A DNA stretch of 47,447 nt from IMG/VR virus record IMGVR_UViG_3300045988_093480, positions 1 to 47,447 of that record. One strand, written 5' to 3'. Shown here in pieces: positions 1-47,447 of the stretch (the stretch's first letter is position 1; the number at the start of each line of letters is the position of its first letter). The notes below the pieces were generated by a model. The model saw nothing but the letters and a program-made list of their open reading frames with translations. It was not told the origin of the DNA and did no database searches. Position numbers and translations under genes: made by a program. This DNA is from a virus.

Positions 1-7272: not shown

Positions 7273-10200
7273 TTAGTCTGTATAAGTTACTGTAGCTTTT
7301 ATAACTCCTGTACATTTCATATAATGATCTTTATCAAAGGTATGTTTAAGCCCAAATCCTTTCATTGTTCCGTTTTTTATTGCATTCAGTACTGCACTAT
7401 CTGTTATTGTAACTGTTGTTGTTGCATTCATTGTAAGATTAGCAGTTTTGGACCATGACAAATAAGTAGGCTCTCCACTTGGTCTACTTGAATGATTATG
7501 CATAACTATTTTAGCTTCATTGTTACTTGAACTACCTCCACTTGTACGTTCTATTTTTAGAACGACCTTTGTTATAATTTTGCCTTGTAATTTACTAAAA
7601 TCACTACCAAAGAACCAACAGCCAACATTATTAGAGGTCCATTTGCCTTGAATGGCTAGATTGTCTTGCGCCCAGTCACTCCAAGTGTAACGATATGTAT
7701 CTCCATAATCACTTGTAAACGTAACTGACTTGCTTGTTGTAGTTCCTGTATTAGTATTAGTTCCAGTTTCAGTCGTAGTGCTATCTGCGGTAACTTTGTT
7801 ACTATCTTGTATTATTTGTGATGAATTATCGTGAACTAGTTGCCCGCTAGGAATAGAACCATCTTGAATGCATATTGTAGCACCATATATGGCTCTAGCA
7901 GCATAATTATTTGTTTTCCCATAATTCTTATACATAATAACTTTGCTGCCTCTAGCTTGTACTCCATTTTGAGAACCTATAATTTTGCAGTTTTGCATTA
8001 ACAATGTTGTTCCGTGTTCAGCGCCTATAGCATAGTAACTATTTGATGTTGTTTGGCCATATATATTTATACTCCTAAGTGTAACAAAATTGCAATTCGA
8101 GAAATACATTCCGTAATAATATGTGTTACTACCTACCATAGACGCTGGCATTACAGCAGGTCTTTGACTATCTACTCCATTTGGAATGCCAGTAACCGTA
8201 GTAGCTCCATATATGAATAGTTTTGCTGTACAATTATATCCAGCTATATTGCCGTTATAATTCTTCATATTCATATACAGATATATATCACCATTTGAAA
8301 ATCCCTTCAAATTCAAGTTTTCGTTACATTCTTTGTCTAAAGTAATATAGATGCTATTACCATTAAGATTTTTTGGTAAAGCATCTAAAAACCCCTGTAC
8401 AGTATAGAATTCCGCACCACTAATAATATCAGCTGTATCATCTCCATATGTTGATATATTTACAGATATATCATTTGTAAGCGAATTAATAATATCTTTA
8501 CTAACAATTTTTCTAACAATAAGAGTATCAGCGGTCATATTACCTTGTGCATTAACTGCTCCATTGAAATTACCATTATTAGCAGTCATATTTCCGTTTT
8601 CATCTATAGAAAATCCGCCATTTATAGTGGTATAACCTTCTAACTTGATATTTTTAGCTTTAAACAAAATATCTGAATTTGCTATAGCCTGTAGGGCTGC
8701 ATTAGTTAACGTTATACTTGAACTTGTAGAGCCGTCCATTACAATCCATTCAAATTGTTCTTTTGTTTGTGTAGCAACTGATTTTGCACCTTGTGCCACA
8801 CTAAGTGCTTCCCACTCACTGCAATACTGTGGGTCTGTGAAGTTTACTGTATCGTCATCATAAAATATTTTGTAAGCACTCCATAAATATTTACCTTCTT
8901 GATATGCAGGTACATAGGTTAACCAACCAGATACTGCAAATGTGGGAACTGTAGTCTTAGAAGTTGATACAAAATATATAGTTGTTATTTTTTTTACACC
9001 TACTCCTGTATCTCCTTTTATTTTTGCCCATGTATAACTTCCTATTGTTGTAGGATCATCTTTATTAAAATCTGTACATGTTCCTATATAAGCACCTACA
9101 GCTTCTCCATTGTTTGATGTAAATGTTTTACCTCCATCATTAGAATATTTAATGTGTAAGTAAGTAGTTCTACCGTCTCCATCTTTTCCAGGAATTCCTT
9201 GTTCTCCTTTTTCCCCCTGTAATCCTTGGAATCTGTACCATTCATATTTTGAAGGGTCATCACTATCTTGCTCTGTAAAATCTACATAAGTACCGATATA
9301 CTCGCTTGGAGTTTCAGTCATTTGGCTACTAGAAGTCGGATTTTTTACAGAAGAATATTTTATATGGAAGTAAGAAGTTTTACCAGATTCTCCTGCTGGT
9401 CCTTGAATCCCTTGCTCTCCTTGAGGTCCCTGCAAACCTTGCAAACCTCGTGGTCCTTGAACACCAGCCATACAAACTGCATCTCCAGTTGAACTGTTCC
9501 CATTAGCTTTAGTATACACAGTTCTTATCCACAAATAACTACCTTCTGGAACATTAGTAGGCACTGTTGTGGACCATGTTCCTCCGAATTGTTCGGTTTT
9601 ACTTGTAGAGATATAATACTCATTGTAAACTTTAGTAACTCCTTGTTTGATTTTGTCACTATTATCAACAACAGTAGTTTGTATTTTACCTACAGTCTGT
9701 TCTATTTGGGAATACTTATCTAATGCAGCCTGTGCCTTATCTTTTGCACTTGATGCTACACCAGATATTTCCCCAACTTGTGACGTAAATCCGTTCATAT
9801 CCTGCTTAAGAGTTGAATATAATACTTTTAATTTAACTTTATTTCCTTCGGCATCTTCTATAAATCCATCAGATACGAGGGATTCTATTTTTCCGTTTTG
9901 TTCATCTACTGTCAATTTTACTTGTTTGATTTCTGGAATTTTTTCTCCGTCAATATACAAATTTCCATCTTCGTCTAGATATAAAGTGTTTTTCTCTCCA
10001 TTGTTTGTAAGAATATTTACTATACTATTTATATCTGCATCCAATTTATTATCATTTACAGCTTTAATTTGCTCTCTTAAATTCGCTTCTTTTTCATTTT
10101 CTAGTATTCTTTTAACATCATTGTAATTTTCCACATATGTAGCATGTGCTTTCTCTAAGTCATACTTATCATCTTGTGTTATTTTTCTGTTAGTGATTAC

Positions 10201-10287
10201 TTTTTCAAGTAGATTTACAAGTTCATTATAACTAGAGGAGAAATTATCATGCTCTCTAGTTATAGTTTCTATATTGCTATTGCTCAT
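7273..10287 (-). CDS. Tail fibre with collagen-like Gly-X-Y segments and a beta-helix-like C-terminal half
   Basis: Probable start at the ATG at 10287 (RBS AAAGGGG). GVQGPRGLQGLQGPQGEQGIQGPAGESG and GLQGEKGEQGIPGKDGDG are each followed by a related ~60-aa module. Confidence 0.8.
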   Translation of the reverse strand: MSNSNIETITREHDNFSSSYNELVNLLEKVITNRKITQDDKYDLEKAHATYVENYNDVKRILENEKEANLREQIKAVNDNKLDADINSIVNILTNNGEKNTLYLDEDGNLYIDGEKIPEIKQVKLTVDEQNGKIESLVSDGFIEDAEGNKVKLKVLYSTLKQDMNGFTSQVGEISGVASSAKDKAQAALDKYSQIEQTVGKIQTTVVDNSDKIKQGVTKVYNEYYISTSKTEQFGGTWSTTVPTNVPEGSYLWIRTVYTKANGNSSTGDAVCMAGVQGPRGLQGLQGPQGEQGIQGPAGESGKTSYFHIKYSSVKNPTSSSQMTETPSEYIGTYVDFTEQDSDDPSKYEWYRFQGLQGEKGEQGIPGKDGDGRTTYLHIKYSNDGGKTFTSNNGEAVGAYIGTCTDFNKDDPTTIGSYTWAKIKGDTGVGVKKITTIYFVSTSKTTVPTFAVSGWLTYVPAYQEGKYLWSAYKIFYDDDTVNFTDPQYCSEWEALSVAQGAKSVATQTKEQFEWIVMDGSTSSSITLTNAALQAIANSDILFKAKNIKLEGYTTINGGFSIDENGNMTANNGNFNGAVNAQGNMTADTLIVRKIVSKDIINSLTNDISVNISTYGDDTADIISGAEFYTVQGFLDALPKNLNGNSIYITLDKECNENLNLKGFSNGDIYLYMNMKNYNGNIAGYNCTAKLFIYGATTVTGIPNGVDSQRPAVMPASMVGSNTYYYGMYFSNCNFVTLRSINIYGQTTSNSYYAIGAEHGTTLLMQNCKIIGSQNGVQARGSKVIMYKNYGKTNNYAARAIYGATICIQDGSIPSGQLVHDNSSQIIQDSNKVTADSTTTETGTNTNTGTTTSKSVTFTSDYGDTYRYTWSDWAQDNLAIQGKWTSNNVGCWFFGSDFSKLQGKIITKVVLKIERTSGGSSSNNEAKIVMHNHSSRPSGEPTYLSWSKTANLTMNATTTVTITDSAVLNAIKNGTMKGFGLKHTFDKDHYMKCTGVIKATVTYTD
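9178..9470 (-). repeat. Collagen-like triplet-repeat coding segments
   Basis: Two Gly-X-Y runs are visible in translation. Confidence 0.8.
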
Positions 10288-10300
10288 AATAATCCCCTTT

Positions 10301-13300
10301 CTATAATTTCTTAGGTCTAGCACAGAATAATATTTTATCAGTTGTATTGTTTGTAATTCCTGTTATTCTAACTCCATTTGTAACTGTTGTAGATTCTATT
10401 ATGTTTACTGACCCGCCATCTTCAGTTGGTCCAACTACAATGGCTACATGTGAGCAGTTCATATAACGACCATTTTCTCCGTTATCTCTATCAAAAAAAA
10501 CGAGGTCTCCAGCTTTCAAGTTTGAATAATTGATTATATCAATATCATGTAGTACCCAGCCTTTTTTAACACAATATTCTGCTTGTTCTGCTGCTGTCCT
10601 TGGTAACATAAATGCCCAGCTAGTATCTGAATTTTTAACTAATTTCTTTAGTTTGTGATTGGCATAAGGACTTTTATCGTACGGTATATCCGCATAAACA
10701 AATATAGCCAAAGAGCTACAGTCAATATTAGCTTTTTTAGCAGTAGCATCATACCATTTATTTAAGTTTCCAGCCATATCATTAGGGAAACTGGTAGGCT
10801 CAGATTTAACAGCAAATGAATTATCTCCATATCGCAACCCAGTTCGATTTAGGTATGTTTTTGCAGTTTTTACAGCTTTTTCGCCACCAACAAATTTATA
10901 AGTTTTTGCATATCCTTCACTTTTATCTACGGAAACTGAGCCATAGTATTTATAGTCAATACTTGTATTTACATTAGCCATTATTATTATTTTGTAACCT
11001 GTATTTGGTTTTGGAACTAGTTGGCCAGCTATACAATCTACACCTTCAAGATAACAAATTTTACTTTGTGTATAACTAATTTCATCTGCTGTAGTAAACA
11101 CCATTCTAGCATAAAAACTTTTATCAACTTTACTTTTAAGTCTGAAAGTAAGAGACTTAATTGTTTTTTTAGGCCAAGTATAAGTTTTTGTACTTTCTAA
11201 TAATATATTTACTGTTTCACCTTCTCTTTTAGATGCATTACCATCATCCCCAGTGTCACCACCGCCAGTATCTCCTCCACCAGTGTTACCGCTATCATCC
11301 TTTTTCTTATAACCTATTGGAGTTGATAGTAATTTTTCTTTTATTGCATTATAAAAAACACCAATACTGGTATCATCTTTAAATGTATAACCATCATTGG
11401 TGTAATCAGGATTTAATAAATTCGTATAAGTTTCTAATTTATCAGAAACATCTAATAAAAATACATCTTCTTCATTGTCACAAAATTCTTTTATTTGAGT
11501 ATTATAAGTATCTATAGAGGCATTTACAGTAGCATAATTTTCGTATGCTATACCTGTGTGCAATTCTTTTAATATAAAAATCGGTGTATTTCTATATTTG
11601 TTTTTTAATATAGAAACTAATGTTTTTACTCCGTCTATTCCTTTTTCTGTTAGATCATTCAATCCAAAGTGAATAAGTGCATAAGGCGCTGAACTTGGAT
11701 AAACTTTATCATCATCTTCGTATAAGCCTTCGATTTTACTTAATAAATTGTTATTATTATCATAAAAATCATATGCATTTGCCTTTCTAACAGCTTTTAT
11801 GTACACCTCATTCATATCTGTCTTGTCTATCGTAGGGGTTTCTTCTACATTATTGTTATCGGCTTCAACAAGGTCGTAAGGTCTTAAACAGAATCCATAT
11901 ATAAAAATATCATTGTATACTGGCATATATCTAATAGCATTAGGCCAAGAATCCCACTTTCTAGCATGAGCTACCATATGAGTTCCATCAACTTTACCAC
12001 AGTAAATTAGTGTGTGATGTGTTTTATTTTGTTGTTTATAATAAGATGCTCCAGGGTTTTTAACTTCATTATTTGCCATCATGATAATATCGCCAGGTAA
12101 CATTGTTTCAATGCTTGTTTTTGTTATTTTAAACATTGTGTAACCGCTTTTAGCAGTAGCATAAGTAACCAAAGAGCCATAAGCACAAAATGAATCACTA
12201 TGAAATATACTTTTTAATCCAGCTTCCCCATAGCAACAAGTAACCATAGAACTGCAGTCGTAACATATTGGATTCTTAATGCCATAGAATGTCCCACTTC
12301 TTTTGTTTGGCTTTTTAAAATTCCATGTTCTATATGCTTGGTCATAAGTAGCTAATTTATCTGTATGTTGTTGTACTATAGCTTTTGCAGTATCAACTAT
12401 TATTTGTCTTATATCACTTGCACTTGCTTTACCTTTTGCTTTTGGAGTAGATACGCCAACTCCATAACCTAATTTATTTCCTTGTGCATCCAAATAATAA
12501 GGTAATTGGCCATTTACAACTTTATACCAACATAAATACAACTCTACATTATTTGGGGTTCCTAATCCTTTTTGGTCTTTTAGCTTCTGCCTGTAAGCTG
12601 CAAAATCAAATTTACCGCTATCTAATTCCTCATAAACTTTCAATTTCGTTTCATTAGACTGAGAACTCAAATAGTAAGAATCAACAAATTTGTATCCATA
12701 CTTATCACATACATATTTCGATACTATCCAGTTAAGTGAACCTTGTCCCATATTGTTAGCTACTAATCCAGCAAATATATTTCCATGAGCATAATCTATA
12801 GCTTGTCTTAGTTCCCAACAGCCGAATCTTATTTGATTTAAGATGTTTTTATCGACTGTTATTCCATTAACTGTTGTATTTCCTCCCTTGCCAGGTGTCA
12901 TATTCGCATAAGAAGGAAGAAATTTATAAGTACTGCCATCTAAATATTTTATAGTAAATGTTTTATTTCCCCATTCCTTGAAATATGTCGAACGTTCGCA
13001 TTGCATTAACCCATAACCACCATTACTACCTGTAGTGCTATAAGGGTCACCTCTAGATTCACCCATAATCACCGCATATACTAGATTTGGGTCTAATCCA
13101 AATTTCTTACAATAGTGTTCAACAATAAGATATAATTTATACTTATTTCCTGTAGATGATAAATTATTAAGATTCGCTTTATTTTGATATTTGCCTATGT
13201 CGTATTTTTCATATAATGCTAATGCCTCTGCATATTGGTCACTCGTTTCATCTGTAGTAGACACCGTCTTAGAAGTCTTTATTTGATAAAATCTATCATC

Positions 13301-14668
13301 GCCAAGCCATACTCCGTTTTTATAAGTGTCAATATAAATAGGGTCGCCATCTTCACCTTCATCAGGAGGTTTGGGCTTAGGATTAATAATATCTTCAAGT
13401 TCATCAAATATTTTATCTATCTCCTCTTTTTCTAGACCCATTTTTTCAAGATATTCTCTTATCTTAGCAATATCCTCGTCAGTTAAGTCTCCTACCCCTA
13501 TGCCACCTAAAAATTCTAGAACATCTTTTAATAAATCATCTTTTGTTAAACTTTTTATTTTACTTTTTCTTTCTTTGTAATTTGCTAAAGTACATTTACT
13601 GTTTTCGGCCCAATTTGTAAATGAAAGTTCTAATTCTGTTACTCTAGCTTCTAAAGTTAATTTATCCTTAGTATTCCCATCATCTATAACATAAACTGTA
13701 TCACCTATTTCAATATCTTCATCAATAATAGCTAAATTAGTTTTATATGTCATTTGAGGGTCTTTTCTTCGTTGAAGTTCTTTCCATGTTTCATTAAGTA
13801 AATCAGATGCATTATCTGCATCACATTCATATACTCCTGTTATATAACTTCCATCATCATTATGAAAGTATATATGTGCACTTTCATCAGCGATAAAGTC
13901 TTGATTTAAAGGTTTGTCAGTTGGATTTCCGTTAGATTTTAGCCATTCTACATTTTTAAAATCTACTCCATTTTGACCATAACCAATAAGTGCACTACAA
14001 AATTCACTTAAATCTCCAGTTTTTTCTATTTGATCTGCATTTACAGAATATTCTATTCTAGCATTTGTTATTCTTCCACGCTTCTTATAAATATTTATAT
14101 ATTGTTTAAATTTGTTAGATATCATTTTTACTTCAAATTCTATTTCTATATTGTAAGTTTCAAGATTATCTTGTATTACAGTATAAATTGAAGTAGGTTT
14201 TTCTACTTTAACGCTTTTAAAATCTATAATATCCGGATCTACATAACCCAATTCAAATGTAGAATCTTGTAAAAGCAAATTAAAAAATGTAGTGACATCA
14301 CCTTCTAGTGTAGATTTTCTTACAACTTTATTCCAAAGTTCTAGTCCGACCGTTTCGCAATAGCAACTCTTTATTTTTTCACCATTTTCATTATGAGTTG
14401 TCGTAGTTCGCATAATTTGAAACATTTTTAGTTTGCTTTTAAACTTGAAAACTAGAAAATTCCCCTTTTGAATACAAGCTGTTCTATTATTGTCTAATGT
14501 AGAACATGTAAAACTTTCAGCCCCTGTTGTTAAATATATTTTATAAGAGTCGTCAAAAAAAGGACTTGCTGAATTAGTCCCATTATTGCTTAGTACGTCT
14601 ATTATCTTTTTCTGTCTATTTAGCACAAAAATCGTTGTCACAAGTTTTTCCAAGACTAATCCAACCAC
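10301..14668 (-). CDS. Tail-associated lysin (Tal): Prophage_tail N-terminus plus SLT, NlpC/P60, SGNH-like and a second NlpC/P60 domain
   Basis: 1455 aa. ESRGDP...GLMQ (lytic transglycosylase); YDCSSMV...HHTLIY and IDCSSLA...SHVAIVVG (two Cys-His peptidases); ALIHFGLNDL (GDSL/SGNH block). The start codon is uncertain because the GTG lies inside the SD. Confidence 0.8.
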   Translation of the reverse strand: MVGLVLEKLVTTIFVLNRQKKIIDVLSNNGTNSASPFFDDSYKIYLTTGAESFTCSTLDNNRTACIQKGNFLVFKFKSKLKMFQIMRTTTTHNENGEKIKSCYCETVGLELWNKVVRKSTLEGDVTTFFNLLLQDSTFELGYVDPDIIDFKSVKVEKPTSIYTVIQDNLETYNIEIEFEVKMISNKFKQYINIYKKRGRITNARIEYSVNADQIEKTGDLSEFCSALIGYGQNGVDFKNVEWLKSNGNPTDKPLNQDFIADESAHIYFHNDDGSYITGVYECDADNASDLLNETWKELQRRKDPQMTYKTNLAIIDEDIEIGDTVYVIDDGNTKDKLTLEARVTELELSFTNWAENSKCTLANYKERKSKIKSLTKDDLLKDVLEFLGGIGVGDLTDEDIAKIREYLEKMGLEKEEIDKIFDELEDIINPKPKPPDEGEDGDPIYIDTYKNGVWLGDDRFYQIKTSKTVSTTDETSDQYAEALALYEKYDIGKYQNKANLNNLSSTGNKYKLYLIVEHYCKKFGLDPNLVYAVIMGESRGDPYSTTGSNGGYGLMQCERSTYFKEWGNKTFTIKYLDGSTYKFLPSYANMTPGKGGNTTVNGITVDKNILNQIRFGCWELRQAIDYAHGNIFAGLVANNMGQGSLNWIVSKYVCDKYGYKFVDSYYLSSQSNETKLKVYEELDSGKFDFAAYRQKLKDQKGLGTPNNVELYLCWYKVVNGQLPYYLDAQGNKLGYGVGVSTPKAKGKASASDIRQIIVDTAKAIVQQHTDKLATYDQAYRTWNFKKPNKRSGTFYGIKNPICYDCSSMVTCCYGEAGLKSIFHSDSFCAYGSLVTYATAKSGYTMFKITKTSIETMLPGDIIMMANNEVKNPGASYYKQQNKTHHTLIYCGKVDGTHMVAHARKWDSWPNAIRYMPVYNDIFIYGFCLRPYDLVEADNNNVEETPTIDKTDMNEVYIKAVRKANAYDFYDNNNNLLSKIEGLYEDDDKVYPSSAPYALIHFGLNDLTEKGIDGVKTLVSILKNKYRNTPIFILKELHTGIAYENYATVNASIDTYNTQIKEFCDNEEDVFLLDVSDKLETYTNLLNPDYTNDGYTFKDDTSIGVFYNAIKEKLLSTPIGYKKKDDSGNTGGGDTGGGDTGDDGNASKREGETVNILLESTKTYTWPKKTIKSLTFRLKSKVDKSFYARMVFTTADEISYTQSKICYLEGVDCIAGQLVPKPNTGYKIIIMANVNTSIDYKYYGSVSVDKSEGYAKTYKFVGGEKAVKTAKTYLNRTGLRYGDNSFAVKSEPTSFPNDMAGNLNKWYDATAKKANIDCSSLAIFVYADIPYDKSPYANHKLKKLVKNSDTSWAFMLPRTAAEQAEYCVKKGWVLHDIDIINYSNLKAGDLVFFDRDNGENGRYMNCSHVAIVVGPTEDGGSVNIIESTTVTNGVRITGITNNTTDKILFCARPKKL

Positions 14669-16653
14669 CTTTCATTAAAAATTATAGAACTTGTAATATT
14701 TCCATCGCTTGCAATTTTTAAGTCGTATTCACCAGGAGGGATTTCAAAAAATTCACTCCCTATATCTATATGTTGCATATTTTTAACACCATTTATATAA
14801 ACTTCATTATTGGCAAAATCAACTTTCAATTCGTCACCTTCTTTGAAAATTATTATATCTTGCTCTTCATCTTCTCCATCTTCATTCAGCTTATTTATTA
14901 CCAATCTATTAAATGTCATTGTATCAACGACTTCTTTGTCAGCATATTTTCCAAAAAAGATAACTATATGATTCAAATCGCCTATAGGAAACTTGTCATT
15001 TTTTGTAGTCTCGCTTGGTAAAGTTTTTTCAATTTCGCCAGCTTCATTATATTTAACTACTTCCGCATACCATTCGTTATTTTCTCTTTTTATAGTAAAA
15101 TGACCTTTAAATTCATTCCAGTTTCCATATTTACCGCTTCTAGGAGTTTTCTTTGTAACTGTCAAACTATCATCAGAACCACTTACTGTTATAACGGGTT
15201 TAGGCTCAGGCACACTAAAATCCTTATCTTTTAAAAACTCTGTATTCCCAATTTGTACAAGCGGGTAAACCGCCTCAAAGTATTCATTTTCATCACATAA
15301 CATAACTTTAAACAGCTTATTCCCAGCTTGGTCAAATCCATATCCTTCTACCATCCCAACTTTATCCTCAGCTGTGTTAACTTCTCTATCTGTTTCGATT
15401 TGTACTTTATCACCTTCAATAATATAATCTGTGTAAACATAACCTGTTTTACCTTTGTAAGTTGCTTTAGTCCATTTACCTTTACTTGACGTAATTTTCG
15501 GGCACACAACAATAGCAGTACCTTTAGGTATTGTCGCTAAAAGTTTAGAACTTTTGCTTCCTGACGCCCTTAAAGATGCTGCTTGTTTTGTGTAATATGT
15601 AGCTGTTGTAGTTGTTATTTTACTTAATCCAGTTGAAATTTTAACCCAACCAGTTTTTTCACTATAAGTAGTTTTTATCCAGCCATTTACAACTTCACTT
15701 GCAGTTAGATAAACACCTTTTTTAATACTTAATAAAGTTTTACTTTTGGATAATCTTTTCTCTTTTAGTTTCACAGTTGTAGCAGTTACTTTATATCTAG
15801 TTGTTTTAGTTGTATCTGTAGAGCCAAATTCGTTATATTCTAGTTTTCCCGTTGAATCATGATAAAAATATAAACTGCATTCGAAATCAGTAACATTAGA
15901 GGGCAAATTATATCGTAATGCTGGTCCATGCCAATCAGTCCCACTACCATAATCTGATGCTCGTATACACCAACTAGAACCTCCGTCATTAGGTTGAATA
16001 GTACCAGTTATAGTTCGTTTTGCATCAACTTCACCTGTTACTGAAACAAAATTTTCGGTAGTTTCGCAAGGCTCGTAAACAATAGTGGTACTTTTTTCTT
16101 TTTTTTCATTAGTTAAACTAGGGTATTGCCCTATAAGCACAGCTTTTCCATCTTGACCATCTATTTGACAATAAGTCGCATTACTATTAAAATCAACTTC
16201 AATAATTGCTGGAGTACTTGCATTACCTTCATTTGTAACAGTTATCTTTTTTTCTCCATTGAAAATTTTTGCATCAGAATTATAAGAAAAAGGTATCGTA
16301 CATATGAAAGATGTTGAAAATCTTCGCATTCCATTCATTATATACTCTTTTGGAGTTTTCCCATTTGGAATAGCTAGGTATATTCGTCCATTTTCATTTA
16401 TGATCAATTCTTTTTCTTCGTCTACATCAAATACACTTGATATAGTATCTATAGCATCTTGTAAATCTTCTTCTGTGCTTGCTTTTATGTCATATCCTAT
16501 GTCTATTTGCTTATAGTCATACTTACTATCCTGTAGAACCCTTCCATTTCTAGAGGGTATATCTGTAAAAGTATTTATTTTATCAAACACATTAGTACTT
16601 ATGCTGAATACTTTTACAAACTGTTCTAAATCTATACCATTAAATTTAAACAT
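14656..16653 (-). CDS. Distal tail protein (Dit, Sipho_tail family) with an internal tandem SH3b-like insertion
   Basis: N-terminus resembles Sipho_tail. Two SH3b-like units (GWIKTTYSEKTGWV and KWTKATYKGKTGYVYTDYI). Position between TMP and Tal. Confidence 0.8.
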   Translation of the reverse strand: MFKFNGIDLEQFVKVFSISTNVFDKINTFTDIPSRNGRVLQDSKYDYKQIDIGYDIKASTEEDLQDAIDTISSVFDVDEEKELIINENGRIYLAIPNGKTPKEYIMNGMRRFSTSFICTIPFSYNSDAKIFNGEKKITVTNEGNASTPAIIEVDFNSNATYCQIDGQDGKAVLIGQYPSLTNEKKEKSTTIVYEPCETTENFVSVTGEVDAKRTITGTIQPNDGGSSWCIRASDYGSGTDWHGPALRYNLPSNVTDFECSLYFYHDSTGKLEYNEFGSTDTTKTTRYKVTATTVKLKEKRLSKSKTLLSIKKGVYLTASEVVNGWIKTTYSEKTGWVKISTGLSKITTTTATYYTKQAASLRASGSKSSKLLATIPKGTAIVVCPKITSSKGKWTKATYKGKTGYVYTDYIIEGDKVQIETDREVNTAEDKVGMVEGYGFDQAGNKLFKVMLCDENEYFEAVYPLVQIGNTEFLKDKDFSVPEPKPVITVSGSDDSLTVTKKTPRSGKYGNWNEFKGHFTIKRENNEWYAEVVKYNEAGEIEKTLPSETTKNDKFPIGDLNHIVIFFGKYADKEVVDTMTFNRLVINKLNEDGEDEEQDIIIFKEGDELKVDFANNEVYINGVKNMQHIDIGSEFFEIPPGEYDLKIASDGNITSSIIFNERWLD

Positions 16654-19594
16654 TTTCTATACCCTCCAATCTATTTAATCTTTTTAATTCTGTATTATTA
16701 TAATCATCTATTGGTTTTGCTATTGTTTTAGCGAGTGTACTTCCACCAACTTTTGTTTCAACATAAATAGGATTTTTAGCAGTTGCTTTTCCTATTTTTT
16801 CTATATCTTCGTCATTAAGTTTTAAACTTATATTTGTGTTATTTATAATATTGCTTGAATTATTATTACTTGCATTTATAGCAAATGATGTCATTTCACC
16901 TTGAACAGCAATTTTCATTCTATTAGATATTTCTGTTGATATTTCTCTAGCTTTTGCATATACTTGTTGAGCTTTATTTTTCATACCAACAATCCAACCT
17001 TCATCTAAGTTTTCTCCATAATCAGTAGTTATTTTTGAAGGAGAATTTATTTTAGCAGTTTTTTTCATTTCAGCATTAACTTGATTAACAAGACTTCTTG
17101 CAGCACTAACCGCTCTTGAAGTACCGCTTTGTATACCCTTTGTAACTCCATTAGCCATCTGTTGACCAATTTGTGTCGCTTGAGTCCTAGCTACATTTTT
17201 CATACTTATCATTTGTCTCGTAAAATTATTTCTAGCTTGTGTACTTTGAGTAGTTATAACATTTTTCATGCTTATCATTTGTGTCGTAACTGCATTTCTT
17301 GCATTAGTAGCTTGAGTTCTAGAAACTTTGCTTATAGATATCATCTGTCTTGTAATAGCATTTCTAGCTTGTGTACTTTGAGTATTAGCTACATTTTTAA
17401 TAGAAATAAACTGAGTGGTAAATGAGTTTCTTGCATTGCTAGATTGATTTCTAATAACATTACTCATAGATACCATCTGATTCCTAATTATATTAGCACT
17501 GCCGACAAAGCTTTCTCTCAATGAGTTTCTTAACGATTGAAAACTATTAGCTGCACTATTCGATACAGTAGCAATTGTACTTTCTATCATTTTTAAATCA
17601 TCTTTTAGCTGTTGTAATTCACTTGAATCCATAGAAGCTAATTTAGATGTTAAGCTATCGCTTAATCCTGTACCTATTTCCTCAGCTCCTGCAGATGCAT
17701 TTTCTTTTGCTGAATCAGTTAAGTTTTTAGCATATTGCTTACCAGCTTCAGTCCCTTTTTCTCCAATTTCAGCAGCATAAGATTCTGGAAAAAGTTTGTC
17801 TTTTATCCAATTACCTATACCACTAAGACCTTGCCCTAATGCAGAATCCCAAAATCCAACACTATTTTTACCAGCATCTTTAAGATTTGTCCCATCTCCA
17901 TTTAAACCTAAATGACTTAATACTCCTTCGCCTGTGCCTCCTAGAGCTTTCCAAAGTCCAGCCCCTGCACCTTCTATAATTTCAGGGATTAGTTTTAATT
18001 TTATTTTAGCTTGGAATACCTTTCCTTCTATATATAATCTTACTGCTTCCTCAGTAGCTTTATTTAAAGCTTCTCCTATTTCATCTTGATTTTGCTCAAA
18101 TGCATCTGATAAAGCCTGTATTATTGCATGTCCTGCATCTCCTATACTTCCTGCGTTTTTAGATACAAATTCGGCACCTTGAGAAAAAAGGCTGCTCAAA
18201 GTTGTCGTTATAGTACTTTGATTTTTTGTTATACCATTACATATATTAGATATAAGACTTGTCCCTGTACTAAAAAACTTAGGGCCTTGTTTAGTTACAG
18301 CACTTTCTATACCATTAAATGCATTAGTCATCAAGCTTGGTATACTTTTAAAACTTTCTTTTAATCCACTTGTAAGTTTTGTAACAGCTCCATCTACGTT
18401 GCCATTAACTAATAAATTCAAACTATCTCCTAATAAATCACAAAATTCACTCAAAGCAGGAGCGCAATCACTCATTATAGATAATCCTAAACCACTAGCA
18501 GCAGAACCTAAACGCATTATAGCACCCTTTAAAGATGTATCTATTATTTCTTGAGCTTTTTCAGCTGCTGACTGTGTTTCTTCTATAGCTTTTGTTGTTT
18601 TGTCAAACTCATCTGGAGTAAGTGAACATAATTCATTTACTTGATCTATTGAATCTGCTAATCCTAACTGTGTTAATATTGCTTCTCTTTCGTTTTTAGT
18701 TTTATCTCTAAGAGCTTCTACTACATTTTTTAAAGAAGCACTATAATTTAATGAATTATCGTCATTTTTTTCTATTTGAATTCCATATTTCTTCATTATT
18801 TTTTCTTGGCTTGCTGATGCATTATTTAGTTTGCTGAATACAGTGAATAAACTTTCAATGTCGTTACTTGTTACCTTTCCATCTTTTCCAAGTAATGTTA
18901 TTGATTTAGTTAAATCCGTAGATGATATTCCTAATGCATCCGCCATATCTTTTGACTCTTGAAATACAGAATGTAATTTTTCTAATCTTTTTTCAGTTTG
19001 CTTACTTGATAAGCCCATGTCTTCACATTCTTTTTTCCAATAAGTCATGCTTTCGGTAGAACCCTGTATGCTTTGCTTTAGACTTTCGTAATCTTTTTGA
19101 CTTGCATTTATAATAGCAAGTCCTCCAGCCATACCAGTTTTACCAAATAAAGTTTTAGCTGCAGCTGCCTGCTCTTTAAGAGGTAATTTACCTAAACTAC
19201 TTCTTAAATTTTGCATAGTAGCATCTAGGTCTACAGAGCCATCAGCACTTTCTTTAAGTGTTATATTATATTTGTCCATAGCCTTTTGTACGGTAGTAGT
19301 TGGGCCGGATAAATTAGTTAACATTGTACGTAAACTCGTGCCTCCCAAACTTGCTTTAATTCCGACGTTGGCTAAAAGGCCTGTAGCGAGTGCTAAATCT
19401 TCGAATTGTACACCTAAAGAACCTGCTACTGGAGCAACATATTTCATTGTTTCACCCATCATTTCAACATTTGTGTTAGAACGAGTGATGGTAGCTGCAA
19501 ACATATCAACCATGTCACCACAATCTGTAGCTTGCATACCCATTGCAGTTATTGTATCAGTCACTATATCAGATGTTGTACCAAGGTCAGCACT
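16646..19594 (-). CDS. Tape measure protein, proposed exon 2
   Basis: The frame is open upstream of the track start and reads SADLGTTSDIVTDTITAMGMQATD...MGETMKYVAPVAGSLG...GIKASLGGTSLR, the TP901-type TMP core. Confidence 0.75.
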   Translation of the reverse strand, partial: SADLGTTSDIVTDTITAMGMQATDCGDMVDMFAATITRSNTNVEMMGETMKYVAPVAGSLGVQFEDLALATGLLANVGIKASLGGTSLRTMLTNLSGPTTTVQKAMDKYNITLKESADGSVDLDATMQNLRSSLGKLPLKEQAAAAKTLFGKTGMAGGLAIINASQKDYESLKQSIQGSTESMTYWKKECEDMGLSSKQTEKRLEKLHSVFQESKDMADALGISSTDLTKSITLLGKDGKVTSNDIESLFTVFSKLNNASASQEKIMKKYGIQIEKNDDNSLNYSASLKNVVEALRDKTKNEREAILTQLGLADSIDQVNELCSLTPDEFDKTTKAIEETQSAAEKAQEIIDTSLKGAIMRLGSAASGLGLSIMSDCAPALSEFCDLLGDSLNLLVNGNVDGAVTKLTSGLKESFKSIPSLMTNAFNGIESAVTKQGPKFFSTGTSLISNICNGITKNQSTITTTLSSLFSQGAEFVSKNAGSIGDAGHAIIQALSDAFEQNQDEIGEALNKATEEAVRLYIEGKVFQAKIKLKLIPEIIEGAGAGLWKALGGTGEGVLSHLGLNGDGTNLKDAGKNSVGFWDSALGQGLSGIGNWIKDKLFPESYAAEIGEKGTEAGKQYAKNLTDSAKENASAGAEEIGTGLSDSLTSKLASMDSSELQQLKDDLKMIESTIATVSNSAANSFQSLRNSLRESFVGSANIIRNQMVSMSNVIRNQSSNARNSFTTQFISIKNVANTQSTQARNAITRQMISISKVSRTQATNARNAVTTQMISMKNVITTQSTQARNNFTRQMISMKNVARTQATQIGQQMANGVTKGIQSGTSRAVSAARSLVNQVNAEMKKTAKINSPSKITTDYGENLDEGWIVGMKNKAQQVYAKAREISTEISNRMKIAVQGEMTSFAINASNNNSSNIINNTNISLKLNDEDIEKIGKATAKNPIYVETKVGGSTLAKTIAKPIDDYNNTELKRLNRLEGIENV
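17150..17500 (-). repeat. About five tandem 66-bp (22-aa) repeats inside the tape measure gene
   Basis: Peptide repeats of the form TQ(A/S)TxARNxxTxQMISMKNV seen in translation. Confidence 0.8.
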
Positions 19595-19962
19595 CGGTTT
19601 GTTATCATTGAGCTTTTTATCTCAATTTCTAGGGCATTACTCCCATTACCTCATGTCAATTCATGAGTAGTCCAGCATACCTTGTTATGTAGTTGCTAAT
19701 CGGCACATAGAACGGCCTCGTGGATGAATTATACTCTTACATCATAAGTGTAAGTATCATCATCTATGCGTTGCCCCTGACTGTTATTACTAACATCACT
19801 AATTTCCATTATTTATTTAATAAATAATTTTATATAGATTAGACTTTTAAAAGTCGCCTTCGGTTCTGATTGCGGTATAATATACACCCGCCTCCCAGCT
19901 TAATTCCGTTCTAATTATCTTAGGACTTCCACCGACTTTGTCCTAAGACGGCAATTTTGTTT
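19595..19962 (-). other. ORF-less structured intervening sequence in the TMP gene (putative group I-like self-splicing intron)
   Basis: Interrupts a conserved TMP motif. The last exon base is U and the last insert base is G. Contains a 10-bp hairpin at 19917..19949 and the long-range pairing 19906..19912 / 19709..19715. No ORF. Confidence 0.55.
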
Positions 19963-20529
19963 ACCTATTTGTGCTAATCGGAGAACGCTCGGTAATCCAG
20001 CTATTGATTCTTGAGCAGACCAACCAGCCATACTCGTATATTTTAACCCTTCTGCTGCATCTGTAGCGGTAAATTGTGTTTCACGACCTAACTTAGCCGT
20101 TATATCTAGTAACTGTTGGAATTCGCTTGTAGTTGCTCCTGATATAGCTTGTACTTCCTTCATAGTTGCATTGTAAGAAGTATATTCACTTATAATATCT
20201 CCTATAGAGGTAGGGATTCCACCTATTTGAGCTAATGAGTCCCATATTTGCCCTCCAATATCAAGAGCGACACTGCCAATATTTTTTAAAACCCCTGTAA
20301 CTTCTGTTAAAGCTGTTACACCTAATTTATGTACTGCTTTAAAACCTACAACTAATGCAGAAACTGATAGTGTTGCTGCTTTAGCTGCGGGCGAAAGTGA
20401 AGAAAACTTATCTACTAAACTTTTTAATCCTTTATTTGCTATAGAGTCAAGTTCTTTTATTCCTGACTGGAGTCCAGTATTATCTAATGCAGTATCTATA
20501 ATAATTTGACCATCACTGATAAGCTCCAC
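19963..20529 (-). CDS. Tape measure protein, proposed exon 1
   Basis: 189 codons ending ...AGLPSVLRLAQIG. The track ORF then continues 15 codons into the insert before a stop. The GTG start overlaps the SD, so the start is uncertain. Confidence 0.7.
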
Positions 20530-20550
20530 CTCCTATCTATACATAAAAAT

Positions 20551-20580
20551 AAAAACACCCACTTTCGCAGGTGTTTTACA
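20551..20580 (-). terminator. Terminator-like hairpin between the chaperone genes and TMP
   Basis: AACACC-10 nt-GGTGTT followed by TTTTTATTTTT on the minus strand. Confidence 0.4.
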
Positions 20581-20584
20581 TTTT

Positions 20585-21211
20585 CTATAATAAATTTGTA
20601 ATATCAAGTCCTTTTTCAAGTGCTTCACTTATAGCATTTATTCTTTCTTGTTCCTCTTTTGCTATTTTAGTCTTGATTCTATATAACTCTTGCATTTCTT
20701 TATAAAATTGCTTTTGTTCTTTGTCTTTTATTTTAGTTAAATCTATACTTCTATATTCAAGTATTTTAGTAAACATGCAATTATCTAATGCTTTGAAATT
20801 AGCTCTAAATTTCCACCAATGCATATAATCTATGTCTTGCAAATCTATATTGTAATTTTTAAGAAATGCAGAATATATAAAATCTTGGTCTATGTCATAA
20901 TCGTATATGATTTTATTTTTTCTTCTCTTGGTATTTGCATATGTTAAATTTATGTCATCTTCTTTACCACATTTATAAAACCATAATATTTTTTCTACAG
21001 CTTCTTGGATATCTTTTATTTTTTTACCTGCATTAAAATCATTATCAAAATACAATGCTAATGCAAGTTGAGTTTTTTCATCATCTTTTATGTCTACATC
21101 AAATATCATTTGTTCAAACAATATTCCTGTTCTGAAATCGGAATTTATTTGAAATTCTTCATTAGATATTTTTACTTTTGTAGGCAATTCATCTATTAAT
21201 ATATTATACAT
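20585..21211 (-). CDS. Tail assembly chaperone T-part (Gp15-like), probably made as a G-T fusion by -1 frameshift
   Basis: No SD before its ATG. It is in the -1 frame relative to the upstream gene, and that frame is open across the junction. Confidence 0.7.
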   Translation of the reverse strand: MYNILIDELPTKVKISNEEFQINSDFRTGILFEQMIFDVDIKDDEKTQLALALYFDNDFNAGKKIKDIQEAVEKILWFYKCGKEDDINLTYANTKRRKNKIIYDYDIDQDFIYSAFLKNYNIDLQDIDYMHWWKFRANFKALDNCMFTKILEYRSIDLTKIKDKEQKQFYKEMQELYRIKTKIAKEEQERINAISEALEKGLDITNLL

Positions 21212-21216
21212 ATCAA

Positions 21217-21579
21217 TTATTTTTTAGATTTACGTCTTTGTGCTCTGTTCGGTGTATATTTTCCTATAGAATTAGCAAGTTCTTCATCTTGCTTTGCAGC
21301 TTCAGCTATTACTTGTTGAAATGCTGATAAACAATCTTTTAGATTTACTTTTTCTCCAAAAACTTTTTTATCAGTTCCTTCTCCAAATATAGAGTTGAAA
21401 AATTTAAATACACTTTTACATTGAATCCTTATTTTTTCTGATAATTTTAAGTCACTATCTTCATCAAAAGTAGTTTCTTCTATAGCTACTTCAAGAGCAT
21501 TTTCATATTTTTCCATAACATCTGGATCATACACACAAAATTCTAATTCAGTTTCTCTATCATTTACTTTAACTTTCAT
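21217..21579 (-). CDS. Tail assembly chaperone (gpG-like)
   Basis: 120 aa and acidic, located between the major tail protein and TMP. Ends ...AAA AAA TAA. Confidence 0.75.
   Translation of the reverse strand: MKVKVNDRETELEFCVYDPDVMEKYENALEVAIEETTFDEDSDLKLSEKIRIQCKSVFKFFNSIFGEGTDKKVFGEKVNLKDCLSAFQQVIAEAAKQDEELANSIGKYTPNRAQRRKSKK
21220..21225 (-). promoter_or_regulatory. A6 slippery tract adjacent to the stop codon (putative -1 recoding site for G-T)
   Basis: TCT AAA AAA TAA. A -1 slip reads AAA ATA ATT GAT ATG..., entering the downstream ORF. Confidence 0.5.
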
Positions 21580-21590
21580 ATTTTATCCCC

Positions 21591-22121
21591 TTATCCATCT
21601 ACTTTATTGGTATTTACAGACATTGCATTAGTATTGGCAGATTGCGTTGCTGCATCTGCTGTAAATGTTTTTGTAGTTGTATTAAATGTTCCTTCTGTAA
21701 CTCCACCAACTGCATTTAAATTGCCTGACAGTTCATTTATGTTGCCGCCTTCACCTTTTTTAGAATCAACTTGAACACTAACAGTAAATAATCTAGCTTT
21801 ATAAGTATTATCCCCTTCTGCAGGGTCATATAAATCTACTTTTACATATTTTCTTTCTGCATCTGCTCCTGTTTTTTGATTTCTTGCTATACTCCATATA
21901 TCCATAACAACTTTTTCTGATTTTATCATATCAGCAGTAAATGGGAATGTTGGCTTATATCCTGTAACTGAAGTAGTAGATGATTTTTCATGTATATATG
22001 TTTTTTCATCTGTTTGAGCATTTGGATTTTCGTCTAAAGCTGTAAATCCAGTTCCCATAAATTCATATCCCTCTCCTACTTCCATATAGTCAGCTTCCAT
22101 ATATCTATATACTGAATCCAT
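21591..22121 (-). CDS. Major tail protein
   Basis: 176 aa, positioned directly upstream of the chaperone pair. No sheath gene is present. Confidence 0.75.
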   Translation of the reverse strand: MDSVYRYMEADYMEVGEGYEFMGTGFTALDENPNAQTDEKTYIHEKSSTTSVTGYKPTFPFTADMIKSEKVVMDIWSIARNQKTGADAERKYVKVDLYDPAEGDNTYKARLFTVSVQVDSKKGEGGNINELSGNLNAVGGVTEGTFNTTTKTFTADAATQSANTNAMSVNTNKVDG

Positions 22122-22139
22122 ATTATCTCTTCCTTTCTT

Positions 22140-22595
22140 TTATAAAATAAATAAACTTTTTTCAAAATAAACTAATCTGCATTGTATTTGATATCTGCAT
22201 TTATCCATTTGCATATCCATTACTTCACCTGTATACCCTGTTGTTAAACATTCAATTCTTCTTGATTCTCTACCTTCGCCTATATTCGGTAGATTACCTA
22301 ATATACTTTGTTGTTCTATCCATTTAGAAAAATGTTCATAGAAACCTAAATTTTCTAGATTTTGAAATACATCATTACCATAAGCTTCTCTACTAGAAAA
22401 TACAAATAAATATTGCTTTTCTGCTGAACCATCTATATATCGTTTTATAATAGGTTGTGTTGGTATACCTTCTATAGAGTAACTAGATGTTTTTTCACCT
22501 AAGTAATCTACGCTTATTCCTTTATGAAATTCATTTAAATAAGGGCATTCTTTTATAAAATCTCGTATACCTTCTACTATTGTTTTATCAGCCAT
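22140..22595 (-). CDS. Head-tail joining / tail completion protein
   Basis: Size and synteny between the connector proteins and the major tail protein. Confidence 0.55.
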   Translation of the reverse strand: MADKTIVEGIRDFIKECPYLNEFHKGISVDYLGEKTSSYSIEGIPTQPIIKRYIDGSAEKQYLFVFSSREAYGNDVFQNLENLGFYEHFSKWIEQQSILGNLPNIGEGRESRRIECLTTGYTGEVMDMQMDKCRYQIQCRLVYFEKSLFIL

Positions 22596-22960
22596 TATTT
22601 TGCCCTACCTCCTACAAAATCAGCTATCGATTTTACTACTTCTCTCCCTCTATCTGCCCACATTCTTTTATCCCAGTACTTACCTCGCTTAGGAGCATGT
22701 TGGTAGTTAAAAGGCTTTCCGTTTTTACTAATTCCATTATATTGATAATGAGAATACGGCTGAATGTATGTGATTTTATTTTTGCCTACCTTTGCTGTAT
22801 TTTTTAAAGGTCCTTCGTCAAATGGTACATATTCATCACAAAATTTTCTTACTTCTTGAGTAAAAAACTGTTGTGCTTCGCCATCTTTATTAAGTTTATG
22901 CCTTAACAAAATTTCTTCTGCTGGATCCATTTGTAATATGATTCGTGTTTTAGTAGCCAT
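22595..22960 (-). CDS. Head-tail joining protein (minor capsid / gp10-like)
   Basis: Synteny, and ATGA overlap with the neighbouring gene. Confidence 0.55.
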   Translation of the reverse strand: MATKTRIILQMDPAEEILLRHKLNKDGEAQQFFTQEVRKFCDEYVPFDEGPLKNTAKVGKNKITYIQPYSHYQYNGISKNGKPFNYQHAPKRGKYWDKRMWADRGREVVKSIADFVGGRAK

Positions 22961-23407
22961 TTACATAGCACCTACTTTCCAATGCCTCATATTATTACTT
23001 CCATAATCATTTTTTTCAATAGAAGTAATATTAAATACATCATCAAAATTATTTTCCAATGTTTTAATATTATTCCCTGTTTCGCCTGTAAGTTCAAAAT
23101 CAACCATTTCGCCTACAATTTTATCGTCGTTATCAAAAGTAAAGTATTTATCTCTATCTATTTCAGATAATTGTCCAAAATGTGTAGGACTTATATATTC
23201 TTTTCCTTCGAAATAAGCATTAAAAGGTATATAAATAGCACATGTATTTTGATTATTTAAAGAGCCTTTTCCATCACTTTTAATTCCTGTAGATATTTCT
23301 ATATGTACACCTTGTATATATGTCCTAGCATATCTAATAATGTCATTATCTCTGTCATAAAAAGCATTATAAAGAGTTATATTCTTATCAAATATCATAA
23401 TCAACAC
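22961..23407 (-). CDS. Head-tail joining protein (head closure-like)
   Basis: Synteny. Confidence 0.55.
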   Translation of the reverse strand: MLIMIFDKNITLYNAFYDRDNDIIRYARTYIQGVHIEISTGIKSDGKGSLNNQNTCAIYIPFNAYFEGKEYISPTHFGQLSEIDRDKYFTFDNDDKIVGEMVDFELTGETGNNIKTLENNFDDVFNITSIEKNDYGSNNMRHWKVGAM

Positions 23408-23759
23408 CTCTATATAGCAACCCTGTATGAGCTAAATACATTCTAGCTACTTTATATAATCTTTTTTCTTCTGTACTTCTTGAATCTGTAGATCTTGAGA
23501 AGCTAACAGAATAGTCACCAACTTTTTCAGATGTTATTATTCCATCTTGCTTGTCTTTTTCTATTCTTGCCTTTTCGTTTATTACCGCATATACTGCCTT
23601 TCTAGCTTCTACAGGAGCTTCATTCATCATTTTAAGTCTATTCATTGTTATGCAATTTATATACTCCATAGCAAAATCAGCATAAGTTGCAAACTTTTCT
23701 TCTGGTATGACCGAGCCAAAAGAAAAGTCTTTGTATTCGTTATAATTTATATCAGCCAT
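23388..23759 (-). CDS. gp6-like head-tail connector protein
   Basis: 123 aa, first gene after the capsid block, N-terminus resembles the Phage_connect_1 type. Confidence 0.6.
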   Translation of the reverse strand: MADINYNEYKDFSFGSVIPEEKFATYADFAMEYINCITMNRLKMMNEAPVEARKAVYAVINEKARIEKDKQDGIITSEKVGDYSVSFSRSTDSRSTEEKRLYKVARMYLAHTGLLYRGVDYDI

Positions 23760-23769
23760 ACCATTCTCC

Positions 23770-24015
23770 TTATTCTTTTTCAGTTGATTTCAACTTTTTA
23801 TTTTCTCTTTTTAATTTTGCTATTTCAGATGCTTGTTTAGTTACTTCGGCTTTTAATGTAGAATTTTCTTCTTTTAAAGCTGCATATTCTGTAGCTCTAC
23901 CAACTTCGGTTATATTACCTTCTGCATCTAAAACATTATATCCTAAGGCTAAATAGGAGTCTTTTTGAGACTCCAATATAGTTAATTCCTTATTATTTTT
24001 TTTTACAACTATCAT
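23770..24015 (-). CDS. Hypothetical coiled-coil protein downstream of the major capsid gene
   Basis: 81-aa ORF with an RBS and a C-terminal heptad-rich region. Confidence 0.5.
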   Translation of the reverse strand: MIVVKKNNKELTILESQKDSYLALGYNVLDAEGNITEVGRATEYAALKEENSTLKAEVTKQASEIAKLKRENKKLKSTEKE

Positions 24016-24027
24016 CCAATCACCTCA

Positions 24028-24921
24028 TTAAGTTGGATTTATAACAAAATCAATTGCATCAACTTTGTTATTTAGTATGAATACATCTTCAAAAGATTCT
24101 TCATAGTAATAATATTTATTTTGAGTTTTAGCGCAAGGCTCATCTAAACATGCTGACTCATAAGAAACAGGTGTTATAACTGCTAATGGATGTATTAAAC
24201 ACATTTGTATTCGTTTAGCACTAGTACCAGCTTTCCAACCTGTTGTAAAATCATAAGCAGTTTTCATAAGTTCTTCTGGAACAACTTGTATTTCAACTTC
24301 ATCTATTCTTGATATTGTTCTTTGTATAGTTGAAGCTCCATTTCCATCTATATTTATATTTCTTACGATTTCTTTTGCATTTTTAATTATTTTATTTACT
24401 CCTGGAGTAACATATAAGATTCTTCCCATGCTAGGTACTCTCTTGTTATCCATTTTTTCCATCATATCATCAAATTGTTGTAATACGTTTTCTGCTGTTA
24501 AAGCTAGTTCAGTAGCTGTTTTGCTTAAAGCAGTCCAATCTGAGTATATTTTTGATATACAATAAGCATCCATTTCAGGGAATTTTTGTTCTTCATTGTA
24601 TACTTTTGTTATATTAGCTATAGTCAACACCATATTAGTTTGAGTAACGTCCATTGGATGCACTAGAGTATCCCAATATCTTTCGTTAGTAAGTGTTTTT
24701 GTCTCCCATTCATTGCTATGATTTTTAGCAGCTGCAGATATTGTATCTCTATTAGCATCTTTTCTACCTGTTGTACTTATAACTGGTATTTCTATAGTTT
24801 TTGCATTTACCCATTTATATCTAGAATCATTAGGAGTATTATATAAAGCTCCAAAGTATAATTGATATGGGAAAACTTGATCTAGTTCTCTAGAATATTC
24901 TTTTGCGTAATTTGTTGCCAT
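24028..24921 (-). CDS. Major capsid protein
   Basis: 297 aa following the scaffold gene; strong RBS. Confidence 0.8.
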   Translation of the reverse strand: MATNYAKEYSRELDQVFPYQLYFGALYNTPNDSRYKWVNAKTIEIPVISTTGRKDANRDTISAAAKNHSNEWETKTLTNERYWDTLVHPMDVTQTNMVLTIANITKVYNEEQKFPEMDAYCISKIYSDWTALSKTATELALTAENVLQQFDDMMEKMDNKRVPSMGRILYVTPGVNKIIKNAKEIVRNINIDGNGASTIQRTISRIDEVEIQVVPEELMKTAYDFTTGWKAGTSAKRIQMCLIHPLAVITPVSYESACLDEPCAKTQNKYYYYEESFEDVFILNNKVDAIDFVINPT

Positions 24922-24942
24922 TTTTCATCATCCTTTCATTAA

Positions 24943-25551
24943 TTATTTTTCAACTTTTCTTACAGGAGTGAACATATTTAAAAAGTTGAATTTACTTTGT
25001 TGTTCCCCACCGTCACTTCCACCAGTAGGTTTTACTATTTGAGGCATTGGAGGTGCATCAGGCTCTTGCTTTGGCTCTTCTTTAAACAAAGCTTTATGCT
25101 CTTCTTTGTATTGCTTCATAAAGTCATCAGCGCCTAAGAATTTACCATCTTCTAGTTTAAATTCTTTTGCTTTAAACTTTAAAGTAGCTATTTCCTTTGC
25201 ATCAGCATCTATAAAATCATATTGATTCATAAAATCTTTAGCTGCATAATCATAATCTTTTTTGGCTATAGTTTCATTAAGTGCTTTTGTATCTGTTTCA
25301 TATTTTATTTTCCAATCTTCAGCACTTTTTTTAATTCCTTCTATATCCATATCTTTATAAGTTTGTATTTCTTTATTAACATCTTTAAGCTGAGTTTCAA
25401 ATCCATCGGATTTTATTTTATATGTTTCAGCTTCTTTCTTGTATTTTGCAGTTTCTTTATTCGCATCTTCTATCTCCGAAGTATGCTGAGATAATATTTT
25501 TGTGACTTGTTCTTCTGTTAGTCCTAAATCTTCTAGAAATTTCTTCTCCAT
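24943..25551 (-). CDS. Scaffolding protein (GP20-like)
   Basis: Start chosen at the internal ATG at 25551, after AAGGAG. Acidic and coiled-coil rich. Confidence 0.75.
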   Translation of the reverse strand: MEKKFLEDLGLTEEQVTKILSQHTSEIEDANKETAKYKKEAETYKIKSDGFETQLKDVNKEIQTYKDMDIEGIKKSAEDWKIKYETDTKALNETIAKKDYDYAAKDFMNQYDFIDADAKEIATLKFKAKEFKLEDGKFLGADDFMKQYKEEHKALFKEEPKQEPDAPPMPQIVKPTGGSDGGEQQSKFNFLNMFTPVRKVEK

Positions 25552-25583
25552 CTTTTCTCCTTTCTTTGCATAAAAATAAGGCC

Positions 25584-25730
25584 TTACAGCCATTCGTGTC
25601 TTTCCTTATATTTCTTATAATATTTCTTGTAATAAGATGAATTTTCTCCAAGTGTTGCTAAATCAAATAGTATTTTGGGGCTTGTAATCAAACCCAACCT
25701 TACTAATATTCTATCTGATAATTTTTTCAT
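25584..25730 (-). CDS. Small basic protein, 48 aa
   Basis: Not in the track. RBS AAGGAG 7 nt upstream of the ATG. Sequence MKKLSDRILVRLGLITSPKILFDL... Confidence 0.4.
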   Translation of the reverse strand: MKKLSDRILVRLGLITSPKILFDLATLGENSSYYKKYYKKYKERHEWL

Positions 25731-25823
25731 TTTTCCACTCCTTTCTAAAGGTATAAACTATCAAGGAATTTTTCCTAAGTATCTTAAAATCGATTTTAGA
25801 AGGTCGGATTATGTAAACTTTTT

Positions 25824-26069
25824 TTACAAATCTATATTTTCTATTTTTGCTCTTTCGTCTAATATATTTTTATATGCCTCCATATATACTAATTGTGTAT
25901 GTAATAAATCATAAGAACAATTAGGTGTAAATCCTAAAGTACCAGCTTTATATTTTATTAACATTCTTTGTAATCCTGTTATTCTATTATCTAGTTGATA
26001 ATATTCTGCTTTAAATCTATCTTTAAAATCTGTTCCTAACATTAAATCTACTGTGTTTTTTAATTCCAT
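25824..26069 (-). CDS. Hypothetical head-module protein
   Basis: 81-aa ORF abutting the minor head protein gene. Confidence 0.6.
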   Translation of the reverse strand: MELKNTVDLMLGTDFKDRFKAEYYQLDNRITGLQRMLIKYKAGTLGFTPNCSYDLLHTQLVYMEAYKNILDERAKIENIDL

Positions 26070-27281
26070 TTATTTTCTCCTTTTACTTGCATGTACCGAC
26101 TTTTGACTAGTACTTCTATCAAATCCTTGCACTTGTGTTCTATTATCTTTTTTGCTTATATTAGCAGCATTACTAAAATTGCTGTATTCTTGTTTTTGTC
26201 TTTGAAGTTTTATGCTAGCATTTGTGAAAGCTTCTTTGTCCCCTGTTGCTCTATATCCAATTAACTCCCTTTTAGTTGCTCTTATCCTTGTTTCTATCTG
26301 TCGTTGCCTTTGAGTAGCTTCGTAATAAGTATATGTCTTGCCATTATACTCCATAGACTTGTATGGATTTATATTTTTCAAAGCTTCTTTTGTGTAAGTT
26401 CTTTTAGAAGCTCCCATTATAAAAGGCGCATAGCTATGTCGACAATTAGCCCCTAATAATCCTTCTACTGTTCCATAACCTGTCGCATCTTCAAAGTTTT
26501 CGTAATTTTCATCACTTCCGTAACGTTTATATACTTCACCTTGCCATTCTTCATGACTTGGTCTAGCTCCAGGATGTGCACTTACTTCCACATATTCGCA
26601 TCCCATTTCGTCCATTTGAAAATCTGTCATACTTGCCGCCATTTGATTTACTCCAGTTCTTATGGCTCTCCTTACTGCTACATCAACCCTGTTATGCCAT
26701 CCACTTTCATAGTTAATCCATCTAACTCCACTTTCAGATAGCTTTTTTACTGCTTGTCTCGTTGCTGTTGTTTTATCTAAAACACCAGTTGATACTTGAA
26801 AATGAGCTAAATCCAAAGCTTCTTGATAGAATTTAGTGAGTTTTCTATTTTTCACCTTGCCATTAACACCTCTAGTGCAAAAACCAAGTGAATTAGTCAT
26901 ATTCTCAAATTCTCCTTTAGTTTGTTTTATTGCTGCTTCTAATAATTTTTGAAACTCAGGAGAAGAATGTAAATGCATCGGAGTTAACTTAGCATTTTTA
27001 TATATTGCATTATCAAAGTTTATTGACTTTATAGCACTTTCTCTAAATAGCCTTTCTATTTCTTTATCTGACTTTTTAAGTATTTTTGCTATCTTTTTCT
27101 TTATTACATCCTCGGCTATTCCTAGCTCTTGCGCTCTTATATATTGCCATTCAGCAGTGCTTGTTATTGTAGCTGCTTTGTTTATTCTTCTTGCAATATC
27201 TTCAATTATAAAATCTTCTAGCTCTTGATATAATTTTTCTATTCTTCTTGGTACTTTTTTCAAATAGTTAGGTGTTAACAT
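26070..27281 (-). CDS. Minor head protein (SPP1 gp7 / Mu F family)
   Basis: Motifs VEVSAHPGARPSHEEWQG...GANCRHS, located after the portal gene. Confidence 0.85.
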   Translation of the reverse strand: MLTPNYLKKVPRRIEKLYQELEDFIIEDIARRINKAATITSTAEWQYIRAQELGIAEDVIKKKIAKILKKSDKEIERLFRESAIKSINFDNAIYKNAKLTPMHLHSSPEFQKLLEAAIKQTKGEFENMTNSLGFCTRGVNGKVKNRKLTKFYQEALDLAHFQVSTGVLDKTTATRQAVKKLSESGVRWINYESGWHNRVDVAVRRAIRTGVNQMAASMTDFQMDEMGCEYVEVSAHPGARPSHEEWQGEVYKRYGSDENYENFEDATGYGTVEGLLGANCRHSYAPFIMGASKRTYTKEALKNINPYKSMEYNGKTYTYYEATQRQRQIETRIRATKRELIGYRATGDKEAFTNASIKLQRQKQEYSNFSNAANISKKDNRTQVQGFDRSTSQKSVHASKRRK

Positions 27282-27283
27282 TT

Positions 27284-28708
27284 TTATTCCTCATCATATT
27301 CTAAAGGTTTCACTAGATCTTCTGCTTGTGGCATCATTTCTTGAGCTGTCTTTTCATCAACTCCATATTTTTTCATAATATAAAGTTCTGGGCGAATTAA
27401 TCCACTTGAAACATCTTGTTGCATGCTTGCTAGTTCTTCTTTTTTATCTACAATTAAACTGTCATCCCAATTAAATGTCATTTCATAATCACTAGAACTT
27501 GATTTTCCTATTAAAGAAGCCCATACATTCATAGCGTAGGCTAAGTTTTTCAAAGCATTTTCTAAAGATTTTTGTATATCCGATACTGTAGCATAAGAAC
27601 GTTGCTTGCTCATTATAATTTCTGTAGCAGTTTTTGCAGTTTCTTGTACATTACTAAGAGTTCCATATGCTAAGCCACAGTTAAATTCAATTTTTCTAAG
27701 AAGCTCATTTAAACCATTAAATAAAGATTCATCCCTTATTGTTGGACTAAATGTATCTAACATTTTATTCCCACTAGAATTGTCAAATTCAAAAGTTCTA
27801 TAAAGTCTTTGTTTTGTTGTTGGTAATATAGGTCTACCTTTTTTGTCAGTTGTAAAAGCTTCTATTCCAGCATTTATAGCAAGTTCTGAACCTTCATATT
27901 CCCATAACGTTCTAGAATATTGCTTATCTGCTTCTTTTATTTGTTCTACAGCTCTACTGTATACACTCACTCCTAAGGGTGATGCAGCATCTATATTGTT
28001 TGCAATAGGTATTTTAAAGTAAGAAAATAAGGGCTTATCAATATTTTTTATACAACTTTCTTCTTCTAAATTAGACCATTCTTCCACTTGAGATAATGGA
28101 ATTCTATTTCCTAAATCAATGTTACTATTTAGATCTATGCTTGAATTACTATAATTTTGTTTTTCAAAAGCTAAATTAGAAATATAATATCCATCTTTTT
28201 CAAGTCTATGATATTCAAGCCTTGTATAAATCATATTTCCAGTTTGTTTAAACTCTGTAAACACTGCCCCAGTAACATCCCCACTACTATTAAAATCGGT
28301 AGGATAGAAGTTATTAGCTTGCGTAAGGTCTATAGCTATGTTATCCCCATCTATATAAGGTTTAAATACTAATCCACCTTTAGCACATGCATACTCCGTA
28401 TAATTTCTTATTTTCTTAATTACTCTTTGATACTGTTCATCGAGATAATCATTTCCTTGAATTGATGTTTTTAATTCTAACGTAACTAATCTAGCAAATT
28501 CGCCAGCTATTACAGAAGCTAAATTCATACTTTGAGTTGTGTCGTCTATCCATGGCGCTTTATCTTTGTACATATAATGCCATAATTCTATAGCATCTCT
28601 CATTTCATTAGATATTGAAATGTCTACATTTAGTTCTCGCTTTAACGTATCTGTTCCAAACAATTTCCCTAACACCCCCTTTACTGCATTTTTAAATCTT
28701 GAAAACAT
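27284..28708 (-). CDS. Portal protein
   Basis: 474 aa between TerL and the MuF-like gene. Confidence 0.85.
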   Translation of the reverse strand: MFSRFKNAVKGVLGKLFGTDTLKRELNVDISISNEMRDAIELWHYMYKDKAPWIDDTTQSMNLASVIAGEFARLVTLELKTSIQGNDYLDEQYQRVIKKIRNYTEYACAKGGLVFKPYIDGDNIAIDLTQANNFYPTDFNSSGDVTGAVFTEFKQTGNMIYTRLEYHRLEKDGYYISNLAFEKQNYSNSSIDLNSNIDLGNRIPLSQVEEWSNLEEESCIKNIDKPLFSYFKIPIANNIDAASPLGVSVYSRAVEQIKEADKQYSRTLWEYEGSELAINAGIEAFTTDKKGRPILPTTKQRLYRTFEFDNSSGNKMLDTFSPTIRDESLFNGLNELLRKIEFNCGLAYGTLSNVQETAKTATEIIMSKQRSYATVSDIQKSLENALKNLAYAMNVWASLIGKSSSSDYEMTFNWDDSLIVDKKEELASMQQDVSSGLIRPELYIMKKYGVDEKTAQEMMPQAEDLVKPLEYDEE

Positions 28709-28720
28709 AATATAACCTCC

Positions 28721-30124
28721 TTATGCATTCAATAATCTTGATGTATATCTTTCTATTGTATATTCATACGCATCTAGTGTATCTATGTCACTTGACCCAT
28801 CATCAAGTCTTACATCTTCAGTTATTTCTTTTGGGTCGTATATAGCACTACTAAGAGCAGTTTCTAAAGTATCACAATCATCTTTTTCATAGAAGAATCT
28901 ATTTTGGGATAATAGCATGCATGTGAGTTTTATTCTATCATTTATACAACTTTTCAATGCATCTGTTATTCTTACATTACCTAAATTTGCTTTTTTAGCT
29001 GAATTTCTTAATCCTCTTATTAATACTTGTTCAGCACTATCACAGTATACACATGTAATAAAACCATACTTATATATAATTTTCTTTAGAAAATCAACAA
29101 ATAAGTCTCCTAGTTTTATTGGGTCTATATCTCCAAAATGTCTTTCGCTAGCTAAAACTTTCACTTCTTTAAATCCTGGAGTAATACCAGTAGCTACGAA
29201 AGCATGTCCTGAACCAGTTCCACCAAAGTCAACTCCTATATTTATCTTCATAAACAAATCGCTATCAGATTTATTATTAAAATCTTTTAAAAGTTTATTT
29301 TTATCTTTCAAATCATTGTACTTGAATTGATATTGTTTCGGATTATTTGCAAAGCTTCTATATATAAGTCCTTCAGCAATACATCTTTTACCTAAAATAT
29401 CTCTTTGATACCAGATAGATGTTTTGTCATACTGAGATTTTATTTCATTTCGTCTTTCCTCTGTGATATTTATATTATCGTCTATTGTAAAATGCGCATA
29501 ATTATAACCCCCTAGAAGCTCACCTTTTTTATTTAAATCGTCATATTTATCAATATATTCTGTATAAATAGGGGCATTTGGATTATCTGGGTTGAGGTCC
29601 CAAAAGAATTTTCTTCTTTTAGCAGCAATAGTTCTGTTATAAGCTTCTTTTATTGTATTGTCATGATGTAAATTGATTTCTGTTGCAATCCACATGCCAT
29701 ATGAGTTACCTCTTATTTTCTTAAATGAGTTAGCTAATGCACCTCCTGAAAATATAACTATCTTTTGTTTATTTTTCGTTGAAGGTCCTTTTATATAAAG
29801 GCATTCATTCCCTTTATATTTTCCCCAATGACATTGACCTCTAAATATATATTCCAATCCAAAGCCATTAGCATCGCCGATATTAAGTTTCGCATTAGCA
29901 CTTGTAGATCCTGTCGCAAGATGTATTCTATCTGGAGTAGTTTTTAGTTCATGAGCAAAAGCATAAACGTTATCTACTGTTTTACCTGCTCTTACTGCTC
30001 CCTCTGCAAAATTAAAAGTATTTCTTACACAGTTTCTAATATAATTTTTATGTTTATCAGAAAAGTTAAATGGTATAGTTTTTTTCTTAGTTATCATCAC
30101 CATATAAATCACTATCCGTTTCAC
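28721..30124 (-). CDS. terL: Terminase large subunit
   Basis: Walker A GAVRAGKT and a C-terminal nuclease-like acidic region. The true start is probably the ATG at 30103 or 30097. Confidence 0.9.
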
Positions 30125-30929
30125 TTAAATCTTCTATCTCTGTATTATTACCAGTCAGCTTGTCAGTTTTTGCTTTTATATTATCTATTCTTGCTTTTTG
30201 TTCCTCTGTCGCTAGCTCTGGTTTATTATTTATAAGTTCAGAAGCTTGTTTTATAAGACTTCTAAGTTCTGACATTGCTCTAGATTGAGCATTTAAAAAC
30301 GTTGCTTGTCTATCCCATGCGAATTGAAATTCATATTCTATTTCTTCTCCAAACTCTGTGTCTTTATGCTTTTTAATCTCTTTAATCATTTCATTTTTAT
30401 CTTTTACATACATGATTTTTTGAGCTCTTATTATGGCAGCATATTGAATAGTTATTTGCTCTAATAGAATATCTAGTGGATTTTTCTCTTGTATTTCTTC
30501 TATTATTTCTAATGTATCATCTGGCAGATATTTTGAAAAAAATCCATGAGTTTCAGCTTTTTTATTCCCTATAGGACCACCAGGACCACCGATATTCCCA
30601 ACAGCATTTTTATTTCCTATAGGTGCTCCACCTAATGAGGTCGAGTTGGTTTTGGAACTTTTTTCATTTAATTTATTTAAATTACCACAATCGGCTCGTT
30701 TGCTAGTTTTTTTAACTTTTTTTGTATCTTTTTTATTAGTAACGTTCCTTTTGTTTTTTGGTAACGTTCCTTTTAATTTTTCTTCCCATTTGTCTTGGAA
30801 TTTCCACTTTCTAATTTGAGTATCTTTTGCATCAAGTTGTGTGGCAATATCTTTTAGCAAAATTTCTCCGTTATGTTGTTTATATATTTCAAATGCTTTA
30901 TCCCTGTTTGGACTTCTTGCTCTGGACAT
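30087..30929 (-). CDS. terS: Terminase small subunit
   Basis: N-terminal HTH ([25 protein letters not shown]), a Gly-rich linker, and position upstream of terL. Confidence 0.8.
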
Positions 30930-30943
30930 TTATCACCACCTCG

Positions 30944-31201
30944 TTATTTTTCTAATTTATTTATCAATTTATTTCTATATCTATTATCATTTGTTAATCT
31001 AATAAGATTTTCTATATCTCTTTTACTTAGCTTATCGTCAATCTCTCTTTTTATAGCCATAATAACCAGTATCTTAGCTTTATAAAAATTATTTACATGT
31101 GTATGTCCGTTTTCAAATTTCTTGTTTGTATTATGGATAACATATCCATAATCACATCTATAGATTGAATACTCTTTTCTCTGAAATATTTTTCTACTCA
31201 T
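30944..31201 (-). CDS. Hypothetical 85-aa protein, first gene after the late leader
   Basis: Start taken at the ATG at 31201, because the longer track ORF runs through the terminator and the tRNA-like element. Confidence 0.55.
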   Translation of the reverse strand: MSRKIFQRKEYSIYRCDYGYVIHNTNKKFENGHTHVNNFYKAKILVIMAIKREIDDKLSKRDIENLIRLTNDNRYRNKLINKLEK

Positions 31202-31230
31202 TTTTAGATCAACTCTTTCTTTGCACAACA

Positions 31231-31256
31231 AAAGGAGCCCATGAAGGGCTCTTTTC
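31231..31256 (-). terminator. Intrinsic terminator at the end of the late leader
   Basis: Minus strand reads AAAGAGCCC-ttca-TGGGCTCCTTTTGTTGT. Confidence 0.6.
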
Positions 31257-31313
31257 CAAATTGAGTATGAGATTAAAATCTGTTTCTGTTGTTGTATGAT
31301 AGTAATTACAATT

Positions 31314-31369
31314 AGCAAGCTACAGGATTCGAACCTGTATCACATAGGGGAGTGATTTCCATTACTTGC
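31314..31369 (-). other. tRNA-like element: perfect T-arm plus acceptor stem, with no D-arm
   Basis: ACAGG-TTCGAAT-CCTGT (31322..31338). 3' acceptor AGCTTGC pairs with GCAAGTA (31363..31369). Only 22 nt lie where the D and anticodon arms belong, and the would-be anticodon loop has 8 nt. Confidence 0.45.
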
Positions 31370-31601
31370 ATGTTGCTGGGATTACTCCCAGCTATTCATA
31401 ACCTTAAAGGAGGATGCATAACTATGCATCAAAAAAACCAATGTTTCGAAAAAAACTGTAGCAATTATACTAGTCAAATAGGTTACCAGGCTATCTGACA
31501 TTCAATAAGAGTTCGTAAAGGAAACAACCTTTTTATTAGAGTTTCTCTATACTATCATTATATTATCGGTAATCCCCTATGAAAACCCCACATATTCCCT
31601 A

Positions 31602-32087
31602 TTAAATCCCCAATGCTTCAACTCCCCACAATAAGATATTTAATTTATTTAATACCTCTTTTGCCCATCTTGCTGGAGTGTTCTTGCCTGTATTAAGTCT
31701 TTCGGCTATTTCTTCATATGTAATTTTTTCTATGTAATACATATGAAAAGCATCGTATATGTAATAAGTTCCGTTTTCTTCGTATTCATCAGCTAATATT
31801 TCTAATGATATATCTATACAAGAAACCATTTGTGCTGTTCTTGCTTTTGTTCTAAGTACGCTGTTAAGGAATATATCATTTTCTTCTAGTGCATCTTGTA
31901 ATTCTTCTCCAAAATATCCTTTGAAACCATCGCTATTAACTTTTTCTATATGATTTTTTAGTTTGTCGTAGTTTTTCATTAATAGTTTAGTATTGTGTAA
32001 TCTTTTATCTTTTTGTTGTTTTTTTATTTCAAATACTACTTCCTTAGCTAATTCTTTTACTTGTTCACTTACGTTTAATGTTGCCAT
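31602..32087 (-). CDS. Late transcription regulator (ArpU / sigma-70 region-4-like)
   Basis: 161 aa with C-terminal HTH YEEIAERLNTGKNTPARWAKEVLNKL. Last early gene before the packaging module. Confidence 0.65.
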   Translation of the reverse strand: MATLNVSEQVKELAKEVVFEIKKQQKDKRLHNTKLLMKNYDKLKNHIEKVNSDGFKGYFGEELQDALEENDIFLNSVLRTKARTAQMVSCIDISLEILADEYEENGTYYIYDAFHMYYIEKITYEEIAERLNTGKNTPARWAKEVLNKLNILLWGVEALGI

Positions 32088-32127
32088 GCTCCCACACTCC
32101 TGTTATAATATTATTAAGGAATTTGTC

Positions 32128-32152
32128 GGAATGTGAAAGCATTCCTTTTTTT
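32128..32152 (+). terminator. Plus-strand-oriented intrinsic terminator just upstream of the late regulator start
   Basis: GGAATG-tgaaag-CATTCC followed by T7 on the plus strand only. Confidence 0.5.
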
Positions 32153-32266
32153 ATGTCAATTATTTGTATTTTATCTCTTTAAGCAATTCAATATGTTGTT
32201 TTAATTCTTTTTTGTCATTTCCGTATTTTTTAGGATTAAATTCAAATCTATACCCTAGTTGTCTTA

Positions 32267-32533
32267 TTATAAATTTTGCATTAAAAATATAAACTGCTTT
32301 TTTAGAAAAGTTTTTATATCATGTAAATCATTATTTCCGTAATCACCTTTTATATTATCATGACTTTCTAAAATATTTAGTATCTTAATTACGTACATTT
32401 CATTGCACGGTTTTATACCATTATGCATTTGAACAATCCAGTTGCTCATTTTTCTAAAATCTTTTTCAGCTTCTTTGTATTCTTTTGATAGATATGTGTA
32501 TCCATTATCTTCTAGCATTGTTCTTAATGACAT
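32267..32533 (-). CDS. Hypothetical 88-aa protein carrying an in-frame A_AAA_AAG heptamer
   Basis: ORF with RBS GAGGTG. Heptamer at 32297..32303. The -1 frame stays open to 32160. Confidence 0.6.
   Translation of the reverse strand: MSLRTMLEDNGYTYLSKEYKEAEKDFRKMSNWIVQMHNGIKPCNEMYVIKILNILESHDNIKGDYGNNDLHDIKTFLKKQFIFLMQNL
32297..32303 (-). promoter_or_regulatory. Candidate -1 frameshift heptamer A_AAA_AAG
   Basis: The zero frame reads CTA AAA AAG, the canonical phasing of this heptamer. Confidence 0.35.
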
Positions 32534-32549
32534 ATTTTTACACCTCGTT

Positions 32550-33059
32550 TTATTCTAATTTGCTATTCAATATGTTAGCCATCTTTGTTATATTTTCTAA
32601 ATTATCTTCATTTCCTGAAAATAATGGAAGTTCTGTATTTATTTTAAATCCGAATGGTACTTCGTTAAATCCTGCTGTTAGCATTTTCTTAGCTTGTTCA
32701 TCTCCAAATAATTCCTTTAATCTGTTATATCCCCATGAATTTCCGTTAAATATATCTATACAGCAGTCACATAATGTTTGTTTTGCATATTTATAATATT
32801 TAACACTAATTGGGTAACCTTCATCACCTTTTTTACCTTCTGTTATTCCACATCTTTCACATGCTTTTTCATTATTATCTGATATTTCTTTTGGCACTCC
32901 TAATTTATCTAATATTTTATTAAAAAATTCTATTTTTTTATTTGCATCTTCTAAATCAACATCTTCATCGTTACATAATGATATCCCAATTTTTAAAAGT
33001 TCTTCTTTCATTAAAGATATTAAAGTGCTTATTTCTTTATTGTTTAAATTTTTATTCAT
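32550..33059 (-). CDS. Hypothetical Cys-containing protein
   Basis: 169-aa ORF with RBS GGAGGA. Confidence 0.6.
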   Translation of the reverse strand: MNKNLNNKEISTLISLMKEELLKIGISLCNDEDVDLEDANKKIEFFNKILDKLGVPKEISDNNEKACERCGITEGKKGDEGYPISVKYYKYAKQTLCDCCIDIFNGNSWGYNRLKELFGDEQAKKMLTAGFNEVPFGFKINTELPLFSGNEDNLENITKMANILNSKLE

Positions 33060-33171
33060 AATTTTCCTCCAATTCCTTTTCAGCTAATTTAATCGCATCC
33101 AATGTGTTATATCCCTTTTCTATGTATTTCTTAGCCAGTTCGACTAATTCTTTGTATCTTGCTAATATCAA
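33052..33171 (-). CDS. Small 39-aa helical protein (TTG start)
   Basis: AGGAGGTGA lies 5 nt upstream of the TTG. The stop overlaps the next ATG (ATGAATAA). Confidence 0.4.
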   Translation of the reverse strand: MILARYKELVELAKKYIEKGYNTLDAIKLAEKELEENYE

Positions 33172-33182
33172 TTACTCACCTC

Positions 33183-33941
33183 CTAAAATAAACATAACTG
33201 GTCACTAACTGTCAGCATTTCTTTTTGTGCTTTTTCATAGAACTTTTTATCTACTTCAAAACCGTATGCACTTCTGTTAATCTCTCTTGCTACTTTTAGT
33301 GTTATTCCACTTCCCGCTACTGGATCTATAACTACATCACCTTCATCAGTAAATAATTGAATTAATCTTTTTATAACTTTAGAAGGCTTTTGAGTTGGAT
33401 GTATCTTGGGATATTCTTTTCCATCTCTTTCCCATTTCATCCAGTTAAAAACCATTTCTTTGTTGTTGTTAAACTTAGGTAACTTGTCCCTATAAAGTAC
33501 AACTGCAAATTCAGTTGCTCCTACTATTCTCATATTTGCTTTTAAAACTTGTGGTGAGTAATTTTTTATAAAGAATAATGGATAACTATTTTTAAATCCA
33601 TATTTCTTTCCGTAACTTATCACAGTTTGTATTTGGTCGAAAGCACAAAATACAATCATTGCAGGTGCTTTGCCTTTTTCTTTTGGCTCTTTTATAAGCA
33701 GTTTATTACAAAAGTGAAAATATTCAGCTATGTTAAAATTGTTATCTGTATTAAAAAACATCTTTCCAGCTTTTTTACTTTCTCCGTTTTTATTATCTCC
33801 ACCTACATACCATTCTGGATTACTTCCGTATGCATTTACTCCTACGTTATATGGAATATCTGCTATTACAAGTTGTGCTTTTGGTATTCCATATCTTTTG
33901 TAGTTTTGAAAGTTATCATTTATTAATTGTGTCTTTATCAT
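33183..33941 (-). CDS. Orphan DNA methyltransferase (beta-class N6-A/N4-C)
   Basis: Motif IV DIPYNVG near the N-terminus and motif I VIDPVAGSGIT near the C-terminus. Confidence 0.85.
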   Translation of the reverse strand: MIKTQLINDNFQNYKRYGIPKAQLVIADIPYNVGVNAYGSNPEWYVGGDNKNGESKKAGKMFFNTDNNFNIAEYFHFCNKLLIKEPKEKGKAPAMIVFCAFDQIQTVISYGKKYGFKNSYPLFFIKNYSPQVLKANMRIVGATEFAVVLYRDKLPKFNNNKEMVFNWMKWERDGKEYPKIHPTQKPSKVIKRLIQLFTDEGDVVIDPVAGSGITLKVAREINRSAYGFEVDKKFYEKAQKEMLTVSDQLCLF

Positions 33942-33949
33942 ATTCCCTC

Positions 33950-34465
33950 CTAAAAGAATGTCAGTTGTTCGTAATCAACTTGTTTTATTTCTTCTTTTTC
34001 AAATTCGTATTTTAGTCTTTCTCTTTCTAGATCCTCAAATTTGCTTTGGTCTCCACATGCTTTATGAAAACAATCATCACATAACCATACACAATCTGCT
34101 TCATCACTTCTAATATTTGCTTTATGACCTTCTTGATTGATTTCTTTTGCACAGTTGTAACATTTAATACCAAGTAACTTTTCTTGTCTCAATTCTTCAT
34201 CGTTATAATTAATTTTTCTTTCTTCATCTAGCCAATCTACTCTATTGCAAGTATAAACACATAAATTAGATTTTTCACATCCATAGCAACAAGCATTTGT
34301 ACACATTTTCTCTTGTTGAATCATTGCTATCAACTCTTGTCTTCTTATTTCATTTTCTTCTTTTATGCCCTCTATCGCTTCTTCTATCTCTGCCATGATT
34401 AATTCTTTTACTCCGTCCATACGTTCACAGCCAAACGGTGTCATGTTGCCACATTCAAATTCCAT
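33950..34465 (-). CDS. Cys-rich hypothetical protein
   Basis: Start taken at the ATG at 34465, after AAGGTGA. Contains multiple CxxC pairs. Confidence 0.6.
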   Translation of the reverse strand: MEFECGNMTPFGCERMDGVKELIMAEIEEAIEGIKEENEIRRQELIAMIQQEKMCTNACCYGCEKSNLCVYTCNRVDWLDEERKINYNDEELRQEKLLGIKCYNCAKEINQEGHKANIRSDEADCVWLCDDCFHKACGDQSKFEDLERERLKYEFEKEEIKQVDYEQLTFF

Positions 34466-34466
34466 T

Positions 34467-34835
34467 TTATTCACCTTGTTTATCTTCCAATTCTTTTGCT
34501 AATCTAAACATTGAAAATATCTTGCTTGATTTTGGTATGTATTTATATCCATCTATTTCGCAAGTATTACCATTTACACATTTCATTCCTTTTGCAACTC
34601 CGAATAACTTGCAAATAACTGGTCTAACTTTGTATATCAAACATTTTTTATTTTCTTCATCTCTAAAATAACAAGTGTTATCTAAACGAAAAAATGGTTT
34701 TATATTATTCTTTATGCAATAATCCTTGATAGTTTTATATTCTCTTTCTCCCATTAAAACTGGACCACAACATTTGCCACAATTAGTGCAATTAGTGTGT
34801 TTCGGTATATACTCAACATTCTTTATATTATTCAT
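34467..34835 (-). CDS. YkgJ-like Cys-cluster (CxxCxxCC) protein
   Basis: CTNCGKCCGP motif. Confidence 0.65.
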   Translation of the reverse strand: MNNIKNVEYIPKHTNCTNCGKCCGPVLMGEREYKTIKDYCIKNNIKPFFRLDNTCYFRDEENKKCLIYKVRPVICKLFGVAKGMKCVNGNTCEIDGYKYIPKSSKIFSMFRLAKELEDKQGE

Positions 34836-34846
34836 TTTATTTCCCC

Positions 34847-35038
34847 CTATTTCAAGCTTAGTTCAAATAAAAATGTATCATAATTGTCTAGTTCATCCTC
34901 TGCCATGTTGTCAGCATCCAATTTTCCTCTCTTTGCTTTACTTATCGCTTGAATAAGTTCTGAACATTCTTCCATTGCAATAGTTGTACAAAGTTCTTCA
35001 TTTTCTGTTGCTTTCATAAACTCTTTATTTTGTTGCAT
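34847..35038 (-). CDS. Small MazG-like NTP pyrophosphohydrolase-related protein (short form)
   Basis: EECSELIQAISKAKRGK resembles the MazG-type helix. Only 63 aa. Confidence 0.4.
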   Translation of the reverse strand: MQQNKEFMKATENEELCTTIAMEECSELIQAISKAKRGKLDADNMAEDELDNYDTFLFELSLK

Positions 35039-35056
35039 TTACTTCTCCTTAATCAT

Positions 35057-35233
35057 TTATTTGTTTAAGTTGTTCTCAAATTGTTCTATTTTTTGAGAAA
35101 TTCCTCTTTGTTCAAGAAATTTGTGAGCCTTTGTATCTTCGTAGTCGTTAAAAATACAGTCACCTAAAAACAAGCAAAATATAATCATTACAATGAAAAA
35201 CATTAATTCACTTCCACCACTTTGCTTTGACAT
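35057..35233 (-). CDS. 58-aa single-pass membrane protein
   Basis: Not in the track. RBS AAGGGGG. Hydrophobic core LMFFIVMIIFCLFLG. Confidence 0.5.
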   Translation of the reverse strand: MSKQSGGSELMFFIVMIIFCLFLGDCIFNDYEDTKAHKFLEQRGISQKIEQFENNLNK

Positions 35234-35245
35234 ATCTTCGCCCCC

Positions 35246-35599
35246 TTATATATTTAGATATTTTTTTATTATCTGTATAGCTTCTTCGCAGCTGTAACAA
35301 ACCTTAACCTCATATCCTTGCTCTAACAGTTTTCTAATCCATTTCTTTTGATTTTCTGTGCATTTGTTACGTCCTACCTTCATTTCGATGAATAGACCGT
35401 ATTTTTGACTTCTAGGAACTGGTAAAAATAAATCTGGTACTCCTGATTTTGTCCCTGTAGCTTTTAGTTTTCTAGCTTCTCCTTTATTTCTATATCCCCC
35501 ATTAGGAATAGCAAATATCATTTTTAGTTCTGAATATTTACAAGATTGTAAGTTACACCATTGAATTAGAGTTGCTTGTTCTAAATCTTCACCTTTCAT
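35246..35599 (-). CDS. VRR-NUC domain nuclease
   Basis: GVPDLFL ... LFIEMKVG (PD-(D/E)xK). Start at the ATG at 35599, after GGAGGA. Confidence 0.8.
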   Translation of the reverse strand: MKGEDLEQATLIQWCNLQSCKYSELKMIFAIPNGGYRNKGEARKLKATGTKSGVPDLFLPVPRSQKYGLFIEMKVGRNKCTENQKKWIRKLLEQGYEVKVCYSCEEAIQIIKKYLNI

Positions 35600-35601
35600 G
35601 T

Positions 35602-36150
35602 TTAATCCTCCACATATCCCCATTTTAATTTTTCACCTGTTACTGGGTGTTTCCCAGCTGACTTCTTTTTCCCTCTGCAACATTTAGAAATATCTGATTG
35701 ACAAATTCCTGTTAATCTTTCTGCTTCTCTAGTAGACCCATATTTTTTACCAGTATCTATACATATAACTTTTCTAGACAAACTATTATCTTTACCTTTT
35801 TTAGCTTTTTGTAATCCTGTTCTGTATGCGTGCTTCATATTTTCTTCTTGAGTACACCATTCTAAGTTTGATACTGTATTATTTTGTTTATTACCATCTA
35901 TGTGATTTACTTGCGGTTTGTTTTCTGGATTAAGTATAAATGCCTGAGCTACTAAGCGATGTACTTTATGTTTTTTGATATTAGAATTTGCACTTAATGT
36001 AATATAATAATATCCACAATTATCTTTATACTGCTTTAATATTTTTTCTCTGTACTTTTTGTTTTTATCTCTTAAACTTTTAACTCTTCCTAAATTGCTA
36101 ATTTGATATAATCCTTTGTAATTTTTTATATCTTTCCAAATTTCGTTCAT
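35602..36150 (-). CDS. HNH homing endonuclease (NUMOD4 + HNH + C-terminal DNA-binding module)
   Basis: WKDIKNYKGLYQISNLGRV; NHIDGNKQNN..NLEW..QEENMKH. Start at the ATG at 36150, after GAAGGTGA. Confidence 0.85.
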   Translation of the reverse strand: MNEIWKDIKNYKGLYQISNLGRVKSLRDKNKKYREKILKQYKDNCGYYYITLSANSNIKKHKVHRLVAQAFILNPENKPQVNHIDGNKQNNTVSNLEWCTQEENMKHAYRTGLQKAKKGKDNSLSRKVICIDTGKKYGSTREAERLTGICQSDISKCCRGKKKSAGKHPVTGEKLKWGYVED

Positions 36151-36260
36151 TTTTATCACCTTCTTTAGTATGATTTTATCATACTTTGTCATACTTTATC
36201 AAGTATTTTAGATTTATTTTCATATAAAGTTATGATATAATACCACTAAGAGGTGATAAT

Positions 36261-36401
36261 ATGAAAAAGAAAATTGCTATAACTCTAGATGAAGAAATTC
36301 TAGAAAAATTAAAGCAATATGCCACTGAAGAGGATAGAACTATATCAAGTCAGATAAATAAATTATTAAAAGACTTTTTCAAGTCGAGAGAAGGGAAATA
36401 A
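36261..36401 (+). CDS. Ribbon-helix-helix (CopG/Arc-like) 46-aa protein on the opposite strand
   Basis: Not in the track. MKKKIAITLDEEILEKLKQYATEEDRTISSQINKLL. RBS AGAGGTGA. TATAAT-like box upstream and its own terminator. Confidence 0.65.
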   Translation: MKKKIAITLDEEILEKLKQYATEEDRTISSQINKLLKDFFKSREGK

Positions 36402-36420
36402 CCTTCTCTCTTTTATTTTT
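36386..36420 (+). terminator. Terminator of the RHH gene
   Basis: 9-bp stem GAGAGAAGG/CCTTCTCTC followed by TTTTATTTTT. Confidence 0.7.
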
Positions 36421-36465
36421 ATCCTTCTCCATTTTTATTTGATGTATATCTATCCATATTCCCTC

Positions 36466-36864
36466 CTATTTTGCTGTTCTGTATGGTGCTAGCATTGTCA
36501 CTAATTTATGTACTAATATTTCTTTGTCTTTTGTTATTTTTGCCTCACTGTTTATCGCTGGTCCTCTTTTTTCTTCTGCACGATATTCTTCTCTACAAGT
36601 ATTACTACAAAATCTTTGATTTGCTCTATTGCTTGTATATTCTTCGCCACAATACTCGCATATTTTTTTATTAGCATTTTTAATAAAATTTATTTCCCAT
36701 TCCTTTTTATACGGAACGCTTTGTCTTATAGCTGATGCTACAGCTCCAGCGTATATTTTCTTGCCATATACACCTGTAAGATACTTCGCTACTGCATTTT
36801 GGCCTGTAAATTCTAATACTTCACCAGTTTTTATGTTTTTTACTACAACCAAATTTTCACTCAT
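36466..36864 (-). CDS. Hypothetical DNA-binding protein with a C-terminal zinc ribbon
   Basis: CEYCGEEY...FCSNTCREEY. Confidence 0.55.
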   Translation of the reverse strand: MSENLVVVKNIKTGEVLEFTGQNAVAKYLTGVYGKKIYAGAVASAIRQSVPYKKEWEINFIKNANKKICEYCGEEYTSNRANQRFCSNTCREEYRAEEKRGPAINSEAKITKDKEILVHKLVTMLAPYRTAK

Positions 36865-36866
36865 TG

Positions 36867-37409
36867 CTATTCTCCCCTTCTCTTTACTTTTTTTGTTTCT
36901 AGTGATTTCAAATAGACTTGCAACTCCTCAGGGCTTAGTTTATATTCTTTTACTTTGCTGCATTTTTTCTCACTTTCGTAATTGCCCTTTAACTTTATTT
37001 CTCCAGCTTGTAAGAAGAATACCCCACCGTTATTATGTCTTGGTTTTATTTTTTGAACTGTCACCTCGTCATGTTTTTTTGTTTCTTTCTTTAGGCAGCC
37101 ACAACTTTTTGTTATTCCGTGTCGCAGATTACCTTCTCTTACTACTGCTGTACCACCGCATTGGCAGCTACATTTCCAGTATCTAGTACTTCTTTCTATA
37201 TGATCTAGTTCTAATACAACTAATTTTCCATATCTTTCTCCTGTCAAATCTACTGTTTTTGGCTCCTTAGTAAGTTTTGTATCCTTTATGTATTTTCTTA
37301 TAGTCCAATCACTTCTATCTAGTTCATTTGAGATAGCAAGTATTGAATAACCTTTGCTATGTAATCTTTTTATCTTTCTCTTTTCTATATCTGATAGTCT
37401 CGGTGCCAT
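36867..37409 (-). CDS. HTH protein with a CxCxCG...SCGC Cys motif
   Basis: N-terminal HTH (KGYSILAISNELDRSDWTIRKYI) and WKCSCQCGGTAVV...KSCGC. Confidence 0.55.
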   Translation of the reverse strand: MAPRLSDIEKRKIKRLHSKGYSILAISNELDRSDWTIRKYIKDTKLTKEPKTVDLTGERYGKLVVLELDHIERSTRYWKCSCQCGGTAVVREGNLRHGITKSCGCLKKETKKHDEVTVQKIKPRHNNGGVFFLQAGEIKLKGNYESEKKCSKVKEYKLSPEELQVYLKSLETKKVKRRGE

Positions 37410-37426
37410 TTGATTATCCCCCTTTC

Positions 37427-37468
37427 GCCTAGGAGAACCAACTCCTAGGCTATTTATTTGTAAGTATT
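37427..37468 (-). repeat. Intergenic module copy 1: 28-bp repeat plus CCTAGG hairpin plus strong RBS
   Basis: ACTCCTAGGCTATTTATTTGTAAGTATT (37441..37468) is identical to 38093..38120. 9-bp stem GCCTAGGAG/CTCCTAGGC. Confidence 0.85.
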
Positions 37469-38060
37469 ATTTTTCTGTTACATTATAGTTATCTAGTAAC
37501 CATGCGAACATGCAATTTTCATTATATTTGTTATAATAACAACGAGTGCAACTATGTTTTCGATATTCTTTATTATGTTTTTCCCTTAAGTCTTCTAATG
37601 TTACTTCTTTCTTAGGTTCTTCTGTTTCAGCTAATTCACAATAATTCCATTTTTCTAAATCTACAAAACTATCACTCCAAAAAGTCCTTCCATTACTATA
37701 TGTATAAAATTTATTATTTTCATATTTGGTGAAATATCTAAGTTCCCATCCATCTTCTTGGTTTTGTCTTACATACACTTTTGTATCTCTAGGAATTTTA
37801 CTCCAGTCTATTTCTTGTCTTTCCCATACTAAATTATTTTCTATGTCATATACCTCCATGATATCTGCCCCATGTGGAGATTCATGCAATACCAGCAATT
37901 CATTATCATAAGATTTTAAACACTCTTCTAGTGAACCCCATAATCCTAAAATAGATTCATCTTTATCTGAATTTTTGTATACTTTGCTGTCAATGATATA
38001 GCATTTATCCCCATATCTAGTTTTAAAACTCATTCCATTTTTTATATCTGATTTAACCAT
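37467..38060 (-). CDS. Hypothetical protein
   Basis: 197-aa ORF with RBS AAGGGGG. Confidence 0.6.
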   Translation of the reverse strand: MVKSDIKNGMSFKTRYGDKCYIIDSKVYKNSDKDESILGLWGSLEECLKSYDNELLVLHESPHGADIMEVYDIENNLVWERQEIDWSKIPRDTKVYVRQNQEDGWELRYFTKYENNKFYTYSNGRTFWSDSFVDLEKWNYCELAETEEPKKEVTLEDLREKHNKEYRKHSCTRCYYNKYNENCMFAWLLDNYNVTEK

Positions 38061-38075
38061 GTTTATCCCCCTTCT

Positions 38076-38120
38076 GCCTAAGAGTTTTTTTAACTCCTAG
38101 GCTATTTATTTGTAAGTATT
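38076..38120 (-). repeat. Intergenic module copy 2: 28-bp repeat plus hairpin
   Basis: Same 28-mer as copy 1, with an 11-bp stem containing one mismatch. Confidence 0.85.
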
Positions 38121-38121
38121 G

Positions 38122-38394
38122 CTATCTTATATCGTTATCTTTAAATATGTCTTTGCTTATTGAATCTGATATATCTTCTTTAATGTCTAATTTTTCTTTG
38201 ATTCTATTTTCTTTCAAGCCTAGCTTTATAGCACCAATCATGCATTTTAAAAATTCTTCTGCTGGTATACCACTTTTTTCTTCTAATTTGCTTATTACTA
38301 TATCGTTTAGCATGCATAAATCAGCCATTATATCATGAAGTTCTCCATTTAATGTTGCTCTTACTTCTCCATCTTTTACATTTGCTTTTATCAT
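38122..38394 (-). CDS. Hypothetical protein
   Basis: 90-aa ORF with RBS GGAGGAGG. Confidence 0.6.
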   Translation of the reverse strand: MIKANVKDGEVRATLNGELHDIMADLCMLNDIVISKLEEKSGIPAEEFLKCMIGAIKLGLKENRIKEKLDIKEDISDSISKDIFKDNDIR

Positions 38395-38428
38395 TCTTCT
38401 TGTCCTCCTCCTAGGGCTCGTTAAAGCC

Positions 38429-39175
38429 CTATATTATATTTCTTAATCTATAGTTGTTTTCTATTCCTCTAGGGAATGTTATTATATTGTCTTGTGCCAT
38501 TTCTATCAGCCTTGACCCGATAGCTTCATCAAACATTAATATTTCCTTTATGCTTTTCTCAGTTGATATAATCATTGGTTTACCTTTTAAATATCGAGTG
38601 TTTATGACTTTATATATGTATTTTCGGTCTGCTTCTGTCGGCTGACCTTTTAGAAAGTCATCTAAAAATAGAACTCTTGGATTTATATATTTTTCTAACT
38701 CTCTTATAAATTCTTCTTCTTCATTGATAACTTGTTTTAGATTAGTCAGCATTGATATATACTCTTTATACACACACCCAACATTGTTATTTATAAGTTC
38801 TAACATGGTCCCGATTCCTAGATGTGTCTTTCCACTTCCAGGATTGCCGCATAATATTAAACTTGCATTAGTTTCTTTTTTTAAGAAGTCATTAACATAT
38901 CGTAAAACCTCGTTCTTTGCCTTTATTTGCCATTCCTTGTTAGTTTTAAAGGAATTAATCGTCTTTTGTCTAAAAACCTCTGTAAGACCACTTAATGCAA
39001 GTTTTTCGATACTTTGTCTTTTTTCTAAGCAGCTACAAGGTACAGCCACCTCATATCCATCCTTTATCTCGAATGTATATCCTCTATCTTCACATTTAGG
39101 ACAATCATATTTTGCTGGTTCTGGAGCATGTTTTTCCAAAGCAACTTTTAATCTATTCAATAAAATTGCATCCAT
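38429..39175 (-). CDS. DnaC/IstB-like AAA+ helicase loader
   Basis: Walker A GNPGSGKT and Walker B LFLDD. Start at the ATG at 39175. Confidence 0.8.
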   Translation of the reverse strand: MDAILLNRLKVALEKHAPEPAKYDCPKCEDRGYTFEIKDGYEVAVPCSCLEKRQSIEKLALSGLTEVFRQKTINSFKTNKEWQIKAKNEVLRYVNDFLKKETNASLILCGNPGSGKTHLGIGTMLELINNNVGCVYKEYISMLTNLKQVINEEEEFIRELEKYINPRVLFLDDFLKGQPTEADRKYIYKVINTRYLKGKPMIISTEKSIKEILMFDEAIGSRLIEMAQDNIITFPRGIENNYRLRNII

Positions 39176-39189
39176 TTTATTCATCTCCT

Positions 39190-40095
39190 TTATAATCCGA
39201 ATTTTTCATCTATTTTGTCTAGAAAATCTAGATCTTGTTTATTTAATTCATCTTGTTGTCTAGGTTTGTTTTGTTCTTGCTGTAATTTGTATGCTTGTAA
39301 TTGTTCCATTGTGTATATGTTATTGTTTGTCCAGTTGTTGATTATACCTTTTAGATAGCCCCAGTTGGTTTTAGCTCTTTCGGTGCATATTTCTATTGCT
39401 CTTGCAAATAAATCTCTGTCTATTGTTTCTGTCATTTCTATAAGCCATTGAGCTATTAATTGATTTACCGTTCCTATATTTTTTTCAAATAGGTTAGTAA
39501 ATTCTTTTAAATCATTACCTACCAACTTACTTACATTTTTTTCAGGAGATGCTGTATCTTCTTTTTGTTTTTGTTTTTCTTTTTCTTTTTCTTTTTCTTT
39601 TTCTTTTTCTTTTTCTTTTTCTTTTTCCCCCGAGTCTATGGATAGACTATCTAAGTCTTTATCTAGACTATCATTACTATTTTTATAGTCTATAGATACT
39701 GTATCAATAGGGTATCCATACTCTATACATACTCTATATAAATAATCTTTATAGTCTTTACTTTTTATCTTTTCAATTTCTTTTAAAATGCAATTTTTCA
39801 CTTTAGGAGATTTAGAAAAGTTATGTTTATGCCAGTTTTTTATAAGTATTTCTTTTGTTTCTTCGTTGTAACTTGTTTTTCCGTAATCTTCAAATCTTTT
39901 TAACAATTTCTGAACTGTTTCTCTGTTATATCCTGTTTGCATTTCTACAACCTTATAAGGTAATTCATAGCATCCACATTGTGTTGTTCTAGAGTTGCTT
40001 AGAAGATATAAATAGAAATACTTTTCTTCTGGAGTTAAATCTAATACAAATCCATCTTCCCAAAAGTCTACTTGTATCGCTCTGTATTTTGCCAT
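39190..40095 (-). CDS. Replisome organiser / DnaD-domain replication initiator
   Basis: N-terminus YRAIQVDFWEDGFVLDLTPEEKYFYLYLL, an (EK)n linker, and a DnaD-like C-terminus. Confidence 0.8.
   Translation of the reverse strand: MAKYRAIQVDFWEDGFVLDLTPEEKYFYLYLLSNSRTTQCGCYELPYKVVEMQTGYNRETVQKLLKRFEDYGKTSYNEETKEILIKNWHKHNFSKSPKVKNCILKEIEKIKSKDYKDYLYRVCIEYGYPIDTVSIDYKNSNDSLDKDLDSLSIDSGEKEKEKEKEKEKEKEKEKQKQKEDTASPEKNVSKLVGNDLKEFTNLFEKNIGTVNQLIAQWLIEMTETIDRDLFARAIEICTERAKTNWGYLKGIINNWTNNNIYTMEQLQAYKLQQEQNKPRQQDELNKQDLDFLDKIDEKFGL
39563..39627 (-). repeat. Hexanucleotide (GAAAAA/AAAGAA-type) tandem repeat encoding (EK)n
   Basis: The plus strand reads ctttttctttttc... about 10 times. Confidence 0.9.
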
Positions 40096-40259
40096 TAATC
40101 TTCACCTTCTTTGTCTATAACAATAACTATTGCTGGACCTTCTACCTCTAAATCCATACCTACATCACTTCTTAATCTATCTATTTCAACGCCTTCTCTA
40201 GTTGACAATTCATTTACTAATTCATCTATAGTAAAACTTTTAAGTATGTTATTATCCAT
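40095..40259 (-). CDS. Small 54-aa acidic protein, translationally coupled to the replisome organiser gene
   Basis: Not in the track. RBS GAAGGTGA. Its stop shares a base with the downstream ATG. Confidence 0.55.
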   Translation of the reverse strand: MDNNILKSFTIDELVNELSTREGVEIDRLRSDVGMDLEVEGPAIVIVIDKEGED

Positions 40260-40310
40260 TCTTATTCACCTTCTTTACTTTTCTAGGAAGGGGATTGCTC
40301 CCCAACCTAG

Positions 40311-41213
40311 CTACATATCCATTACTTGCTGTCCTTCTATTTGTCCATTATCCTCTGTTTCTTCTATAGGTTCTTCTGTATAATCTACATCTTGTACTTT
40401 GTCTTGAATTGGTTCATATTTTGATAATAAATCTATTAATTCATCGACTTCTTCGAATTTAAGTTCTTTTAAGCTATATCCATTACTTTCACAGAATTTT
40501 TCAAGTTCTACGGTATTTTTTAAATCTCCGTAATCAAATAGTCCTTTTTGTGCTGCTAATGCCATTATTTGATTTTTTTGTTGTGTTGATGCCATTCCTG
40601 GTTTTATCTCTCTCTCAGAAAGTCGTCCTTCATATCCCATTTCTTCCTGTTGGTATAATCCTTGAAGTTCGTCTGGAAAAGATTCACGTAAACATTGACT
40701 TTGAGCTACCTTTCGAATCATAGTACATGGTTTTTCGCTCCACATTTTATTAGGTGTACCATTCTTTGTTTTTTGTATATATTCTTCTAAACTAGCTGTG
40801 TGATGCATTGGAAATTCTCTATCACTTCTAGATACTTCACACCAACCGCCAACAAGTGTTTCATCTGGAAGTTTAATTGTTCCTTCTCGTTCTATTATGT
40901 TTCTGTCTTTATCTACTACAACAATTCCAGCTTTCATATATCTAAATACTCCAGATGCATAAGCTTTTTTAATAAATACATCTTTTCCGACTATGATATT
41001 AGCTGCTTGATCTCCATATTTAACAAGATATGCATCTCTTATAAATGGATTTAATTTTTGAGCTTTACATAATTCTAAAAACATTAAAATTTCTTGTTGT
41101 GTAGCCCTTGGACATATATAATTTTTAACTGTTTCAGCATTTAGAACTTGTCCTCCTTCAAGAGTAAAACTTGCTAAATCTAATGCATTTGTTTTTTGTA
41201 CTGCTTTAGTCAT
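40311..41213 (-). CDS. recT: RecT/Bet-family single-strand annealing recombinase
   Basis: LFLELCKAQKLNPFIRDAYLVKYG... Start at the ATG at 41213, after AAGGAAGGTG. Confidence 0.8.
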   Translation of the reverse strand: MTKAVQKTNALDLASFTLEGGQVLNAETVKNYICPRATQQEILMFLELCKAQKLNPFIRDAYLVKYGDQAANIIVGKDVFIKKAYASGVFRYMKAGIVVVDKDRNIIEREGTIKLPDETLVGGWCEVSRSDREFPMHHTASLEEYIQKTKNGTPNKMWSEKPCTMIRKVAQSQCLRESFPDELQGLYQQEEMGYEGRLSEREIKPGMASTQQKNQIMALAAQKGLFDYGDLKNTVELEKFCESNGYSLKELKFEEVDELIDLLSKYEPIQDKVQDVDYTEEPIEETEDNGQIEGQQVMDM

Positions 41214-41214
41214 G

Positions 41215-41517
41215 TTATTCACCTTCCTTATTTCTCTCTAATTCTTCTATATTAAGTCGTAAAGCATATAATAAACTGCTTTCGTAACTATCATGTTTTC
41301 TATTTCCTATTTGTTTTAATGTGTCTTTATAGTGTTCTTTAAATATATCTAATGTCATAAACTTTCTATTTCTTAGAGCAAATTCAGCCCCTTCTATAAA
41401 TCCTAGTCTGCCTTCTGGGTCAGTAGTATTTCTGTATAGTCTAACTAGGAATAATCTTTGTTCTAGTGTTTTTATATCTGAGTTCTTTACTCCCTCAGAT
41501 TGTAATTTTAACTTCAT
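41215..41517 (-). CDS. Hypothetical protein
   Basis: 100-aa ORF with RBS AAGGGGG. Confidence 0.6.
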   Translation of the reverse strand: MKLKLQSEGVKNSDIKTLEQRLFLVRLYRNTTDPEGRLGFIEGAEFALRNRKFMTLDIFKEHYKDTLKQIGNRKHDSYESSLLYALRLNIEELERNKEGE

Positions 41518-41574
41518 ATTATCCCCCTTTTATGTTATAATTTAAGTATCTTATATTACATATAGTGTTTTGTT

Positions 41575-41616
41575 ACTAGTTATCTAGATTTGGTGTTCTA
41601 GATAACTAGTTTTTTT
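41575..41616 (+). terminator. Perfect 14-bp inverted repeat with a T-run on the plus strand only
   Basis: ACTAGTTATCTAGA-8 nt-TCTAGATAACTAGT followed by TTTTTT. Confidence 0.5.
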
Positions 41617-41979
41617 ATATAGTTTCTGTATATTGCCATACTAATTTTTCGCCTGTTGTTGGGTGTTTACCAGCTGATTTTCTTTTACCTTTACAACATT
41701 CTGATATACATCCTGCATTTGCATTGTACTTTGTTGCCCCCTCTATTATGCAATTAAATATTTCATCTGTAGTGATACATCTAACCTGTCTAGCTTGTGG
41801 ATTTTTTTACCTCTTCTTGCCCTGCTCATTTTCTCTCTTGCTTCATCTGTGTGATGTTTACCTTTATTTGCTTCACTTATTTTCTTTTTAGCTTCTCTAG
41901 AATGAAAACTTCTTATATTTCCTGCGTTACTAATTTCGTATAAACCTTCAAATCCTTTAATTGGTTTCCAATCTAACAT
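41615..41979 (-). pseudogene. Nuclease-less homing-endonuclease relative, frame-broken at an A7 tract
   Basis: N-terminus WKPIKGFEGLYEISNAGNIRS (NUMOD4). After the A7 tract (41802..41808) the -1 frame encodes ...CCKGKRKSAGKHPTTGEKLVWQY, matching the C-terminus of the HNH protein at 35602..36150. No HNH motif is present. Confidence 0.55.
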
Positions 41980-41992
41980 ATCTATTACCCCT

Positions 41993-42238
41993 TTATATAA
42001 TCGCTCTATTACTACTTTCCATTAAGTCGATGTATGCTAAATCTAATATTTCTTCTAGCTGTTCTTCTTTTCGTTGATATTCTTCATATGCTTTTTTTCT
42101 TATGTCATCTTTTTCTTCTTGAGTTATGTTTGAATTGAATGCTTGTCTGTATGTTTTTAGATATTCCATATAATTGTCAGTGTTTGTTTTTAGGACCATG
42201 TCCTGAGTTTCTTCATAGATTTGTTTTTTACTCTTCAT
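41993..42238 (-). CDS. Hypothetical protein
   Basis: 81-aa ORF. Confidence 0.6.
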   Translation of the reverse strand: MKSKKQIYEETQDMVLKTNTDNYMEYLKTYRQAFNSNITQEEKDDIRKKAYEEYQRKEEQLEEILDLAYIDLMESSNRAII

Positions 42239-42241
42239 TTG

Positions 42242-42349
42242 TTATTCCCCCTTGTTTTGTTGTAGCCACATTAGAGTTATAAACTCCATTACTGTAAGAT
42301 GTGGGTAAGCTTCATATATCTTTTGTAGAACTTCTGGTGTACATTTCAT
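42242..42349 (-). CDS. Small 35-aa protein
   Basis: Not in the track. ATGA overlap with the upstream stop. RBS AAGGAGGTGG. Confidence 0.5.
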   Translation of the reverse strand: MKCTPEVLQKIYEAYPHLTVMEFITLMWLQQNKGE

Positions 42350-42627
42350 CTAACCACCTCCTTTACACCTTCGATAACTGCATCTAATACTTGGTGCATT
42401 TCTAAAATTGTTCTTGCTGTGTCTCTACTTCCTGTTGATGTGTATAAGAATGTGTCTTTTGTTCTATAAAGGTCTGTTCTAAGAGTTAGACTGTAAAAAG
42501 GTTCATTATCTAATCCTTTTAAGTGATGTAACTCTAGAGAAGCACTTATGAAACCACTATTTTCGTTGATGTATTCAACTTTGTCAAATAGCTTATTTGC
42601 TTCTTTTCTGAACTCTTGATTTGTCAT
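42346..42627 (-). CDS. Hypothetical protein
   Basis: 93-aa ORF. Confidence 0.6.
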   Translation of the reverse strand: MTNQEFRKEANKLFDKVEYINENSGFISASLELHHLKGLDNEPFYSLTLRTDLYRTKDTFLYTSTGSRDTARTILEMHQVLDAVIEGVKEVVR

Positions 42628-42954
42628 TTATAGTACCTCCTTTAAAGACTTCCCTAGTTTTCTTTTGACATATTTGTCATAACTTATTCTGTCTACTAGA
42701 TACTTTCTCCCCATATGATTTACTGTGTATTCTCCTGTGCTAAGTCCATATCTTGCTACCTGTAAAGCATAGTTACGGCCACAATGTAGATACTCCTGTA
42801 ATTGTTCTATTGTTAGATATTCACATGGTGCATAGTCTTCGCTATAACGAAATTTTTCAACGATATCAACTAAGTCAATTCTTTCTGATATTGTTTGAAG
42901 TAGTTCGCTTTGGTCCATGTTTCTTACTAACATCTTTTCAAATTCACTTGCCAT
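42628..42954 (-). CDS. Hypothetical protein with a possible HTH (excisionase-like?)
   Basis: LTIEQLQEYLHCGRNYALQVARYG resembles an HTH. Weak call. Confidence 0.5.
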   Translation of the reverse strand: MASEFEKMLVRNMDQSELLQTISERIDLVDIVEKFRYSEDYAPCEYLTIEQLQEYLHCGRNYALQVARYGLSTGEYTVNHMGRKYLVDRISYDKYVKRKLGKSLKEVL

Positions 42955-42966
42955 ACTTTCACCCCC

Positions 42967-43050
42967 CTAATTATGTATGCTTCTCCACCAAGCTCCAAAT
43001 ACGAAGCCTAAGCTAAATATGATACTTACTATTATGTATTTTGCTAACAT
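42967..43050 (-). CDS. 27-aa hydrophobic peptide MLAKYIIVSIIFSLGFVFGAWWRSIHN
   Basis: Not in the track. RBS TAGGAGG 4 nt upstream of the ATG. Confidence 0.45.
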   Translation of the reverse strand: MLAKYIIVSIIFSLGFVFGAWWRSIHN

Positions 43051-43058
43051 GATGCCTC

Positions 43059-43262
43059 CTATCTGCTGTAATCAACTACTGTGTTATTGCCTTGTTTTCT
43101 AAGTAGTGCAAACTTGTTTTGTAACACGTGGAACATCTTTATTTCTGCTTGGTATGGAGTTATGATGCTCCATTCTTCTCTAAAACCTCTAGCTCTTAAT
43201 ATGTCTGATACTGCTTCTACTTCTCTTTTGAAGAAATGTTCTGTTCCTGTGTATATCGCCAT
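43059..43262 (-). CDS. Hypothetical protein
   Basis: 67-aa ORF with RBS AGGGGG. Confidence 0.55.
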   Translation of the reverse strand: MAIYTGTEHFFKREVEAVSDILRARGFREEWSIITPYQAEIKMFHVLQNKFALLRKQGNNTVVDYSR

Positions 43263-43290
43263 ATTTAGTTACCCCCTAAATTAATACTTC

Positions 43291-47447: not shown

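What the first reader, a model, noticed from the sequence alone, without database searches (positions are those of the whole stretch)
19595..19962. Tape measure gene split by a 368-nt ORF-less structured insert (putative self-splicing intron)
ORFs 19915..20529 and 16646..19564 look like two halves of one TP901/PhageMin_Tail-type tape measure protein. The upstream frame reads ...AGLPSVLRLAQIG and then runs 15 unrelated codons into a stop. The downstream frame is open 10 codons above its track start and reads SADLGTTSDIVTDTITAMGMQ... Joining GGU (exon end 19963) to AGU (exon start 19594) keeps the frame and gives VLRLAQIG-SADLGTTSDIVTD, which aligns without a gap to the conserved core motif of this family as I remember it (..vlnlAaaggvdlaeaadi..). 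That junction also makes the last exon base a U and the last insert base a G, the group I intron rule. The insert has no ORF, looks more G+C-rich than its flanks, and is dense in helices: a 10-bp hairpin at 19917..19949; a long-range 7-bp pairing AGAACGG (19906..19912) with CCGTTCT (19709..19715) followed by AAU, as expected for P3/J3-4; and three 5-6-bp hairpins near the 3' end. I could not fold a convincing P1 or P7 by eye, so the intron class and exact boundaries remain hypotheses.
Basis: partly seen in the sequence, partly recalled or inferred. Interest (0 to 1): 0.85.

Follow-up and report, generated by a model that had tools for sequence, protein, structure and literature searches.

The report
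Group I intron splitting tape-measure gene
A 368-base, protein-less self-splicing RNA (a group I intron) interrupts the tail tape-measure gene of this phage. It is a well-supported but fairly ordinary new example of something already described in other phages of Gram-positive bacteria.

Summary
ORFs 19915..20529 and 16646..19564 (minus strand) are two halves of one tape measure gene, split by a 368-nt ORF-less insert at exactly 19595..19962. Joining GGT(19963) to AGT(19594) restores one PhageMin_Tail domain (positions 6-201 of 201, 167 bits). It aligns without a gap to more than 30 uninterrupted homologues; the closest reads LRLAQIGSADLGTTSDIVTD across the junction.

Rfam finds nothing here, even at E<=10. 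But the insert belongs to a large phage intron family: 68 IMG/VR loci, the annotated AR9/PBS1 gyrA introns and phage c-st. Three members pass Rfam's group I threshold.

A covariance model built from 12 family members outside the window's own cluster hits the window once, at 19674..19911 (93.5 bits, E about 1e-20). The helices P1-P9 are supported by covariation: 92-94% of cells paired against 33-43% in slid controls. There is an arm between P7 and P3', which marks subgroup IA.

Tape measure introns are already published (Bacillus cereus-group prophages, 2008). One point of interest: a nearly identical phage carries the same intron 63 nt upstream. Splicing itself is untested.

The parts
19963..20529 (-). 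Exon 1 of the tape measure gene (189 codons, ends ...LRLAQIG; last base U of GGU)
   Evidence: ORF list. PhageMin_Tail positions 6-50. Contiguous with exon 2 in homologues.
19595..19962 (-). Group I intron, 368 nt, no ORF. First base A (19962), last base G (19595).
   Evidence: Boundaries come from empty-site alleles in L051, L004 and L071. Similarity of 94-95% to L004/L051 starts and stops within 3 nt of these coordinates. Stops in all frames.
16646..19594 (-). Exon 2 of the tape measure gene (982 codons plus stop, starts SADLGTTSDIVTD)
   Evidence: PhageMin_Tail positions 53-201. No Shine-Dalgarno-like sequence before any in-frame start in the first 150 nt.
19950..19965 (-). P1: exon GGU plus intron AA (19965..19961) paired with the internal guide UUGCC (19954..19950). 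U.G wobble at the 5' splice site.
   Evidence: Read directly from the sequence. Invariant in all 11 full-length relatives aligned. UGCC about 30 nt before P3, with GGT|A shortly upstream, is seen in most family clusters.
19915..19917 (-). In-frame TAA that stops ribosomes coming from exon 1. It lies just past the 3' strand of P2 and upstream of the catalytic core.
   Evidence: This placement is described as general for phage group I introns in PMC2504315.
19918..19948 (-). P2 hairpin (UCUUAGGAC / GUCCUAAGA)
   Evidence: MFE and centroid fold. 6 of 9 pairs show changes on both sides in relatives.
19906..19912 (-). P3 5' strand AGAACGG, followed by J3/4 AAU
   Evidence: Pairs with 19709..19715. 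The helix is 93-96% paired. All 7 pairs covary in A2 and A3, and 4 of 7 in A4.
19866..19898 (-). P4 (CUGG/UCAG) enclosing the P5 hairpin (GCGG..CCGC)
   Evidence: The covariance model alignment. Covariation CUG/CAG to CAG/CUG in c-st.
19776..19863 (-). P6 (CC/GG), GAA/A internal loop, P6a (GGC/GUC) and an extension of about 60 nt (P6a', AT-rich P6b, P6c with a GUAA loop)
   Evidence: The extension is an insertion relative to compact family members (59 nt skipped in the model alignment).
19765..19769 (-). P7 5' strand GCAUA (within the conserved R element GGGGCAACGCAUAGAU)
   Evidence: Pairs with UAUGC at 19675..19679. Invariant in the family: 100% paired, no covariation possible.
19723..19764 (-). 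P7.1 (GAUGA/UCAUC) and P7.2 (CUUACA/UGUAAG): the arm between P7 and P3' that marks subgroup IA
   Evidence: 100% and 98-100% paired, with compensatory changes in the inner pairs.
19709..19715 (-). P3 3' strand CCGUUCU, preceded by the conserved CACGAG
   Evidence: See P3 5' strand.
19687..19708 (-). P8 hairpin (AUGU..ACAU)
   Evidence: The least well aligned helix across the family (66-85% paired).
19675..19679 (-). P7 3' strand UAUGC, preceded by J8/7 AACAAGG (S element)
19607..19670 (-). P9 domain: P9 (CUA/UAG), P9a (CUCAUG/CAUGAG), P9b (GGG/CCC) and P9.2 (AUUGAG/CUCAAU with the conserved loop AUAAAAAG). It is followed by the tail GAUAACAAACCG, which ends in the terminal G.
   Evidence: Compensatory changes occur even among the 93-95%-identical copies: CUCAUG/CAUGAG, CCCAUG/CAUGGG, UCCAUG/CAUGGA, UUCAUG/CAUGAA.
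19674..19911 (-). Extent of the match to covariance model R1 (core, P3 to P7')
   Evidence: 93.5 bits, E = 7e-21, model positions 1-167 of 167. It is the only hit in 47 kb on both strands.

Best explanation
The insert is an ORF-less group I intron of subgroup IA. It lies in phase 0 inside the conserved PhageMin_Tail domain of the phage's tape measure gene.

Proposed mechanism (standard group I chemistry, inferred and not tested here):
- The late transcript folds so that the last exon bases GGU, plus the first two intron bases, pair with the internal guide UUGCC. This is P1, with a U.G wobble at the splice site.
- The two core domains, P4-P6 and P3-P7-P8, dock P1.
- A free guanosine bound in P7 attacks after U19963.
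- The terminal G19595 then takes the guanosine site, and the freed exon 1 attacks after it. This ligates GGU to AGU and releases the intron.
- Translation of the spliced mRNA gives one 1171-residue tape measure protein that reads ...LRLAQIG-SADLGTTSDIVTD...
- On unspliced RNA, ribosomes stop at a TAA just past P2, before they reach the catalytic core.

The intron belongs to a widespread family in phages of low-G+C Gram-positive hosts. All family members examined use the same 3-nt exon contact, GGU with GCC. Some members carry endonuclease-sized ORFs and others, like this one, have none. The intron has clearly moved horizontally: copies 93-95% identical sit in tape measure genes that are only about 70% identical.
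For: Shown:
1. One domain is split and is restored by the join.
2. More than 30 homologues are uninterrupted, and the alignment at the junction has no gap.
3. Reciprocal empty sites in L051/L004 and the window fix both boundaries.
4. Covariance model R1, built from 12 introns outside the window's cluster, gives a single hit at 19674..19911 with 93.5 bits and E about 1e-20.
5. The same model hits L011, L060 and L039, which pass Rfam RF00028's gathering score at 55.9, 57.6 and 50.7 bits. It also hits both introns annotated as joins in AR9 gyrA.
6. Covariation is strong.
   - A2: 93.9% of cells paired against 29-39% slid, and 29 of 43 pairs change on both sides.
   - A3: 89.5% paired, and 35 of 37 pairs change on both sides.
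   - Full-length A4: 92.3% paired against 33-43% slid.
7. Compensatory changes occur among the near-identical copies in P2, P3, P6c, P9a and P9.2, so the fold is under current selection.
8. The exon ends in U, the intron ends in G, the insertion is in phase, and an early in-frame stop is present. These match the general properties of phage group I introns (PMC2504315).
9. There is no ribosome-binding site for an independent exon 2 product.
10. The surrounding phage genome has an apparently complete set of head, tail and lysis genes.
Against: - Rfam 15 gives no group I hit on the window, at gathering or at E<=10.
- P1 has only three exon base pairs, and P10 is weak (3 bp here, about 0-1 bp in relatives).
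- P1 and P7 are invariant in the family, so they have no covariation support.
- The thermodynamic z-score is only -2.1.
- No RNA data, so splicing is inferred.
- No homing endonuclease gene lies in or next to the intron, so the means of its mobility is unexplained.
- The IA1 versus IA2 assignment is unresolved.
Confidence: 0.9

Rival explanations
1. The insert is a real group I intron by descent but has lost activity. It would be a decaying, ORF-less remnant, the tape measure gene would be broken, and the window would be a defective prophage.
For: It has no ORF. The AT-rich P6b extension of about 60 nt could be a scar from loss of an endonuclease gene. Rfam does not hit it. P1 is short and P10 is weak. 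No expression data exist.
Against: Compensatory substitutions keep P2, P3, P6c, P9a and P9.2 paired among copies only 5-20% diverged. The same intron is kept in at least three different phage backbones and in a helicase gene. Both exons keep long open frames with conserved domain sequence. The rest of the phage gene set appears intact. The exact portal protein occurs in 236 blocks of public assemblies, so the phage lineage is widespread.
Confidence: 0.06
2. There is no splicing. The tape measure function is supplied by two separately translated polypeptides (204 aa and about 972 aa), a genuine split gene with a structured spacer.
For: Gene callers list two ORFs, and the second has a possible GTG start at 19564.
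Against: The break falls in the middle of a single Pfam domain. More than 30 homologues are contiguous there and none shares this split with independent starts. No Shine-Dalgarno-like sequence precedes any in-frame start of exon 2. The spacer matches a ribozyme covariance model at E about 1e-20. Close relatives have the same spacer at a different position, which a fixed domain boundary would not predict.
Confidence: 0.02
3. The insert is another kind of mobile element (a MITE or IS fragment, or a group II intron), or it marks a translational bypass site.
For: It is a discrete insertion that is absent from homologues. A related phage (L074) does carry a group II intron about 45 nt upstream of the window's site in the same gene.
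Against: There are no terminal inverted repeats (best 14 of 40 matches) and no target-site duplication. There is no GUGYG 5' end and no RF00029 domain V/VI hit at gathering or at E<=10. 368 nt is far beyond known bypass gaps (the T4 gene 60 gap is about 50 nt, from memory). The P, Q, R and S elements and all core helices of group I are present.
Confidence: 0.01

Closest known systems
Group I introns TMP-IVS1, IVS2 and IVS3 in tape measure genes of Bacillus cereus-group prophages (Tourasse & Kolsto, NAR 2008, PMC2504315). That paper's Table 3 also cites an intron in the tape measure gene of Lactobacillus delbrueckii phage JCL1032.
   Same: The host gene is of the same kind and the intron class is the same (IA1 or IA2). 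Most are ORF-less. They are inserted in frame with an early stop in P1 or P2. Several insertion positions occur within one gene. Near-identical introns are shared by different prophages.
   Different: The phage lineage differs: the nearest portal is 55% identical to the Clostridioides difficile phiCD38-2 group. I could not compare sequences with the Bacillus introns, because none was retrieved from the collections searched. In Bacillus the sister introns at two sites are 80% identical and have re-tuned P1 guides. Here the copies at two sites are about 93-94% identical and use the same GCC guide, because both exons end in GGU.
Introns of Bacillus jumbo phages AR9/PBS1 in gyrA (annotated as a three-piece join) and the unannotated insert between CST131 and CST130 of Clostridium botulinum phage c-st
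   Same: They belong to the same sequence family: about 80% identity over the R element and P7.1. P1 is identical (GGU|AA with UUGCC). The J3/4-P4 block GAUUAAGCNGGGAG, the P6 motif CCGAAGG, the P9.2 loop AUAAAAAG and the terminal G are shared. Both are hit by R1. In c-st the host gene is also a tape-measure-like gene (a YomI homologue).
   Different: The host genes and sites differ. AR9 has a long hairpin inserted in the P1 loop and lacks the P6 extension. c-st has a long P8 and an extra P9 hairpin. Neither is detected by Rfam at E<=1.
Classical phage subgroup IA2 introns (T4 td, nrdB and nrdD; SPO1 and Twort introns). The comparison with their sequences is from memory.
   Same: The core order is the same: P3-P4-P5-P6-P7-(P7.1/P7.2)-P3'-P8-P7'. 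The R element is of the form ..CAACG.CUAU.. and the S element of the form ..AGAUAUAGUC.. . The hosts are phages.
   Different: Here the segment between P7 and P3' is one long interrupted arm rather than two clearly separate hairpins, so IA1 versus IA2 is open. There is no intron-encoded endonuclease. Self-splicing has been shown for those introns and not for this one.

Membership tests
Group I intron | Conserved core helices P3, P4, P5, P6, P7 and P8 in the canonical order, with the P3/P7 pseudoknot | tested here: met
   The R1 match covers model positions 1-167 of 167. Helices are 84-100% paired with compensatory changes in A2, against 29-39% for slid controls. The full-length structure on 11 introns is 92.3% paired. 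P7 is 100% paired but invariant.
Group I intron | 5' splice site after a U that forms a U.G wobble in P1 with an internal guide sequence | tested here: met
   Exon GGU (19965..19963) plus AA pairs with UUGCC (19954..19950). The pairing is identical in all 11 aligned relatives and recurs across family clusters. There is no covariation because it is invariant.
Group I intron | Terminal G (omega G) as the last intron nucleotide | tested here: met
   G at 19595. All 11 full-length relatives end in G.
Group I intron | Match to the curated Rfam model RF00028 at gathering score | tested here: not met
   No hit on the window at gathering or at E<=10. RF00028 also misses 12 of the 15 family-bearing loci tested, as well as AR9 and c-st. 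It passes on family members L011, L060 and L039, which R1 links to the window. This is best read as a sensitivity limit of the model rather than evidence against membership.
Group I intron | Guanosine-dependent self-splicing with exon ligation | not testable with these tools
   Needs RT-PCR, RNA-seq or in vitro transcription with GTP and Mg2+.
Group I intron, subgroup IA | Extra helices (P7.1/P7.2 or P7.1/P7.1a) between the P7 5' strand and the P3 3' strand (criterion recalled from Michel & Westhof 1990) | tested here: met
   The arm at 19723..19764 has closing stem GAUGA/UCAUC and inner stem CUUACA/UGUAAG. It is 98-100% paired in the family, with compensatory changes. In the Rfam alignment of L011 this segment is an insertion relative to the generic model. 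IA1 versus IA2 was not resolved.
Mobile (homing) group I intron | Intron-encoded homing endonuclease gene | tested here: not met
   No ORF in any frame. The only endonuclease-like ORF in the window (NUMOD4 plus HNH_3, 35602..36192) is free-standing and 16 kb away. Some family members do carry downstream ORFs.
Group II intron | GUGYG 5' end, domain V/VI (RF00029), length of at least about 600 nt | tested here: not met
   No RF00029 hit at gathering or at E<=10. The 5' end is AAACA. The length is 368 nt.
PhageMin_Tail (PF10145) tape measure protein (host gene) | Single contiguous domain match above the Pfam cut-off | tested here: met
   Met only after the conceptual splice: positions 6-201 of 201, 167.3 bits, one stretch.

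The most novel reading that the evidence does not exclude
This ORF-less intron lineage may move between nearby sites without an endonuclease.

The window phage and L051 are 92-97% identical over more than 14 kb, and their introns are 93-94% identical. By my own visual count on the alignment, the identity is about 97% outside the AT-rich P6b loop. Yet the intron sits after AAUAGGU in one phage and 63 nt upstream, after GAAGGGU, in the other. Each phage is intact at the other's site. Intron lineages do not sort by site, and the same intron also sits after AGUGGU in a helicase Walker A motif.

The whole family contacts its exon through only three bases (GGU with GCC). Reverse splicing into any accessible GGU, followed by reverse transcription and recombination, could therefore explain the ectopic moves. 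That would be a natural phage example of a transposition route so far supported mainly by rRNA introns and by experiments.
Probability: 0.15. Interest if true: 0.6.

Novelty: new member of a known kind. Interest (0 to 1): 0.35.

Why it matters
Practical value. The tape measure gene of this phage and of its many metagenomic relatives will be annotated as two unrelated ORFs, because the standard Rfam group I model misses this intron subfamily. It detected 3 of the 15 family-bearing loci tested and missed AR9, c-st and the window. A family-specific model recovers all of them with E values from 1e-7 to 1e-37. Correct splicing matters for predicting tail length from the length of the tape measure protein, and for engineering such phages.

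Biological value. An 80-nt stretch of the conserved domain is shown to be an insertion hot spot in related phages: it has two group I sites and one group II site. The pair of near-identical phages with the same intron 63 nt apart is a clean natural system for asking how endonuclease-less group I introns change sites.

It does not change what is known about group I introns or about tape measure proteins.

Tried and rejected
1. Rfam 15 on the window, at gathering and at E<=10 over 19300..20250, gave no intron family, only chance-level snoRNA and miRNA hits. I rejected this as a refutation once it was clear that Rfam also misses the annotated AR9 introns.
2. Megablast of the tape measure region against GenBank phages gave no match, so the phage itself is undescribed there.
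3. The exact 26-mer of the window's subfamily was not found in GTDB representative genomes. A tape-measure protein scan of genomes returned only distant, uninterrupted homologues from Lentibacillus and Veillonella. The host was therefore not identified. It is inferred loosely as a low-G+C Clostridia-like bacterium from the 55% portal identity to C. difficile phages.
4. Megablast of the L011 intron against phages, meant to tie it to the published SPbeta nrdE intron, gave no match.
5. The plasmid collection gave only c-st-like C. botulinum phage-plasmids and no Bacillus tape measure introns.
6. The first 16-sequence alignment (A1) put the SPbeta-like subgroup one column out of register in P4. 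I dropped it in favour of the 12-sequence A2.
7. P10: I looked for pairing between the guide and the 3' exon. I found 3 bp in the window and essentially none at site A, so P10 does not explain the choice of site.
8. I compared sites A and B for a shared endonuclease recognition sequence. Only 7 of 13 upstream bases and 1 of 6 downstream bases agree, which is not persuasive.
9. A co-conversion signal: the 83 nt between the two sites is 87% identical between L004 and the window, against about 70-75% elsewhere. This is also the most conserved part of the domain, so the result is inconclusive.

Full report
**1. The observation**

On the minus strand, ORF 19915..20529 reads ...AGLPSVLRLAQIG and then runs through 15 unrelated codons into a TAA at 19915..19917. 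The frame that contains ORF 16646..19564 is open from 19594 and begins SADLGTTSDIVTD.

Pfam places the two pieces on adjacent parts of one domain. ORF1 residues 146-190 match PhageMin_Tail positions 6-50, and the downstream product matches positions 53-201. Joining GGT (ending at 19963) to AGT (starting at 19594) gives a 1171-residue product. It has one uninterrupted domain match, 6-201 of 201, at 167 bits. The N-terminal piece alone scores 32.7 bits, below the Pfam cut-off.

The 368 nt in between have stops in all three frames. There are no terminal inverted repeats and no target-site duplication.

**2. Uninterrupted homologues and exact boundaries**

A scan of IMG/VR for relatives of the 186 residues around the junction returned 38 loci. 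A tblastn check shows that more than 30 of them, including L071 at 83% identity, are contiguous across the junction.

In a protein alignment with seven uninterrupted homologues the conceptual splice introduces no gap. L071 reads LRLAQIGSADLGTTSDIVTD, identical to the joined window product. Four distant homologues in named genomes (Lentibacillus, Veillonella) are also contiguous. The "two-gene split shared by homologues" outcome that would have refuted the finding is therefore not seen.

**3. What the insert is**

Rfam 15 gives nothing on the window for group I or group II, at gathering or at E<=10. But blastn against GenBank phages matched the centre of the insert at about 80% identity to two places:
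- the gyrA gene of Bacillus phages AR9/PBS1, which is annotated as a join of three pieces, that is, with two introns;
- the gap between CST131 and CST130 of Clostridium phage c-st, which are annotated as the N-terminal and middle parts of a YomI-like tape-measure protein.

Reading those sequences showed shared blocks along the whole element:
- UUGCCGUCUUA
- GAUUAAGCNGGGAG
- CCGAAGG
- CAGGNGCAACGCAUAGAU
- AUCCACGAG
- AGAUAUGCU
- GGAUAAAAAGC
- a terminal G

These blocks correspond to the classical P, Q, R and S elements of group I introns.

A pattern built from the R element and the segment before P3' found 68 IMG/VR loci, which fall into 26 sequence clusters. Rfam RF00028 passes its gathering score on three of them: L011 (55.9 bits), L060 (57.6) and L039 (50.7). 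In the L011 alignment the shared motif falls on J6/7-P7, then an inserted arm, then P3'. RF00028 misses the other 12 family-bearing loci tested, and AR9 and c-st as well.

**4. Covariance-model test**

I trimmed 12 introns from clusters other than the window's to the core (P3 to P7') and aligned them as A2. I wrote the structure from base-pairing visible in the sequences. The counts were 93.9% of cells paired, against 29-39% when the 3' partners are slid by 1-3 columns. 29 of 43 pairs change on both sides, and 0 of 500 shuffles reach the observed values.

The model built from A2 (R1, 167 positions, 37 pairs) hits the window exactly once, at 19674..19911 on the minus strand. The match is full length, 93.5 bits, E = 7e-21.

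Over 79 sources R1 gives 74 hits. These include the three Rfam-positive introns and both AR9 gyrA introns. There are none in the uninterrupted tape measure loci. On the resulting alignment, which is fitted to the model and so leans towards it, 89.5% of cells pair and 35 of 37 pairs show double changes.

**5. Full anatomy in the window (RNA sense)**

| Element | Sequence or description |
|---|---|
| P1 | GGU\|AA with UUGCC |
| P2 | UCUUAGGAC / GUCCUAAGA |
| P4 | CUGG / UCAG |
| P5 | GCGG..CCGC |
| P6 | CC/GG, a GAA/A internal loop, then P6a GGC/GUC, with an extension of about 60 nt (three hairpins, one with a GUAA loop) |
| P7 | GCAUA / UAUGC |
| Arm between P7 and P3' | P7.1 GAUGA/UCAUC and P7.2 CUUACA/UGUAAG |
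| P8 | AUGU / ACAU |
| P9 domain | Three-way junction P9, P9a, P9b |
| P9.2 | Conserved loop AUAAAAAG |
| 3' tail | GAUAACAAACCG |

On 11 full-length introns (six of the window's subfamily, three c-st-type, two from AR9) this 98-pair structure is 92.3% paired, against 33-43% for slid controls. 27 pairs change on both sides.

Compensatory changes occur even among the 93-95%-identical copies. P9a reads CUCAUG/CAUGAG, CCCAUG/CAUGGG, UCCAUG/CAUGGA or UUCAUG/CAUGAA. P3 reads GAACGG/CCGUUC or GAGUGG/CCGCUC. The fold is therefore under present-day selection.

P1 and P7 are invariant, so they are supported by conservation only. The arm between P7 and P3' is the hallmark of subgroup IA (criterion from memory of Michel & Westhof 1990). 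I could not decide between IA1 and IA2.

Thermodynamics alone is unimpressive: -83.9 kcal/mol, z = -2.1. The centroid fold does recover P2, P4/P5, the P6 hairpins, P7.1, P8, P9a and P9.2.

**6. How it most likely works**

Standard group I chemistry is inferred, not shown. Exogenous G bound in P7 attacks after U19963. The terminal G19595 then replaces it, and the exons are ligated.

The intron lies between codons. The in-frame TAA just past P2 would stop ribosomes before they reach the core. PMC2504315 describes this as general for phage group I introns. No Shine-Dalgarno-like sequence precedes any in-frame start in exon 2, which argues against an independently translated C-terminal protein.

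**7. Context**

The window is a siphovirus-type genome with these genes: small and large terminase, portal, minor head protein, scaffold, tail genes, the split tape measure gene, Dit, a large tail protein, fibre-like proteins and an amidase.

The nearest described phages are the Clostridioides difficile phiCD38-2/phiCD111 group, at 55% portal identity. There is no near DNA match in GenBank phages. The identical portal protein is present in 236 blocks of public assemblies. The host is not identified.

**8. Mobility**

Copies of this particular intron were found in three kinds of place.

| Place | 5' exon end | Loci |
|---|---|---|
| Site B, the window's site | ...AAUAGGU | The window; L113, a divergent tape measure gene (92-93% intron identity) |
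| Site A, 63 nt upstream | ...GAAGGGU | L051; L004 (same contig as L114); L115 and L117 |
| Walker A motif (ATAGSG\|KT) of a UvrD-like helicase gene | ...AGUGGU | L042 (same sequence as L116) |

L004's tape measure exons are only about 70-75% identical to the window's, while its intron is about 94-95% identical. This shows horizontal spread.

Conversely, L051 is 92-97% identical to the window over more than 14 kb. It is collinear except that the intron, 93-94% identical overall, sits at site A instead of site B. Each phage provides the empty allele for the other.

Intron variants do not sort by site. The differences that track the site are confined to the P1 loop and the three bases before the terminal G.

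All 5' exons end in GGU, and the guide GCC is conserved across the family. The intron can therefore splice from any such site. How it gets there is unknown: by a trans-acting endonuclease, by recombination or by reverse splicing.

**9. Comparison with the literature**

Group I introns in prophage tape measure genes were described in the Bacillus cereus group. The reported features were:
- three positions within the gene;
- classes IA1 and IA2;
- introns mostly without an ORF;
- sister introns 80% identical at two sites, with adapted P1 guides.

The authors noted that it was puzzling how immobile introns reach different phages. An intron in the tape measure gene of Lactobacillus phage JCL1032 is cited there (PMC2504315).

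The present case is therefore a new member of a known kind, in a different phage lineage. Two modest twists are the invariant 3-nt guide and the 63-nt site difference between near-identical phages.

**10. Verdict**

Confidence that this is a group I intron by descent and structure is about 0.97. Confidence that it is splicing-competent and restores a single tape measure protein is about 0.9. Interest is moderate to low, 0.35.

Noticed in passing
L074 2328..2992 (also L075 and L105; IMG/VR contigs 3300045988_157167, 7000000736_000177, 3300045988_149962): A related tape measure gene (60% amino-acid identity) is split at a third site (..FQYMGM | AGFSLQE.., about 15 nt downstream of site A). The insert is about 665 nt, has no ORF, and carries a group II domain V/VI match (RF00029, 64 bits, at 2905..3000). 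Its ends, GTACG...TAT, are plausible for a group II intron. L073 is the uninterrupted allele. Group II introns in phages were considered absent until a 2025 survey (PMC12350094), which does not mention tape measure genes.
   Followed up: partly
window 19963..20045 and the homologous stretch in L004, L051 and L074: Within about 80 nt of the PhageMin_Tail domain, related phages carry three different intron insertion sites: two group I and one group II. This looks like an insertion hot spot in the most conserved part of the gene.
   Followed up: partly
window 2684..2795 (- strand): This looks like a small stand-alone transcription unit between the endolysin terminator (2835..2808) and a second terminator (2714..2684). 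It has an extended -10-like TGCTATAAT, then one sequence matching Rfam CRISPR-DR7 (2781..2745, 41.9 bits against a gathering score of 37), then about 30 nt. No second repeat was found nearby. It could be a solitary CRISPR repeat unit or a mini-array of the kind proposed to act as RNA anti-CRISPRs. It has not been tested.
   Followed up: partly
window 35602..36192 (- strand): A free-standing 196-aa ORF with NUMOD4 and HNH_3 domains, of the I-HmuI-like homing endonuclease type, lies 16 kb from the intron. Whether it has any role in moving the ORF-less intron is unknown.
   Followed up: no
L042 3605..3959 (same sequence as L116): The same intron subfamily (about 82-87% identical to the window's) interrupts the Walker A motif (ATAGSG|KT) of a UvrD/PcrA-like helicase gene, again after GGT. 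It has an extra 14 nt in the P1 loop.
   Followed up: partly
L018 1406..1574 and 2062..2220; L001 2445..2620 and 2898..3074: Two family introns lie within about 450-650 nt of each other in the same gene region (twice in L018, and twice in AR9 gyrA). This shows that multiple invasions of one gene by this family are common.
   Followed up: no
L002 345..406 (phage c-st, upstream of CST131): There is a strong RAGATH-18 RNA match (61 bits, E = 2e-10) next to an IS200/IS605-type OrfB transposase gene in phage c-st. It is unrelated to the intron.
   Followed up: no
Family loci L003, L028, L031, L034, L039: In these members the P7 3' strand is not found within 200 nt of P3', and an ORF begins in or after P8 (for example ATGTTAATAACACAAAAAG... 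in L028). These are presumably endonuclease-carrying versions of the same ribozyme family. The ORFs were not analysed.
   Followed up: no

What the first reader, a model, noticed from the sequence alone, without database searches (positions are those of the whole stretch)
31202..31601. Late-operon leader with a tRNA T-arm/acceptor mimic, ending at an intrinsic terminator in front of the packaging genes
The 400-nt gap between the late regulator (31602..32087) and the first late gene is non-coding on the minus strand but highly organised. In transcription order it holds a TATAAT box (31464..31469), a 7+2+7 palindrome ATGCATA-GT-TATGCAT next to a CCUCCU tract, a 7-bp hairpin (31375..31393), a 56-nt tRNA-like element (31314..31369), and a clean rho-independent terminator (31231..31256) just before the ATG at 31201. 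The tRNA-like element has a textbook T-arm, ACAGG-TTCGAAT-CCTGT, and a 7-position acceptor stem (five Watson-Crick pairs, one G-U, one mismatch), but no D-arm and an 8-nt loop where the anticodon loop should be. The layout parallels lambda pR'-6S-tR', where a short terminated leader is read through only when the late regulator acts. The tRNA-like module is not explained by that model. It could be a processing signal (RNase P/Z), a decoy, or a relic of a tRNA-borne att site, although it lies about 30 kb from int.
Basis: partly seen in the sequence, partly recalled or inferred. Interest (0 to 1): 0.65.

Follow-up and report, generated by a model that had tools for sequence, protein, structure and literature searches.

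The report
tRNA-like minihelix in phage late leader
The untranslated RNA in front of this gut Clostridia phage's packaging genes holds a conserved mimic of the acceptor and T arms of a tRNA; the same element sits unannotated in many relatives, including classic C. difficile phages, and is probably a cutting signal for the host's tRNA-processing enzymes.

Summary
On the minus strand, 31314..31369 folds into a 6-bp acceptor stem (position 7:66 unpaired), a canonical T arm (ACAGG-UUCGAAU-CCUGU) and a short hairpin. There is no D arm. A 7-bp hairpin ends exactly 5 nt upstream, and an intrinsic terminator (31224..31255) lies downstream. ARAGORN and Rfam 15 find nothing here.

Comparative data make it a structured RNA and not a relic. 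I found 58 distinct versions in 170 loci. On 30 representative acceptor/T-arm cores, 9 of 12 pairs show changes on both sides. G-U pairs fit only the transcribed strand. In most examined loci the unit lies between a sigma-region-4-like late activator gene and terS. Carriers include C. difficile phages phiC2, phiCD505, CDMH1 and phiMMP02/03, where the stretch carries no RNA annotation.

The conserved promoter is 31549..31562, behind 11-nt-phased GGG repeats. The att-relic idea is refuted. The lambda Q analogy is unproven: the regulator looks like an Ltr/RinA-type activator.

Most likely mechanism (inferred, not shown): a "t-element"-like signal cut by RNase P after the U at -1 and by RNase Z after the discriminator. 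I rate it a new variant of a known kind and easy to test.

The parts
31602..32087 (-). Late regulator gene (161 aa). It belongs to phrog_1558 and has a sigma-70 region-4-like C-terminal domain.
   Evidence: Pfam and NCBIfam give weak Sigma70_r4 hits. PHROGs places it in phrog_1558. In the AlphaFold model, about 75 C-terminal residues superpose on ECF sigma region 4.
31569..31612 (-). Four direct repeats in 11-nt phase (TGGGGATTTAA, TAGGGAATATG, TGGGGTTTTCA, TAGGGGATTAC). The first overlaps the regulator's stop codon. Inferred to be the regulator's binding sites.
   Evidence: Read directly from the sequence. GGG boxes recur downstream of homologous regulators. Loci with a DUF722 regulator carry TTTCCGTAAAAGTTCC repeats instead. 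This is the layout described for Ltr activators in PMC3753634.
31549..31562 (-). Probable late promoter -10 region: TATAAT (31557..31562) overlapping an extended -10, TGaTAGTAT (31549..31557). The inferred transcription start is near 31542.
   Evidence: Scanner hit TTTTCA-17-TATAAT. The motif TGnTAGTAT plus (A/G)GAAA is kept across regulator homologues in L010, L041, L183, L184, L186 and L187. Homology to loci with a different regulator begins at about 31537.
31473..31499 (-). Hairpin 1: a 9-bp stem with the invariant loop YUGGUAA, which resembles a tRNA D loop.
   Evidence: 7 of 9 pairs change on both sides and 96% of cells are paired, against 26-46% in slid controls. It is also present in the tRNA-less leader type (L010). 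In C. difficile phages a hairpin with this loop sits directly 5' of the minihelix.
31464..31469 (-). It probably lies inside the transcript and is not the late promoter.
   Evidence: Not listed by the promoter scan, because there is no -35 at 16-18 nt. Replaced by other sequence in L003-type, type B, L183, L186 and L187 leaders.
31406..31430 (-). Hairpin 2 (the palindrome GAUGCAUAGUUAUGCAUC) followed by single-stranded CCUCCUUU, an anti-Shine-Dalgarno-like tract.
   Evidence: Fold z = -5.2. The stem sequence differs in relatives (GGCACAGACUUGUGCC and others) while CCUCC is kept.
31375..31392 (-). Hairpin 3: 7 bp with loop GUAAU. It ends exactly 5 nt before G1 of the tRNA-like element.
   Evidence: Fold z = -4.9. 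Three pairs change on both sides. A hairpin ends 5 nt before G1 in 44 of 57 distinct upstream segments.
31370..31374 (-). 5-nt single-stranded spacer AACAU. Consensus AAYRU, with U at -1.
   Evidence: Counts. U(-1) is found in all five lineages recovered without a T imposed at -1 by the search pattern.
31314..31369 (-). tRNA-like element. Parts: acceptor 5' strand 31363..31369; linker AUGGAA 31357..31362; hairpin with C-rich 8-nt loop 31339..31356; T arm 31322..31338; acceptor 3' strand 31315..31321; discriminator U 31314. No CCA is encoded.
   Evidence: Fold. Covariation (9 of 12 core pairs change on both sides; 0 of 500 shuffles reach this). The covariance model R1 finds one copy per genome. 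ARAGORN and Rfam are negative.
31224..31255 (-). Intrinsic terminator (AAAAGAGCCC-UUCAU-GGGCUCCUUUUGUUGUG), 23 nt upstream of the first late start codon.
   Evidence: Scanner hit and fold. Equivalent hairpins with U tracts lie before the first late gene in L010, L135, L146, L183, L186, L187 and L247.
30944..31201 (-). First late ORF (85 aa, phrog_9079, unknown function). It is followed by terS (30087..30929) and terL (28721..30124).

Best explanation
The element is a tRNA-like acceptor/T-arm minihelix built into the 5' leader RNA of the late (packaging, morphogenesis, lysis) operon. It works like a plant-mitochondrial 't-element' or the MALAT1 mascRNA module.

Proposed sequence of events:
1. 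The sigma-region-4-like activator binds the phased repeats just after its own gene.
2. It switches on the promoter at about 31549..31562.
3. The nascent leader folds into the minihelix.
4. Host RNase P cuts between the invariant U(-1) and G1 (31370/31369). The upstream leader is left ending in hairpin 3.
5. RNase Z cuts after the discriminator (31314), because no CCA is encoded.
6. The 5' regulatory leader is thereby severed from the late mRNA. A stable tRNA-like RNA of about 56 nt is released, and the message gains a new 5' end about 110 nt before the first start codon.

Shown here: the structure, its conservation and covariation, its strand, its fixed place in the late leader, and the tRNA-processing-type sequence features.

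Inferred, not shown: the cleavages themselves, their order and their benefit to the phage.
For: 1. The RNA structure is under selection.
- On 30 representative acceptor/T-arm cores, 90.8% of cells pair, against 31-47% in slid controls. 9 of 12 pairs change on both sides, which 0 of 500 shuffles reach.
- T-stem pair 49:65 occurs as GC, CG, AU and UA.
- G-U pairs make the structure valid only on the transcribed strand.

2. What is conserved is the minimal substrate of the tRNA end-processing enzymes.
- Kept: the acceptor stem stacked on a T arm with G53-C61 and a loop U(U/G)C(G/A)A(A/U/C)U.
- Variable: the middle part runs from 8 to 42 nt, and the anticodon-like hairpin is absent in many versions.

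3. Processing-type sequence features.
- U(-1) is invariant and a purine sits at -2.
- The spacer is a single-stranded 5-nt AAYRU.
- G1-C72 is invariant.
- Most versions encode no CCA: 74-76 is AAU or AAA in 20 of 49 cores and CCA in 4.
- The literature reports a U(-1) preference (and A(-2) in B. subtilis) and tolerance of acceptor/T-stem hairpin substrates (PMC4919922).
- In B. subtilis, RNase Z cuts CCA-less precursors after the discriminator, and RNase P acts first on precursors with long leaders (PMC1874595).

4. Precedent. Plant-mitochondrial t-elements carry GGTTCRANYCC in non-canonical cloverleaves, lie in mRNA leaders and are cut by RNase P/Z to make mRNA ends (PMC1920247).

5. Position.
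- In most examined loci it lies downstream of a late-activator gene (phrog_1558, DUF722, DUF1492 or Sigma70_r4-like) and upstream of terS. Exceptions are L195/L209, L204 and L219.
- There is one copy per genome among the sources searched.
Against: - No RNA-end data were available, so cleavage is untested.
- The acceptor sequence GCAAGUA and the unpaired 7:66 position are conserved more than RNase P/Z recognition needs. They recur even in lineages found through proteins alone (L186, L187). This hints at a further, sequence-specific partner.
- A few versions encode ACCA or GCCA (L194, L210, L242, L204). That would block RNase Z.
- Some leaders of the same regulator family lack the element yet keep the terminator (L010, L184, L041, L146). 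The element is therefore accessory and not needed for late expression as such.
- Cutting the leader downstream of a possible antitermination site has no obvious benefit.
- U(-1) and the acceptor sequence were partly imposed by my search patterns.
Confidence: 0.45

Rival explanations
1. The functional product is a trans-acting small tRNA-like RNA. The leader is mainly a vehicle to express it strongly at late times, whether or not it is excised by RNase P/Z. It would act as a decoy or sponge for a factor that recognises tRNA acceptor/T-arm elbows, such as a tRNA-targeting abortive-infection toxin, the CCA-adding enzyme or EF-Tu. Alternatively, its C-rich loop could pair with Shine-Dalgarno sequences.
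For: - The acceptor sequence GCAAGUA/NACUUGC and the 7:66 mismatch are conserved beyond what pairing requires.
- C-rich loops (CUCCCC, CCCCA, UCCCCUAU) recur, either in the middle hairpin or in the upstream hairpin.
- Some versions encode ACCA or GCCA.
- The element is accessory, in the manner of a moron.
- It lies upstream of a terminator, so even terminated transcripts would yield it.
Against: - The C-rich loop is missing in type B (UUUA) and in the C. difficile-phage type.
- A search of the window for complements of the loop found no enrichment: 37 hits against 30 expected.
- The discriminator varies (U, A, G, C), which argues against one aminoacylation identity.
- No partner protein is encoded nearby.
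Confidence: 0.2
2. The element is an uncleaved cis-acting structural module of the leader. It could be part of a machinery that lets RNA polymerase read through the terminator. One form of this would be a nut-like or put-like processive antitermination RNA, with hairpin 1 serving as a protein-binding or D-arm-like partner. Alternatively it could be a 5' stabiliser that shields the late mRNA from 5'-3' exonuclease or from Rho.
For: - A terminator lies between the promoter and the first late gene in seven of the eight leader lineages checked. Late transcripts must therefore pass it.
- Hairpin 1 has an invariant UGGUAA loop and a covarying stem. In C. difficile phages a hairpin with this loop sits directly next to the minihelix. 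This suggests the two act together, for example as a split tRNA-like fold.
- The leader is about 320 nt long, untranslated and highly structured.
Against: - Minimal leaders of the same regulator family carry promoter plus terminator only, about 35-140 nt, with no room for such an RNA (L041, L146). Read-through therefore cannot depend on the element.
- The distance from the element to the terminator ranges from about 35 nt (L247) to about 230 nt (type B).
- Ltr-type activators were the only phage protein needed for terS expression in staphylococcal and enterococcal phages (PMC3753634).
Confidence: 0.2
3. A sigma-70 promoter with -10 at 31464..31469 makes a short RNA of about 230 nt ending at the terminator. 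The 161-aa regulator acts like lambda Q to read through it.
For: - The TATAAT exists at 31464..31469.
- A conserved terminator precedes the late genes.
- Transcripts coming from upstream should stop there. PMC3753634 reports a terminator in the ltr-terS intergenic region.
Against: - There is no -35 at a usable spacing, and the site is not among the scanner's hits.
- The hexamer is not conserved.
- Conserved, covarying RNA structure (hairpin 1) lies upstream of it.
- The motif that travels with each regulator family, phased repeats plus an extended -10, is at 31549..31612.
- The regulator shows only sigma-region-4-like similarity. No Q-family protein appears among the structural matches.
Confidence: 0.07
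4. The element is a decaying pseudo-tRNA, or the tRNA-derived core of an attachment site, kept only by descent.
For: - The T arm is a perfect match to the tRNA consensus.
- In L033-type relatives, homology breaks exactly at the 3' end of the element.
- A large phage carries a related anticodon-arm-less tRNA-like with the same acceptor inside a tRNA array (L204).
Against: - Compensatory changes occur at 9 of 12 pairs across many lineages.
- The minihelix is retained selectively while the middle part varies.
- The 21-mer has no exact match in 185,579 species-representative genomes.
- The genome is circular and int is about 30 kb away.
- The element includes the 5' acceptor strand, which an att core does not need.
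Confidence: 0.03

Closest known systems
Plant-mitochondrial t-elements (tRNA-like processing signals; Forner et al. 2007, PMC1920247)
   Same: - Non-canonical tRNA-like folds that keep the GGTTCRANYCC T arm and an acceptor-like stem.
- Embedded in mRNA leaders or trailers.
- Proposed, and for cox1, ccmC and nad6 shown, to be cut by RNase P on the 5' side and RNase Z on the 3' side. This creates mRNA ends and a small stable t-element RNA.
   Different: - The system here is a bacteriophage operon leader in Firmicutes, not an organelle.
- The unit has an obligatory hairpin 5 nt upstream and a conserved acceptor sequence with 7:66 unpaired.
- Cleavage is not demonstrated here.
MALAT1/MEN-beta mascRNA tRNA-like modules (eukaryotic nuclei; as summarised in PMC4919922)
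   Same: A tRNA-like structure inside a long transcript. RNase P and RNase Z cut it and release a small tRNA-like RNA.
   Different: Those modules define the 3' end of a long non-coding RNA. Here the module sits in a 5' leader upstream of a terminator and of protein-coding late genes.
Ltr/RinA/ArpU/DUF1492 late-activator systems of Gram-positive phages (Ferrer 2011, PMC3152322; Quiles-Puchalt 2013, PMC3753634)
   Same: - A small sigma-region-4-like activator is encoded immediately upstream of terS.
- Regulator-specific direct repeats lie just distal to its gene.
- There is a terminator in the intergenic region.
- The repeat block and the rest of the intergenic region exchange as separate modules.
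- Late transcripts are described as processed.
   Different: - The passages I searched in PMC3753634 mention no tRNA-like element or structured leader; I did not read either paper in full.
- The window's regulator matches none of the named Pfam families above threshold.
Lambda pR'-6S RNA-tR' with Q antitermination
   Same: A late promoter is followed by a short leader and an intrinsic terminator. The terminator must be passed to express the late genes.
   Different: - The regulator is not Q-like.
- The promoter looks activator-dependent (no -35, upstream repeats).
- Lambda 6S RNA has no tRNA-like module.
Phage RNase P substrates that are not tRNAs: P1/P7 C4 RNA and P4 CI RNA (recalled from memory, not checked here)
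   Same: Small phage regulatory RNAs cut out of an operon leader by RNase P. P4 CI then controls termination in that leader.
   Different: - The Rfam scans gave no match to any family, and if a C4 antisense RNA family is in the library, as I recall, it was not hit.
- Those RNAs act by antisense pairing and lack a canonical T arm.

Membership tests
Canonical tRNA gene | Cloverleaf with a D arm and an anticodon arm with a 7-nt loop, detectable by tRNA finders or Rfam RF00005 | tested here: not met
   ARAGORN finds no gene in the window or in 12 related loci. There is no tRNA hit at E<=10 in 31000..31800. There is no D arm, and the middle part varies from 8 to 42 nt.
Canonical tRNA gene | T arm: 5-bp stem closed by G53-C61, with loop UUCRANY | tested here: met
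   The window has ACAGG-UUCGAAU-CCUGU. G53-C61 is invariant in 30 of 30 cores, and four of the five stem pairs covary.
Canonical tRNA gene | 7-bp acceptor stem with an encoded or added CCA | tested here: inconclusive
   Six pairs are always formed, but 7:66 is unpaired in 28 of 30 cores. CCA is encoded in only 4 of 49 cores.
t-element-type tRNA-like processing signal | GGTTCRANYCC motif inside a non-canonical tRNA-like fold with an acceptor-like stem | tested here: met
   GGTTCGAATCC lies at 31325..31335. Some relatives have GGTGCAACTCC, which departs from the motif at position 55.
t-element-type tRNA-like processing signal | Lies within an mRNA leader or trailer on the transcribed strand | tested here: met
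   In most examined loci it lies between the late promoter motif and the first late gene. G-U pairs fit the sense strand only.
t-element-type tRNA-like processing signal | RNA ends coincide with the element's 5' and 3' ends; cut by RNase P and RNase Z | not testable with these tools
   No transcript-end data were available. U(-1), G1-C72, the 5-nt single-stranded leader and the lack of CCA are only compatible with it (PMC4919922; PMC1874595).
Lambda-type Q antitermination module | Regulator is a Q-family protein | tested here: not met
   Only sigma-region-4-like similarity was found. No Q-family protein appears among the structural matches.
Lambda-type Q antitermination module | Intrinsic terminator between the late promoter and the late genes | tested here: met
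Lambda-type Q antitermination module | Regulator-dependent read-through of that terminator | not testable with these tools
   This needs in vivo or in vitro transcription assays.
Ltr/RinA/ArpU late-activator system | Small sigma-region-4-like protein encoded directly upstream of the terS cluster, with cognate direct repeats just distal to its gene | tested here: met
   The repeats change with the regulator family. The description is in PMC3753634.
Ltr/RinA/ArpU late-activator system | Regulator is a member of a named family (RinA, ArpU, DUF1492, LtrC, Sigma70_r4 LtrA) | tested here: inconclusive
   The window protein gives only sub-threshold Sigma70_r4/r4_2 hits (17 bits against a cut-off of 24-26). 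Relatives that carry the same leader have DUF722 or DUF1492 regulators.
tRNA-derived attachment site (attP core) | Adjacent to int and identical to the 3' part of a host tRNA gene | tested here: not met
   int is at 69..1196 on a 47,348-bp circle. There is no exact match to the T-arm/acceptor 21-mer in 185,579 genomes. The sequence covaries instead of being fixed.
Any Rfam 15 family | Match at the family's gathering score | tested here: not met
   No hit in the finding region. No hit on the element in 11 related loci, including C. difficile phages.

The most novel reading that the evidence does not exclude
The late leaders of these phages carry a split tRNA mimic. One part is a D-loop-like hairpin (loop YUGGUAA). 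The other is an acceptor/T-arm minihelix with a conserved GCAAGUA acceptor and an unpaired 7:66. Together they would form a tRNA-shaped particle. This particle is either excised and CCA-tailed into an abundant late small RNA, or held in the leader. Its real job would be to engage a tRNA-recognising factor other than the processing enzymes. One possibility is to soak up a tRNA-targeting abortive-infection toxin that late proteins trigger. Another is to couple late-gene read-through to the state of the host's tRNA machinery, as a 'reverse T-box'.
Probability: 0.15. Interest if true: 0.9.

Novelty: new variant of a known kind. Interest (0 to 1): 0.68.

Why it matters
- tRNA-like processing modules inside messages are established in plant mitochondria and mammalian nuclei. 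I found no description of one in a bacteriophage operon leader. Rfam 15 has no matching family. The full-text searches found no paper, including searches for the sequence itself.
- The element is not a curiosity of one metagenomic contig. It recurs, with heavy compensatory change, in 170 fetched loci (some are the same contig from two collections). These come from human-gut Clostridia and Peptostreptococcaceae phages and from the best-studied C. difficile temperate phages (phiC2, phiCD505, CDKM9, CDMH1, phiMMP02/03, phiCDHM19, phiCD508). In the two C. difficile phage records I inspected (phiC2, phiCD508) the stretch carries no RNA annotation.
- It adds an RNA layer to the Ltr/RinA model of late-gene control. 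That model governs packaging and therefore transduction of virulence and resistance genes.
- It may explain 'processed' late transcripts and 5' ends that have been read as transcription starts.
- It can be tested directly with existing C. difficile strains, prophage induction and end-mapping data.
- If the RNA acts in trans, it would be a new kind of phage-encoded tRNA mimic.

Tried and rejected
1. Known RNA families. Rfam at gathering score on the whole window, and at E<=10 on 31000..31800, gave only chance-level hits (SraG, STnc340 and others). ARAGORN found nothing.
2. Nucleotide BLAST of 30900..32100 against 50,697 phage records gave no match. BLAST of the element alone hit only generic T arms of unrelated phage tRNAs.
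3. Host tRNA or prophage search. The T-arm/acceptor 21-mer and a gapped element pattern gave nothing in 185,579 genomes.
4. Coding leader. The ORF 31382..31501 is not conserved.
5. C-rich loop as an antisense seed. Complements in the window are not enriched, 37 hits against 30 expected. The loop is absent in type B and in the C. difficile-phage type.
6. Regulator as a Q-like antiterminator. The structure search found only sigma region 4.
7. Phage-encoded tRNA enzymes. None among 20 early-region proteins.
8. boxA-like tract (31501..31514) plus hairpin 1 as a nut site. I noted the resemblance from memory only. It was not tested and is not claimed.
9. The simple terminator scanner missed several relatives' terminators, so I folded them instead. 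One fold range (L041) was badly chosen and is uninformative.
10. Pellegrini 2003 on RNase Z determinants is not in the library.
11. The AbiF/RCd22 preprint found in passing concerns a different RNA.
Full report
**What is in the window**

The window is a complete, circularly assembled temperate phage genome. Bases 1..99 are identical to 47349..47447, and G+C is about 30%. It carries:
- an integrase (69..1196) and a cI-like repressor;
- antirepressors, RecT and replication genes on the early side;
- on the minus strand, a DNA methylase, a 161-aa regulator (31602..32087), a 400-nt gap, an 85-aa ORF (phrog_9079), terS (PF10668) and terL.

TerL is 65-69% identical to the TerL of C. difficile phiCD38-2-like phages. 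Related contigs come from human-gut metagenomes.

**Check of the observation**

- hairpin 31375..31392;
- tRNA-like element 31314..31369, with T arm ACAGG-UUCGAAU-CCUGU, acceptor GCAAGUA/AGCUUGC (one G-U, and A.A at 7:66), and a 5-bp stem with an 8-nt C-rich loop;
- palindrome 31413..31430 followed by CCUCCUUU;
- terminator 31224..31255;
- TATAAT at 31464..31469.

ARAGORN and Rfam 15 find nothing. The only ORF in the gap is not conserved. Statistics within the window alone are modest.

**Comparative evidence**

The exact T-arm/acceptor 24-mer occurs in 27 viral contigs. A 16-mer from the 5' half, a gapped pattern in metagenomes, and protein-anchored look-ups then recovered variants and independent lineages:
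- Type A: the window's own type.
- Type B: L134-L136, including a Clostridium sp. isolate. Acceptor GCAGACA/AGUCUGC, T stem AUAAG/CUUAU.
- L187.
- L183: a Peptostreptococcaceae MAG. Acceptor GAGAGUA/AGCUCUC.
- L186: Paraclostridium bifermentans. Only 11 nt lie between the acceptor and the T arm.

A further pattern scan found about 35 more versions. BLAST placed one of these in 27 deposited C. difficile phage genomes, among them phiCD505, CDKM9, CDMH1, phiCD508, CD1801, phiMMP02, phiMMP03, phiC2 and phiCDHM19. In the two records I inspected (phiC2, phiCD508) the stretch carries no RNA annotation.

In total I collected 58 distinct elements in 170 loci. Some of these loci are the same contig from two collections.

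**Covariation**

- On the hairpin-3-plus-element alignment, 96% of cells pair, against 26-38% in slid controls. Six pairs change on both sides.
- On the acceptor/T-arm core of 30 representative versions, 9 of 12 pairs change on both sides. 0 of 500 shuffles reach this. For this alignment the variable middle part was replaced by a fixed linker.
- T-stem pair 49:65 occurs as GC, CG, AU and UA.
- G1-C72 and G53-C61 never vary.
- Position 7:66 is unpaired in 28 of 30.
- G-U pairs are frequent, so the fold exists only on the transcribed strand.
- A covariance model finds one copy per genome. It finds none in leaders that lack the element.

The middle part varies from 8 to 42 nt and often has no hairpin. 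What is selected is therefore the acceptor/T-arm minihelix.

A stable hairpin ends exactly 5 nt before G1 in 44 of 57 distinct upstream segments. Its loop falls into one of three classes: GUAAAA/GUGAAA, CUUGGUAA, or C-rich. The spacer is AAYRU.

One caveat applies. Two of my patterns imposed T at -1 and the GCAAGTA word. Even so, U(-1) holds in the five lineages found without that constraint.

**The rest of the leader**

*Regulator module.* Four GGG boxes in 11-nt phase (31569..31612) start inside the regulator's stop codon. They are followed by TATAAT overlapping TGaTAGTAT (31549..31562). Homologous regulators in other phages keep GGG boxes and the extended -10. Loci with a DUF722 regulator carry TTTCCGTAAAAGTTCC repeats instead, joined to the same leader from window position about 31537 onward.

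*Match to the Ltr model.* This is the modular layout described for Ltr/RinA/ArpU/DUF1492 late activators. That layout has direct repeats just distal to the gene, exchangeable downstream intergenic DNA, and a terminator in the intergenic region (PMC3753634). The regulator's model has a C-terminal domain like ECF sigma region 4 and nothing Q-like.

I place the transcription start near 31542, which makes the leader about 320 nt.

*Hairpin 1* (31473..31499). It has an invariant YUGGUAA loop, and 7 of 9 stem pairs change on both sides. The loop resembles a tRNA D loop; this comparison rests on my own knowledge. In C. difficile phages a hairpin with this loop is the one that sits 5 nt before the minihelix.

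*Terminator.* A hairpin with a U tract immediately precedes the first late gene in seven of the eight leader lineages checked, including a minimal leader without any tRNA-like part (L146); the fold of the other minimal leader, L041, was uninformative.

**Interpretation**

The element is a structured RNA module of the late-operon leader. Three alternatives are excluded:
- It is not a tRNA gene: there is no D arm, the anticodon arm is absent or variable, and no detector finds it.
- It is not an att relic: it covaries, has no genomic match, and lies far from int.
- It is not a DNA-level site: the G-U pairs are strand-specific.

What is conserved is the minimal substrate of the tRNA end-processing enzymes, together with their known preferences:
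- RNase Z cuts CCA-less precursors after the discriminator. RNase P acts first when the 5' leader is long (PMC1874595).

The closest analogues are plant-mitochondrial t-elements, which use the same T-arm motif to direct RNase P/Z cuts that create mRNA ends (PMC1920247), and mascRNA.

I therefore commit to processing by RNase P and RNase Z as the most likely mechanism, with confidence 0.45. Only the structure, the sequence features and the position are shown. The cleavages are inferred.

Several features are not explained by processing alone:
- the conserved GCAAGUA acceptor;
- the 7:66 mismatch;
- the recurring C-rich and CCUCCUU tracts;
- the D-loop-like hairpin;
- the few versions with an encoded ACCA.

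These keep two other roles open: a trans-acting or decoy role, and a cis structural role (about 0.2 each). The element is accessory, because related leaders lack it. How late transcripts pass the terminator remains unknown.

**Novelty**

No Rfam family matches. No paper in the library describes the element, including searches for the sequence itself. I classify it as a new variant of a known kind: tRNA-like modules embedded in longer transcripts. It is widespread, and it can be tested directly in C. difficile phages.

Noticed in passing
window 2676..2794 (minus strand): A solitary CRISPR repeat (Rfam CRISPR-DR7, 41.9 bits, 2745..2781). A TGCTATAAT -10-like box precedes it. About 35 nt after it comes a hairpin with a U tract. 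This looks like a one-repeat mini-array or solitary repeat unit on a phage, and so a candidate RNA-based anti-CRISPR.
   Followed up: partly
window 1..99 and 47349..47447: An identical 99-nt overlap at both ends. The window is a circular assembly of 47,348 bp.
   Followed up: yes
window 31473..31499; L010 3574..3596; L135 ~2552..2578; L247 2808..2831: A hairpin with an invariant YUGGUAA loop (tRNA D-loop-like) and a strongly covarying stem. It is present even in leaders without the tRNA-like element. In C. difficile phages it abuts the minihelix. It appears to be a second undescribed leader motif.
   Followed up: partly
window 31406..31413; L202, L211, L215, L222 just 3' of the minihelix: Single-stranded CCUCCUU(U) tracts resembling the anti-Shine-Dalgarno end of 16S rRNA. 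They follow hairpin 2 in the window and directly follow the acceptor (ACCUCCUU) in other lineages. Their function is unknown.
   Followed up: no
window 31235..31251 and relatives (L028, L030, L032, L061): The terminator hairpin occurs with its loop in both orientations (UUCAU or AUGAA) on an identical palindromic stem, as if the hairpin had been inverted.
   Followed up: no
L204 655..708: A 113-kb phage contig has a tRNA array (Trp, Ser, Gly by ARAGORN). Within it lies an anticodon-arm-less tRNA-like with the same GCAAGUA acceptor, a D arm, a T arm and an encoded GCCA. It may point to the origin of the minihelix.
   Followed up: partly
L195/L209 (element at L195 ~3024..3064): One version of the element lies between a capsid-like gene and the next structural gene, not in the late leader.
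   Followed up: no
L186 3076..3717; L197; L247 2995..3747; L128-L133: Accessory genes are often inserted between the leader/terminator and terS in relatives. Examples are Abi_alpha, antirepressor, T5orf172, HNH and IS605-type transposase genes. The junction behaves as a moron insertion site.
   Followed up: no
window 46631..46678: Three to four tandem copies of the 12-mer CTGGTTTTAATG at the start of ORF 46652..47344, next to the repressor gene.
   Followed up: no
L220 8941..9010: Rfam GP20-b RNA (37.9 bits) in a related phage contig. It is unrelated to the finding.
   Followed up: no
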